Assembly (NCBI GenBank): GCA_039545335.1
Contig: BCIN01000001.1
Location: forward strand, 1,410,604-1,474,603
Direction of reading: 5' to 3'
From: Kondoa subrosea
Lineage: Eukaryota
Length of the DNA: 64,000 nucleotides
The position numbers and the translations under genes were made by a program. This document shows positions 1 to 64,000 of this stretch, in pieces (position 1 is the first letter of the stretch; every line of letters begins with the position of its first letter). A model generated the notes under the pieces. It saw only the letters and a program-made list of their open reading frames with translations, was not told where the DNA came from and searched no databases.

Positions 1-377
1 ACAGTCTGGTATCTCGTTACGAACAAGGTGGATCAGAAGTGAGCAAGTCGCCGGAAATTTCACCAAAGCACGCTCGAAGCGCTTCCTCGGGCTCTACAAC
101 CAGTTTACCTAAATCAGCTACCAGTCCTCGTTTCTCATATATCCATGAAGCGAGTTCCTCTGCTACCTCTTCTCCTCGACAATTGTTCAAACCTAGCAAA
201 CCACCGAGTCCGCCGTCGCCCGAAAGTTCATTTGCTGGAGTCAAGAACATGGCCAGTCGTTGGCAACAAATAGCGCAGGAAGGCAATGCTCGCAGTCCTG
301 GGGTAGAGAATGGTGTCAAGCGCTCAAATACGGTCGGGCGAGGTATGGCCAATAGACAAGAGTGGAAAGCTGTGTGA
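1..377 (+). CDS. 3' end of a gene entering from the left; Ser/Pro-rich low-complexity C-terminus, family not recognised
   Basis: Open frame ending ...RSNTVGRGMANRQEWKAV*, tail-to-tail with the kinase stop at 386. Confidence 0.55.
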   Translation, partial: SLVSRYEQGGSEVSKSPEISPKHARSASSGSTTSLPKSATSPRFSYIHEASSSATSSPRQLFKPSKPPSPPSPESSFAGVKNMASRWQQIAQEGNARSPGVENGVKRSNTVGRGMANRQEWKAV

Positions 378-385
378 TGAATACT

Positions 386-2525
386 TCATACGTCAATTTG
401 CATTACAGTAGATAGCCAAGGCTGTAAAAACACATCTAGTTGAACATCATCTGACCTAATGTAATCTAGTTTCAAGAGGTCTGGGCTTTTGATGCGTTGA
501 CCAGCTGAGATTTTGACCATACTTGAAATGAGTGCGAATGCTGGATGAGGCGCCTCTAGGTACACTAGTCGACTGAGGAGCAACCCGCCTTCCATGTTTG
601 TGAAAGGATTTCTGGAAAAGACGGGTATTCGAGCGCTTTCCTGTAGACCCATTGAGTAAAAGCTTCTGGGAGTCGAAATGACATACAGGCCATGTATCCG
701 CAGTAGGAGTTCCCAGTACGTAGAAAATGTCGCCAATCAGCGCGATATCGCCTCGATTTTCCGCAAACAATGTGGATCGCACGCGCTTGCTTGCCTGCAG
801 TCAGGTCAGTTTCCGTCTCGCAAAGTGTACATTCAATATGTTACCTTTGAGGTAGGTACGGCCCAAGGAGGTCTGGTCGTTAATCCTTCTTCCTCCTCTT
901 CCTGATCATCCTCGTCTTGTCTGAAGCCAGTGAAGAATGCAGCAATGGTCGCTCCGAGAGCCCAGATATCCGTTGTGCATGCGTCGTAACTTGCATCACC
1001 ATGCAGAAGTTCAGGTGCTTTGTATGCTCTAAACAGAAAGGCTTAAGCTATCGATACAAGCTCAAAATAGATGAAGACGGACCCTGTTGCTATATCGCAG
1101 CACATGTTTCCTTCCGCTTCGTCCACATTCGGTCCATTGTACGCAATCCCAAAGTCGATCAGCACGATCTGGCCCTTTGATCCGATAACGAAATTCGAGG
1201 GATTGATATCTCGGTGAGCGATACCTAGTTCATGAATATAGGCAATAGACTTGCACATTTGACCAATGAGTGCTCTACTGATAACTTGGAAATGCTTTTG
1301 ATCCGGTACGAAAGTAGGACTATTGAGTAAAGTTGTGAGGGAAAGAGGATAAAATGGCATTGCGAGATTGTAGGAGCCATTGGTATAGCGATCATCAAGG
1401 AGGGGTGCGATCTTTGTACATCTTTAGATTATGATCCACCAGACAAGAAGAAGCATTACCTGTTTACAGTTCAGAGCTTGTAGGATTTCGATTTCCCGTT
1501 TCACATTATGAGGTTGAGGTAATGTCGCAGCAGTAACTTTCTTGATCGCGACCCACCCAGCTAGCCCTTCACTTAGGCGATCGGAAAGCTTTGCATTGTA
1601 GCAACGGAAAGGCGTCCTATAGACAGCTGACAAATTGTTTGCCAAAAGTACAGAATCAGTGAAATCCACTTTGTCCAGAATAGACTTGTTATCAACCCAT
1701 GAGCCAAAAGTGATGTCTTGCTCCAGATTGAGGGTCTGAAAATGCTCGAGCGGCAAAGAAGGCACATGATCCAGAGAGGGTGAGCGACCATCAGATCCAA
1801 TCAATTTGGGAGCAATGGTCACAACAATTGAGCTGAGAAGCTCTGCCGATTTAAGAACTTCAGGAAGGAAGCGAAGACCCGTTTCAACAAAGATGGAGGC
1901 GATATAGTACTGATCGTGAAGCTTCGTGAAAAGATGCCGTAAAGGTATTCGCCCAGCTTCTTCGGTGCAAGGAACAAAAGAAACTCCTAGAGTATGTAGG
2001 GCCGTCGCCCTATTCCTACCAAGCTCGGTCTTGAGAAAGGCTTCCGAGCAGGCGATCCATATGTTCCGCTTCGAAGAGAAGATCCGTCTAGAAGGAGAAG
2101 ACTGGACTAATGGATCTAGTATGATGACTTGCGGCTGCTTGCTGATATTAGGGACGTCGCGTACTGTTCGAATCGCATAAGTCGAGAAATGCAGTTCTTA
2201 CATAAGCACGCACCAGTAAGCTGCGAATCATCTGCTTCGACAGTCCTCCATGTTACGAGTATAGCATCATGCTGCTTTCGTAAACTTGAGCCACACTTAG
2301 CCATAATTTCAAAATCGCCAATTCTCCGCCTTACTGAAACGTCAACAGCATACTTTCTTTTCCGCTCAAGATCAATCGAGGTTCCCCTTCTCGTGCAGCT
2401 ATCCGGCCATCCATTGATTGAGCATAGGCGACCGTGATCCAAGGTCTTCCTATTGGCTTCGCTTTGGTGAACATTTTATCGACAAAAGCCTCGCATCGAG
2501 CGTGGACATCCTCGATAGTGGCCAT
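386..2525 (-). CDS. Fusion protein: N-terminal Rib7/RibD_C pyrimidine reductase domain plus C-terminal CDK-family (Cak1/Csk1-like) Ser/Thr kinase; multi-exon
   Basis: RibD_C motifs RPWITVAYAQSMDGRIA, LRKQHDAILV, DDSQLTVR..QPQVIILD and SIVVTIAPKLIG. The same exon continues to VAIKKV..HNVKREIEIL. Later exons give HRDINPSN, DFGIA, YKAPELLHG, DIWALG and IFYVLGTPT..TWP. Confidence 0.8.
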
Positions 2526-2580
2526 ATCGATATTTAGTGGTATCTGTCAGGTGCAGCAGTCCAGCGCTGTGGTATACGCA

Positions 2581-3591
2581 ATGATGGCAGAAAAGGGTCA
2601 GGATGCAGATTTGGTGCATTATTTCGCATATCGGGAAGATATGAGCTATAAGTGGCTAGGAGAAGGTCGTAATGCGGTAGTGAAGAATGCAGTGCTTTGT
2701 AAGTCTCGTATGCAGTGCTATCTAATGATTACCTAATCAAGCCTGGCAGCATTCGATTTCCGAGGTATACCTTATGTTGAGCCAGCGTTTATATCATGCA
2801 TCGTCAAAGGACTGAACGACTCGGGTGTGTCTAAATTCTGGCCGTAGAGACACAAATCGAATTGTCTTTCAGATTGTCAAAGTAGCAGTACGGAAGACTA
2901 TCAGCGCTACCTTCATGCTCGTTGCTCGCCTGGCGTCCCATACAGGAATAGCTATCAAATACCTCCGCTTGAGGTTCGCTGCTTGTGCTTTCCCTTTGCA
3001 AAGGCTTATGTGTATTTGAAGGGAGTTCTTTTCAGCATTTCGAGGCGAAAATTAGCTGCACTGGCCACATCGGAAGGTTCTTGGGGACATCAATCAATGT
3101 ACAACATGGGTTATGATCTTCGTCAGGTGCAAGTAGAAAGCTTCGATCAAGACTTTGAGGAATCAAAAGAAGCGCTCAGTTGTACGGCTTACATCCTGAT
3201 TGCCAAAGAAGGAGCGAGACAAGCCGGTTTGGTCCCTACTACCAGATGCTGGCGATCTTTGGCACGACCTGCATATTTACGAGCACTATCGCAACCCTAC
3301 GTTGGTCACTTCATCCTGATTCGACCCTACGAAACTTCCATCACCAGAGGCAAGAGGTTCGGTGCTTTTGTCATGCAGGCTTTGTATTTTCCCGTGAGTT
3401 CACACGCAGACTTAATAAGTCTCCTTCTCCTCATGTTTTCGAAGGCTTTCTTGCTTTCATCACTGCAATATCGAATGCCCTTGCCCGGTCTGGGTTGGTG
3501 TGTTGCATCAATGCTCTCGGCTACTCAGCGACTCGCGATTATAACGGAGCGATGTCTACGACCGTTTATCGGCAGCGGTTACCATCATTGA
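2581..3591 (+). CDS. Gamma-glutamylcyclotransferase-like (GliK-like) protein, multi-exon
   Basis: HYFAY start motif (YFAYGSN degenerate to YFAYRED), AFDFRGIPYVEPAF, LKGVLF...SEG, and a hydrophobic C-terminus ending RPFIGSG. Confidence 0.6.
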
Positions 3592-3717
3592 AAGAGCTAA
3601 TGGTTCGCAGAACAGGTCAATCAATGTAAGATAGTCAGAATCAGTAGGAATACGACTATAACTATTGTTATTGCAAGCCCATCTTGTTGAGCAACCAGTC
3701 TTTCCACGATACTTTTC

Positions 3718-5020
<1,303 letters not shown>

Positions 5021-5110
5021 TTTGAATGTGAAGGGTATGGTTTGAGAAAGAAAGGCTACATTTCACGAATACTAAATATTGCAAGATACTGCCGACCTGT
5101 CACTTCAAGT

Positions 5111-5826
5111 CTACTCTTCCAATGGCGCGGAGCGAATGTTGGCTCTGTGCTAGTCATTAGTGAAAGAAGAGGGCAAGGGTGATGCACAACATACTCTGGG
5201 TTGAAGCTGTATTACCACAAGAAAAGTTAACAACCTTCTGCCAACAGTACTGTAGTCACTTACAACAGACTGTAGATAGTGAAGAAGATGAATATAAGTA
5301 CACCAGAGCTGCTTTGTGCAAATGTCTCGCTCACGATTCTGGTCCCCAAGCTATTGAACACATCAGAAAAAGACAGCGACTGTAGATAGAGAGACGTACG
5401 GAAATCGCCCTTCCTCATATTCATATAAGGGTAGACAATGCGTTCAGGCAATTCTCCTCCATTTTCATGCTTCAAATGTTCTTTGTGATGAGCGTCTACT
5501 CGACAGATAAGCCTCAGACTTCCAATTCAGCAATCCACGCACGCTCTTGTTCGATATTGTAGATGTGAACACCAAGAACCGCAGCTTTCAAGGAAATTTC
5601 AGCACAACAAGGGACTTACTCAAACCTGTATCAACTTACTGAGCGGAACAGCAATGTAGGTAGTGATCTTTCGCCATAATTCAGCCGAGCCAGCTGCATG
5701 GGCTGCGACATGTTCACGTTCTGCCTTGAAAGCCTCTCCGACGAGGTCTGCACCAACTACATAATTCCTTTTGGAAGCAAGAGGTACTTGTCTTGCGATA
5801 TTGCGAGTTGCGAGTCGGCAGATCAT
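5111..5826 (-). CDS. COX13: Cytochrome c oxidase subunit VIa, with several microexons at the 3' end
   Basis: Mitochondrial presequence, FKAEREHVAAHAAGSAELWRKIT, YPYMNMRKGDF, PWG and FNP. Confidence 0.9.
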
Positions 5827-5936
5827 GGTGGTGTGCTGTGTTGTGTTACCCGGTACAACGCTATTAATCGTATGGGACGGTTGTCAAGATCAAGCGACGT
5901 TTTGTGTATAGTATCATGCATTCACGCCCATTACTA

Positions 5937-8900
5937 TCACACAGCTACAATGCTCGCTATCCTACTTAAACACCTCCGAGCCAGCTCATGCGTGCCCAAT
6001 CTAGATTCCTTAATTTCTTCACTCGTCGCTGGACTACCGATCAAACCTAATTCCACTCCGTCTGGCAGACCAGTCAGATCTTGAGCTGTTTCGCTTAGCC
6101 TGTACGGTAGTCCTTCACTTTCGGATGAGGATTTAGGTAAGGCGAGTAAGGAAATAAGGAGCGGGTAGATGTGGAAAAGATGAGCCATAGGTGAGGCTTG
6201 AAGACTTTCTCGGATACTTGTCGAGGCTTCTCCGTTGATATGATCAGAGCCGTTAGTCGCTAGGGAAGAAAGATTCAACGGCAACCTTATGATTGCAAGA
6301 TTGGGCTAACCTTTGGGTTGACCAGCGAAGGCTTCTGCGTATAGTCCTTCCGCAAGTTCCAGGTTGAGTAATTTTTGCAGCATATATGCTAGCTCATCTT
6401 CACGTATTCTGCCATCTTATATCAGCTTGTGATTTCTGACGGCAAAGGAAATCTACCTAGGAAAGGGCAATTTACACCGCAAAGCATTGTCTGCTAAATA
6501 GCTCTTGATAGTGGAAGTTGCTCGGCTGAGAAGGTAAGGTAGGCATAGTCTAGACAATCGCCTGCTTTTAGACGGATCTGCATCAATGCCTGCGCTCTAC
6601 TCAGTATTGCCGCGTATATTTGTGCGAGCAGCTAACCTTGATTCGCGCATAATAGGAACAATAGATCCGAAGACCAGAACCCGAATCTTTCTCGTGGCAA
6701 TTCGATGATTCCAGCAGTACTGCCTTCCTGTGACTTGGCAGAGAAGGAAAATCGAGACAGTCGCTTATTCTGGGACTCATCGGTGAAATTTGGTAAATCA
6801 ACTTCATAAAGACGCGAAGCCTGCTGCAGGGTAGCGGCAAGAAGAAGAATCGTATCGTCCGGGATGTGATCGTTCAGCATATGGGGAAGGATATCCATTT
6901 CCAGAGAGGCTTGACACACTCGCTCAGCTACGAACCACGCTTTGACACATATGCATGACTGACCTAGTAAAGCAAGATCAAAGTTTTCTGCTGCGCGCTT
7001 TTCCGGCGGAAATAGAGTCTGTGTTGGGGAGCTGTGAGACACGTTAAGATCCTTGGTCATCTACATGAGAGCAGGACACTAACTTGTCTGCAGATATTGC
7101 GGCTTTGTAACATTCGGTCAATTGACGCCAAACACTTTCGAACACTTCTGAGGGCAATTGCGATTGAAGATGTTCAAGCTGTGCTGCACATGTTCGAGCC
7201 AAGCGTAAAAATTGCAAGGCAGCTGTTTGCCAAAGAGGAGGATCATGCCCAAATTTGGATGCAGGCGGACACTCGTATTTCAGCCTTAGAGGTACAGCAT
7301 GAGCCTGACAAGAGTAAATCAGCTGGACGTTATAGTCAATGACTAGTATGCTTACCCGAATAAGTTGTTCGACTGCCCCATTTGTGTACAAGAAAGCTGA
7401 GCTGTCATGTTGCAAAAAGAGAGAGGCTGCTTTAGGCATGACAGCTTTTGTGAGAGCGATGTAAGTGATCTTGCTCCCAGATGTGCGACGCATAGGATTA
7501 GCTTGAACGTCAAAAGCTGCTACAAAAGCAAGAGTAGCATATTCTGCAAGATCTGTCAGACAAGCAGCCGCGACAGTTTCATTTCGCGTGTCGAGAGCTT
7601 GAACAATTTCGAGCACAACAGTCTGTAAAGGTGTTAAGGCGTCAATGTCGGGACGATATTCAGGACTTTTGGTCCAAGTTAATGCACGTTTGCTTATTAC
7701 CAGAATTTGAATGCTTCTGTCGGAAGAGTTTGTGAGAGCTTTCCATTTCTGGAGTGGTTGTACTGCTCGTAAGTAGGCTTCTAGAGGAGGTTGGGCGAGC
7801 TGCTGCCTGTCCAACCAGTCATTCGAGCCCAATTGCTCTCCGACCTCGCACCAAAGCGCCCACAGGGTTTCCAAAGACTGATGAATATGGGTTTCTTCTG
7901 TATCAGCTAATGGCGTAGTATATTGACCAAGCTGTTCAAAGGTCTGCATTGAGGTTGTCGCCAGAGCTGAGGATCCGGACAAAAAACATTGCTTCAGATA
8001 TTGCGTCAAGGTAGGATAGACTTCCCCGAAGCGATTAGTCTGTAGAAGCTTATTTGAAAGGAATAAGCGAAAGAGGCCTGAGAGGGACGTCATAAACAGA
8101 ATGGCAGTCGCATCTAGCTGCAGACGTGTATTTGCTTCGTACTCTTGAGCATTCGAGTCATCCATACTTGATACACCGGATTGAGATGGCTCATTCGTTG
8201 CAAGTAGAGGAAAGATAATCTTCCAGAGGCAGTCGTCCCATTCTTCGTAGGACAAGGATTCACCATACACTTCAAGGCAGCGGAACAGTATCTGCATAGA
8301 CCCATCGCGAACCTCTTGCCGACTATCTCGACACAAGTGTTGTAGCCGGTCAAGCAGTAATATCCACAAGATGCCATATCGAGCTGACATCTGATCGGTA
8401 TCCGCTTGCTGTCGACCTTTGATCTGTATATGATCTGAGACTTGCCATAGTAGTCCACTTGCTGTCATGGCGATATTGACATCTTCTGATTGACTGCCAT
8501 ACTCTGACAAAGCATTGATACACAGCTCGACTTCGTCGGTCGATAGAGCAGAAAGAAAGTCTGTACATATGAGTTGTAGCGAAGGAAAGGCGATGCGAAT
8601 TAGAATAGCTTGACGAGCGTTCGACGATGTAGAGAACGAGGATAGGGTAGGTGAAGGAGGCACCATTTCGGATATAGCAAGACTATCAATTCGGTGGTGA
8701 GACGAAGACTTGCGAGGTGCAGAAATAAGGCGGAGAATAGTGAAGACAGGAGACCATCCACACTCGAGTGCATGACCTGAATGTTCAAGGATATTAAAGA
8801 GGGTTTCTAAAGCCATTTTTCTGATTTCGATATCGGTGGATGTGGAAGAGGTTTCATGTGCGTCGGTTGTTGGGCGAGCTTGAGCAGCCAAACATTCAAG

Positions 8901-11676
8901 AATCCGGCTCTGAATATCAGGGCGCATGTTTTGGTCGCCCCCCTCAACCACGGTGCTGGCAGAGGTAAGAATGGTATCGAGTGTTTGTGCTGCCTGCAAT
9001 CGAACAGTTCCAGTTGCAGCAGGCCAATGCTGTATCGCCAAAAGATATCTTGTGATGATTGTCCAAGCTACAGAAGGGTCACGATAGACAAGACGATGGA
9101 TGTTAAGAATAGCGATATCGCTTAGGCGGGAAACAGCGAAGGATTTTTCGTTAGGACGCTTATAGAGAGTCAGCCTGCGCCGAAAGAATTGACTGTAAGC
9201 GACTCACTGGACCTTTCGACACATTGATACCGCTAGCTCTTCGCCGAGCAGCGTCAAGCTGAGGTTGAGAGAAGCCAGAATCAGCCAAATCGTCTGGCAG
9301 GCCAACCATCGCCACGCTAAGTTTTGCCAGTGCATTCGTGAAAGCGGTGAAGGCCTCATCATTCAAGGCACAAGATGTGCTTTCGAAAAGTCGCGAAATG
9401 TGACCAAGGATTTCAGTCTCTTCCTGCCGTTTATTGGCGCCAGCTCTAGCGCGAAGAACATATTCAGCATTCTGCAAAGCTTCGAAGATGGTAAACCAAT
9501 TGGATCCGAGAGAGCCAGCTAACTGATCAGCCAGGCGAATGAGCGATTCCAGGCAGGCGAGATTGCGAGGAGACAGAATTAGTGCTGGGATAGCCGGAGA
9601 GGAAGTCAGACCAAGGGCATCTGCGCCTGTTGCTAGAACATTGGCTGGCAGAGATTTCAGTGAGACAGGACCTGTGCTACTTTGAGGGGTCTGTTCGTGC
9701 GAAGAATGTATGTTGGCGACGATGGTTGGAGGAATGGCAAACTTGCAAAGAGAGCTGAGAAAAGCATCTCTTGGTGTTGTAAGGTCGAGCATACCGCAAA
9801 CAGCTGTAAAAGATTGGAAAGAGCTCAGGACGGTATTGAAAAGAGGTTCGGAAAGTGCTGTGGTGACGAAGAAGGAAAGAGAGAAGAGGAGTGCTGGCCA
9901 TGTAGCTATGACCATCTCCCGAATTGGCCGTAACTGTGTTTCGTCAGGCATTATCGAAAGAAGCAGGGCTGGAGGTGCAGATGGGCTGAATGTACTGTCC
10001 TTCGAACAAAGAGAAGTAATGATGTCGTTATAAAGAGGATTTGTGTGACTGAAAAAGCCATTTGCAACAGAAGTGAGGCATTGCAGAGCCAGCAGGAAGA
10101 CATAGGTCTCAGGTATTGGTGGCGCGTCAGCTTTGTCTAGCTGGTCTATGCTGAATATGCTGTCAGCTAAATCGAAGTAGATCTTTGGGACACACCATTG
10201 CACCTTCATTGAGCTAGTCTCGGTCGAAAATTCCACTGTTGCTGTTCCTCCAACGCTATTCGCCGCTTGCGCAGCCATCTCGATCAATCCGCTGACAGTG
10301 TATTCACTTCCTGGCGTGGTAGACGTTGAGGACTGGGAAATACCCGAGGTAACAGCCTGACCACTCCCAAGCAAGGCTGGTTTTTCGCTTGCTAATCGGC
10401 TCAGAGCATTCAGCATACTGACTAACACTCCCGGATTCCCTTCTCGCTTTCCTTCGTCTGGATTTGCATCGTAACGTTGCCATAAGCGCATTAGAAGCTG
10501 GAAGTCTGAACAAAGACCGCGGAAAATTTCCAAAGCCAAAACTCTCATCCAGATTGGTGAAGTACCGCTCCCTGAAGCCTGGTTCGAAGCATTTGCTGCA
10601 ATCGGATTTGCAGAGACGCCTAAAGGATGTCCTCCAAAACCTTCCACATCTCCCGGGGCTACTACTTTGACCAACATTTGCATAAAGATCTCCACTTCTG
10701 TCGTGAGATAGCTGTCGAATACTTTGAGCAATAGAAAGATAACTCTGGTGAGTCGCAAGGTTGTACTGAATTGAGGTTGTGTGTCGCTTGCTAAAGACCG
10801 AATGAGTAAAGGTGATAGAGAAGATCGAAGTAGATAGAGTAGTTCAGGATGTAAGGTGGAGAAGACGCTATGGAAGTCTGATAGGACCGATTCTATCAGC
10901 TCCAAACCAAAAGTCTTCGGTAAAGCTGTAAGTTTCAGAAAAGAGGGTTGCGATGTTCCCCGTTGCGACCCTGAGACAAGTATACAGAGATCTCGGAAGA
11001 CGTTGTATGCATCTGAAGCGGAAGGCTTGAGCTGAACCATTTCTTCTGTATCTCCTAATTTGACTTCCTCTGCTATCCCCTGACCTCCCTTTGCGCTGTC
11101 TTCAGCTACGACGCCTTCAAATATGAGCATCACAAGTTGTCGAAGAGTTGCTGCTGCAGTACTGCTGACCACGCCAACCTTAGATTCTTGTAAGCGAAAG
11201 CAAAGCAATAACAGATCAGCCAGAAGAGGACCATGTATAGAAGAATTAGACAGAAGAGAAACCAGAGTCTGCAAGATTTTGAGCTGTATCTCGACGCCTT
11301 GACTTGCTACTGTTCGCAAAGCAGGTACTATCATCGCTAGAGATGTCTTGCCCAGGCCGCTCTTGCTTATGACCAGGCGTTGCAAGCATGATATAGCTAT
11401 AGCTATGACCTTTGGATTCTTGGTATTGCATCCAAGCAGGATAGGTTGCAGTAAGACTGGAGTTGCAGGCAGCTCATCTGTTCGTGACAAAACATGAGTA
11501 AAAGGTGTCTAGCCTGTAGACCACTGTCGCGCGCCTTGCTGTAACTCTGCAAAGCCAGCAGTAGAGCTCTCACTAGTCTTGAGACTGTTGACGGCCTTGT
11601 CTGAGGCTTCTCTGACTTCGACATGCTTCCGCTTCGACTCGTTGGACAGAGCCTGGTATTGCGAAGGCAAGTCCAT
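5937..11676 (-). CDS. MON2: Mon2 endosomal/Golgi Sec7-family-related scaffold
   Basis: LSNESKRKHVEVREAS, STAAATLRQLV, FGLELIESVL, WMRVLALEIFRGLC, IDQLDKADAPPIPETY, FPSLQLICTDFL and DSRQEVRDGS. Confidence 0.95.
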
Positions 11677-11844
11677 GTGCACGTAGGATATGTAGCTGCA
11701 GGTATTCTTCCACTATCAGAGCATTGGTATACGGCCAGGACCTCGGTTGGTCAAAGGAGACATAGACAATAGACAATGACTTTGATTTCAGAACTCGTTC
11801 ATTTCGTGTCCAGCGTTACTATACAGCACCCAATACTAATATGC

Positions 11845-16079
<4,235 letters not shown>

Positions 16080-16653
16080 GACTGAGTCTTTGCGATGAGC
16101 TCAAATGAGGCCCAAGATCGGATGTTGTCGCAAGGTAATGTAATCAGGAGACGTAGCCAGCTGCTTTGCAACAGTCCCTAATCAAGATTGAGGTAGGCAA
16201 GCAATTCAGAGCTTCTCAAAGGCGAGTCCAATGAGTTCCAGTTTGAACGTGTTCTTGCTTGCAGCGACCGAATAAGGCAAAGCAGGGGCCGAGAAAGAGC
16301 TTCTACAATTAGAGAAGTCTCGAAAGGTTGTGCTTGAAGCACAAGATGATGAGTGTTTGCGGATAACAATCAACTCTCGAGGCGCAGGTCAGGCGCAGTC
16401 ATCGACTTTCTCTATCTGAAAACGCTACACACTTTCCTCTTCAAGCCTATTTCACAATGTGTATTCCCTGAAGCCTTTTGAGCAATAAATTAAGTTGTCC
16501 TATGCACGAGTTAGACCAAACACGGGTTGCTGACATACGAGAGCTTACCGAGTCTGTTGAGCCGGATCTATATACATGTATGTCTGGGTGTCACAATGTC
16601 AGCAAATACATCATCTTGTGCGTAAGAAAGCGCTCACGATCAATCTAGAGGTA

Positions 16654-19600
16654 TCAAGCGGAAGCTGCAATTGATGTGACCTGGGACATTTGCGATGTTC
16701 TTCTAGCCGATTTGATAGCGCAGCTTCTGTCCACTTCTTCGCGTGGCAGAGCAGAATTCCCTGTTAATGTATCTCAGTTCAAGTGTGCTCAGAATCGCAT
16801 GTCTACTTACGATAGACCCTGATGATGCCTGTTGAATCGTCTGCAGTCACGATGATAGCATCTTGTGTCGTCGTCCGCAAGAGTTCTGCTGAAGTGATGG
16901 AGCTCCTTGAGCTGGAGCTACTGACTTCGTTTTCTGGTATCTGCAGCGACGACGCTTGCGTAGACCGACGAGAAAGAGCCGATTGCCCGTCATCATTTGT
17001 GCTAAGAAAGGCGTCTTGCGAGCAAGCGAGAGTGGATTTGGTACCGCAAGGAGCTATCAATGCACAAGTCGTAACAAGAGATTCAGCTGCAATTGTAAGT
17101 CAGTGGTGAAGCATAAGAGAATGAGTGTAGACTGACTTGGGAAACTCTCAAGACCAGCTTTGGCTTTCTTGTTCGTAAACTTGTTGTTGAGCCAGCCTTG
17201 ATTGCCCTCATTTACAGTAATTCCAGAATCCCATATGTACACATATCCATCTTCACTGCCAGATATGATTAGTCTGCAGTCCTCTGAGAAGCTTGCTCGT
17301 ATTTGTGATGTGGTGTTTTCGTGCTATTGGGTAAATCATCAGGTCATACAAATAAATGAATGCGCTATCTTACACCACTGTATTTCGCATCAAGCGACTG
17401 ATCAGCTAGATCGAATAATCGCAAACGTGAGTCGTTAGTTGTCACCAGAAGCTTGTCGTGAGTTCCGTCTGATGGTACAGAAATCATCGCAGTCACTTTT
17501 CTTCCTTTCGAGTTCTTGCCTCTTGTACTTTTTGACTGCAGAGTGGAATGATAATGAAAGCCTGATACTTCGTAGAATGTCTATTTTGATTGTCAGCGCG
17601 CCACAGGCAGAGAGTCTTTCTTAGAGCTTACGCAGTGCCCGACAAAAGTACCAGCAATTGCGAACTTCCCATCGCTGGAGAATGATACGGCTGTAATCAA
17701 TTGCGCTACTTCTGTCCAGGCATGTACTTGTTTCTCTGCTATATTCCACAAGCGCAATTTGCAGTCGAGAGAGCCAGAAAGAAAGAATCGGTCGTCCTTT
17801 GGATCTGTACCATATGAAGAGACTAAGTCATCTTTATAGAAGCCCATATTCCTGGGCAACGCACGAAAAGCAACTGAAGTGACAAAATCCGCATGTTGAA
17901 ACAAGCAAAGACATTCTGCTCTTGATACATGCCACAGTCGAACACCTTTATCCATACTTGACGAAAGCAAGAAATTGTTCTGCCGACAGGCTTTGAGCAG
18001 ACATATCAATAAGGCACGCAGGACATACCTTCGACCAGCTCAGACTCAGCACATCTGCAGTGTGACCCACATACTCTCGCAAGGGTGCACTAGCAAAGAC
18101 TGCTCTCTGGCCTTGTTGTCCAATCTTCGGCTTCGCAGGCATAGAAGGCACACTACCACCGCTCTCCGAAGACAGGCCAGTTGATTGCCGACTGAATTGC
18201 GGATCTCTTTGTTCTGGCGACGATAGCACTTGCCAGATTCGCACGACTCCGTCGTGACCCGCTGCAGCTAGATATTTACCATCTTTCGAGAACTCCATAG
18301 CCCAAATTGCCGGTTTCTTGATCTTTCTATGGCTCGATAATGTAGGACCATTTGCTGTAGAAGCTTCAGCGCCCAAAGGAAGAGAGGTATTTGAATCATT
18401 TGCTTGGTCTAAGGATTCGTTGGATAATGTCGATGAAGCATATTGCCGATGAGATGTGGTTGGTTTAGCTTCACTAGAGGAGATATTCAGCTCTTGAGCT
18501 AAGAAGAGATGAGGGAAATCTCGATTGTCTTTGTTCTTAATTCTCGTCTTGATTCGTCGCGGTCTATTCGATTGATAAGGGCTAAAAGGTACTTCTTGGC
18601 TGTGTACTGAAGATGTTTCAGTTTGGAAAGAGGAAGCCGTTGCCGATGTTGCTATACTAGCAGAGGAGGCTATCCTGGCCCGAGGCGTAATTGGAGAGGT
18701 AGCGGACTCGGCAGGGGAAGACGCAGGCGAAGGCGTTCGTTTGGCTGAACCTAGGCCCAACCGCGAGAAAAGAGTTTTGCGAGTCTTTGCCGGAGTAACA
18801 GGGCTTGAGACTGGAAGCTCACGATCCTTCGACGTGGCTTGTGTGAAAGGGGTAGAAGCTGGTGCGGGTTCTGAAGCATATGAACGATGATTGGTTTCTG
18901 GTTGCTCCTGTATTGGTTCGGCCTCCTGCAGAATACTATCCCTGACTCCCAACGGAGAAGTGGTCCCGCCAGAAACGCTGCGCCTATGAGGCCGCGAGAT
19001 GTTGCTGGTCGGAGGAAGAGCTGCTGAGACTGATCTTCCGTGATTGTTTCTTAGCGAGCCAGATCCAGTCGATATGCTGGCGGAAGAGTCTAACCTCAAT
19101 CGTTCAGAGATACTCATATTGCTAAAGGTCTCGGCCGAATCTGTTCTTTGACGCGTGAGTTTTCGGCGCATGTTGATTGCTTTGAGAGCATCTCCCTCGC
19201 TGTCATGTCTTGCGATAGAGTGAAGAGTGATGGGATCAAGAGTTTGTGACTCTTCGGCACGTAGAAAAGTAGGAGAGGAAGGAGATTCGAGGTAAGAAGG
19301 TCGCCTTGCTAGGGAGCCAGTACTCATGCCTAAGATTGGCCTGCGCCGTTCATCGGATGGAGATGGAAGAGGTGAATTGCGCATTGCGAGAGGGGAACCT
19401 TCCGAGCTATTTCCACTACCTTCTGCTGCAGTATGACACCGATTGTGTTAGCCTCACGAAATCATACACAGAGAGAAACAGCCTACGTGCAAATGATCTG
19501 GAATCTCCGCTTTCACGACTTCCAGGAGGCCTCTGCTCGAATGGTGCTCCAAGAAGCATTTCGTCCGCATTGGTGTGCGAGTTGCCTTCATTGTCTGGCG

Positions 19601-19973
19601 CCTGCTGTCCCTTGAAACCACCTAGGAAGTTCAAATTGAAAGAAAAGGATGGCAAACTAAACATGCCACCACCTGCAGCAGAGGTATCTGGAGAGCCAGC
19701 TAAAGAAGCATTTCGCATGCGAGGACTATCTTGCCCAAAACCACTTGTAGCTAGATTGTCCTTCTTGGCACCGACAGGAGAGTGATCTACCGCTTGACTG
19801 GTCCCACTGAGCGTCCTCCACAGGCTATTCATTGAGAAGGACGATTGGAGCATCCCCGTGTTTTCTTGATTTTGGTCATGCGAGGTGAACTCATCGACCG
19901 GGACCCGTAGACCAGCCTGGCTAGTACTCTCTGGCCAGGGAGAGCGTTCTGGACCGTGATCAGAGTCTTGCAT
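16654..19973 (-). CDS. WD40-repeat protein of the WDR44/Dgr2-like family with a long disordered N-terminus
   Basis: FPHLFLAQEL, IWAMEFSKDGKYLAAAGHDGVVRIW, GHTADVLSLSWSK, FLLSSSMDKGVRLWHV and DDRFFLSGSLDCKLRLWNI. Confidence 0.9.
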
Positions 19974-20051
19974 TATGGTTCCATGTCAAGAAGCGGAATT
20001 ACAGAATGCGAAGCTATCTTCGAATCATTTGTCAGCATTACATCCTATGTA

Positions 20052-21685
20052 TTACAATGAGATATCCTCTTCAACATCCTGTGTAGAATCTCGCCCTTGC
20101 TGTTGCGGTAGTGTTTCAACCAGATCATCGTCAACTTGCATGGCGTCTTGATCAACAGCACCGGTTTGTTCTTCGTCTTCTTCAATGGCATCCGGTTCGG
20201 GTTCTGCCAAAGCAGCCGCAAGTTGAGCTTTCTTGAGATCCAATTCTGTGGTAAGTTTGCGCAAAGAGTCTTCGAAACGGCGCTGATGAAATATGGATCA
20301 CGTCAGCTCATGCTCAATCAGCAAGATGAGGAAGACTTGACTTACCTTGATGATGGGGTTTGAGGCGTTAGATACTTCTGTCCTCTTTCTGTTGACAGCG
20401 CCTTCCAAATCCCTGATCTCATCACCCAGCAATCGAGCTTTTCTTCTCGCTTCCAACTGTTCAGTGCTGATTTCTTCGTCTCCACCTTCTCCCCCGCCAG
20501 GAAGCATATCATCATCCACTTCACTTCCACCTCCGTTCGAGCCAAAGAGACCGCCCATATCTGAATCCGAATCTCCTCCTTTTTCACTTTCCGAATCTGA
20601 ATTATCAACCGCTTCCAATCCTCGTTCGAGTTCTGCAGCCAAATCATCATCGATTCCTTCTCCATCGTCATCGTCTGAATTGGCCCGCTGTGAGCCATCT
20701 GTTTCGCCTGCTGGAGTTGGTGCACCATCTCCTCCTGGTGTCATTCCTGGCATAGGTGTTTGACCTTCAGGTATTTCATCTTTTGGATCGACCAATTCTG
20801 TCAGAGCAACCATATTCACCATAAGCCCAAGCTGATGGTATCAAATGGCCGACTGACCGTAAGTAACCTTTTCTGCCATTCCATCTTTAGCAAAGAGCGC
20901 CTCCACTGCATTCTCGATGTTTTCAATCGTCTGATATAGTATATCAGTATGGTGTATCACTTCAGGCTCAGTAGCTTTACCCTCTTATTCGCTCGTTTGC
21001 GGAAACGTCTTTTGCGAACATGCTTCATAGGCGGAGTAATACCATGAGGGAAGATGTAGTCTTCAATATCGAATCTATCTTGATCCGCAGCGTTCTGACC
21101 ATTAGCAGCCGTATCTTCCACAATAAGCATTTGACAGATATCTGCGGTTTTGTACAATCGCTTGTTATCCAAAGTCTTGTGCGATTCGATGATACAAGGT
21201 AAGTCAACGAGTTTTGCGTTCCAAGTCTTGTCACCTGGTTTAGGTTGACCTGATGTCCCACCTAAACCGAACGTAGCTCGTCGAGGGTCTTTAAACTGAA
21301 ACCAAGGTTCTTGTGCTTTGTTAGCTGATGAACCGACTTCTCTATTGGTGACCATCTTCTTGAGCTTGTCTGCCAACTCGTTGTCTTCTACTCGAAGTAT
21401 GAAATGTTCCTCGAATACCAAAGGTTCATCAGGATCTGAGTCCAAGTCTCGGTCGTAATGCTTGTTGGCGTTGAAATTAGACCCAGTAGCAGAGGGCCAA
21501 TTCGCAGAGAGAGCAGAATCAGCTCCCCCTAATTTCACTTTGATTTTAGGTGCATTGCCAGGAGCAGAGGATGTCGATGCTTTCAAGGTCAAAGAAGGTC
21601 GGCCTGGTGCTCTACGCCCTCTTATAGGAGCTGAGGACTCTTTAGGTGAACTCGGTCCAGCTTCGGGTGTGTATTCTGCGTCCAT
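20052..21685 (-). CDS. TAF7: TFIID subunit 7
   Basis: EEHFILR, AKLVDLPCIIESHKTLD, YKTADICQML, PHGITPPMKHVRKRRFRKR and a C-terminal coiled coil with NPIIK. Confidence 0.95.
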
Positions 21686-21940
21686 GAAGGTCGGCAGGAG
21701 GAGGAGGAGGGCGAGGGAGCTGTTTGAGGTCGAAACTGCTTGATTTGTCTGGCCAAATAGCGACTTGTGACCGTTGGTTAGGGTATGACAGGCCACACAG
21801 TAGCTCTGAGACCTGACACAGAGACGAAATAGACAGAAACACTTGAAGATCGGGTTGTGTAAGTCGTTGTTTGGAAGCAGGAAAATGCGATAAAACAAAG
21901 ACAGTGAATGAACACTTGCACAGGCATTACATGACAGCTA

Positions 21941-24462
21941 TTACAGTTTAGCTTTACTATCTTGCAGCTCAGGTCTATTGACAAACCAATCCAGAGAAGA
22001 AGGATTGGCCACTGATCGATATTTCAGTAAATTGCACTCAGAGTATTAGAAGAGAGCTTACTAGCATCTCTGTTGACCTTGGTGATCGGTGTACCATTTA
22101 CAACCTTCTTCACAGCAATTTCACATCTCTTCAGGTTGATAGTCAGAGGTAGGTCAGGTGCTTGCATGACTAATTCTGGTACATGGCGAGACGATAATCT
22201 GGTCTTGATTGCGTCCTTGATCTTCGACACAGCTGATGCTTCAAGCGCTTTACCTTCTGGAGTCTTGATAAATAACAGACTGGCGAAAGATAGTCTAAGC
22301 TCCTTCTATAAGCTCGCGAGGAAGGCGACAGGACGTACACTCGCTCATCTCCCTTCCATTTCTGTCCGACCGCAACGCAATCTTCCACAATATCCTTGAA
22401 TTCATCCACAACAGCATAAAGATCTCCCGATCCAAATCTCACACCACCAGGATTGAGAACCGCATCACTTCTTCCCATTACATTAACACCTTTCGATACC
22501 GGATTGAAACAAATCCAATCGCTCTGATTCCAAACTTTGGTAGGGAAAGAATTGAAGTATGAGTCTTGATATTTCTGGCCATCTTTGTCGCCCCAAAAGC
22601 GTAGTGGGAAGTTTGGAATAGGTTTAGCGCAAACCATATTACCCTCTTCACCATATCGGACTGGATCTCCTTCGTCAGACCAAGCTTGAATGTCACAACC
22701 AAGAACAGGAGTCTGAATTTCGCCCGCGTATGTCGATTGAGTTGGTGTGCCTCCCACAAAGACCCCACAAATGTCTGTTCCGCCTGTACCGTTATTGATG
22801 AAAACATGCTTCTTTACTTTTTCGTCCAAAAACCAGTAAAGCTCTGGGCTCAGGGGAGAACCGGCTGTCAGGATCATATCGAGGGATTTGAGACTGTGAT
22901 GATCTTTCGGATAGTAACCATTTGACAAGAGCGTTTGCAAGTAGCGAGGCCTATTAGCGATTAACGGCATTACTTGATGTATCTTATGAGACGCTTACGA
23001 GAGACCGACACCTGTGACTTGATGCTCGTCCACAATGTCCCATAAAGCCGAGTATGGCTTCAGCGGAGATCCATCAAAGCAAACGACAGTACATCCGAAA
23101 GCGAGATTACCGACAGCATAATTCTGCAATTCATCTGAGAAGAGCCGCAAATTGCGTAAAACGATTTCAACATACCCACATCATCTACAATCGCGTCAAT
23201 AAAACGCAATATGAGGAAGGCTTCAACACTCACCCAACCAAGTGTGGTGAATTGTAGCCAGGTAGACTCGTGCGTTAAATCATTATGCCCTATTGTCGCT
23301 GTAGCTTGACCTAGAAGCATGCCCCCGGCAGAATGGACAATGGCTAAGTCGGATCGTCAGCAATAATCTTCTTGAATTTGGTAAGATGGACCTTTCGGTT
23401 TGCCTATTAACAGCATTCAATATCGGAATTTTGTTACATAAATATAAGAACTCACCTGTTGTTCCAGACGAGTACAAGATCCATAGTGGTCTCATAGCAG
23501 TTCCTCTGTTGAACTTGATTTCCTTCTCGCTGCTGTTTCCGCTCTTCAAGAAAGCGTTCCAGGTTATCGAAGAGACACCTTGAACAGGCGAAAGCTTTCC
23601 AGTAGGTTCTCTTGATTTGTTCAATTGGCCAACAATGACGACATGCTTCAAGCCCAAAGGTGCTAGCCGTTCTGCAATTTGCTGTAGTTTGGGATAGATA
23701 TCGACTTCTTTGCCTCCGTAGCGATAGCGATCTGCGGATAATAGGATTGTAGGTTGAATCTGCCAAAAGAGGTCAAAATACGACCAAAGTTGATGTTTCA
23801 GCAGCGGCTTACCTGTTCGAAGCGCTCCAGAGTAGCTTGAATACCGAATTCTGGCGGACAGCTTGACCATATGCAGCCAATTGTCGCGCTCGCAAGCAGC
23901 ATGATGACTAAGCTTGCTGTCAGCCAGATCTCGACACAACAGATCATGACTTACCTGCTTCTGCTGCGTTGGGAGCAAAAGCCGCTACTCGATCTCCCTC
24001 TTTGATTCCTAGTTTTAGCAAAGCATTGCTTGCCAATCGTACTCTTTCGTATAGATCATCGAAGGAGATGCTTTCTACTAGACCAGTCGTGCTGTCGCCG
24101 CCATTCTCTATTCGAGTAACCAAGGCAGCTCTAGTCTTTGATCGAGCATTCTTATGAGCCAACAATTGAGTTTCCGCCCAATTCAGTGTAGCGTTCAATC
24201 GATTATGGGTGACATTGATAGGCTGAGAAGAATCAAATAAAGGTTTTCCTGGCGTAATGGAACCAATTATATTGCTATAATCCCAGATATCTTGCCAGAA
24301 TGTCTCCAGCTCTGTGATGGACCATTTATGCAAAGCCCAATGATCGGTCAATTGCAAGGAATGCTTCTTGTTCACGTATCGACGAAAAGCTTCATTCGTA
24401 GACTCTTGAGCGCGTTTCGAGACAGGATGGCTAAAGAAGTCTCCAACTTTCAGTTCGGGCAT
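21941..24462 (-). CDS. Acetoacetyl-CoA synthetase (ANL adenylating family) with C-terminal PTS1-like -AKL
   Basis: LHKWSI..LETFW, LNWAE, ILYSSGTTG, GGTDICG, GRSDAVLNPGGVRFGSGDLY, LSSRHVP and ANPSSLDWF...KAKL*. Confidence 0.9.
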
Positions 24463-24856
24463 GATCCAGACTTATGATACGGTAATGGCGAGGCTAGCAG
24501 ACAGTCGATACGCCAGAAGAAGAGCAAGGCCGTCAGTAGAGATGCTTGTCCACAGAGAAGGCATCAAAGTATTGCCGACTCCAAAAACGGCCCCGCTTGA
24601 TAGATACGGCCAAGTAACGACACATCAGAAGAGCAGCCAGATCCGAAGACAGATATTGAGCGCAAGGGAGGACAAGCTTATAGGGCGAAAGGACAGCTGA
24701 AAGGACGGCGAAGCATTGAGGTGAACGCATTATTACTAAGCAGCAGGTGTATCCATCAACAGCAGACACAATTGCCTGAGAGCGCATAAGGAAGTCAGCA
24801 GCAAGATCTTCCGCATTAATCTAGGTCAAAATCAAAGCAAACTCAAGCAAACCAGC

Positions 24857-25984
24857 ATGACTTCCGATTTTGTTCCACCTGCACCTCAGGATGCTCAAGA
24901 AGTGCCTTCTCGCTCTTTCCATGTCGCTGGAATAGCTGTCAAAGTCTTTGGTCTCGATGACTTACCTACAAACAGCAAGCTTCAAGTCGCTTTCTTCCTG
25001 CATGGTCGACTGCAAGATTCTAAGTCTCTTTTACCTGCTATATGGCATTTGAGAAGACTAGGCGCCTTTGAACCCAGTCCAGATGGATTGCGATTGCTTC
25101 TCGTCACCTTTGATCAGAGAAATCATGGGGAACGAGTTGTTGATGCGAAGAGGAACTATGGTTGGCCAGAGGGCAATCATCTTCATGCTCAGGACATGCT
25201 CAGTATACAAAGTGAGCATTTTATCTCGTTCGATATCACGCCATCTCATATGTTCGGCTAGCTGGTACTGCTCACGATATCTCGCTCATTATTGATTTTC
25301 TGGAGAGCGTTCTTTTCCCGCATGCAGAACATACAGTAGAGAGATGGACTGCGATGGGTGCAAGTCTGGGTCAGTCAACTGTTCATTGATTCAGGATCAT
25401 TGCTGATCAGTGTGCAGGCGGTCATATGACTTGGATCGCCGGGGCTAGAGGTAGGTGTTCTGAGAGACCTGATACAACAAGCTCAAGGTATATCAGATCC
25501 TCGCATCACCAAGCTGGTTCCCATAATCGGCTCACCTTCAATGATCACTCTGCTCAAACATCGAGCCGAGACATCAGATCCACCTACTGCTTTTGGTCCG
25601 CCTAGAATTCCAGATTCACTGCTACGTACAATGAAAAGGACAGACCCTTTTGAGGGAGATGTCTCTGCGTTCAAAGGGAAATCAATACTCGTATTGAGTG
25701 GTGCAGACGATAAGCTGGTCAACTATATCGATGGAGTAAGTCGCTTCTGACACAATCTGTAGCATTCCTGAACAGATCTATATTAGGGCTCAGAAGCGTT
25801 TGTCAACAGATTACGGTCGGCTGGTGTGCAGGTCGAAGCTTGGAATCAACCAAAGGCGGAACATCAAGTGACTATGGTATGCCAATTCTGTGTTTACATC
25901 GGCCCTCAGCTCATGTTCTTGCGATTGCAATAGGAAATGCTCGAAAGGATCGCTACATTCTTGCGGAAACCTGAGACAAAGTGA
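24857..25984 (+). CDS. Alpha/beta hydrolase (esterase-like)
   Basis: FFLHGRL, TFDQRNHG, spliced GASLGGH nucleophile elbow, SGADDKLV (Asp) and AEHQVT (His). Confidence 0.85.
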
Positions 25985-27216
25985 AGATTATTCTATTTTG
26001 CTCTCTCTTGTCTGATTTCTGTCTTAACGTTCCAGCTCTAGGTTGATTTGACGTGGAAGTAGTCCAAGAAGTGTTGTATTCGTTCTCTTCGTCTGCAACG
26101 TATTGGATTTGACATCCTATCAAAGCTAATTTGTTTAACGATTTCCAACTATTTGACCAGTTGACATGTTTCAGATCAATTCCTTTAATCCAGTCGTTGT
26201 ATGAAATATTGAGTTGTTCTAGATTCGGTGTAGATGAAGCTAGTCGGACTAGAAATTGAGCTGAGGAAATAGATTTTGGGGCTACTAAATCTGCTATTTG
26301 TAGAGTTTTCAGATTGCGGCATGTCGAGAAGACGGAAAGAATGAAAGTATCCAAATGCAGATGAGCCATACCACATAACGAAAGAGATTGCAATTGAGGG
26401 AATTTTGGGTCCCAAAGTGTAGAAGCAGTTGACGAGGGATTGCATAAGAGTTCTCTAACGTGTTTGTTTGACATTGTATTGAAAGAAATATCGATACAAG
26501 TCATTGTGTCGCCTGCTTCAAGCTCGTTGATCTCTTCCCATGCTTCATTCGCAATTTGACTTGAAGTATCTTTGCTGACTGAATCGATGGATTCAAACAT
26601 CGCTTGCCAGACTTGCAGCCCTAGAGGTCCTTGAACGGCCGAAAGTGTCATACGCCGTTACTTCATATGGGTAGGGAGGTATTTTAGAGAATCCATCAGA
26701 TCTCGTTCATCCTCAGAGAATTGGTCTCCAATTCCGGGCAGACCGTACAAGAAGTGACAAATGAAGGCGAGACATGAATCAGACAGCGAAAAGGGAATAG
26801 ACAGGACAAGAGGTTGCATGGATGAAAGTATTGCAAGGCGCGATCTCGCGATTCCGTGACTTAGAGACGGACTTTCTCTTGTATTGGCATAGCGTCGTTG
26901 AAGCGCCTTGTCTCGTGTCTCCCAAGCTTGCGGAATTGGACCAGCGACCATCACCTGCTGTGCTGCTCTTGTGCAAGCAACTTGAAGTCGTTGCTGAGAT
27001 TGCTCGAATGCTGCAGCGCCAGGCAAAGCAGTCAAACCAGTTCGTTGCTGTTCTGCCAAGCGACTTCTTGCTGCCAGATTGAGCTGATCATAGTCTGAGC
27101 GAGAGAGCACTGTTGAGCTTTCGAAGACGTACAGCAGCAGCGACACCTTGATTGAAGTCTTGCCTAGCTGCTTGCAATCTCATACGTCCCAATTTCTCCT
27201 TGACTGTTTCTGCCAT
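25953..27216 (-). CDS. Protein with C-terminal RNI-like leucine-rich repeats, function unknown
   Basis: LRR-like strands FPQLQSLSLCG, CRNLKTLQIA, TPNLEQLNISYN and WKSLNKLALIGC. Confidence 0.7.
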
Positions 27217-27477
27217 CGTTACGAAATTCGACACGGCAGGGTATATTTGAATGCGCTTCAACGCGATGATGTACAGCTCTTATTCTGGCATTATCGAGGC
27301 ACCAAGAAGACCCTATGAGAGATAGAGCCTGATAGAGCTGTTACGAGGAGCTGCGGCTAGAGCACGACCGAATGTTCGAATCCAGCAGTGGTTCGTCCTG
27401 AACAAGCAACTCGAAATTGAAAATCGATATCTAGGCTAACTGATACCCTCTCTGGCAAGCCATACACATCGGTGAAC

Positions 27478-27735
27478 ATGTCAGAAGAAGCCTCGCAGCT
27501 TCTGCAAGACTTTGTATTCTCCCTCGATAACCTGCCTTCTGAAGTGTCGCATATTCTGGCCGAGATTGCTCACAAAGAGCATCGTTTCCAAGAACATCGC
27601 AGTAGAATCAGTCATAGGGATGGCTCAATTCAGAAACATCACAAGTCCCCATCTTTGCTTGTTGAAAACCCGAAAGAAGTTGGACATGTAGCGAAATGCA
27701 GGAATGACTTTGGAAGAGCTGCAGTGTTGGCTGAT
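27478..27735 (+). pseudogene. Truncated ING3/Yng2-like N-terminal fragment, copy 1 (no PHD finger)
   Basis: MSEEASQLLQDFVFSLDNLPSEVSHILAEIAHKE matches the ING N-terminal helical domain. Similarity stops after ...AAVLAD and the ORF ends at 27825. Confidence 0.8.
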
Positions 27736-28191
27736 CTCTCGTCCCTAATATCCCCACATCGGATCCACCTTTCGCCCATTCATGTTCATCCCGAAGCTGT
27801 GAAATCTTGTTTGCTGGAAGCTTGACTTGGGCTACACTTGTCTTAGCCATGATACAATAGCTTAGTGCGAATCGAATGGTGGCAGGCGTTGCTTCTCCTT
27901 GCTGCTTGGATTCAGATCGGATTTACCAAGAAGAGTCTTGCCTGGCCTTCAACGCTGAAAAGCCTTCTTCCGCCCGAATTCCTCGTCGGCAATCTGTCGA
28001 TTTACATGACCTGGATAGCTGAACTAGACTGCCATGACGTAGGTGCGATTTATGTCCCTTTGTAGTCTTCTTGTAGAAGCTCGATTCTCAGCTTTCGTCT
28101 CTCTTCCTCCTCTTACCATAGACTCTCAATAGTCTGCAACCTCTTCATCCATCGTCGTCTTCTTTCCTCTTTCATTACTCTCTAAAGTATC

Positions 28192-29640
28192 ATGGTGTTT
28201 ACTCTATACCCTGCTGAAGGCGGCTACTCTTATCTGGCTGCTAGCGGTCAAACTGCTCATATGGTGAGCCTCTGATACCACGACCGTGCGCGCCATACTA
28301 ACTAGATTGCTTCAGACGTATGCGCAAGCAGCGCCGTATCTGGTGAGGCGATATCTTAAAGCCGAGCTTATAGTACAATCGCTGATTCGTAAGACCTTGA
28401 TACTAGGCTAACAGCGAAGCAGTAGTTCATCAAACTGAACATCATGTCGCGCGAGGACCAGCCCCTCCAGCCTTACCCTATGCTGCTCCCGCTAGATATC
28501 CTGTGCGTAGCTTCGGCGCGCGGCAACCCTGCACTGAGTCTTTACCTTGTAGTTGGGAGCTCCCAACACCTCACAATATTCCCCAACTGGTTACCAGCCA
28601 GTGTGTTTCCAATTTTCCGCTTACTGATTGCACTGAATAATACTACAGATCAACCCGAATTATGGACAACATGGTAACTACGGTCCAGCCTATGCCAGTC
28701 CTGTAAGTTATTATACCTCCATCTGATGCTGCTGAAACTTTCCACGCAGACTTCATCGACTGGTCCTACTGCTCCTACTTCAACTAGTCCTACCCAACAG
28801 CCAGTCCCTGTCACAGTGAGGCTTGTACTTTCACATGCCGCAAGGCTCATTCTGAACCATGTCTCTGAGCAGAGGGCTCATAATCGTGTCACTGCCCATG
28901 CCTTCAACAGCCCCAGCACCTGCTCTCATTGTGGAGTCACCTTTGACACCTACCGTGAGGCGAAGGGGCATTTACTAAACAAGGACAAAGCTTCTCAATA
29001 CTGGAAATGTCCCTCCAAGCCTGGCGATTCTCAAGCTCAACCGGCATCGCTGACTACGATTGATGGCTCAAATATATTCATAGGCAACGCTCCTGAAGTA
29101 AGTTGCCTGCGCGGCCCTTTTGCACCGGCGCTGACTTGATCGCTCGTGACAGGGAAGCGCAGGTTTCAGCGAAGGTAAGCCTTCTATAACTTGCATCCTC
29201 AGGCTCCTGTGCTAAAGCCACAAATGGTCAGTACCTACCGGTCAGAAGGTGGTCTCTACCACAGGCCAAGGTCTGCTTGTCTGCTTGTTAGGCTCTCACC
29301 CGTCTGATCTGAACTTCGCAAAATAGTATTCGAACACGTAAATCGTGCGATTTATTCTGCACCGACCGGAGCACCAGGACGTGCTTATCCACCAGGCTCA
29401 AACGAGGCCGCGCGCGCTGTAAGTTTCCCTTTTGAATTCGACATTTGGATGCTCATCTGGCTCTGTGGTGCGCAGTCACAAGTATGTTCTTGCATGCTAC
29501 ATCTACGTGAACTGACGTCAATCTCACAGAGGGCTTCAAGATTCAAATGCAGCTTATGTTCCAAAGTCGGCACATACTCTGCAGTTTACAATCATGTTTT
29601 ACGCGGTAAAGGTGGGAAAGGCAGTTGCGGTACCACCTGA
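28192..29640 (+). CDS. Orphan 12-exon Pro/Tyr/Gln-rich protein with two C2HC-type zinc-finger-like motifs
   Basis: Eleven GT-AG introns splice to one open frame MVFTLYP...CGTT*. Motifs are CSHC-x12-H-x12-C and CSLC-x11-H-x10-C, with a 6-nt microexon at 29476-29481. Confidence 0.75.
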
Positions 29641-29981
29641 AATCCTGCAGAGATGGTGAATCTTGCGATCGCCCAGTAACGCTGCGGTCCGACGTCTACA
29701 CTTATGCCTGTAATATATACATTTCAACTACGTTCTATATGCTTCGCTGTCCCAAAACCTTTCGAAGCGTGAAGAAGCGACACCTTCACAAGTACACAGG
29801 CTGAGTCAGTTGAAGATGCACAAGAAGCGTAATGTCTAGATTAGTGTCCGCCAGCCGCCACACAAGGGCAAGGGATGAATTGTTTGTTTGCTTCTCCTCC
29901 TGAACTGCTGAACAAGTACTCGAAATTGGAAATCGATATTACCTGATACTCTCTCTGGCGATATATACCTAATTTGCTAAG

Positions 29982-30197
29982 ATGTCAGAAGAAGCTTCGC
30001 AGCTCTTGCAAGACTTTGTATTCTCACTCGACAATCTGCCTTCTGAAGTGTCGCATATTCTGGCCGAGATTGCTCACAAAGAGCATCGTTTCCAAGAACA
30101 TCGCAGTAGAATCAGTCGAAGGGATGGCTCAATTCAGAAACATCACAAGTCCCCATCTTTGCTTGTTGAAAACCCAAAAGAAGTTTGCAGAAAATGA
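29982..30197 (+). pseudogene. Truncated ING3/Yng2-like N-terminal fragment, copy 2
   Basis: Same peptide as copy 1 up to ENPKEV, then CRK*. Confidence 0.8.
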
Positions 30198-30245
30198 GTA
30201 CAGAGGTTTAACACAGCAAAAAGGAATCGGCTTGCCTCCTAGACC

Positions 30246-30771
30246 TAGATCGCGCATGTTCACGCCTAGCCGTCGAGATTCATCTTCATCCTGAGTAATA
30301 CCGGCTCGCTCGCGTGCAGCTGCAACACGCCCTTTTTCACCGCTACCAAAAGGACGAATCTTGTAAATACGAGATTCCATTTCTTCAATCTCTTCTTCTG
30401 AAATGTTTTCGGCTAAAGCCAAGTCGACGATACAGCTAGCAGTAGACTCAGCTCCTTCGTCCATGACAGAGAAGAGGCAAATCACATACTCTTTCAGCAC
30501 TTGATCGCACATGGGAACAATCTCTTGTGGATTTGAACGAAGCCAACGTTCAAGCTTCTTTGTCGGCGGAAACGCTGCGAGATTGACCATGTCCAAGTTC
30601 AGATTGGTCTGCGATGTGATTCGCATAGTTCGAAGGCTATCGAAAATGTTAGCTTTTATTTAGTAGCAGCTGCACGACGGGAATGACTGACTAATGCTCA
30701 TACAAGAGTTGTTCGGGATCTTCAAAGGCTGCTGACGCAGGTAAAGGTATGCCTCGATCCTGTGCATATTG
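30246..30771 (-). pseudogene. MCM4: Internal fragment of MCM4 N-terminal domain retaining two introns; no start and no AAA+ domain
   Basis: Spliced translation EQLLYEHYLRTMRITSQTNLNLDMVNLAAFPPTKKL..PQEIVPMCDQVLKDCIVDLA..EIEEMESRIYKIRPFG..GVNMRDL matches fungal Mcm4 and breaks off after NMRDL. Confidence 0.85.
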
Positions 30772-31288
30772 GCAAAGTGAGTCTCCCCTTCTTGCATGGC
30801 TGTATGCAGCTGATCACAGTGACAGCATCGCGATAAAGCAGAGAATAAGGTCATAGCGTCCATCTCGCTAGGAGCTGAGCGAGATTTCATCATGCAGCAT
30901 GACAAACACATCAAAGGTGAAGACGTTCTAGAAGATGGAACGATCATGCGAAAGCGCTGGCCGCTGACGAATGGAAGTTTGCTCATCATGCAAGGAGATA
31001 CGCAGAAACATTGGAAGCACGAGATTGTAGGCCTATTTTTCATTCAAAGATTGCAGAAGAGGTAATCTGATGTAACGATGAGCAGCCTAAGCAACTGAAG
31101 ATCAAGAATTCCAGAATATCACTTACCGTCAGGCAATACTATTGAAGCTGACTGGATGAAGCACTAAAGACACTTGTCCAGCAGAAACGAAATTGGAGCA
31201 GTAAAATATTCCGAGATGTTATTGTAAATCCAGCATGTCCTCTTGTCGTAATTCGCATCTGTATTGTATAAGCCTCTTCTCAACAATT

Positions 31289-31836
31289 TTAGACATCCGC
31301 TCGCCTACCTCTATCATACCAATGTTCTTCACTAATCTTGACCAGATCAACATCCTCAACGTCGTCAGTGAACCATCTCTCGCCTTCGGAAATCTGATAA
31401 TCGTTTCCTGACATCTGCCTCTTTCTCGTCTTGCCTGCGGTATCAAAAGTCCAATCCTCTAATCCATAACATCTCCACCAAATCCCAGTTTGCGCATGTT
31501 TGTATTCATCTATTCCAAATCCATAAGCTCTCCGAAACACGATAAATAGAAGCACAGTTGCCAAAAACTCACACCAAAATTCAACAGCAATCTTATTTGT
31601 CGTAAAAGCGAACAATTTGTTCCTCAATCGACAACACGTTTCTTTCCTCCATTTCTCAGTTAGAAATTTCACATGGCTTCCCTTCCGATAAAGAAGTCCG
31701 TTCTGTTCCTCCAAATCGAATCTTCAGTATAAGCTAAACTGCAAGCCAAAGGATCTTGAGCGTTCCATAAGGTTTGAGCGGCTTTCACTTTCTGATGTGC
31801 TGATTCCGCTGTGAATGGTGGAGCGAGGGAAGCCAT
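31289..31836 (-). pseudogene. DUF1348 (SnoaL/NTF2-like) gene with a 1-nt frameshift
   Basis: MASLAPPFTAESAHQKVKAAQTLWN..YTEDSIWRNR..GREAM* then, in another frame, VKFLTEKW..LFAF..KIAVEFWYEY..WWRCYGLEDWTF..RKRQMSGND. Shift at about 31672. Confidence 0.8.
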
Positions 31837-32002
31837 GATTTGAGGTCGACGTAACGGGACGAAAGATAATTCAGATTATCGGCTTCGGGAGTGAGATAAA
31901 GTCAGTTTTTGTGACTTAGTAAGCGATCCAAGCGGGAAAGAGTGAATGTTGATTCTTGATGACAGGATGCGCATAGAGACGTTGTTGAGGTCTTTGTTGA
32001 GA

Positions 32003-33373
32003 TTATGCTGGAGGGTAAAATCCAACCCAAAGCACGACTGAATTGGGACTCCAAATCAGGCAATACATCAGCCAATGCTTGCCCCATCTAGACTTGGTCG
32101 CCAGAAGATGAGCGGCATACCAATATGGTACCGGGTTCGTTGCGATGAGTCTCAGGCAGATTTGAACATGTGAAGCGAAACATAGAATGCAGGTCAGAGC
32201 TGTCGACAGATGAATGTAAGGGAGTAGACGAGAATTTGCGAGAAAGCCTGAACTGGTACGCGATTCAGGTGCAATGACTTGATCGAAGATTGGTAAATTC
32301 ATTCGCGATTTGTAGTACCAATAACTTGCGCCGAAAGAAAGGACGATACAGGCGCCGAAAGAACGAATAGAGACAATTGCAGGAAGGTCCAGTATCGGAA
32401 GAGTCCGACGTCCATGTGTTAGAGGTCAATGCATGTCAATAACGTCTCCTAAAGACACCTACCAATAATGAGATTGTACAAAGCTGTATACCGACGGTAT
32501 CATACTATCACACCAAGGTCTTGGTTCAAATGAGTTGATGCAGAATGTTTCGAAACCTTGCAACTGGCGCCAAAGGAATGGAAAAATGGTGACCAAAGTT
32601 CCTATTGCAGCTAACGATCCTTGTATACGTGACAGTACCACAACCTAGAGTCTCAATAAGCGAAGCTCTATCTTTCATCAAGGTTACTGACGACTAGGCT
32701 TTTCTGAATATGTCGGTACACCAAGAATCCAGCGTTGAGAATACCATTTGCTCTAAAACACGTAGCACCAGCAAAGAAGACGACGGCCGAAGCTATTCGA
32801 TCCTTCTCCATCAAGATCATACCTGCGAATGCGAAAAGAGCGAAGAAAGGTTCATTGTAGGGAGTACCAAAGTCGCTGGAGACGGAGTGAAGCAGTATAG
32901 GATGGTAGCCTGCTTAGCTAGCTTCTGACTTTGGAGCACGCGTAGCGACAGCCTGAAGCAAGAGAGACTAAGCAAAAACGCGCGAGCAGGACATGGGAAA
33001 AGAGAGGGCACCTATGAAAGATCATGACAGACAAGACAGAGCAACACAGAGCCAGAATAGATGTCCAGAAGATAGCTCGACCAGTAGTATAGGATAGAAT
33101 ACCAGAGCAAGTACCAAAGAAGCGCATCATTTGAGGCAAAGCTGGCATGAAAGCATACTCTTGTTCCAACGTGTAGCCATTCCTCGCTATTCTTTCAAAG
33201 TGCAACGCGTCCCATCTCAACAGTCCTTGCAGCCACAGATCATCCTTTGACTTGACTTGACTTGCAGATTCGTCGAAAGCTGGTACAAAGTAAGGCAGCC
33301 CTAGTAAGCTGATCCAAGTGATTGTCCGAGTTGCTGTAGCCAAAAGAAGCACTTGCAGATCATCTGAGAGCAT
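32003..33373 (-). CDS. GPI18: GPI mannosyltransferase II (PIG-V)
   Basis: LLRWDALHFERIARNGYTLEQEYAFMP, FTPSPATL, RPWC...PSVYSFVQSHYW, HVQICLRL and FYPPA*. Confidence 0.93.
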
Positions 33374-33479
33374 ATCACAGTGCACAAGACGCGGTTCAGA
33401 ACAAGGAGCAATTTCCTATTTTCATCTCGAGCAAGCATGTCAAGCTTTGGCCGCCTGAAGTAGCGTTGCAAAAGTCGAC

Positions 33480-35053
33480 ATGGCATTGATATTGCGATCG
33501 ATATCCAGTCTGGTCTCGTGTGTGTCATTGTCCTTCCGCTGCTGATTCGCTGAAATTGTGCATATGAAGACTTTCGAGCTGGATCCAAATCCTAGTCTAC
33601 CTTCCGCTGACGCAAGATCTGGCTGGTCGCAGAGTATTCTTGGTCCTTTCACTGGTTCCTTGCTCTTATTATACTCTCAAGTCCTCTCTCCTCTTAGTGT
33701 TCAGCAACACAAGACTTTCCCTGCTTCCTGGATTACTGAGCTTACTACAATCACTTGCCGTTCCGGCGCTCTTTCTACTATGCTTGAATATCTATTCCAT
33801 GCCTCCGAATTCGAAAGATTCACCTGTAATCTTTACAACGAACGATCTCCTCTACAGAGTACCAGATTACTGGGAACTGACTCTCAAGTGGCTATCACCC
33901 GTATTCGCTATATTCGCGGCAATGTAAGTACATGTCGCATGTTAATTTTCCTGTTTGACAAACGAGCTCTAGATCAACTGTTTTGGTCGCCCAAACGGCA
34001 GGGCATGTTTCAACCTACCTAGTAGAAGAAAGAAGCGAAAGTTGGCAATTCTCTTCCTCATCGCAGCATCTGCAGTCTACGTGATCTCCGCTTGGAATCT
34101 CTTTGAAGCCTATTCTTTCGCAGCAAGAGAAGCTATAAACGCAACTCTCATAGGTGTTTCAATCACATCAGTTCTCTTCCTTAGTGGCATCGCATTTGCC
34201 TTGAGAAGAGGAAGCGTAGTCGAAGCATGTTTGATATTAGCTTACAATGTTCTGAAGTATGTCTTTCATTCATCACTTTACAGCAACATCTGACGTGTCT
34301 ACAGCATCTATTTCCTTTCCTCTTCAGACTACCCGTCATTGTTCGCCTCGCTTAGTTCACTGAAATCAACAAATCCTTCATTACCGCCTGCCTTGCTTCA
34401 GTCAATAACCACTCTAGTCACTGTAATCTGTGAGAAGTTCGGACAAGGCTTGGATCTTCTAGAGGCTGCGTAAGCCTGTGTCCCTTGATTTCGCCATTAC
34501 GATTATTAACTTGTTTAGAATAGAGTGTCAGCTTTACCTATGCCCATCCTCGTTGGAGTAGTGTCTCGAATAACAGTCATGTATGGAGCTGGAGTAAAGC
34601 TACTGGCGGTCAAAAGGGGTCGAGAAGGCTATCAAGCGAATAAAAGGTTGAGCGAGGAAGCTCCGGAAATGAGGCCTTAAATTGTTGTGTTGGGTTATTC
34701 GAGAGTGTGAGTCGCTCTGCAGTGAATGGCAGAGGTTAGGCTGACAAGTAGACAGGATATTCATTGCTGTTTATACCCATCTGTTATGTTAGCGCTGTCT
34801 CCATTCCTGACCCATGTTCCACTGCTCACAATTGTCTTGTTCAGTATTGGATAGCAACACAACGATTTTCTGGAAGTGGCAAGTCTCTTGATAGATTGCT
34901 CTACGATCTTGTAGCTGATTCATCTTTTGTAGGCTGAGCGTGGGTTCGACAAACGTGTTATGGGCGCTCGAAATCATATTGAGTGGGGAGGGATCGGACA
35001 ATGATGCAGTAATCAACGCTGTCGTAAGAGGTTTACAACTGAAAAGAGATTAA
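33480..35053 (+). CDS. ICE2: ICE2-family ER membrane protein
   Basis: QILVYLPLT.DLAG, multiple TM segments, ATLIGVSITSVLFLSGIAFALRRGSVVE and a late W..VFTTL-like segment. Confidence 0.8.
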
Positions 35054-35251
35054 ACATATTTGCACGGAATGTCGTCGTCAAGTCAAAACCGCTAGGTTCA
35101 CTCTTGATAACAGCTCGTTACATTGCAGCGCGTTTTGTGCAAACCTTTCCCACTGTCTCTCAACTCAACGTGTCTTTTGCAGATGCCCATTTGACCAAAA
35201 TCTGCCTGGAAAATCAGTCCCGCTTGATTTTCGGTATAGAGTCCGTCTGAC

Positions 35252-36575
35252 CTAATCATCCTCCTCATCATCTACATCATCATTACCTTGTCGAGCAAGC
35301 GTAGTTCGAAAAGTCGCGAATCCATTTCTGAAGATGATATCAATCATTTTCTGACTGTGAGGAGTCCTAATGCTGTTGTGCGAGCCTTTTGGGGGTAGAG
35401 ATCGAGTGGCGACGGTAGACATAATCTCCTCTGCTGGTGAAGGGCTGTCATGAAGCGAAGATAATGGAGAAGACTGTTCGTCCATCGGCTGATCATCTTC
35501 CACTTCATCAGCGCGTCGAACGACAATAGTAGGCAAGCTTTTGATAGTCTTGAAGTGATTGTGTTCCAAATGATATTTCATGACCTCCCTGTCGAGATCT
35601 TTCATTAGTAGTCGAGACGCCAAAGATTTACCAACTTACCATCTATTGGAATCAAGTCGATGCACAGTGATCTTGGCTTGGCAGCCAGTAAAACCAGCCT
35701 TTCCCTTCCCTTAGATCAAGGGGATCAAGGTAAAATCCAACACGAAGTATAAGAAGAACGCACTGCCTTTGACACACCCGTAATCGACCTGAAAGATGCC
35801 ACCACTAGTCGTTCTGGATTTTAGATTACCGAACTGATACTCTGAAGGGTTTTGATTGGCCTGAGTTGTAAAAAGGTCGGGCCAGGCTTGACTAAGGAAG
35901 TGAAAAGGGCTCACACTGTTACAGCGTTCCTCTATATCTGCCCTAGACTTGAACACTGTCCCGATTGGAGGAAACTCATCTTCGACTTGCTCTTCTAAGT
36001 TTTCGACTGCTGCCTCATCGGTTTCGAATGTGCCCTCTTCGTCGCAAGAATCATGATCGTTCGTAGCAGGAGTAGAAGCGGTGATGTCGGTCAAGGCAAA
36101 AGAAGGAGAGCGAGACCGTTTGATACGCTTTGGTTGTACTTCTTCATCTTCGGATGAGGAATCGTCATAAATGGTCTCAGTTCTGACCGAACGGCGTCGA
36201 GATCTTTGAGCATGATCCAGAGTAATAGAAGCAATACTCCTGATCAATAATAAGCTGTTGGAAAGATTGTAGCATGAGAATTGACACACCATTCACCATC
36301 AACGTCGGATTGATCAACAGGTACAGCTCGAACACTTGCAGAACAGCGCGAGGAACAATGACAGGTGTATCGAGCGAACTTTGACTTCTGCTCAGAGCTT
36401 GTACGTGAAGCAGAGATACGAAAAGATCCTTCAAGCGCTTTTGATCTTATCTGTTAGGAGCATGCCAAGTAGACTGTAGTGTAGACTGTATAGGGACCAT
36501 GTAAAGAAAATGTAGCCAAGAATAGCGTCGAACCTCTTCTTCGTCGCGAGGGGCGACCGATTTAATGCGTTTCAT
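35252..36575 (-). CDS. Protein with two Mutator/FAR1/AFT-like (WRKY-GCM1 fold) zinc-ribbon domains and no DDE transposase domain
   Basis: Spliced repeats YTCHCSSRCSASVRA...EWSIASITLDH and PPIGTVFKS...YGCVKG..TGCQAKITV...RWEVMKYHLEHNH. Start codon uncertain. Confidence 0.65.
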
Positions 36576-37014
36576 CACAGCGCTAATATAATGACTTGGC
36601 TGCTATCTGCTCCTCTCCTGACGTCCACCTCAGCTTTTGACAACTCCCTCTGCTCGTTATTTCGTTCTTGACCGAGCCTTTTCGCTGGATCGAGGTTTTG
36701 GTCTTTGCTTCTCGCCCTTTCTCTCTTCAGGCTTGACGCTTACCTTCACGACGAATAACTTAGAGCTGGCTCGTGCGTCACTCACTTAGAGGCAGCCAAA
36801 AGAAGCTGATTAATGTCAAGACAGTCTCTCACGAGTTCTCCCTTCACTCTTATCTCCTTGACGAAGATACAGCAGTATCTATACCTCTGGCAGGTATTAT
36901 ATACGGTAAGAAGAACAAACCCTCAACTTCAAGAGCAGGTTGTGAGTCTTGAAGATTAATCTGCAACGAATACGCATTGACTACTCAATGGAAACTAGTC
37001 ACTAAAGTCTCAGC

Positions 37015-39338
37015 ATGAAGCGATCCATATCTACATTCCTGTTCTGTACACTCTTTATCTTCTGCTCTTTCGCTCAGCTCACGCAAGCTGCATCTCATCA
37101 TCACAACTCGAATTCGCAACAGCACAGACGATACGTCAAAGCAAACGATAACCCACCTCATGCTCAACCCAAAGCGAAATCTTTCAAACGTTACGTCATT
37201 CCAAACAAGCATCTAGTCAATTTGAAGAACGGTTCCAAAGATTTTCGAGCTCGTCGATCAGAAATCGAATCTACTTTCAAACATTCCGCCACTCAAGTGA
37301 AGCTGAGACGAGCTGCTGATCATCCTGATTTGGTAAAAAAGAAACGAGATATCCATCCACTTTTGTACTGGACCCAGCATTACAATCGAGCTTTGGGTAG
37401 ACAGATCAAAGGGCTTGGATCTGATGATTTGCAGAAAAGGGCTGCTGGTTTGAACAAGCACCATGAAGCTTCGGAAAAACGTATGCACAAGAGATGGCAA
37501 TCTATTTATGGCGATTCCCAAAAGATGAAGCTGAAGAAGAGGCACATTCTCGTGCGGTTTCTTAATGATGTGCTGTATATGCAGCTCCTTACGTTGAGAA
37601 CTTGCACAGTCTGGTCTAGTAAGAGACTCCAATATTCTTGGCGGTCCGATTGGCGGAGCAGCTCGTAAAATGCTCGACAAGCCTCATATCAGTTTACCTA
37701 TGGGTATCAGCAATCATGCTGCAGCTGTACCCAGTCCATTAGTAGCTGCTGCTGATGGATCAGTCACAAACAACGAGAACGCTGCTGGCTTCACGAAGAA
37801 AGAATTGGACATTGCTTTGGCTGCAACTTTGACTCAACCAGATGGACGTAAGTTCACCTTTTGTTCGAAGCCGCCTGTACGCTAAAGCTATATCTCAGCC
37901 CTGGGACAGGATTCTGTCGGGCTAGTCATCGAAGCGAACGATGTCGGCTACTTTGCACCTATTCAGATTGGAACACCTTCCAGAGCTTTCAATATCCTCA
38001 TGGACAGTGGTTCAGCTGATTTTTGGGTTCCTTCCCAGCTTTGCAATGACGACAAAACCTGCGGTGGCCACACCACTCTAGGCAGTCATTCCTCAACTTC
38101 TTTCGCTGTCTCTGACCCAGTTCAACCATTCCAAGTCACTTATGGTAAAGTTCCTTTTTGTCACAGTGCGAAATTTGAGCTCACTGTGTAATTAGGGACG
38201 GGAGAAGTCGAAGGTGCTTTGGCAACAGATACAGTAGCTATCGTCGCTGGTGGTCTAGCAGTTCAGAACCTGACTTTTGGCGTCACTACTGCCGAATCAC
38301 CTGAATTCTCTGATTCTGATGTTCCATTTGATGGATTGATGGGTCTAGCGAAGGTTCGTTTCTTTGTGTTGATCTATCACTTAGTCCTGAGTGGTTACGA
38401 CAGGGCATGTTGAGCAATCAAGGAGTCCCGACTTTCATTGAGCGTTTAGTGTCGGATGGAAGTGTTGTGAGTCACATTCTATATACAAAGACGAGTACAT
38501 TTGACAACTATACGATTATTAGACGGCTGCTCAAGTTGGCTATCGTCTATCAAGTGCCTTGGATGATACAAATGAGTCAGAGATCACCTTCGGAGGAGTG
38601 GATACAGGTTGGTCGCGCTCTGATTGCTTGATTTTGTTGCTAAACTTTGATACAGCTCAATTTTCTGGTTCGCTGGTCGAATTGGACAATCAGAGCGATT
38701 TGGGTTTCTGGCAAGCAGCTCTTGATGGTGCAAGTGTGGACGGGCAGCAACTTTCACTGCAGTCGAAGACCGCTATCCTTGATACTGGGTGAGTTGACTT
38801 CCAACTCAGATTGAGCAAATGTTGAAAGTTTCACATAGTACTACTCTCATCGTTGCACCAGAAAAAGATGCGGAAGCTATACATGCTGCTATCCCTGGTT
38901 CTTCATCTGATGGTCAAGGAGGCTACATTATCCCTTGCACGTGAGTTGTTTTTCATGCTTTCTGCACATTTGGATGAGTATCTTATGTGACTATGCTACA
39001 GAACCGCTTCTGTCGTTTCGTTCAGCTTTGGCGGTGTTTCGTTCAACATGAAACCTTCTGATCTAACTTTTGTTCCTATTGACATCAATGATTTGACTGG
39101 AGATTGCCAAAGTACCATCAGTTCAGGTCAGATTGATAACGAGGGCAGTTGGTTGATAGGTGATGCTTGGTTAAAGAATGTACGTGTTTTGTCTTTTACT
39201 TTGTTTCGACACTCGCTAATTATTGCCATAGGTCTACTTTGCGTGAGTCTGATGCTGTGATAGTTCCGGAACCTTGCTGATTGATTTGACAGAACCGATG
39301 CCACTTCAAACAAGATGGGTTTAGCTGTAGTCAACTGA
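37015..39338 (+). CDS. Secreted pepsin-family (A1) aspartic protease with a long basic propeptide
   Basis: Signal peptide, YFAPIQIGTP, MDSGSADFWV, FDGLMGLA, AILDTGT and WLIGDAWLKNV. Confidence 0.95.
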
Positions 39339-39480
39339 ACCAGAGGGGAAGATGTTTGTACAGCATGAGGGCAAAAGAGAAATACTCGTTCGTTGCATTG
39401 AGAGATTGCTGGTCGCCTCTTCGCACTTCAGTGTCTCCGCGCATTGCGTATTTTGACTTTCTTGACCTCAAGCAAAGACT

Positions 39481-40551
39481 ATGAGGTTTTCGATATTTGG
39501 AGCTCTGCTCTTCTCAGCAGCAGCTGTAACGAACGCTTCGCTCTTCTCTAGCAAGCCTGATCTAGTTAGTCATAGCGTCAGACGAGGTGCAACACACTGA
39601 ATTTCGTATTTCTAACAGGAAGTCAAATCCAGCTTTGGAGAAGCTAATCCTTACAATCATGTCATCAATGGGCAGCATGTGTGTCGAGAGCGTCCTCAGA
39701 GCGTTCCATTACTGATATTTGGCTTGTTTCTGATGCATAGAACAAGCTCAATGTAGTCTTGATCAATCACTCGTGTGTCGCTCGTGATCCGCAACTAAGT
39801 CTAGCACTGATTCTTTGTGTGCAGGTCCAAAGTATTGGAAGTCAAGTTCGTTTCTGGAGCTTTCAGGGAGATTGGCGGAAAAGAGAAATACCTCAAGAAC
39901 ACGACTACCGCTAAATACAATATCAGATTACCTCCTTCCCCTAACAATGCACCAGCTCCTTTGACTTATAGCTTTTATTCGGAAACGAAACCTCAAGAAC
40001 TCAATTTGAATGTCTGGGTTGATTATAATGTTGAAGGAGTGAGTAACGGGGCGTCGGATTGAGGCTCAGACCTCATCTGAACTCTTGTTGATCACAGGAC
40101 AGCAAGATACACCGTGAAGTCGCATATGAAGGTCAAGTGACTATCGTTGAACAGCCCGGAAGCTGGTTTGATCCTGCTCTGTTCGTATTCCTCATCTTCA
40201 CATGCTATCGAAACTGAAATGACCTTGTACAGCCTTCTGGTCTACATTATCCTGCTCGGTCTGACTGCTATGGTTTCATTGATTGTATGGAACACCTACA
40301 TAGTCGGTAACAAGAAGAACAGACTTAACACCTGGTTCCGTGGACCTGATCGCAAGACTACTCGAGCTCCTGCTCCTGTTGCTGGTTTGGTAGAGAAAGT
40401 GGATAACTCGGAATGGATTCCTGCTCATCACAAACCTCAAGAAAAGAAGCGCAGAAACCCTACGAGCGATGGAGAGGCTACTAGTGGGACTGAATCTGCT
40501 GGTGCTAGACGAAGGAACGTTAGTGGAAAGGGAAAAGGAAAGGCCAAGTGA
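39481..40551 (+). CDS. IRC22: TRAP-alpha/Irc22-like type I ER membrane protein
   Basis: Signal peptide, F.E.NPYNHVING, SGAFRE, Y.FYSE.KPQEL, VTIVEQP.SWFDP, one TM segment and EWIP.HH tail. Confidence 0.8.
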
Positions 40552-40780
40552 AGCCAGAAAGTGGAACTATGTCAAATCGCAAAGCGAAGACCGCATAAAA
40601 CAGGACAAGCGGAAGCGAAGTGCACACCAGTATGCTCCCTCTCCAAGACTATCAAGCGAGAGCAACAGCTCAGGCAGAGAAAGGGGAACGAGCTGTATTT
40701 GTGAAAATGCAACTTATTATGAAGCAATGATCTGCGCATGCTATTGGCTCTAAGTTGGGCCTAAACATACTCTGACTGTT

Positions 40781-42655
40781 ATGAGTCTGCTTGATACCTA
40801 CCTGCCCTTTGCGCTCAATGTACTGCTGCTCTCCGCTCTTGCACACAAAGTCAATACAGTTGTGCCAGATCCATACCTAGTAGCTTTTATAGCTGCCCCG
40901 ATCGCTCTTCGTGATGCTTATCGCTTTTGATAGGATGAGATCTTTCACATTCCGCAGGTTTGTCTGCCTTTAAGATCATCAGACGAAGTCGAGTAAACAT
41001 TGCTGCTTTCAGGCTCAGGCTTTCTGTCGTGGAGACTGGTCTTGGGATCCGAAGATCACCACTCCTCCTGGTCTGCAAGTCTTCAGTGCTCCTGATGTGC
41101 AGAGAGAGCTCATTTGGTTCTGGACAGCTACTTGCCAGCCGTCATACTGCATTATACTGCAGGCTCAAAGTGCTCACCTCTGATACTTCGAAGCACCAAC
41201 TTGGTTCTCGTAGCACTTCTGCCGATATTGTACAAAAGGATACTTCGACTCTTGCATGGTCAAACGCAAAACTCGACTTTGGAATTTCTCGTTATCGCTC
41301 AATTCCCGGTCGTATGGTTCTTCTCATTCCTATACTACACGGATGTGGCTTCGTTGTTTGTCGTTCTACTATGCTACGAAGCGAATTTGAGAAAGAGTTA
41401 CAAAGTGTCAGCCTTTGTGAGTTATGCCTTACTCTTCTTAACATACTCTTTACGCAGATTACTATAGTGGGCTTTCGTTTCGCTTTCGTTGCGCCAAACC
41501 AATATTCTATGGGTCACTTTCATTGCGGGAATGTCTTTGGTCACGGAATTGCACTCGAAAGGCTTATATGATCCACCTTTGGCTCAACTGACGCCCAGTA
41601 AGCTCTTACACTATATCTGCGTACACAACTAAAGATGGTGGTAGTTGAAGCTGGCAAAACTTTGCGATCAGCTGTCTATAAATCACTGCACGAATATCAA
41701 ATCACTGCTCGGTTGATAGCGACTTATCTTCCAGTATATATTGCTTTCGCCGCTTTCCTTAACTGGAATGGTGGAGTGGCTCTCGGTACATCTTCTGCCT
41801 ATGTGATCTCTGACCTTTGCTGAAGTAAATCCTTTAGGCGATAAATCAAATCATGTGCCAGCGCTGCATTTCCCTCAGCTCTTCTACTTTATCTCTTTCA
41901 CTGCAGCATTCACCTCTCCGCTCTGGTTGAGCGTGCAAACTGTAAAGGCTGGTATAGCACGAGGCCTCAAATCACCTTCGTAGGTCTCGACTTCGCTTTC
42001 AATGCGTCTAGCTAATACTCAGTAGTCGAATAGTCGTCTCTATCGCGATCGTTGTAGCCATGGCATATCTAGTCAATCACTACACGTAAGATGTGTATCA
42101 GTATAAACTCTGGCAAGGCTAACAGGTAGTCGAACAGCTTTGAACATCCTTTCATGCTCGCTGATAATCGACATTATGTCTTCTACCTCTGGAGAAGAGT
42201 CATTAAGCTGCATCCTTTGGTGCGATTTGCCTTGATTCCGGCGTACATGACTGCTGGATCTGTGGTCTACAATCGGTTGAGTACGTATACGATCTTTCCG
42301 GTGTGTCTTATATAGCGGCTGATGCTGTCATTAGGTAGACACGCGTCCAACACAATACTGTTTGGTTTGCTATTTGTCATGTTTTCAAGGTTAGCTCTGT
42401 GAAAGCTTTTTAAACCAATAGATCTAATCATACAGAGTCAACAGTCTCGCTCTGGTACCGACGTCTCTCATTGAACCTCGGTATTTCATCATCCCTTACA
42501 TTCTGCTTCGCCTACATCTACACGAGAAGAACGCAAAGCGGCTCATATGCGAAGGCTTAGTCTACCTGCTGATAAACGCTGTCACTCTGTACATCTTTCT
42601 GTATCGACCTTTCAAGTGGGAAAGCGAACTTGGTTGGCAGCGCTTTATGTGGTAG
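40781..42655 (+). CDS. ALG10: Dol-P-Glc alpha-1,2-glucosyltransferase
   Basis: [71 protein letters not shown] and QRFMW*. Confidence 0.95.
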
Positions 42656-43387
42656 ACGCAAGGCTCGCGCTTGGCGAAGCAATGATGAGGTCTCAAACGA
42701 AGTAGGATTTATGCAACAACAGCACAAAATACTGCTGCGATGCAAGAGGGATCTTCTTTCATTATTGCTCAGAGCAGTACGTTTCTCATTTCGGTTGTAA
42801 AGATATCGCTCATTCGGGTGACGACCAGTCCGATTCTAACACCTCTTTTTCCACTGTATACGCGGCAATCTGTTGCTTTACGCTCCGAGCGGGAGAACTG
42901 CGTTGAGCTTGACTGACCATTGGCGAAGGGTTGTGTCGGACAAATTTGGATTTACTGAGCAAGGCAGGGCTGAAATAGACGTAGATGCATATGAATACTC
43001 TCCTTAGCCATTTGCGAATCGATCGCCTTGCAAACCTGAAATTTCGCTTTTCTTCTTCAATACACCATTGAATGCATCGAATGCAGTTTCGGCCTCATTA
43101 GTGACAGATGCTGCTGGACCATGTTCTTCTGAGGAGATCGCTATCGCAATGTCTCCTCTCTGCAACTGCTTCCGTTGTTTTCTGCTTCATCGAATCTTTC
43201 GAATGCTACACATGTCCTTGACAGAACAGTCAATCTGCACTACCTGCACCTTCCCGAGATGTCCGAGCTCTAGTCTCTCATTCATTCTAATTGCTGCTGT
43301 CCTGGGCTTCGTGTTGGGCTCAATATCGCTTCTTCTCCCAGACTGTTTTTGGCCTCTATCGCATTTTCACTCTTCATTCCTTTCGTC

Positions 43388-45340
43388 ATGTCTGCGGCAC
43401 AATTACAAAAACTCCTCACGGCGACAGCCACTCTGCCAGCTTCAGTAAACCCGTACACTTTTCTCATAGCCCAATTGCACAAGTTTGCTATGTAAGTCTC
43501 TGAACAGCTTCGCAAGCATCTGGCTTACCTTTCGTGGCAGTCCGGGCGCTCCTGAATATTTTGTGCCACTGATCAAGGTGACTCTACTCTTGCTTCGAAA
43601 GTCTTGGGCTGAACAGTTGCAGGCAAACTATGTTCTTGGAGCTATGGGACTACTGTTTGGACTGATTGCTATAGCGGCCAAAGCCTCGAACGGAGGTATT
43701 TGGCTAGCAAGGAAGAGGCAGACAAATTCTGGTCACTTATATGCACCCAGTAAGCCAGAAGTTCGCGCCCAAGTATTATTTGCTGATCTTGCTGTACTAG
43801 ACACGACTTTCCTTCTCTGCCTCATCAACTCTGTCTACTTCTCGGCTGCTTTGGCATCTGATTACTTTGTCATTCGTACATTCGAGGAAGGTGCCTCATT
43901 GGTTCCTTACAAAGCTCTTATGGGACCTTTGTGGTTCTGTATTATTGCGGCGACATGGATCGAAACATGGGGCATGGCCGTTTCAGCCATTGTCAGTCGT
44001 TAGCGTCTCGTCAACACAGCATGACTGATAAGCCGTGCAGCTCTCTTCAAATTGGTTGAACACCGGGACAAAGACAGGCTGGACTTCACGACTACCATCG
44101 CATGCATTCAACGTCATCTTTATGGCCGGTGGACCAGTCTTGGCTGCGATTTGTCTCCCAATCTTTGGCTACTGGGCCCATAAAGTAGGTCAGGTCTCGT
44201 GGCAAATATCACACTAATCAGTGTTTCCTAGGTGGCAGTGGGATGGAATGCTTTGATGGCTCTCTGTGAACTAATTGCTATCAAAGAAGCTGCTTGGTCA
44301 GAAGGTCAAGCATTCGAGTTTGACCCTACAGTTAGTGGCATTCTGGAGTTTCTATCAATCTTCTGACTATACCGAACTTTTCTAGTGGCTTCCTTCAATC
44401 GCGGATTTCGCTGCTAAACTCAATGCGGCAGCCGACAAGATCGGAATGGGCTTCCTTGTGTATTGCGGAATACTTCTCGCCATCCTCCTCTTTGCGTTCT
44501 TGCCCTCATCAATAGGCTATCTCAAAATGCTCTCGCAGCAACTCTCCGCATACTACACGCAAGCTTCAAGTGCTCAATCGCAGCTATCCTCTTTGCGCAA
44601 CACCTAGTAAGTCGTCTATTTTAAATGTCTTGGTCATCTTGTTTGACACCTTGCCCTCAGCCGTATGATGCTTGTTGAAGCGGTTCTTGTGTTCCTTCTG
44701 GCTTTGGTTTACGGTGAGCAACAACCTCTGTACGAGCTATATCGACGTAATTGATGCTTGGTGAAACAGTCTTCTTGACCGGCTGGGTCGGTATATGGAC
44801 ACGCCAAGGTAAGTTATCTACAATCGATTGTTGACTATGCCCATTGCTATCTTCTAGTCATTGAGTCTAGGATCAATCTACCTATGATTCTGTCATTCGC
44901 GTAAATGAGTTCACAGCAGTCATACGTGGGCTTACAGTTTGCGTAGATACTGGAGCTACTCCTCAATTGTTACGCCGATGAATGCATTGTTGGCTTACAG
45001 AAGCGTTCGACCTATTCTACGTCGACGAACCTATGGCCAAAGGAGAGCTGCTGCTGCCGACATTGGAGGCATCACAATCCATACCTCAGTGGAGAAACAT
45101 GTCGACGTTGACACTGCTTATGCAGACTTGGACGATAACAGACATCCAGGTATGCTCTTCATGTTCTGGCCCCGATCAAGAATTCTGAATCCTGTCGTTA
45201 CAGCTCAGTACAATCAACCGTACAAACCAGTCACCAGAGTCGCTCTGCACAATCGCAGACCCAATAGCAGACTGCCTTTTACCGTTGTCGATCTAGAGAG
45301 AGAAGCAGACAAATTTCCTCTCGAAGAGGAAGAAAAATAG
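43388..45340 (+). CDS. Orphan seven-transmembrane (GPCR-topology) protein, many introns
   Basis: Spliced product MSAAQL..VNPYTFL.. has seven hydrophobic segments and a hydrophilic C-terminal tail. Confidence 0.65.
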
Positions 45341-45634
45341 TGCCATGGCTAAGATATTCAGGTTGTCGTTCCTGCTGAGATCATAAGTATTCATGTATAG
45401 AGGATCGCATTGGAATAATAACATTGACATTCGTTCATTCTGCTATCGAGAGTTCTTCTGAGCTTCTCCTCTGCATGCGAGACAACGCATCACATAGCAC
45501 TAGAGAATTAGAAAGGACAGAGAGATACAAAACAGAAGAAAAAAGGAGGAGAAAACGTGTTCATGCTATTTCACAAGGAGTGCGATAATGATCTAAGAAT
45601 ATTGTCCGTTTTTTACACAATCGAGTTAATGTGC

Positions 45635-46816
45635 TCAATCCCAGCGAACGACTCTGCGAGCCAAAGGAGCAGCAGTGGCATCTAAAAAGGACCGTCAGAA
45701 TCGAAAACAGAGTATGATGTGGGACATACAAGGAGCTGTGAATGTAGTTCGCGAACCACCAGCAGTAGAATATGCGCAGACAGCACTTGATCCAGAGACG
45801 GAACAAGAGGCGTATTCAGCTAGCTTGGAGGCTGCGCCAGAAGCTGCAACGCTATAGACAAAGTTGGAAGGTCCATTGATAAGTGTGCCTGTTCGACTTG
45901 TTAGGTTATGCAAGCGATCACCTGGCAAATACTTACCGGTCGCGCTATAAGCGCCGGATACACCTGAACCTGACTCGACAACTTGGTAAGAAAGGGGTGC
46001 GCCAAAGACGGCAGAACCGATTTGAGAAAAGCTTGCAGACTGATGTGTTCGGGTGAGACATGCAAACATCGAAAAATTCATCAAGACTCACAGCTGGCAA
46101 AGCACTAAAGGCACTGTTGGAGAACTTATAGAGACCAGAAGGTGTTGGTTGAGCAGTCGCAGGCACAGTAGCTTGAGAAGTTCCGGCCATTCCTGCGCTA
46201 GTCACTGCAGTGGCAGCAGCTGCGCTTGCTTGAGCATTGATACAGGAAGTGCTAGTGCCAGCCAGAATGGTGACTGTATATCGATTGTCAGTTATGCGGC
46301 CAGGTGAACCAAAGCTTTTGACTGACCGGGCGATGCGTAATTCAGAGCACCTGTTCCATCGCGAACTTGGAGTGTTACGCTTGTGCCCGCTTGCAGATCG
46401 ACAGTCCATGTGCTGCGAGCAGATTGAGCGGCGAAATGACAAAATGGAAAGATCGTACTATGTACCAGCAGCTGATTGTACAGGGAATTGCTCCAACGGC
46501 TGAGCTGTTGGATTACCACCAGGAAGGACTGAAGAACTGGATGAGCTTCAAGACGCCGCTGCCAAGTCAAGCTGACCTGATAAGTAATCTGAAATTGTCG
46601 ATCAGAGGCGATTCCACACAGAAGCGAAGCAAGACTTACAAGGTGCAGATCCTCCACTGAAAGTTATTGCAGATGGTTGACATTCAACCAAACTCGCAGG
46701 AGCTATTCGACGATGAGGATAACCTAGGTTTGCAGAAGCAAGTGCTTACTATTAATCATCAATTGCGCTAGCGCAGTGAGTGAGAGTGAGGAAAGAAATA
46801 GCGCTTTGGTGAACAT
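45635..46816 (-). CDS. Secreted Ser/Thr/Ala-rich protein with a basidiomycete beta-sandwich N-terminal domain and a second C-terminal domain
   Basis: Signal MFTKALFLSSLSLTALAQLMIN, then TPASLVECQP, TWTVDLQAGTSVTLQVRDGTG, an Ala/Thr linker and end ..ARRVVRWD*. Confidence 0.8.
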
Positions 46817-47269
46817 GCTGGATGTAGAGAATAGAGAAAAACGAATGGTGTTGCGGAACAAGAGCAACCAATTTGCCTCTCGTAATGAATGCAAAAGCGC
46901 CACGAAAGCCAATCTTTCAGGCACATGTCTCGATCAAGCCGTACCCACTTTGTTCGGCTTGCATCATCCTCAGTCGCTTACTGTAGGCATCAGGAGTCGC
47001 TGACAAAAGCAGACAAGGCAGTCCGACGAGAGCAATCCAGGTGACTGGAAGAAGTACAGAGATCCTTCAAGGCAGATTCTAAGCGACACTTCAAAGTGCC
47101 CAGATGGAAAGCCTTCATCGTACATTACAGCCAGAAGGCGTAAGAAGACGGTGGTAGACTCGAGATAAGCGCATGACGCATACGTGATTTGATGGGAAGG
47201 TTCAATATTGATGACAAAAGGAGAGTACACCGCGAACAGCATAACGATCCATATTGGTGTTCCCATGAT

Positions 47270-48663
47270 TCAGACGAGATCAAGGTCTAAACCTTCCTCT
47301 TCCTCGGCGAGTGCGTTAGTTTCGCTCATGATCTCGTCAGATTCGGCTGCATTTGCTGCCATCTGGTCAAGAGATTCAGTGAGACTCGACTTAAGTTGCA
47401 ACTACCGCACCCTGACAGTTGTGCGGGCGATCCCCTTGACTTTCATCGCACGCGAACCAATCTCCGATAATTGAGCAATCAAAGCGGCTTTCGTATGCTC
47501 TTCCTTGGGCAGTTGTGTTTCGTTGATTTGTGTCTCTACCTGCTGACTGTCACCGTTGTGCTTTCTCCTCTTGCCAGTAGCTGTTTCTGCCTGATGACTA
47601 CGCTTCAGCAATGCCTAATTGGCTGAATTAGTGTACAAGTGACACCAGGCAAGTAGAGCTTACTGCAAATGCTTGATCTCTGAGGACTGCACTATTGCCA
47701 GAACATCGCCCTAAGACGGACATAATAGATCCTGCTACAGAAGGGAAGAGCTCTTTCGCAAAGGCAATGTTCTGCTCGCCCCTCAGCTGGATTACTGATT
47801 TCATGATCAAGTAGAGCTCACACTGGCCCAATCTTTATTGAAGATTAAGGGAAATTTGACCGATAAAGTCCTGCACCAAGTTTCCAAATTTCGATGTAAG
47901 ATCTCCCTAATCGGTCTAGCTAACGGATGATGAACAACCAAGGAGCTTAGACTTGGTCGCTGTGATAACTCTGCAATAGATTGAGATTCTTCGTTGAGCT
48001 GAGCGGTGTAGAAAAGTGAGAATTCAAGATGAATACATTTCAGACGCGGTGTATTGAATGGAACAGCATTGTCGGCAGAGAAAGGCGATTGCATGAGTAC
48101 GCGAACTGGATTCTGTTAGCTACGCCAGCAGCTCTGTCCGTCCGGATACCAGGAGCTTACCTTGACCCTCTGCGTCTTCCGATGCTTCAATATCAAGCGA
48201 CTTTACAAGCATGGTGGGAGAAGCATAACGTCTGAGGAACTCCAACAGGCAAGACATGAAAGAAGAAACAGCTAAGTCTTGTACATCTTGCGATTCCACG
48301 CTTAAGGTGATAAGCAGTTCGAGCGAAAGATCATCTGAAGCCAGTACAGTCTTGCCCTCGTCTACCCTAGCGTTTCTACAATCCTCTGATACCACAAGAT
48401 CATAGGTAGAGCGCAAAGTGAGGATTTGGCTTCCACTGCCTGAAGTCTTGATATTGCTCTTCTTGCTTATGATCATAGCTTTAAAGCTGGGCAGAAAGGT
48501 AGACACGGTGTATCTTGATCAATGAGGGTAGAATGAAGCTCAGCAGAAGGCAATCTTGGTCGTGCACGAAAGCAAATAAACTCGAATTTGTTTCGACCTT
48601 GTATGGCCACGTCCACGGAAACGTAAACGTGATCTGCTCAAGAGCGTCAGAAGATCTGACCAT
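47270..48663 (-). CDS. Orphan multi-exon protein, candidate TopoVIB-like (Rec102/Rec6/TOP6BL) meiotic DSB subunit
   Basis: Transducer-like helices PIREILHRNL..LSVKFPLIF..ELFPSVAGSIMSVLGRCSGNSAVLRDQAF..TKAALIAQLSEI and an acidic tail. Identity rests on remembered pattern only, and the start and first intron are uncertain. Confidence 0.45.
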
Positions 48664-48727
48664 GCATGTTCGTTTAGCACGATGTCACAGAGACCTGAAG
48701 AATACTGCAACGCTGGCAAACAACTTC

Positions 48728-48742
48728 ACGCGTGAATCGCGT
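48728..48742. promoter_or_regulatory. Paired MCB-like elements (ACGCGT and ACGCGA)
   Basis: acgcgt at 48728-48733 and tcgcgt at 48737-48742, about 65-80 bp upstream of the ATG at 48663. Confidence 0.4.
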
Positions 48743-50624
48743 CTGTGTGCCTTCACTGCTCTATCTTCTGTCAATGATCTGTCTGTGTCTGAAACTCTCG
48801 CTGTGATTGCCCGACTTCGTCTTTCATTTTCCTTGTGTTGTCTCGCTGGCTTCTCATTGTGCCCGCGGGTTCGTTATCATGCAAGGCATCGCGCGCTCTT
48901 CAAAGAACGTTGATCTGTTTGTGATCGAGAATCATTGTGCTGTCTTTCTTCTGCCGTTTGTGTTTGCTATCGGCGGATGACAGATGACAGGCATAAATCA
49001 GCTGAAGTGATAACCGATGATCTTTCTACCTGCACTGATTCTACAGCCCATCGTTGATCTGGACACGTTGATCAGTAACAAGTAGCAAGCAGCACGAATA
49101 GCGAAGGAAAGATTCGTCTCTAGTCGAAAACAATGATACAGCGGGAGATAATTACTGCAAGAAGACTCCGCAAAATCCTATACAAAACATATACTCGCTC
49201 GAATACAATACTCCCAACATACTCATCAAACAATCCTGTCAATGATGAAAAGCTGTAACCTGTACTCGAAAAATGAAAGCCGCTCGAACAAATTCTAGCC
49301 TTTCACCACCTGACAGCTATTCATCGTAACACGCATTTGATCAAGCTTCGCAGGCAAGAGAATGATCAAAGCAGCAGATGAAGGATAACCAAGCACTTAA
49401 AAGCAACTTCAAAACGATGGAGATCCGGTCCAAGACAGGGTCCGTGGGGTTGTGGGAAAGACAACTCAAACTACGCTCAACCCGATCATCTTCTCTGGCT
49501 AGGGCGATGGACGAGAATGGGTTGTCAAGAGCGTAGCCTGGAAGTTTCCGACCAAGACTAGAATTCGAAGCGAGACAGTGCGCGGAAGAAAACGAAGCAC
49601 TGACTTTCAAATTAATGATGAGAAGAAGAGAAGAAGAAGAAGACCAGCAGTTCATTCGATGGTGGACAAGGAGGCTTGATGTACAGCGGGCGAGCAGTCG
49701 AAATCATTTCTGACTGGGCAGAGTGAAACTAACCTCACAAAGACAGACGGACGCCTTAAAGCGCGTATAACAGTACTAGGTCACGGTGAGTGCTAGCGAC
49801 CGTACAGAGTCCGCAGTAGGCATCATATATCACGCGTCATTGATGTGAACATTTCAGAATCGATAAGAATCAGTCAAAAGACTAGACAGCATCACCTCTG
49901 AAGCTGACTAGAGTCGCTCAGATGAGGCGCTGTAAGGCTGGCAGCAGACAGCCAGCAAAAGCCGTGGGATGTTCATGCGAAATGGAATTCGGAGCCCGGC
50001 GGACGATGAACATGTCCAGCTTACAAATTTTCGGGCGCATGGCACATCCTGTATATATACGCAAACACGTAGACGCTCATCATCAAACACTTTGTTGGTC
50101 CAGTACGTTTCAATCTCAGTTTGTTTCTTCTGCGCTGACATTATGTCCAGTGGGTAGGATCTTTGCCTTCCAAGCGGTCGTTAGCAAAGGGAACGTGTTC
50201 GAGTCACGTACAAAGTAGCGAGATTTCCAGCAATTTGAGCTGTCCATCACTTTTTGCGCCATTTCCGGATTATCTTTTTTGCTCGAGCTTCTTCAAATGC
50301 AGCGGAACCAATCAGAGCACGGTAAAGAGCGGTATGACAGCCACTGCAGGTGCTACGACCACGACAATTGATCAAACAGAGTCCGGAAAGCCAATCCCAT
50401 ACTTTTCGGCGGAGATTTCAAAGGTGAGACAACAAGATAGGTCAGGAGGAGATAGAGATGATAGGCAGAGAATAGTGGAGCAGCAAGAGAAGCACAGAAG
50501 AGGAGAGCACAGTGACGTTCGATCATCTAGCAGAGAGAGGGAGAGAAATCAAGACTGTCAGCCAAATGTGCGGCTCTCGAGCAATCAAAAAACCTATGTG
50601 TAAACGTACCAGTACATGTAATGA

Positions 50625-52569
50625 TCAGGTGCGTGAATGACTGCTTTGTCTATTCCGCAACAGCCAAACCTGCTCCTCAAACTTTGGCTGAACAGGTAAA
50701 TTCACTCTCCCCAGAATCTTCTTCTTCCGCATTCCAGCAAAGCCAACAACCGAGTCAACGACTTCAAAGTCCTCTTCGTGTTGCACAATGTAATGCGTGA
50801 GGATGTAATCGAACTGCTTGAACTCTTCTATAGTAGAAAGGCTTTCGTTTCGGTTGTAAGTGATTCGATCGCGATGCAGATGCGTAAAGAGTGAAGCGCC
50901 GCTCATTGCGCAGTAGGCATCAATGTGAACCGCAACATTCGTCTCTTCACAATTAATTGAGCAACGAAAACTTGTTATCGGCAAGCGAAACTGACCACCA
51001 AAAGCGACATGGCTGTGAAACATCTCCATAGCTTTCCCTCCCGGATAATTGTGATGCGATATATAGGAGCTGAAGATAGTGTTTAGAAAGGTGAAGCTGA
51101 ACAACCAAAAAAGAAGTAGGCGCTTGAAACTCCTCGGTATTCGCCTAGCTATGATATCAGCTAATTATCTTCGCCGTGAAATACCACTTACCACGATAGA
51201 ATACCATGCAAAGCAGCAACATTGAGCACCGGAATACCATAAATGATGAACCTCCATTCTTTATGCCCAAGCTGGCTAAGAAATCCAATGCTGATCAACG
51301 GTGCAGCTGCTAGTCGCAAAGATGTTCTATTAGTGAGAATTGCCAATAACAAGATGGGATAGAAGAGAAGTAGAAGTTTGGGTAGAGAAGAGGTGAAGTA
51401 GTAGTGGACAGGCGAAATCTGACAATTCGATTAGGCGCCATAACAGAATGTAGACAGAATGAACCTACTCCCCAGTCTGATGATTTGCCTTGCACGACAT
51501 TGAAGAAAATAGCCTCAAGCTCTGGCCAAACGAAGCGCGCTTGCCAGAAATAAGAATCGACGATGATGGAAGCGCCTGTCAAATATTAATGAGCTGTTAC
51601 CGTAACGAATTATTACCGCCGTAAAATATATCTTACCCAGAGCTAGCAGTGCGATAGCAGCTGCTTTGACCATATCGAACACAGGCATTCCAGAAACCAA
51701 GTGTTGCAGACTAAGAGGGATTAGAAGAGCTACAATTTCCGCCCTAAGTATTGCTGCCGAACTTGCAAGTAGGCAGAATCCAGTGATGCGTCTGACTGGT
51801 CTGGCAAGAAGTAGTCTACCAAGCGCGACTTGCACTATTTGCATCTGAGACAAGTCAGAGAGAGAGATAGAAAACAAGCCCACCTATAGGGAACGCGAAT
51901 ATGTTAGGCAGCGTTCGACCTGCATAAAAAGGGATGTGAAATTGGATCGCGCCGAGGATGATGAAAAGGGTTGCAAGTTGGCGCGGTAAGAATTTTGCGA
52001 GGTAAAGCAGGCTGGATGCATTGATAGTAGAGAGGATAATTCGAGCTAATGTCAAGTCAATGAGCTATTTGGCAGCACCGGGAGCTCTCGCCTACCTATA
52101 ATCTGCAATTGAAAAAGACTATATACTCCTGATCGCTCAAGTACCCATTGAAAGGGCTTGGTAATTGCCGCTATTACAAGAGGTCCAGCAAATGACCTAG
52201 GTACAGGACTGAGGTGGATGAAGTGATCGTACTGCCAACAAACGAACGTAAGCCAAGCATCGCAGATATCACCAAGAGCGAAGAAACCTTGATTAATTGC
52301 TTTGCAGATGGACCATAGAGTAGAAGATCATGCGCAGCATGCAAAGGCAGCAATTCCTCGACTTTAGTATAGGGCGTGTAAATTACGTGACTCCAGCAAA
52401 CGAGCAACAAAAGAAGACAGGAAGGAAGTGAAGGACCGTTGATTCTCTTTATCCTCTGTCGTAGTTGATCTTTGACAGCTGGCGAGCCGTCCTTGCTCTG
52501 TAGCCGAGATTCCAAAGATTCGTCTTGCACGCCTGAAGCTCGCCCATTTTGCGCATTGCTGCCACTCAT
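50625..52569 (-). CDS. ALG12: Dol-P-Man alpha-1,6-mannosyltransferase
   Basis: PYTKVEE..LHAAHD, QFHIPFYAGRTLPNIFA, ILRAEI, VDSYFW..WPE..FFNVVQGKSSDWG, HKEWRFI, NYPGG and VHID...MSGASLF. Confidence 0.95.
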
Positions 52570-52687
52570 GCTGTTGTAACAGCCTATTCTCCCCTACTCC
52601 AACACCACCCGATGTGTTCGCTACCAGTATGGTTCCCTGCTAATGATGAACAAAAATAGGCTGAATGACGGTCTTCTCTCGTCAACC

Positions 52688-53892
52688 ATGTCGCTCAAAG
52701 GCTAGCCAATCTCCTCTGCTCCTGTATACTAGCTGATAGAACGCCCAAACAGGAAGGAAGGCTATCGTTACAGGTCCTTGCCTTGCATTATTCAGCTGGC
52801 ATGACGCTGATTTGTGAATTGCCAACATAACAGGCGGATCTCGTGGGATTGGAGCAGCGATTGCATTGGCCTTAGCTCAAGATGGTGCTGAAGTCTTGGT
52901 CAACTATACATCCGAGTCGAGCAAAGCCAAAGCAGAAGAAGTTGTTCAGAAGATCGAGAAACTAGGTAGCAAAGGTCATGTCTGTCGAGCGGACGTAGGA
53001 GCGACGGATATTGGCGAAACTTTGGTCAAGGCTTGCAAAGAGATTTGGGGCCAGGACTTCGTTTTACATATGCTCGTTCAGAATGCTGGGTAAGCTTATG
53101 TCCCTTCCTTCTTGCTCTCTCAGTCCCATCTGACAACCGCAAAGTGTTTCAATCAACGAAACTTTAGAAGAATCGCAATTAGAGACCTACACAAAGACAA
53201 TGGATATCAATGTTCGAGGTCCAATGCTCATTACTCAAGCTCTGCTTCCACACATTAAGAAAGGCGGTGGAGGCAGAATTGTTCTGCTTTCCAGCGTATC
53301 CGCTACAATGGGTTTCGTTCGTATTCACTAAAGACATGTCTTTCTCGTACTGAACGTTCCTGTAGCCCAAACAAACAGTCTATGGTGCATCAAAGGCGTA
53401 AACTTTCTCTCTCGGTGAGCATGTATATCAACAAGTCTAATACTTTCATTAGCGCCGTTGAGCATTTCGCGCGTTGCTGGACGAACGAGTTCGGAAAGGA
53501 GCATGACATCAATATCTGCTGCGTCAACCCAGGTCCAATCAAATCAGACATGTGGAACGGGACTGTCAGCACTAGATTTGTCTTTCCTTGTTAACGCGAA
53601 TCTGAGAGTTGTGATCGCTTTGAACAGACTGAGGAATTTAAAGAAAGCGTACAAAAGAGTGGTGCACCTATCGGCGAACCTGAAGATATTGCAGATGTAG
53701 TAGCTTTCCTTTGCACCGATAAAGCTAGATGGGTGAGTTATGTCAGCTTCAATATGTACTGAAAGCTGATCGTGCAATCTTACACTCTCAGGTCAACGGA
53801 TCTGTCAGTAAGTCATTTTTGCCTATGTGCATCTATCAAGACATCTGATACATATTACAGTCAATACCAACAAGGGGTTATACATGAACTAG
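52688..53892 (+). CDS. Classical short-chain dehydrogenase/reductase
   Basis: Spliced KAIVTGGSRGIG, LVQNAG, INVRG, YGASKAA and VNPGPI. Confidence 0.92.
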
Positions 53893-53956
53893 TTCGGTAG
53901 CTAAACTAAGGGAAAAGAGAAATGTCAACTATGCAATGCTACAACTCTGTCGAGTA

Positions 53957-54955
53957 TTATCTGTTAACAATCACCTCGCTTGTCTTTGCCATGCCCGTGA
54001 TTACGATACTTCCCAAAGCGAAGATCAAATCTTGCTTGATGGTGTTAACAGCTGGTCCGGACCGTTCTGATGTTGTAGCTTGCTTTTGAACTTCTTGAAC
54101 TTCTGATGGCGCATGACGAAGAAAATAAAGACTAACAGAACCAATCGCTAGGAGACAATAAATTGGATTGATCTTGAAATGAACTGCTGCTTTTGTGCTC
54201 CCTTGGGTAGTTGCTGAGGATGATAAGAAGTAAGGTAAGATTAAGAGAAGGCGCTGTGCCAGAATGATCGGAATGAATGCTTCGTTATTCACAACTTCAG
54301 GTGTCCAATTCAATATAAAGAGGTAACCCATTATCCATACGAGCAAATAAGGTGATGGAGGTATTCTGTTTGAAGTGAGAGGAAAGACTTGTATGGCTAT
54401 CGAGAAGAGGTTGAGAACGAAAGAGATCGGTAAGATTTGACCGAGCAAGAAATATGCCAACAGATGAGGGACGCGTCTACTTGGTCCTGTGGTCTAAGAT
54501 GAGCGAGGACCATCATCAAAGACCCAAACGAGCCGACCTTCAGTACTCATAAACACTTCCATACCCATTGTTAGGATCAGAAATTGTTGAGTCCATGGCC
54601 AAGCTCTCTCTCCTGCTATCTCCGTTGCGAAGTCTCTGAAGAGATTAGACGTGCTAGCCCAATGCCAAACTTCCAGATCCCGCAATGCCCCATCTTCGAT
54701 TGTAGCCGGTAGAGATCGCTCAATAGCCCAACGATGATAAGAGCAGAAAAGAACGTAAAGCATATTGTAGCTCAGCAAGGAGAAGCTCAAAAGAGCTAGA
54801 AAAGAAGAAAGCCATAATGTCCAAGTGACATTTCGACCGCGGGATGAAAATCGCTTTAAGAGATCAGAAACGATGATGGCAGTCAGAAGAAGGGCTGCTA
54901 CTATGTAAGAGAAGAAGAGAATCGCGCCCAGAACATTGCTCTTCTCGTCGTGCAT
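53957..54955 (-). CDS. Multi-pass membrane protein of unknown function (two exons)
   Basis: NVLGAILFFSYIVAALLLT, LSYNML, WHWA..SNLF.DFA and AYFLLGQILPISF. Confidence 0.75.
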
Positions 54956-55235
54956 ACGGAACAGCAACAGCGAATAGTATGGTCGGAACTTGTCTGCGAT
55001 GCTCTAAAATGGCGCTGATCTAGATAAGCCAATGGCACGAAGACATACTTCGCACTAGCGCGACGAAGAAGAAGCAGAGAAAATGGTATCAATGAAAGAG
55101 AAACTATACAAGCGTGCATCCCACCAAAGAGTCTGATCATTCCATGCTGACCTGCCAAACCCCTTCTGCCTGTTACCCTATACATGCATACCAACAAACA
55201 TGGTTCAATTGACCATATTAGTGATTCGAAATCAT

Positions 55236-57154
55236 TTAGGAGAGGAGAGGGTCTTCAGACTATTGACAGACAACTTCTGAAAATCAGCTCATGCTTGAAA
55301 GGTAGCACAAGGACTGACCTTATCGAGAAGCCCATCTTGCTTCACTGCATCAGCAGGTACTTCGTCATTTTTGCTGTCCTGCTTGTTTGATCGAGGTTCT
55401 ACTTCGATGCCTTCACGACGTAGGGCTGCAGCGATGGAAGAGACAGTAGCTTCATCGTCATCCGAGTCGTCTTGAATCTGCTGTAATGTCGAAGGAAAGC
55501 AGGGAAAAGAGAGGGAAGGGAAAGAATGTTCTCAATACAATATCAATGCAGCGCAACAATTAATCATGACTAACCACAGGCTTATTTCCGCCATACCCAT
55601 TATCCTCTTCTTGTCTTTCATTACTCGAATCTCCACTACCCCAACCTCCTTGAGGCTCTTGAGAACCAGGTACGTTTCCAGATGAACCGGCCAAATTGCC
55701 CAAGCTTGTGCCAGTAGCATTGCCACGAGACTTGAATGGATTTGGTAGATCATCCCATGTAGGCGTGTTGAATCCAACTTTCTTCTCAACGCGCTCTCCA
55801 ACCCATTCATACCAATCGTCCATCGTCCTTCCGTTGAGTAAAGCAACGACCATGAGGGTCATATTGTCGCAACCTACGCCTCCCCAATCGGAATCCGGTG
55901 CTAAGCAGTGATCAATCAAATCTTCGCAGATTTTGTCTAGCGGTCTCTTTTCTGCGATTTTGCGGCGAATAAAGTCGACTGCGTTTTGTGAAGTCATGAC
56001 ATCCCAAATACCTATAGCACACTAGTTAGCAATCGTTTTTGACTGGAATGGTGCCACGCCTCACCATCGCAAGCCAGTATCAGGAACTCATCCTCATCAG
56101 TCTTTTCATGGCAGATGATATCCGGGTCCGCAGTAACGACTTGCTTCTCGGCTGAAAGAGTTCCATTCTGCTTGAATTCGAAATCGCCTAATGCTCTTGA
56201 TAGTGCTAGATTGCCTGTTGGTTGCGACAGTTTTTAGCCTAATATGAGACTAAATCCAGCATGCAACCAACCGTTGACTCTGCCAAACTCTACAAAGCCA
56301 CCTGCGGCTACTATTCTTGCATTCTCATCCTTGTTGACAGGTTTGTGATCATAAGACATTGGTTTCGCTTCTCCCTTGACGCATAGAACAGATCTCGAAT
56401 CGCCTGCATTGGCCTGTGATGCACCCAGAATATGCAATCAGGCCAAGCTGCATTACATTCAGGATCCACGCACGCAATAAATAGACCCTTGAGGGGTAAT
56501 GAGTGTTACGACAGCTGTACAGCCTGAAGGATCATTCTGGAAATCAGGATCTGCACAGATCCGTCAGAAGAAGAACAGTGGGGCAGTCAAGACGATGAAC
56601 GCACTACTCCTTAGATCTTCATCGGTCGAAATGAAAGCTCTTTTCAATGCCGCTTCATACTTCTTATTCTTGTAATCATCTATGCCTTGTAACCTCGAAT
56701 GTACTGTATCTCCTGCGAATCTTGCTACCGTCGAACCTGTCAGCAGATAACTCTTTCAAGTTTGATCAAACATGACATGAACCATCAGCCGACCTCCATG
56801 ACCATCATACACTGAGAAGAAGGACATCTTTTCTTTTGAATCCCCATCGGAAGATTTGTCCAAGTCCAAGATTGTAGAGTGCGAGTCTTCCATAGCTGTT
56901 GAAACAGCAAAAAGTGACAAATCAGCCATCTATACTGATTCCGGTTGGTGGAAGTCGTTCATAATAGCCCATACAAGTGCACACAGCAAGCGACATAGTC
57001 GAAAGAAGGGCGAGAATGATAGAAGTACGTAGAAATTGGCAAAACACATACTTAACCGCCAGCCTTGCATTTCCGATACACCATAAGCCAACCTTTCATC
57101 CTGTCCTGCGTCGCTGTGCTTCTGTGTAATCGGTTCACTGAGTGTCTGTCCCAT
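55236..57154 (-). CDS. PTC2: Protein phosphatase 2C, Ptc2/Ptc3 type
   Basis: [53 protein letters not shown] and GCDNMT. Confidence 0.95.
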
Positions 57155-57509
57155 TGTTCAGGTGACTAAGAGGGCTGGTGAAGAAAAAGGAAGCCTGAGT
57201 TTATGAAGGCGCAATCGATTCCAAGGCAGAGGTACAGGTATTGGGTGCCTAAGGATTAAGCTGTAAGTGTTGCTTGGTATCTAGAGCAGGCTCAGAAATC
57301 TAAGGAATGACAAATTCGTTTGAGGGCAAGAGGCGATTTCTTGAGGAGGTTCGAGAGCGTGACTCTTGATAAAAAGCTAAAAAGAGCAGCAAGTAGCAAG
57401 GGATAAGCTGTGACAAGGTACAAGGTTAGATAACACATCAATGATGCTGCTCTCTCCGTCAGGCACAGTATACGCAGAAACGCCTGATTTCAGATGTGTC
57501 ATCAATCTT

Positions 57510-59003
57510 TTACTCTTCTCTTTCGTCTTCCTCTTGTGAGTCGTCGTGATTTGGTACTCGCTACCATACGGATCAGACGAGAAGAATTGAACCAGAATGC
57601 ACTCACGATCCCTTTTTCCTCTTTATCTACGTTAGAAAAGTATCAATCCATTGTGTTCTAGTAAAAGCTTTGAGTACCTACAGATATCCAAATGATACGT
57701 ATTGACTTCTAAAGCCCATTGCAGAAGCGTTTGCCGTATTCCAGGTGAAACAGTTTCCGCGTCATCATCTGGAACTTCATCAACTCCAGCAGAAACGTAT
57801 TTGCCCAGCAATATCTGTATATACTATATTAGTAATCTGGATTCAGACTAAGACAATTGCGACTTGCCCTTCGCCATCGACCGCTGTTTTGACTCGCCAG
57901 TTTCACCCAACGCTTGATCTGCCGTTCATCGTCCTCGCATCGCCTTCCAGCGTAGAAACGACAATACCTGCCGATAGACATATGAGAAACTCTTTGCATA
58001 GGGACAGACGTCTGGCATACCACTGAAACCAGCCTCGAACACTGGTTGAAATTGTCAGTTCCGATAAGGCTCGACTCATCATTATAGCTGACTCATGAGT
58101 ATGTTCTATCCACCCAGCTTTCTCCCAATCCTCAATCGACTATCCCATCATAAGGTAAATCTCTTTAAGCTTCGTGAAAACAAGACTCACCTGACCAACC
58201 CTTACTTTGAATCGATTAACATCAGGATCCGGTTCTGATTGCGTTAAATACTGTTCATGCCCGTACAATGTTAGTATTCGAAAACACTAGCATCTATCGG
58301 GATGATGAACCTTTTGTACATCTAGACCTGCATACCACTCTGAAGGTAAATCTTCCCAATCATCGTGAAACTCCTTTTTCAGTGTCGTGCTATCTGCTGT
58401 TTCAGCGATATCTCGTGTAGGAATTAACAATAACACAAACCTATAAAGCGGTCTAAAGTAGCTTCCTCCAAAGACTCCTTTAGGACCAGATATTTGAGAC
58501 ACTAGCAAAGAAGTGAAAGGAAAGGCAGGAGACTATACCTTTGCGTATCATCTCTTCTGGACTGGCATTAGGTTTGAATCCGTTCGAAAGAGCTGCTTCA
58601 CAATCGTCGAAAGAGAATTCTCTGGTTTTCCTATGTCTTGATGGAGCAGGTGCAGCTATACATCCGCATAAGAACTATCGACAACACGCAGAGTAAACGG
58701 AAACAGACTGAAAGAGAATGACAGCATAGGTGAGGGAGGTTCGAAAACACGAAGCTTCTCGCTCTTGACTGCAGCAGCAGACTCAGAAGGTTTGTTAGGT
58801 TTGGAAGAAGAAGAAGAAGTGGATGCTACAGGAATAGCAGCAGCCGCTGGCTCTGCCTTGAGCGGTTCAGGATCGCTCTCAAGATCATCATCCAGTTTCA
58901 GTCGTTTAGCTGGAGAATCTGCTTCGGCTTGCTTGCGTTTGGATGAGCGAGTTGGCGTAGCTGCTTCTTTTGTCTTTGCTGCTCGCTTGCCTTTAGGTGG
59001 CAT
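57510..59003 (-). CDS. Conserved protein of unknown function with a basic, NLS-like disordered N-terminus
   Basis: FKPNASPEEMIRK..GVFGGSYFRP, W..GLD, VNRFKVRVGQ, RGWFQW, YCRFYAGRRCEDDERQIKRW and VSPGIRQTLLQWA. Confidence 0.8.
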
Positions 59004-59162
59004 GGTGAATGGATGGGAATTGGATGTCAAGAAAAAACAGACATTCAAATGAAATCATGCAGATCTTCGGACCGCTGGCAATGGCAAAGGTTCACCGAGC
59101 AGATAACGAATACAAAGATAACGCTATGCAATGCATTCATTTGCTTCTGCTTAAACACCCAA

Positions 59163-60382
59163 TCAATCTCTCTTCAACGGTCTTCGCTGTAATTCCATAG
59201 TCACTTTCCCTCCTTCTTCCGTCGGCGCTTTAATAATGAGCATTTCCAATCCATCACCACTGTCATTCCCGAAGATTCTGTTATCAGCTCAATACTGAAC
59301 TCAGGAATTGCAAGAACTGACACTTCGATATGTCTTTCCGTTGCACCGGTGAAAGCATCCACTACCAAAGCTGTAACTCTTTCCAAAGGTAAATTACTCC
59401 TTCCACCATGTTTGACGAATTTAGGTGTGTTTGGGTCTGTGTCATTTGGATCATCGACCAAATTCTTCCCATTGACCTGTAAGTTCCCAGATGACGATTA
59501 AGATGAAATATACATCTTTTAAGCCATCGTATGAACTTACCTGGTTATCGAGGAAAGGTTGAATAAGCGATTGCGCTGATCCGGCTGCTCGACAAGATTC
59601 TCTTTCGTATGATCCAACAGGGTCGAATCCATACACCGCTCCCGTCCCATCTCTATCAATTCCCCCAACTAAATCATGATCTTTCTCAGCTGAAGATCGA
59701 TTGAACAGAGAAAGGAAAAGCTCACGAATGACACTGAAACACAAAAATTAGAATGAGAATGAAAGAAGATGATAGAGATGAGAACGCACTATGCATAATA
59801 AGGGAAGAAACGTTTGCCGTAAAGCATAGTCTGCACCAATCGAGCAATAGCAGCTAGATCTGGGTATTTCTGATGCGTGTGGTAATACCACTGTGCATGG
59901 GATCAACAACACAGCTAAACTACTAGCAGAGACTCAGCGATCCAACGCACATCTAATCTCATCTTCAGGTTCTTAAGTAGCGCATTGCCATCTGCCATAA
60001 AGCCTTGAATCGCAATAGCTACCTGTGAGCGTTCACCATCGAATTAAGCATAATCACACCATGCATACTCTGATATAGCTCACTCTATCCGTCAGCTGAT
60101 GTATTCTAGGCTGATAGCGAGTCTGAATGTTGTAGCCTTGAGATTGTCTTGTGTCAGAAGCGACAATTGCGAAACCATGAGATGAAATGGACAAGATAGT
60201 GCCTCCATTATCTGTTATTAAGGGGCATTCTTATAAGCTTATCCTCCTCTATACGTGCTCTAGTAAGGTCAGAACTTGCCATCGTAAGGACTGAATCTGT
60301 GCTCTGTTGGATTCGTCACCTCGCCAAAAGGTTTGTACGGCTCGACAACTGGCGCGAAGCTAGGGTGCTGGGCGAAGGACAT
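59163..60382 (-). CDS. PRE7: 20S proteasome subunit beta-6
   Basis: HRFSPY.DNGGTIL, DTRQSQGYNI, KRFFPYY, FDPVGSYERE, IQPFLDNQ, DAFTGATERHIEVGDG and LKRD*. Confidence 0.96.
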
Positions 60383-60846
60383 GACTGCAGATGCGCAAGC
60401 GGTGTCTGTAATGTGCGAAGTGAAGAAGTACGTGGTAGTTACGGAAAAGCTCCCAATTACACCAGCGCGCTCTACCGATGATGTGAATGGACAGTCCGCA
60501 ACACGACAGACAGCTATCGTAGTGTGCACGATAATGCAATTATTGTTAAAGAAGTGAAATGCTATGCTTTGTTTAATGTGGACAAAGTACAAGACGAGAA
60601 GAAGTGCTGTTCAACAACAACAAGATCAGTATCCGAAGAAGGACACGAGGTAACGAAGACATACTGAAGACAACGGACAAAGAACTTAGAAGAAAGCCTT
60701 AGCATTCTTCTGACTTATATTGATCCGTAGAGTAGAGCTCATCCTTCTGCGTCTGTAGGCAAATCAGGCTGACACAGAAGAACTTAGAAACGACATACGT
60801 TATTGCCATCAATGTTGTCGATACCTATTTTCCGATCTAAAGTACA

Positions 60847-61494
60847 TTAGCATGACCGCAACGGAGTAGCAAAATGTTGCTCACTTATCAAACGGAACCC
60901 TGGACGTGGAATAGTATGGACAGCGTCTAGCCAGGTACTAGAAGTACGAGGAAAGAAGAAGAAGAGATTTATGGCCATGCCGACGATCGCAAGCAAACCA
61001 ATGAAATTCACCGCTAGCTTGTCGGCCAAGTTGGGTTCAGTCTCCCAAGGAGACGCCAGATACCCTTGTGTGATAATCACAGTAGTCGATATGACTAGGG
61101 GGTATGCCGTTGCGACCATAATGAGAAGAATTCCATCGCCAATTGTTGAAATTTTTATATCAAAGTGCTTGAGAAAAGGATTCGACATAGAGGTCATGTG
61201 CAGAAGAAGGGCAACTGGTTGTATCATGGTGCAAACTACAGCTGCCGGATTCGCAGGGTCTAGATCGATCTCGCTCGACAGAGCAATTCGTATGACCATC
61301 CAAAGAAATGAGCCGAACAAGAACATGATCACGCCAGTGTAGTAAAAGTTCACCAGTGATGAAGCCATGTCTACCTTGGAGATTAGCATCTGCTTAGAAT
61401 CGTAGGGGAGGACCTGACTATATGGATGAATTCCTGTGTCAATCCTGAGTATTACTTCAGTGGACAAGCGATCAACAGTCGGTCGTTCAGACAC
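60847..61494 (-). CDS. Orphan membrane protein with about four TM segments
   Basis: 215-aa ORF with several long hydrophobic stretches and no recognised motif. Confidence 0.55.
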   Translation of the reverse strand: MSERPTVDRLSTEVILRIDTGIHPYSQVLPYDSKQMLISKVDMASSLVNFYYTGVIMFLFGSFLWMVIRIALSSEIDLDPANPAAVVCTMIQPVALLLHMTSMSNPFLKHFDIKISTIGDGILLIMVATAYPLVISTTVIITQGYLASPWETEPNLADKLAVNFIGLLAIVGMAINLFFFFPRTSSTWLDAVHTIPRPGFRLISEQHFATPLRSC

Positions 61495-61964
61495 TCTCTA
61501 CTCTTGCTCTTGACGTGTCTTGCGATTGATGGTCCAGGAGAAATCAAGTGCAGCCATCGCATTCCAAGAGTATATTCCAGACGAGACCATAACAAGTTCC
61601 TGACTTCGCATTATTCACGATGTGCCCACAGACCAGCTGTACTTCGCTGAAGATGCAGGAGGAGACAGAGGCAAAGATCAATGTCGCTGACAGCTGAAAA
61701 CAATCTGGGTCGCTTTCGTGCAACGTTGCCATCAAGCTCTATCATCTCTGTGTCATATGTCATATATGAGGAAAAGTAGCAGCTGCATGACGCGCTGCTG
61801 CATTATCCTAGAGCTGTTCCCGATCAACGACTGCAACGCCAAAATATATGCACAGACCCCGTCACCCCGTTCTTCACTTTTCCCCTTTGCATGGCTCTGG
61901 CTCTGCTCTGCTCTTGCTTTTTGACCATTGGTTTCATCCACTTTTTTACGAAGATCTGACCAAA

Positions 61965-63387
61965 ATGCTTTCCAAGGCTCTTACATTAATCATTCTTTCA
62001 ATTCTAGCTCTCGCTTTCGAAGCTCCTTTCCCTCGTCCTCTGCGCCAAACTACGCGCGATCAGATCATTGCTAGACAGAATCAGCATCATCGTTTGGCTA
62101 GACGAAGTGAAGCTAGTCCTGTCTCTTGTCCAAACGGGTCAGCGAATCTCACTACGAAAGTTGACATACGACTGATTTCTGTCACCTTTCAGCTTCCGAG
62201 ACGTCTCCAGTAACACTTGTTGTGCTTCTGGTGTTGGTCAAACGGATGGTAGCTGTTGCGACGTCAAAGGTATGTTAGATCAGCTTTGTTGAAAAGCAAA
62301 TACTGACTCATTATGCAGACGTCAATCAGAACACTGAACCCAAAAGCTGTTGTTCGTCTGGAACGACCTTTGCTGGTGGAGAATGCTGTGCTTCTTCTGA
62401 GGTTTATAATACCGTTTGTGGGCTGGAATGTTGCACGAATGGTCAAGTTTATCGACCTGTAAGTGAAGTACATGCAGTTCAGACATACAACTGATTCGCC
62501 GCGATCTTTACTTGCAGACTCCCGCTGCCGATCGAGACTGTTGCCCTTCTGGCTCTACCGTTGTGACTGCTGAAGATGGGACACAACAATGCTGCGGAGC
62601 GTCTAGTACATACATGCAGGACGGGTAAGTAGTATCTTCATCTGAATGAAAGAGGTCTGATCTATCTTGAGTAGCGTCGCCAAATGCTGCCCAGGCGGTG
62701 GAACAGCTATTTCCGACGGAAGCGCATCCAGTTGCTGCGCAAATGGCGGGGACATCAAGCCGTATCAAGGTCATCAGATTTGCTGCCCTCCTGATTCTGA
62801 TGATACTCGCTGTCCACCCGAGGAAGCTTCGCCTAACCCTGGTCGCAAACGCGAACTAAGTCCCTCTTCCCCTGACTTCTTCTCCTCCGCCGAAAAACCA
62901 GCAATGTCTTCCCATGGTCATCGAACACTTCTCAATGCTGAATTAGCTGCTCAGTATTTGCTCAATGGTGGATCTTTCGAACACGATGGCAAGTCTTATC
63001 AAGACGAATACGAGAAAAGGAAGACCGTGTCTGCTTGGAAGCGAGTTTTGTCTACTGGTGGGAATGCTTTAGCAAAGTATGCTTTCCAAGGCCCTTTGTT
63101 TTGCAAGGGATTCATCAGAGTCAGTCCCTTTCCGTTGTCTGCGATCGGCGCATCGGAGCTAATTTAGTTTCTTGCAGAACATTGAGGAAGAGCGACCTAT
63201 GGCTTTAAGTCCATTGTTCAGCTTCCACACTCGCGATATTCCCGAAATTTGGGCAAGACTCTCAGCTCGAGACGATTTTGATGGCATTCTTTACAAAGGT
63301 GTTCACTTTACTCGCAACACCATCGATAGCTTGGCCGCGCTTCATCCCAGATTCAATGCAAGTCTGGTTGAAGAGTACAAGAAGTGA
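61965..63387 (+). CDS. Secreted Cys-rich precursor with ten CC doublets flanked by dibasic sites and a C-terminal non-Cys domain
   Basis: Signal MLSKALTLIILSILALA, RRSEASP, CC repeats across four exons and EASPNPGRKR. Confidence 0.8.
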
Positions 63388-63565
63388 AACATCCGGACAA
63401 GTGATCGAATCAAATGCTAAACAGGTATTATCATGAAGTAATCCGTGCGCCGAAAAAGCAGTATAGTAGCATAAGTATGAAGAAATGACGAGCCTTTTCG
63501 CTATCTTTTCGCAGTTTCTCCAAACCCCACGTTTGTCAAAAAGTTTTACTCACTGATAGACCACG

Positions 63566-64000
63566 ATGCCAGCGATATTTGGGCACTTGCCATTCTTGCC
63601 AGTCATTGCCAAGGATGAAGCAAACCAGCTACCCAGCGAAGATCTGTTGCTGCCTTTGGCTAGAATTGCGCCTATTGTGATTCCGACAGCAGCGCTTCGA
63701 TCAGTCCTCAATGTCCTGCCTGCGACATCCGAATACTGGGTCTTGGTCGAACCTGGTCTGCACTTGGATGTGATTGTAGCTCTTCTAGATGCTGGCGCTT
63801 CTCGTTTGGTTACATCGGACTTTTCATTACTTGGTCAAATACCTGCAGAACGACTGGTTCTCGCTCTGAATCCAGACTCAATACAATCTCTGTCTGCTCA
63901 CAAAGATGCTACATCGCTGGCTCAAGCTGTATCGGGCATCTTCCTCGAAACTCCGTTGAATCAAGATTCGGAAGGTTTCGATAAGAACCTGATATCGACT
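63566..64000 (+). CDS. HIS4: 5' part of the trifunctional histidine biosynthesis protein (runs off the window)
   Basis: N-terminal PFLP...VALLDAGASRLV..QIPAERLVL resembles the fungal His4 N-terminal extension. Catalytic domains lie outside the window. Confidence 0.65.
   Translation, partial: MPAIFGHLPFLPVIAKDEANQLPSEDLLLPLARIAPIVIPTAALRSVLNVLPATSEYWVLVEPGLHLDVIVALLDAGASRLVTSDFSLLGQIPAERLVLALNPDSIQSLSAHKDATSLAQAVSGIFLETPLNQDSEGFDKNLIST

Follow-up and report, generated by a model that had tools for sequence, protein, structure and literature searches.

A conserved in-frame fusion of a RibD_C reductase domain to a protein kinase domain in Kondoa subrosea

Gene structure and the junction frame

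On the minus strand of the 64,000-nucleotide stretch of Kondoa subrosea DNA that was analysed (the window), a seven-exon gene encodes a RibD_C reductase domain joined in frame to a protein kinase domain. Its coding region (386..2525) runs from an ATG at 2525-2523, upstream of which lies an in-frame stop (ORF 2331..2546), to a TGA at 388-386, and the exons (2525-2335, 2284-2214, 2163-1460, 1411-1083, 1028-845, 794-687 and 640-386) translate as an uninterrupted coding sequence of 613 amino acids. The six introns are all GT..AG and 46-54 nt in length; that separating exons 3 and 4 is 48 nt long, is in frame and contains a stop codon. A Mon2 gene neighbours the fusion gene, and its look-alike in the Atlas points, weakly, to Ascomycota.

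Exon 1 (2335..2525, minus strand as for all features below; residues 1-63 plus 2 nt) holds the start of RibD_C, with Ala33 at the position of the fungal Rib7 Thr35. Exon 2 (2214..2284, residues 64-87) has T75-W76-R77 in place of the G-X-G of the NADPH motif and keeps T78 and D82. The junction exon is exon 3 (1460..2163, residues 88-322), which contains the final two thirds of RibD_C, then a linker, then the kinase N-lobe through helix alphaC, with no stop and no Met. Exon 4 (1083..1411, residues 323-431) covers kinase strands beta4-beta5, the hinge, the catalytic loop, DFG and the activation loop; exon 5 (845..1028, residues 432-493) the APE motif, subdomain IX and an acidic insert; and exon 6 (687..794, residues 494-529) a CDK-type LGTPtxxtWP segment. 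Exon 7 (386..640, residues 530-613 plus the stop) is assigned to the C-terminal end of the kinase lobe from its open frame and splice sites, and has no Pfam match when searched alone.

The original prediction of a RibD_C domain fused in frame to a kinase within one exon is borne out by exon 3 (2163..1460) and by the Pfam matches of exons 3 and 4. The translation that it quoted across the junction is exactly that of the stop-to-stop ORF 2197..1424 (minus strand, 257 aa), which spans the RibD_C end and the kinase start and reads ...IASIFVETGLRFL...SIVVTIAPKLIG...LEQDITFGSW...SAVYRTP...WVAIKKV...VKREIEIL. Methionines are found at residues 1, 18, 38, 59, 340, 374 and later positions, with none from 60 to 339, and thus the junction offers no ATG in frame. 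As exon 3 is also open throughout, the accompanying claims that stop and intron are absent from the junction, and that the kinase has no start of its own, hold as well. Over the 80 codons past the RibD_C end there are no in-frame stops, whereas the two alternative frames contain 4 and 7, and only 0.7% of 20,000 shuffles of these codons were stop-free (P 0.007). The open junction frame is therefore unlikely to have arisen by chance.

The reads, once re-assembled, show neither a stop nor an indel at the junction. Logan contigs of two DNA runs were identical to the assembly across 300-2700 (0 differing letters, 0 indels; word depths 141 and 53). Both runs derive from one sample, possibly the source of the assembled DNA, and so the two re-assemblies are not independent of the assembly.

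The reductase and kinase domains

The RibD_C (Rib7-like reductase) domain occupies about residues 27-243 (1697..2447) and is interrupted by introns 1 and 2. In exon 3 it was detected with Pfam PF01872 at exon residues 8-142 (3e-7, 30.9 bits against a cut-off of 24.1), and exon 1 matches profile positions 1-27 (0.0026; 18 bits, under the cut-off alone). Among PDB sequences, exon 1 matches the Rib7 entries 9l1f and 9l1h (7e-4; rpwitvayaqs aligned with lpfvtltyaqs), and exon 3 matches E. coli RibD (2o7p/2g6v, 6e-4) and S. cerevisiae RIB7 (ScRIB7; 4ha7, 1.3e-3). Exon 2 aligns weakly with 9l1f (E 0.28; ILVTWRTVEADD against ILVGVKTVLADD).

Mutagenesis described in PMC3631187 shows that ScRIB7 needs Thr79, Asp83, Glu180 and Gly182. 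All four are kept in the fusion, as T78, D82, E181 and G183: E181-T182-G183 aligns to E180-G181-G182 of 4ha7, and T78 and D82 are the equivalents of T79 and D83 in the weak alignment to 9l1f (E 0.28). All nine RibD_C sequences in an alignment carry the Glu and the second Gly of the E-G-G motif. The same text has the motif G76-X-G78...G181-G182 of ScRIB7 lining the NADPH pyrophosphate channel (PMC3631187), and here only one of the four glycines is kept, the fusion reading T75-W76-R77...T182-G183 (G76T, G78R, G181T). At the G78 position a Lys also occurs in the solved Rib7 9l1f, and five clade members have T, A, S or P in place of G181. Thr35 is given there as a substrate-specificity residue conserved in fungi, with Lys in bacteria and Asn in archaea (PMC3631187); it is missing from the fusion, where Ala33 stands opposite in the alignments to 9l1f and 9l1h. 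Against the RibD_C profile exon 3 scores 30.9 bits, and the proteins P0003, P0029, P0020 and P0024 score 86-140, a comparison that is only partly like for like, as these are near-complete domains set against about two thirds of one in exon 3. Judged by these residues and scores, the reductase domain belongs to RibD_C but is unusually divergent, and its NADPH channel is altered.

No second RibD_C locus was found in the 64-kb window by tblastn with seven RibD_C proteins, six of which matched, all at 1700-2489 only. Beyond generic riboflavin-reductase labels, the cluster names of the ten nearest RibD_C matches yield a single Mucoromycota MAG. An AlphaFold2 model of exon 3 from a 9-sequence alignment has a mean pLDDT of 51.7 and is confident at residues 9-100 only, and a search of the ESM Atlas with exon 3 was uninformative (best scores 0.75-0.77).

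The fusion has two kinds of reductase relative among known systems. It shares with S. cerevisiae RIB7, the 2,5-diamino-6-ribosylamino-4(3H)-pyrimidinone 5'-phosphate reductase (PDB 4HA7/4HA9; PMC3631187), the RibD_C fold family, the N-terminal strand ...YAQSxDGrIA typical of eukaryotic Rib7 and the equivalents of T79, D83, E180 and G182. However, RIB7 stands alone (solved chain of 249 residues), whereas the C-terminus of this domain runs on into the kinase, and the fusion differs from it in Thr35 (Ala), G76-X-G78 (T-W-R) and G181 (Thr) and resembles it little overall (PDB E-values near 1e-3). Bacterial RibD/RibG (PDB 2G6V, 2O7P, 2B3Z), which gave the best PDB matches of exon 3, likewise carry RibD_C as one module of a fusion. 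There, however, RibD_C is C-terminal and its partner is a deaminase that acts next to it in the pathway, while in K. subrosea it is N-terminal and the partner is a signalling kinase. We know of no link between this type of kinase and riboflavin synthesis.

The kinase half was identified by matches of exon 4 to Pkinase (Pfam PF00069; 5.1e-12, 46.2 bits against a cut-off of 31.7, profile positions 99-147) and of exon 5 (2.2e-4, 21.1 bits). The Pfam scan suggested with the original prediction thus places both RibD_C and Pkinase above their cut-offs, in exons 3 and 4 respectively. With phmmer, residues 309-478 of the spliced protein align to the kinase domain of P0028 (4.6e-12), a long JGI Ser/Thr kinase with no assigned family and the sole result of the exon 4 search among longer proteins; these protein searches turned up no relative of the kinase that bears a name. 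As this homology reaches into exon 3, helix alphaC shares an exon with the end of RibD_C.

The motifs VAIKK, KREIEIL, HRD, the catalytic-loop Asn, DFG and APE can all be read directly, and the key residues Lys295 (beta3), Glu311 (alphaC), Asp390 (HRD), Asn395 and Asp408 (DFG) are present by the same reading. VAIKK (1538..1552, residues 292-296) contains the beta3 Lys that is predicted to anchor ATP and is invariant in all three sequences compared (K207 of exon 3). The catalytic loop, HRDINPSN (1193-1216), was located in exon 4 by PDB alignments, which also show that the Lys of HRDxKPxN is replaced by Asn392. At the position of the glycine-rich loop (1613..1648, residues 260-271) the protein reads LLANNLSAVYRT, which from its place ahead of VAIKK would correspond to strands beta1-beta2. 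None of the three glycines of GxGxxG is present, nor are they in the two relatives P0025 and P0001 described below, and these stretches contain no Gly at all; the reported absence of the loop is thereby upheld. The N-lobe segment alone (residues 254-322) has no PDB match at E up to 10 and no Pkinase match in Pfam, and its hhalign probability against P0028 is 0.3; its assignment is based on position, motifs and the alphaC alignment.

As to family, the best PDB matches of exon 4 are mixed, including a MAPKK-like kinase, GSK and p38, and those of exon 5 are SNRK (0.0038) and CDKL2 (0.0042). Exon 6 matches only CDKs at E up to 10, namely CDK16 in two entries and Ctk1 and CDK3 in one each, and the E-values of these four are weak (0.36-0.52). 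These weakly suggest a CDK-like character, in agreement with what had been proposed. With all three loop glycines gone and Asn in place of the catalytic-loop Lys, the kinase could be weak or inactive. Absence of the GxGxxG loop is also a family hallmark of monomeric fungal CAKs of the Cak1 type, which are regarded as constitutively active. The fusion resembles these kinases (S. cerevisiae Cak1, S. pombe Csk1) in this absence, a known trait of Cak1, in having HRD, DFG and APE, and possibly, going by the weak exon 6 matches, in being CMGC/CDK-like. It differs from the Cak1 type in the reductase domain of about 245 residues ahead of the kinase and in the Asn at the catalytic-loop Lys. The Cak1 homologues of Sclerotinia and Fusarium are described as kinase-domain proteins, other domains being unmentioned in the accessible part of that source (PMC10454577).

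Conservation of the join

The linker between the domains (1649..1696, about residues 244-259, roughly 16 residues) was delimited by segment identities and alignment to two ORF fragments from two other organisms, P0025 and P0001, the latter being one of 24 representative matches in a search of 1.84 billion proteins. P0025 covers 100% of exon 3 (7.7e-75) and P0001 spans exon-3 residues 13-231 (1.4e-71), with 54% and 52% identity to the fusion, respectively; both being ORF fragments, the comparison covers exon 3. In both, RibD_C continues into the N-lobe in frame, colinear with exon 3 but for a single one-residue indel, and both exit the frame right after the ...Q that ends exon 3, which is the same intron site. 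Both also match the RibD_C profile in Pfam (P0025 43.3 bits, P0001 33.6 bits), and the P0025 match ends at profile position 196/197, corresponding to the FGSW end in the fusion. The join is shared with two other organisms. As the re-assemblies are identical to the assembly, and P0025 and P0001 keep both frame and intron site, the fusion is real and conserved.

Identity between the fusion and P0025/P0001 is 57/57% in RibD_C and 52/46% in the N-lobe, which argues that both halves are under constraint. The linker is equal in length in all three sequences and is the least conserved segment (33/28% over the 18-residue stretch of residues 243-260). One linker residue, Phe in the fusion, is Met in both P0025 and P0001, at the start of the kinase.

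No full-length fused relative was found in the exon 3 search among longer proteins (0 of 2373 candidates scored), and scans of metagenome_contigs with alignment A2 and with P0026 found no locus of the relatives. In P0002/P0026 the ORF ends three residues past RibD_C, which may reflect either an unfused state or an intron at that point. A wider distribution of the fusion was considered for P0003, P0029 and P0030, RibD_C fragments with canonical motifs and a 76-residue tail that is loosely N-lobe-like. The tail remains a lead but was rejected as evidence, as it scores 1.8 bits against a profile of the three N-lobes, ranks 74 of 2001 against shuffles and matches nothing in Pfam.

Origin and possible function

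No description of a RibD_C plus Pkinase architecture, or of Cak1 with RIB7, was found in the literature searched. The RibD_C-kinase fusion thus appears to be undescribed so far, as the original prediction had supposed. The frame, the two domains and the conservation of the join are observed. The most probable explanation, held with somewhat more confidence than doubt, is a genuine and evolutionarily retained fungal gene fusion, predicted to give one mRNA and a 613-residue protein with a divergent Rib7-type RibD_C domain and a CDK-related kinase. The N-terminal domain (about residues 27-243) would have a divergent Rib7-type reductase fold, and the C-terminal domain (about residues 260-600) would be a divergent CDK-related Ser/Thr kinase without a glycine-rich loop; the single transcript, the activity of each half, dimerisation and identity with Cak1 are inferred.

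The fusion may have originated when a RibD_C gene and a kinase gene just downstream were joined by loss of the stop codon and the spacer, since the linker starts exactly at the RibD_C end and the relatives keep the kinase-start Met. As this Met has been lost in K. subrosea, the kinase would be made there only as part of the fusion. The reductase module would still fold and bind a nucleotide-type ligand, given that all four residues required for yeast RIB7 activity are kept, with its NADPH channel and substrate-specificity position remodelled. Yeast RIB7 is a stable homodimer, and the module therefore probably pairs two kinase domains; it might also gate the kinase.

Other explanations were weighed against a retained fusion of this kind. 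The join may be a neutral 'Rosetta-stone' fusion, in which the organism's only, fully active RIB7 is tethered to its ordinary Cak1-type CAK without regulatory consequence, each acting on its own. This would fit with the retention of the four required ScRIB7 residues, with RibD_C being no less conserved than the kinase part when the three sequences are compared, with the lack of a second RibD_C locus within the 64-kb window, and with the relict kinase-start Met in the relatives, which suggests a simple read-through join. However, the RibD_C domain has diverged much further than ordinary Rib7/RibD_C proteins have and lacks the fungal Thr35 and three of the four channel glycines, and full neutrality is considered rather unlikely. 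It is also unlikely, and slightly more so, that one half is dead, leaving either a functional reductase with a pseudokinase tail or a functional kinase to which a dead reductase is attached solely as scaffold or dimeriser. Both halves are 46-57% identical, with the frame kept, across three organisms. A dead kinase would explain the missing glycine loop, the Asn for the catalytic-loop Lys and an N-lobe unrecognised by Pfam and PDB, but the beta3 Lys, alphaC Glu, HRD Asp, catalytic-loop Asn and DFG are present; a dead reductase would explain G76T, G78R, G181T and T35A, but the four residues proven necessary are in place.

Two separate proteins might also be made from the continuous frame, by an internal promoter with a non-AUG start, by alternative polyadenylation or by proteolysis in the linker. 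Although the linker is the least conserved segment (28-33% identity) and the in-frame kinase-start Met of both relatives would allow internal initiation, that Met is Phe in K. subrosea. An AUG-initiated stand-alone kinase would be truncated there, because the next Met is residue 340, past beta3 and alphaC, and there is no stop codon for a stand-alone reductase ahead of the kinase; separate products are thus quite improbable. Hardly any weight can be given to the idea that the join arose in assembly or that the gene is a pseudogene of recent decay. Nothing specific favours either, apart from the DNA confirmation sharing the sample of the assembly, whereas the two re-assemblies (word depths 141 and 53) do not differ from the assembly in a single letter, the seven exons are open with canonical splice sites, and the frame is identical in two other organisms.

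Retained as a single two-domain protein, the fusion could have a more specific role, in which the Rib7-like domain is a sensor for NADPH/NADP+ or for a riboflavin-pathway pyrimidine, and dimerises and gates a Cak1-type CAK. The ligand would be held via T78, D82, E181 and G183 and the remodelled channel. Such a sensor is speculative and improbable. If true, cell-cycle entry or CDK-dependent transcription would respond directly to the redox state or to the status of flavin precursors, which would be a new kind of input to CAKs. Cak1-type kinases are unusual, fungus-specific, essential CDK activators, for which we know of no regulatory domain. Rib7, whose step in vitamin B2 synthesis is specific to fungi, is put forward in the abstract of PMC3631187 as a target for antifungals.

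The conserved covalent link suggests one of three things. There may be a functional coupling of metabolism to cell-cycle control, or a DHFR-fold domain may have been newly used as a kinase accessory module. At a minimum, nature would here provide a clean case of two genes fused through loss of a stop codon, in which the relict start codon can still be recognised in relatives. There is also a consequence for annotation, in that ORF- or homology-based gene callers would either cut this gene in two or wrongly name it 'pyrimidine reductase'.

Reading frame and conservation of the join

The fusion gene lies on the minus strand at 2525-386, and the model built here comprises seven exons (2525-2335, 2284-2214, 2163-1460, 1411-1083, 1028-845, 794-687 and 640-386) separated by six introns of 46-54 nt each, all GT..AG. 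The spliced frame is open over 613 codons and closes with a TGA at 388-386, and a stop lies in frame just 5' of the ATG (ORF 2331..2546). The original prediction was of a Rib7 reductase domain joined in frame to a Cak1/Csk1-like kinase, with no stop and no in-frame ATG at the junction. The junction text that it quoted is the exact translation of exon 3, which contains neither a stop nor a Met, and the frame claim held: Met occurs at residues 1, 18, 38 and 59 of the 613-aa protein and next only at 340. In frame, none of the 80 codons that run on from RibD_C to the 3' boundary of exon 3 is a stop, versus 4 and 7 stops in the other frames, and only 0.7% of shuffles of the same stretch (n=20,000) are stop-free.

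Positions 300-2700 were recovered within one 47-kb contig in each of two Logan re-assemblies of DNA runs, with no differing letters and no indels (word depths 141 and 53), the two runs being from one sample, maybe the window's own source, and not independent biology. These re-assemblies exclude an assembly slip at the junction.

Searched exhaustively with HMMER, 1.84 billion representatives gave only 24 matches to exon 3 at E up to 1e-3, by which measure of sequence the window's RibD_C is unusually divergent. The best of these, P0001 (246 aa; 1.4e-71, 52% identity), aligns with exon-3 residues 13-231, on both sides of the junction, and P0025 (249 aa; 7.7e-75, 54% identity), from a word-indexed search, covers 100% of exon 3. 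Both are ORF fragments from Logan assemblies of two other organisms, and both run from RibD_C through a linker of equal length into the same N-lobe, with one indel of a single residue. Identity of the window to P0025 and P0001 is 57% and 57% in the RibD_C part, 33% and 28% in the linker (18-residue window), and 52% and 46% in the N-lobe. The two reading frames end directly past the ...Q that terminates exon 3 in the window, as expected if the intron there is the same. Thus, two domains share one frame across a conserved join, and the retention of both halves and of the frame in three diverged organisms is the strongest evidence for a real gene under selection; that the fused gene is real is very probable. 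At the end of the linker P0025 and P0001 have a Met, and the window has a Phe; we infer that this Met is the relict start codon of a formerly separate kinase gene. Among the protein matches from the searches there was no full-length annotated fusion protein.

The reductase half and its relatives

RibD_C is matched in Pfam by exon 3 (E 3e-7, profile positions 70-187 of 197, 30.9 bits against a cut-off of 24.1) and weakly by exon 1 (0.0026, profile 1-27). Other RibD_C proteins (P0003, P0029, P0020 and P0024) score 86-140 bits, a gap that is partly one of length, as these are near-complete and exon 3 holds about two thirds of the domain. Among solved structures, exon 3 is closest to E. coli RibD (2o7p, 2g6v; about 6e-4) and then to yeast RIB7 (4ha7; 1.3e-3), and exon 1 to the eukaryotic Rib7 entries 9l1f and 9l1h (7e-4).

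In the homodimeric yeast RIB7, the lining of the NADPH pyrophosphate channel includes a G76-X-G78...G181-G182 motif, activity depends on T79, D83, E180 and G182, and Thr35, conserved in fungi, determines substrate preference (PMC3631187). PDB alignments place T78, D82, E181 and G183 of the window at the four required positions, the exon 2 part being weak (E 0.28). In contrast, G76-X-G78 is replaced by T75-W76-R77 (same weak exon 2 alignment), G181 by T182, and Thr35 by Ala33 (exon 1 alignment). The change at G78 alone means little, since the solved Rib7 9l1f has Lys there. Five clade members vary at the G181 position (T, A, S or P), and the Glu and the next Gly are invariant in 9/9 aligned RibD_C sequences. 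We conclude that the fold and catalytic core of RibD_C are probably kept, with a putatively remodelled cofactor/substrate pocket.

Three RibD_C fragments (P0003 and P0029 again, and P0030) carry canonical Rib7 motifs (GVGT, EGG) and a 76-residue tail past RibD_C that loosely resembles a kinase N-lobe (...VYRT..EG..VALIK....LPVP). Tested by profile among shuffled sequences, this tail scored 1.8 bits and ranked 74 of 2001, a non-significant result; a genuine resemblance would mean an older fusion, involving a canonical Rib7. The more distant clade members P0002, P0026 and P0027 (37-39% identity to the window) have an E-P-G-L-R-F variant in common and are colinear with the window from the start of exon 3 onward. 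Their ORF ends three residues past RibD_C, which may be the unfused ancestral state or an intron starting there.

The kinase half

Pkinase is matched in Pfam by exon 4 (5.1e-12, 46.2 bits against a cut-off of 31.7, profile 99-147) and exon 5 (2.2e-4). Taken alone, the N-lobe segment found no counterpart in PDB (E up to 10) and was not recognised by the Pfam Pkinase profile; hhalign with P0028, a long JGI Ser/Thr kinase, gave nothing either. The kinase start is placed in exon 3 because exon 4 picks up the Pkinase profile only at position 99 and the roughly 100 positions before it must be encoded further 5', because VAIKK (292-296) and KREIEIL (309-315) occur in exon 3 with the spacing expected for a kinase, and because the script-computed spliced protein aligns with the P0028 kinase domain over residues 309-478 (4.6e-12), starting in helix alphaC within exon 3 and then crossing two splice junctions.

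The beta3 Lys, alphaC Glu, HRD, catalytic-loop Asn, DFG and APE are all present by direct reading. The GxGxxG loop is missing, as predicted, with 0/3 glycines in the window, P0025 and P0001 alike. The Lys of HRDxKPxN is replaced by Asn, as alignments with two solved kinases that have the Lys show. The best PDB matches are mixed for exon 4 (a MAPKK-like kinase, GSK and p38 among them) and are SNRK and CDKL2 for exon 5, while for the LGTPtxxtWP segment of exon 6 all four are CDKs (two CDK16 entries, Ctk1 and CDK3), with E only 0.36-0.52. Cak1-type CAKs have a CDK-like core that lacks the glycine loop, a type that the fusion kinase, if CDK-like, would fit; orthology to Cak1/Csk1 is putative, with the balance tipping slightly in its favour. 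The Cak1 homologues of fungi are placed in the CMGC group and have a conserved kinase domain, no other domain being mentioned in the passages available (PMC10454577).

Readings of the fusion and its surroundings

The reading that we favour, with moderate confidence, is a retained fusion on one mRNA of a divergent Rib7-type RibD_C, a short linker and a divergent CDK-related kinase without a glycine-rich loop. A single 68-kDa product would be made, in which the Rib7-like module would carry the Cak1-like kinase on the short linker. If the module is homodimeric, as in yeast RIB7, two kinase domains would probably be paired. NADPH or a pyrimidine of the pathway may still be a ligand of the module. 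A CAK gated by metabolite or redox state is the boldest reading, and a quite unlikely one.

Four rival readings overlap in part with this main statement and with one another. Neutral fusion of two housekeeping genes into a bifunctional product is possible, if on the unlikely side; the residues kept at the RIB7-required positions speak for it, and the pocket substitutions point the other way. Those substitutions and the lost glycine loop are what a dead relic in one half might look like, an unlikely reading given the four RIB7-required residues that are kept and the intact HRD and DFG. Two separate products from one frame would be permitted by the linker-end Met in the relatives; with no Met between residues 59 and 340 in the window, this is very unlikely. 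An artefact is highly improbable beside the re-assemblies and the join in other organisms. The literature search, supplements apart, found no paper that links RibD_C with Pkinase or Cak1 with RIB7; the domain architecture appears to be new, both parts being from well-known families.

Of the window's 93 ORFs that reach 110 aa, 74 were scanned (5 inside the fusion gene and 14 overlapping longer ORFs were left out) and contain no second RibD_C. With seven RibD_C proteins as tblastn queries, the 64-kb window showed no other locus either, six of them matching only at 1700-2489 and P0020 giving no match. The fusion gene is tightly packed in its surroundings. The Ser/Pro-rich C-terminal part of a convergent ORF (3-377, plus strand; no Pfam match) has its stop 8 nt from that of the fusion gene, so the 3' UTRs must overlap. 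A divergent ORF with a double Met start (2581-2736, plus strand; no Pfam match) begins about 55 nt from the fusion-gene ATG and, if a real gene, would imply a very short bidirectional promoter common to both. Upstream, the minus strand carries genes for a Tgs1-type cap guanine-N2 methyltransferase (3721-4275), Mon2 (7047-11508), and a PKC1-like protein (13015-16054) whose domains are HR1, C2 and two C1. The Atlas look-alike of this Mon2 has Ascomycota as its commonest phylum, a weak lead that does not bear out the basidiomycete setting of the original prediction. The two Mon2 exons (719 + 782 codons) are long and intron-free, whereas the fusion gene is split by six short introns. The first half of the window is gene-dense, unlike the approximately 21 kb at about 33500-55000, where no scanned ORF of at least 110 aa reaches E 1e-4 in Pfam. 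The G+C content of the window is 46%, in an assembly of about 19 Mb.
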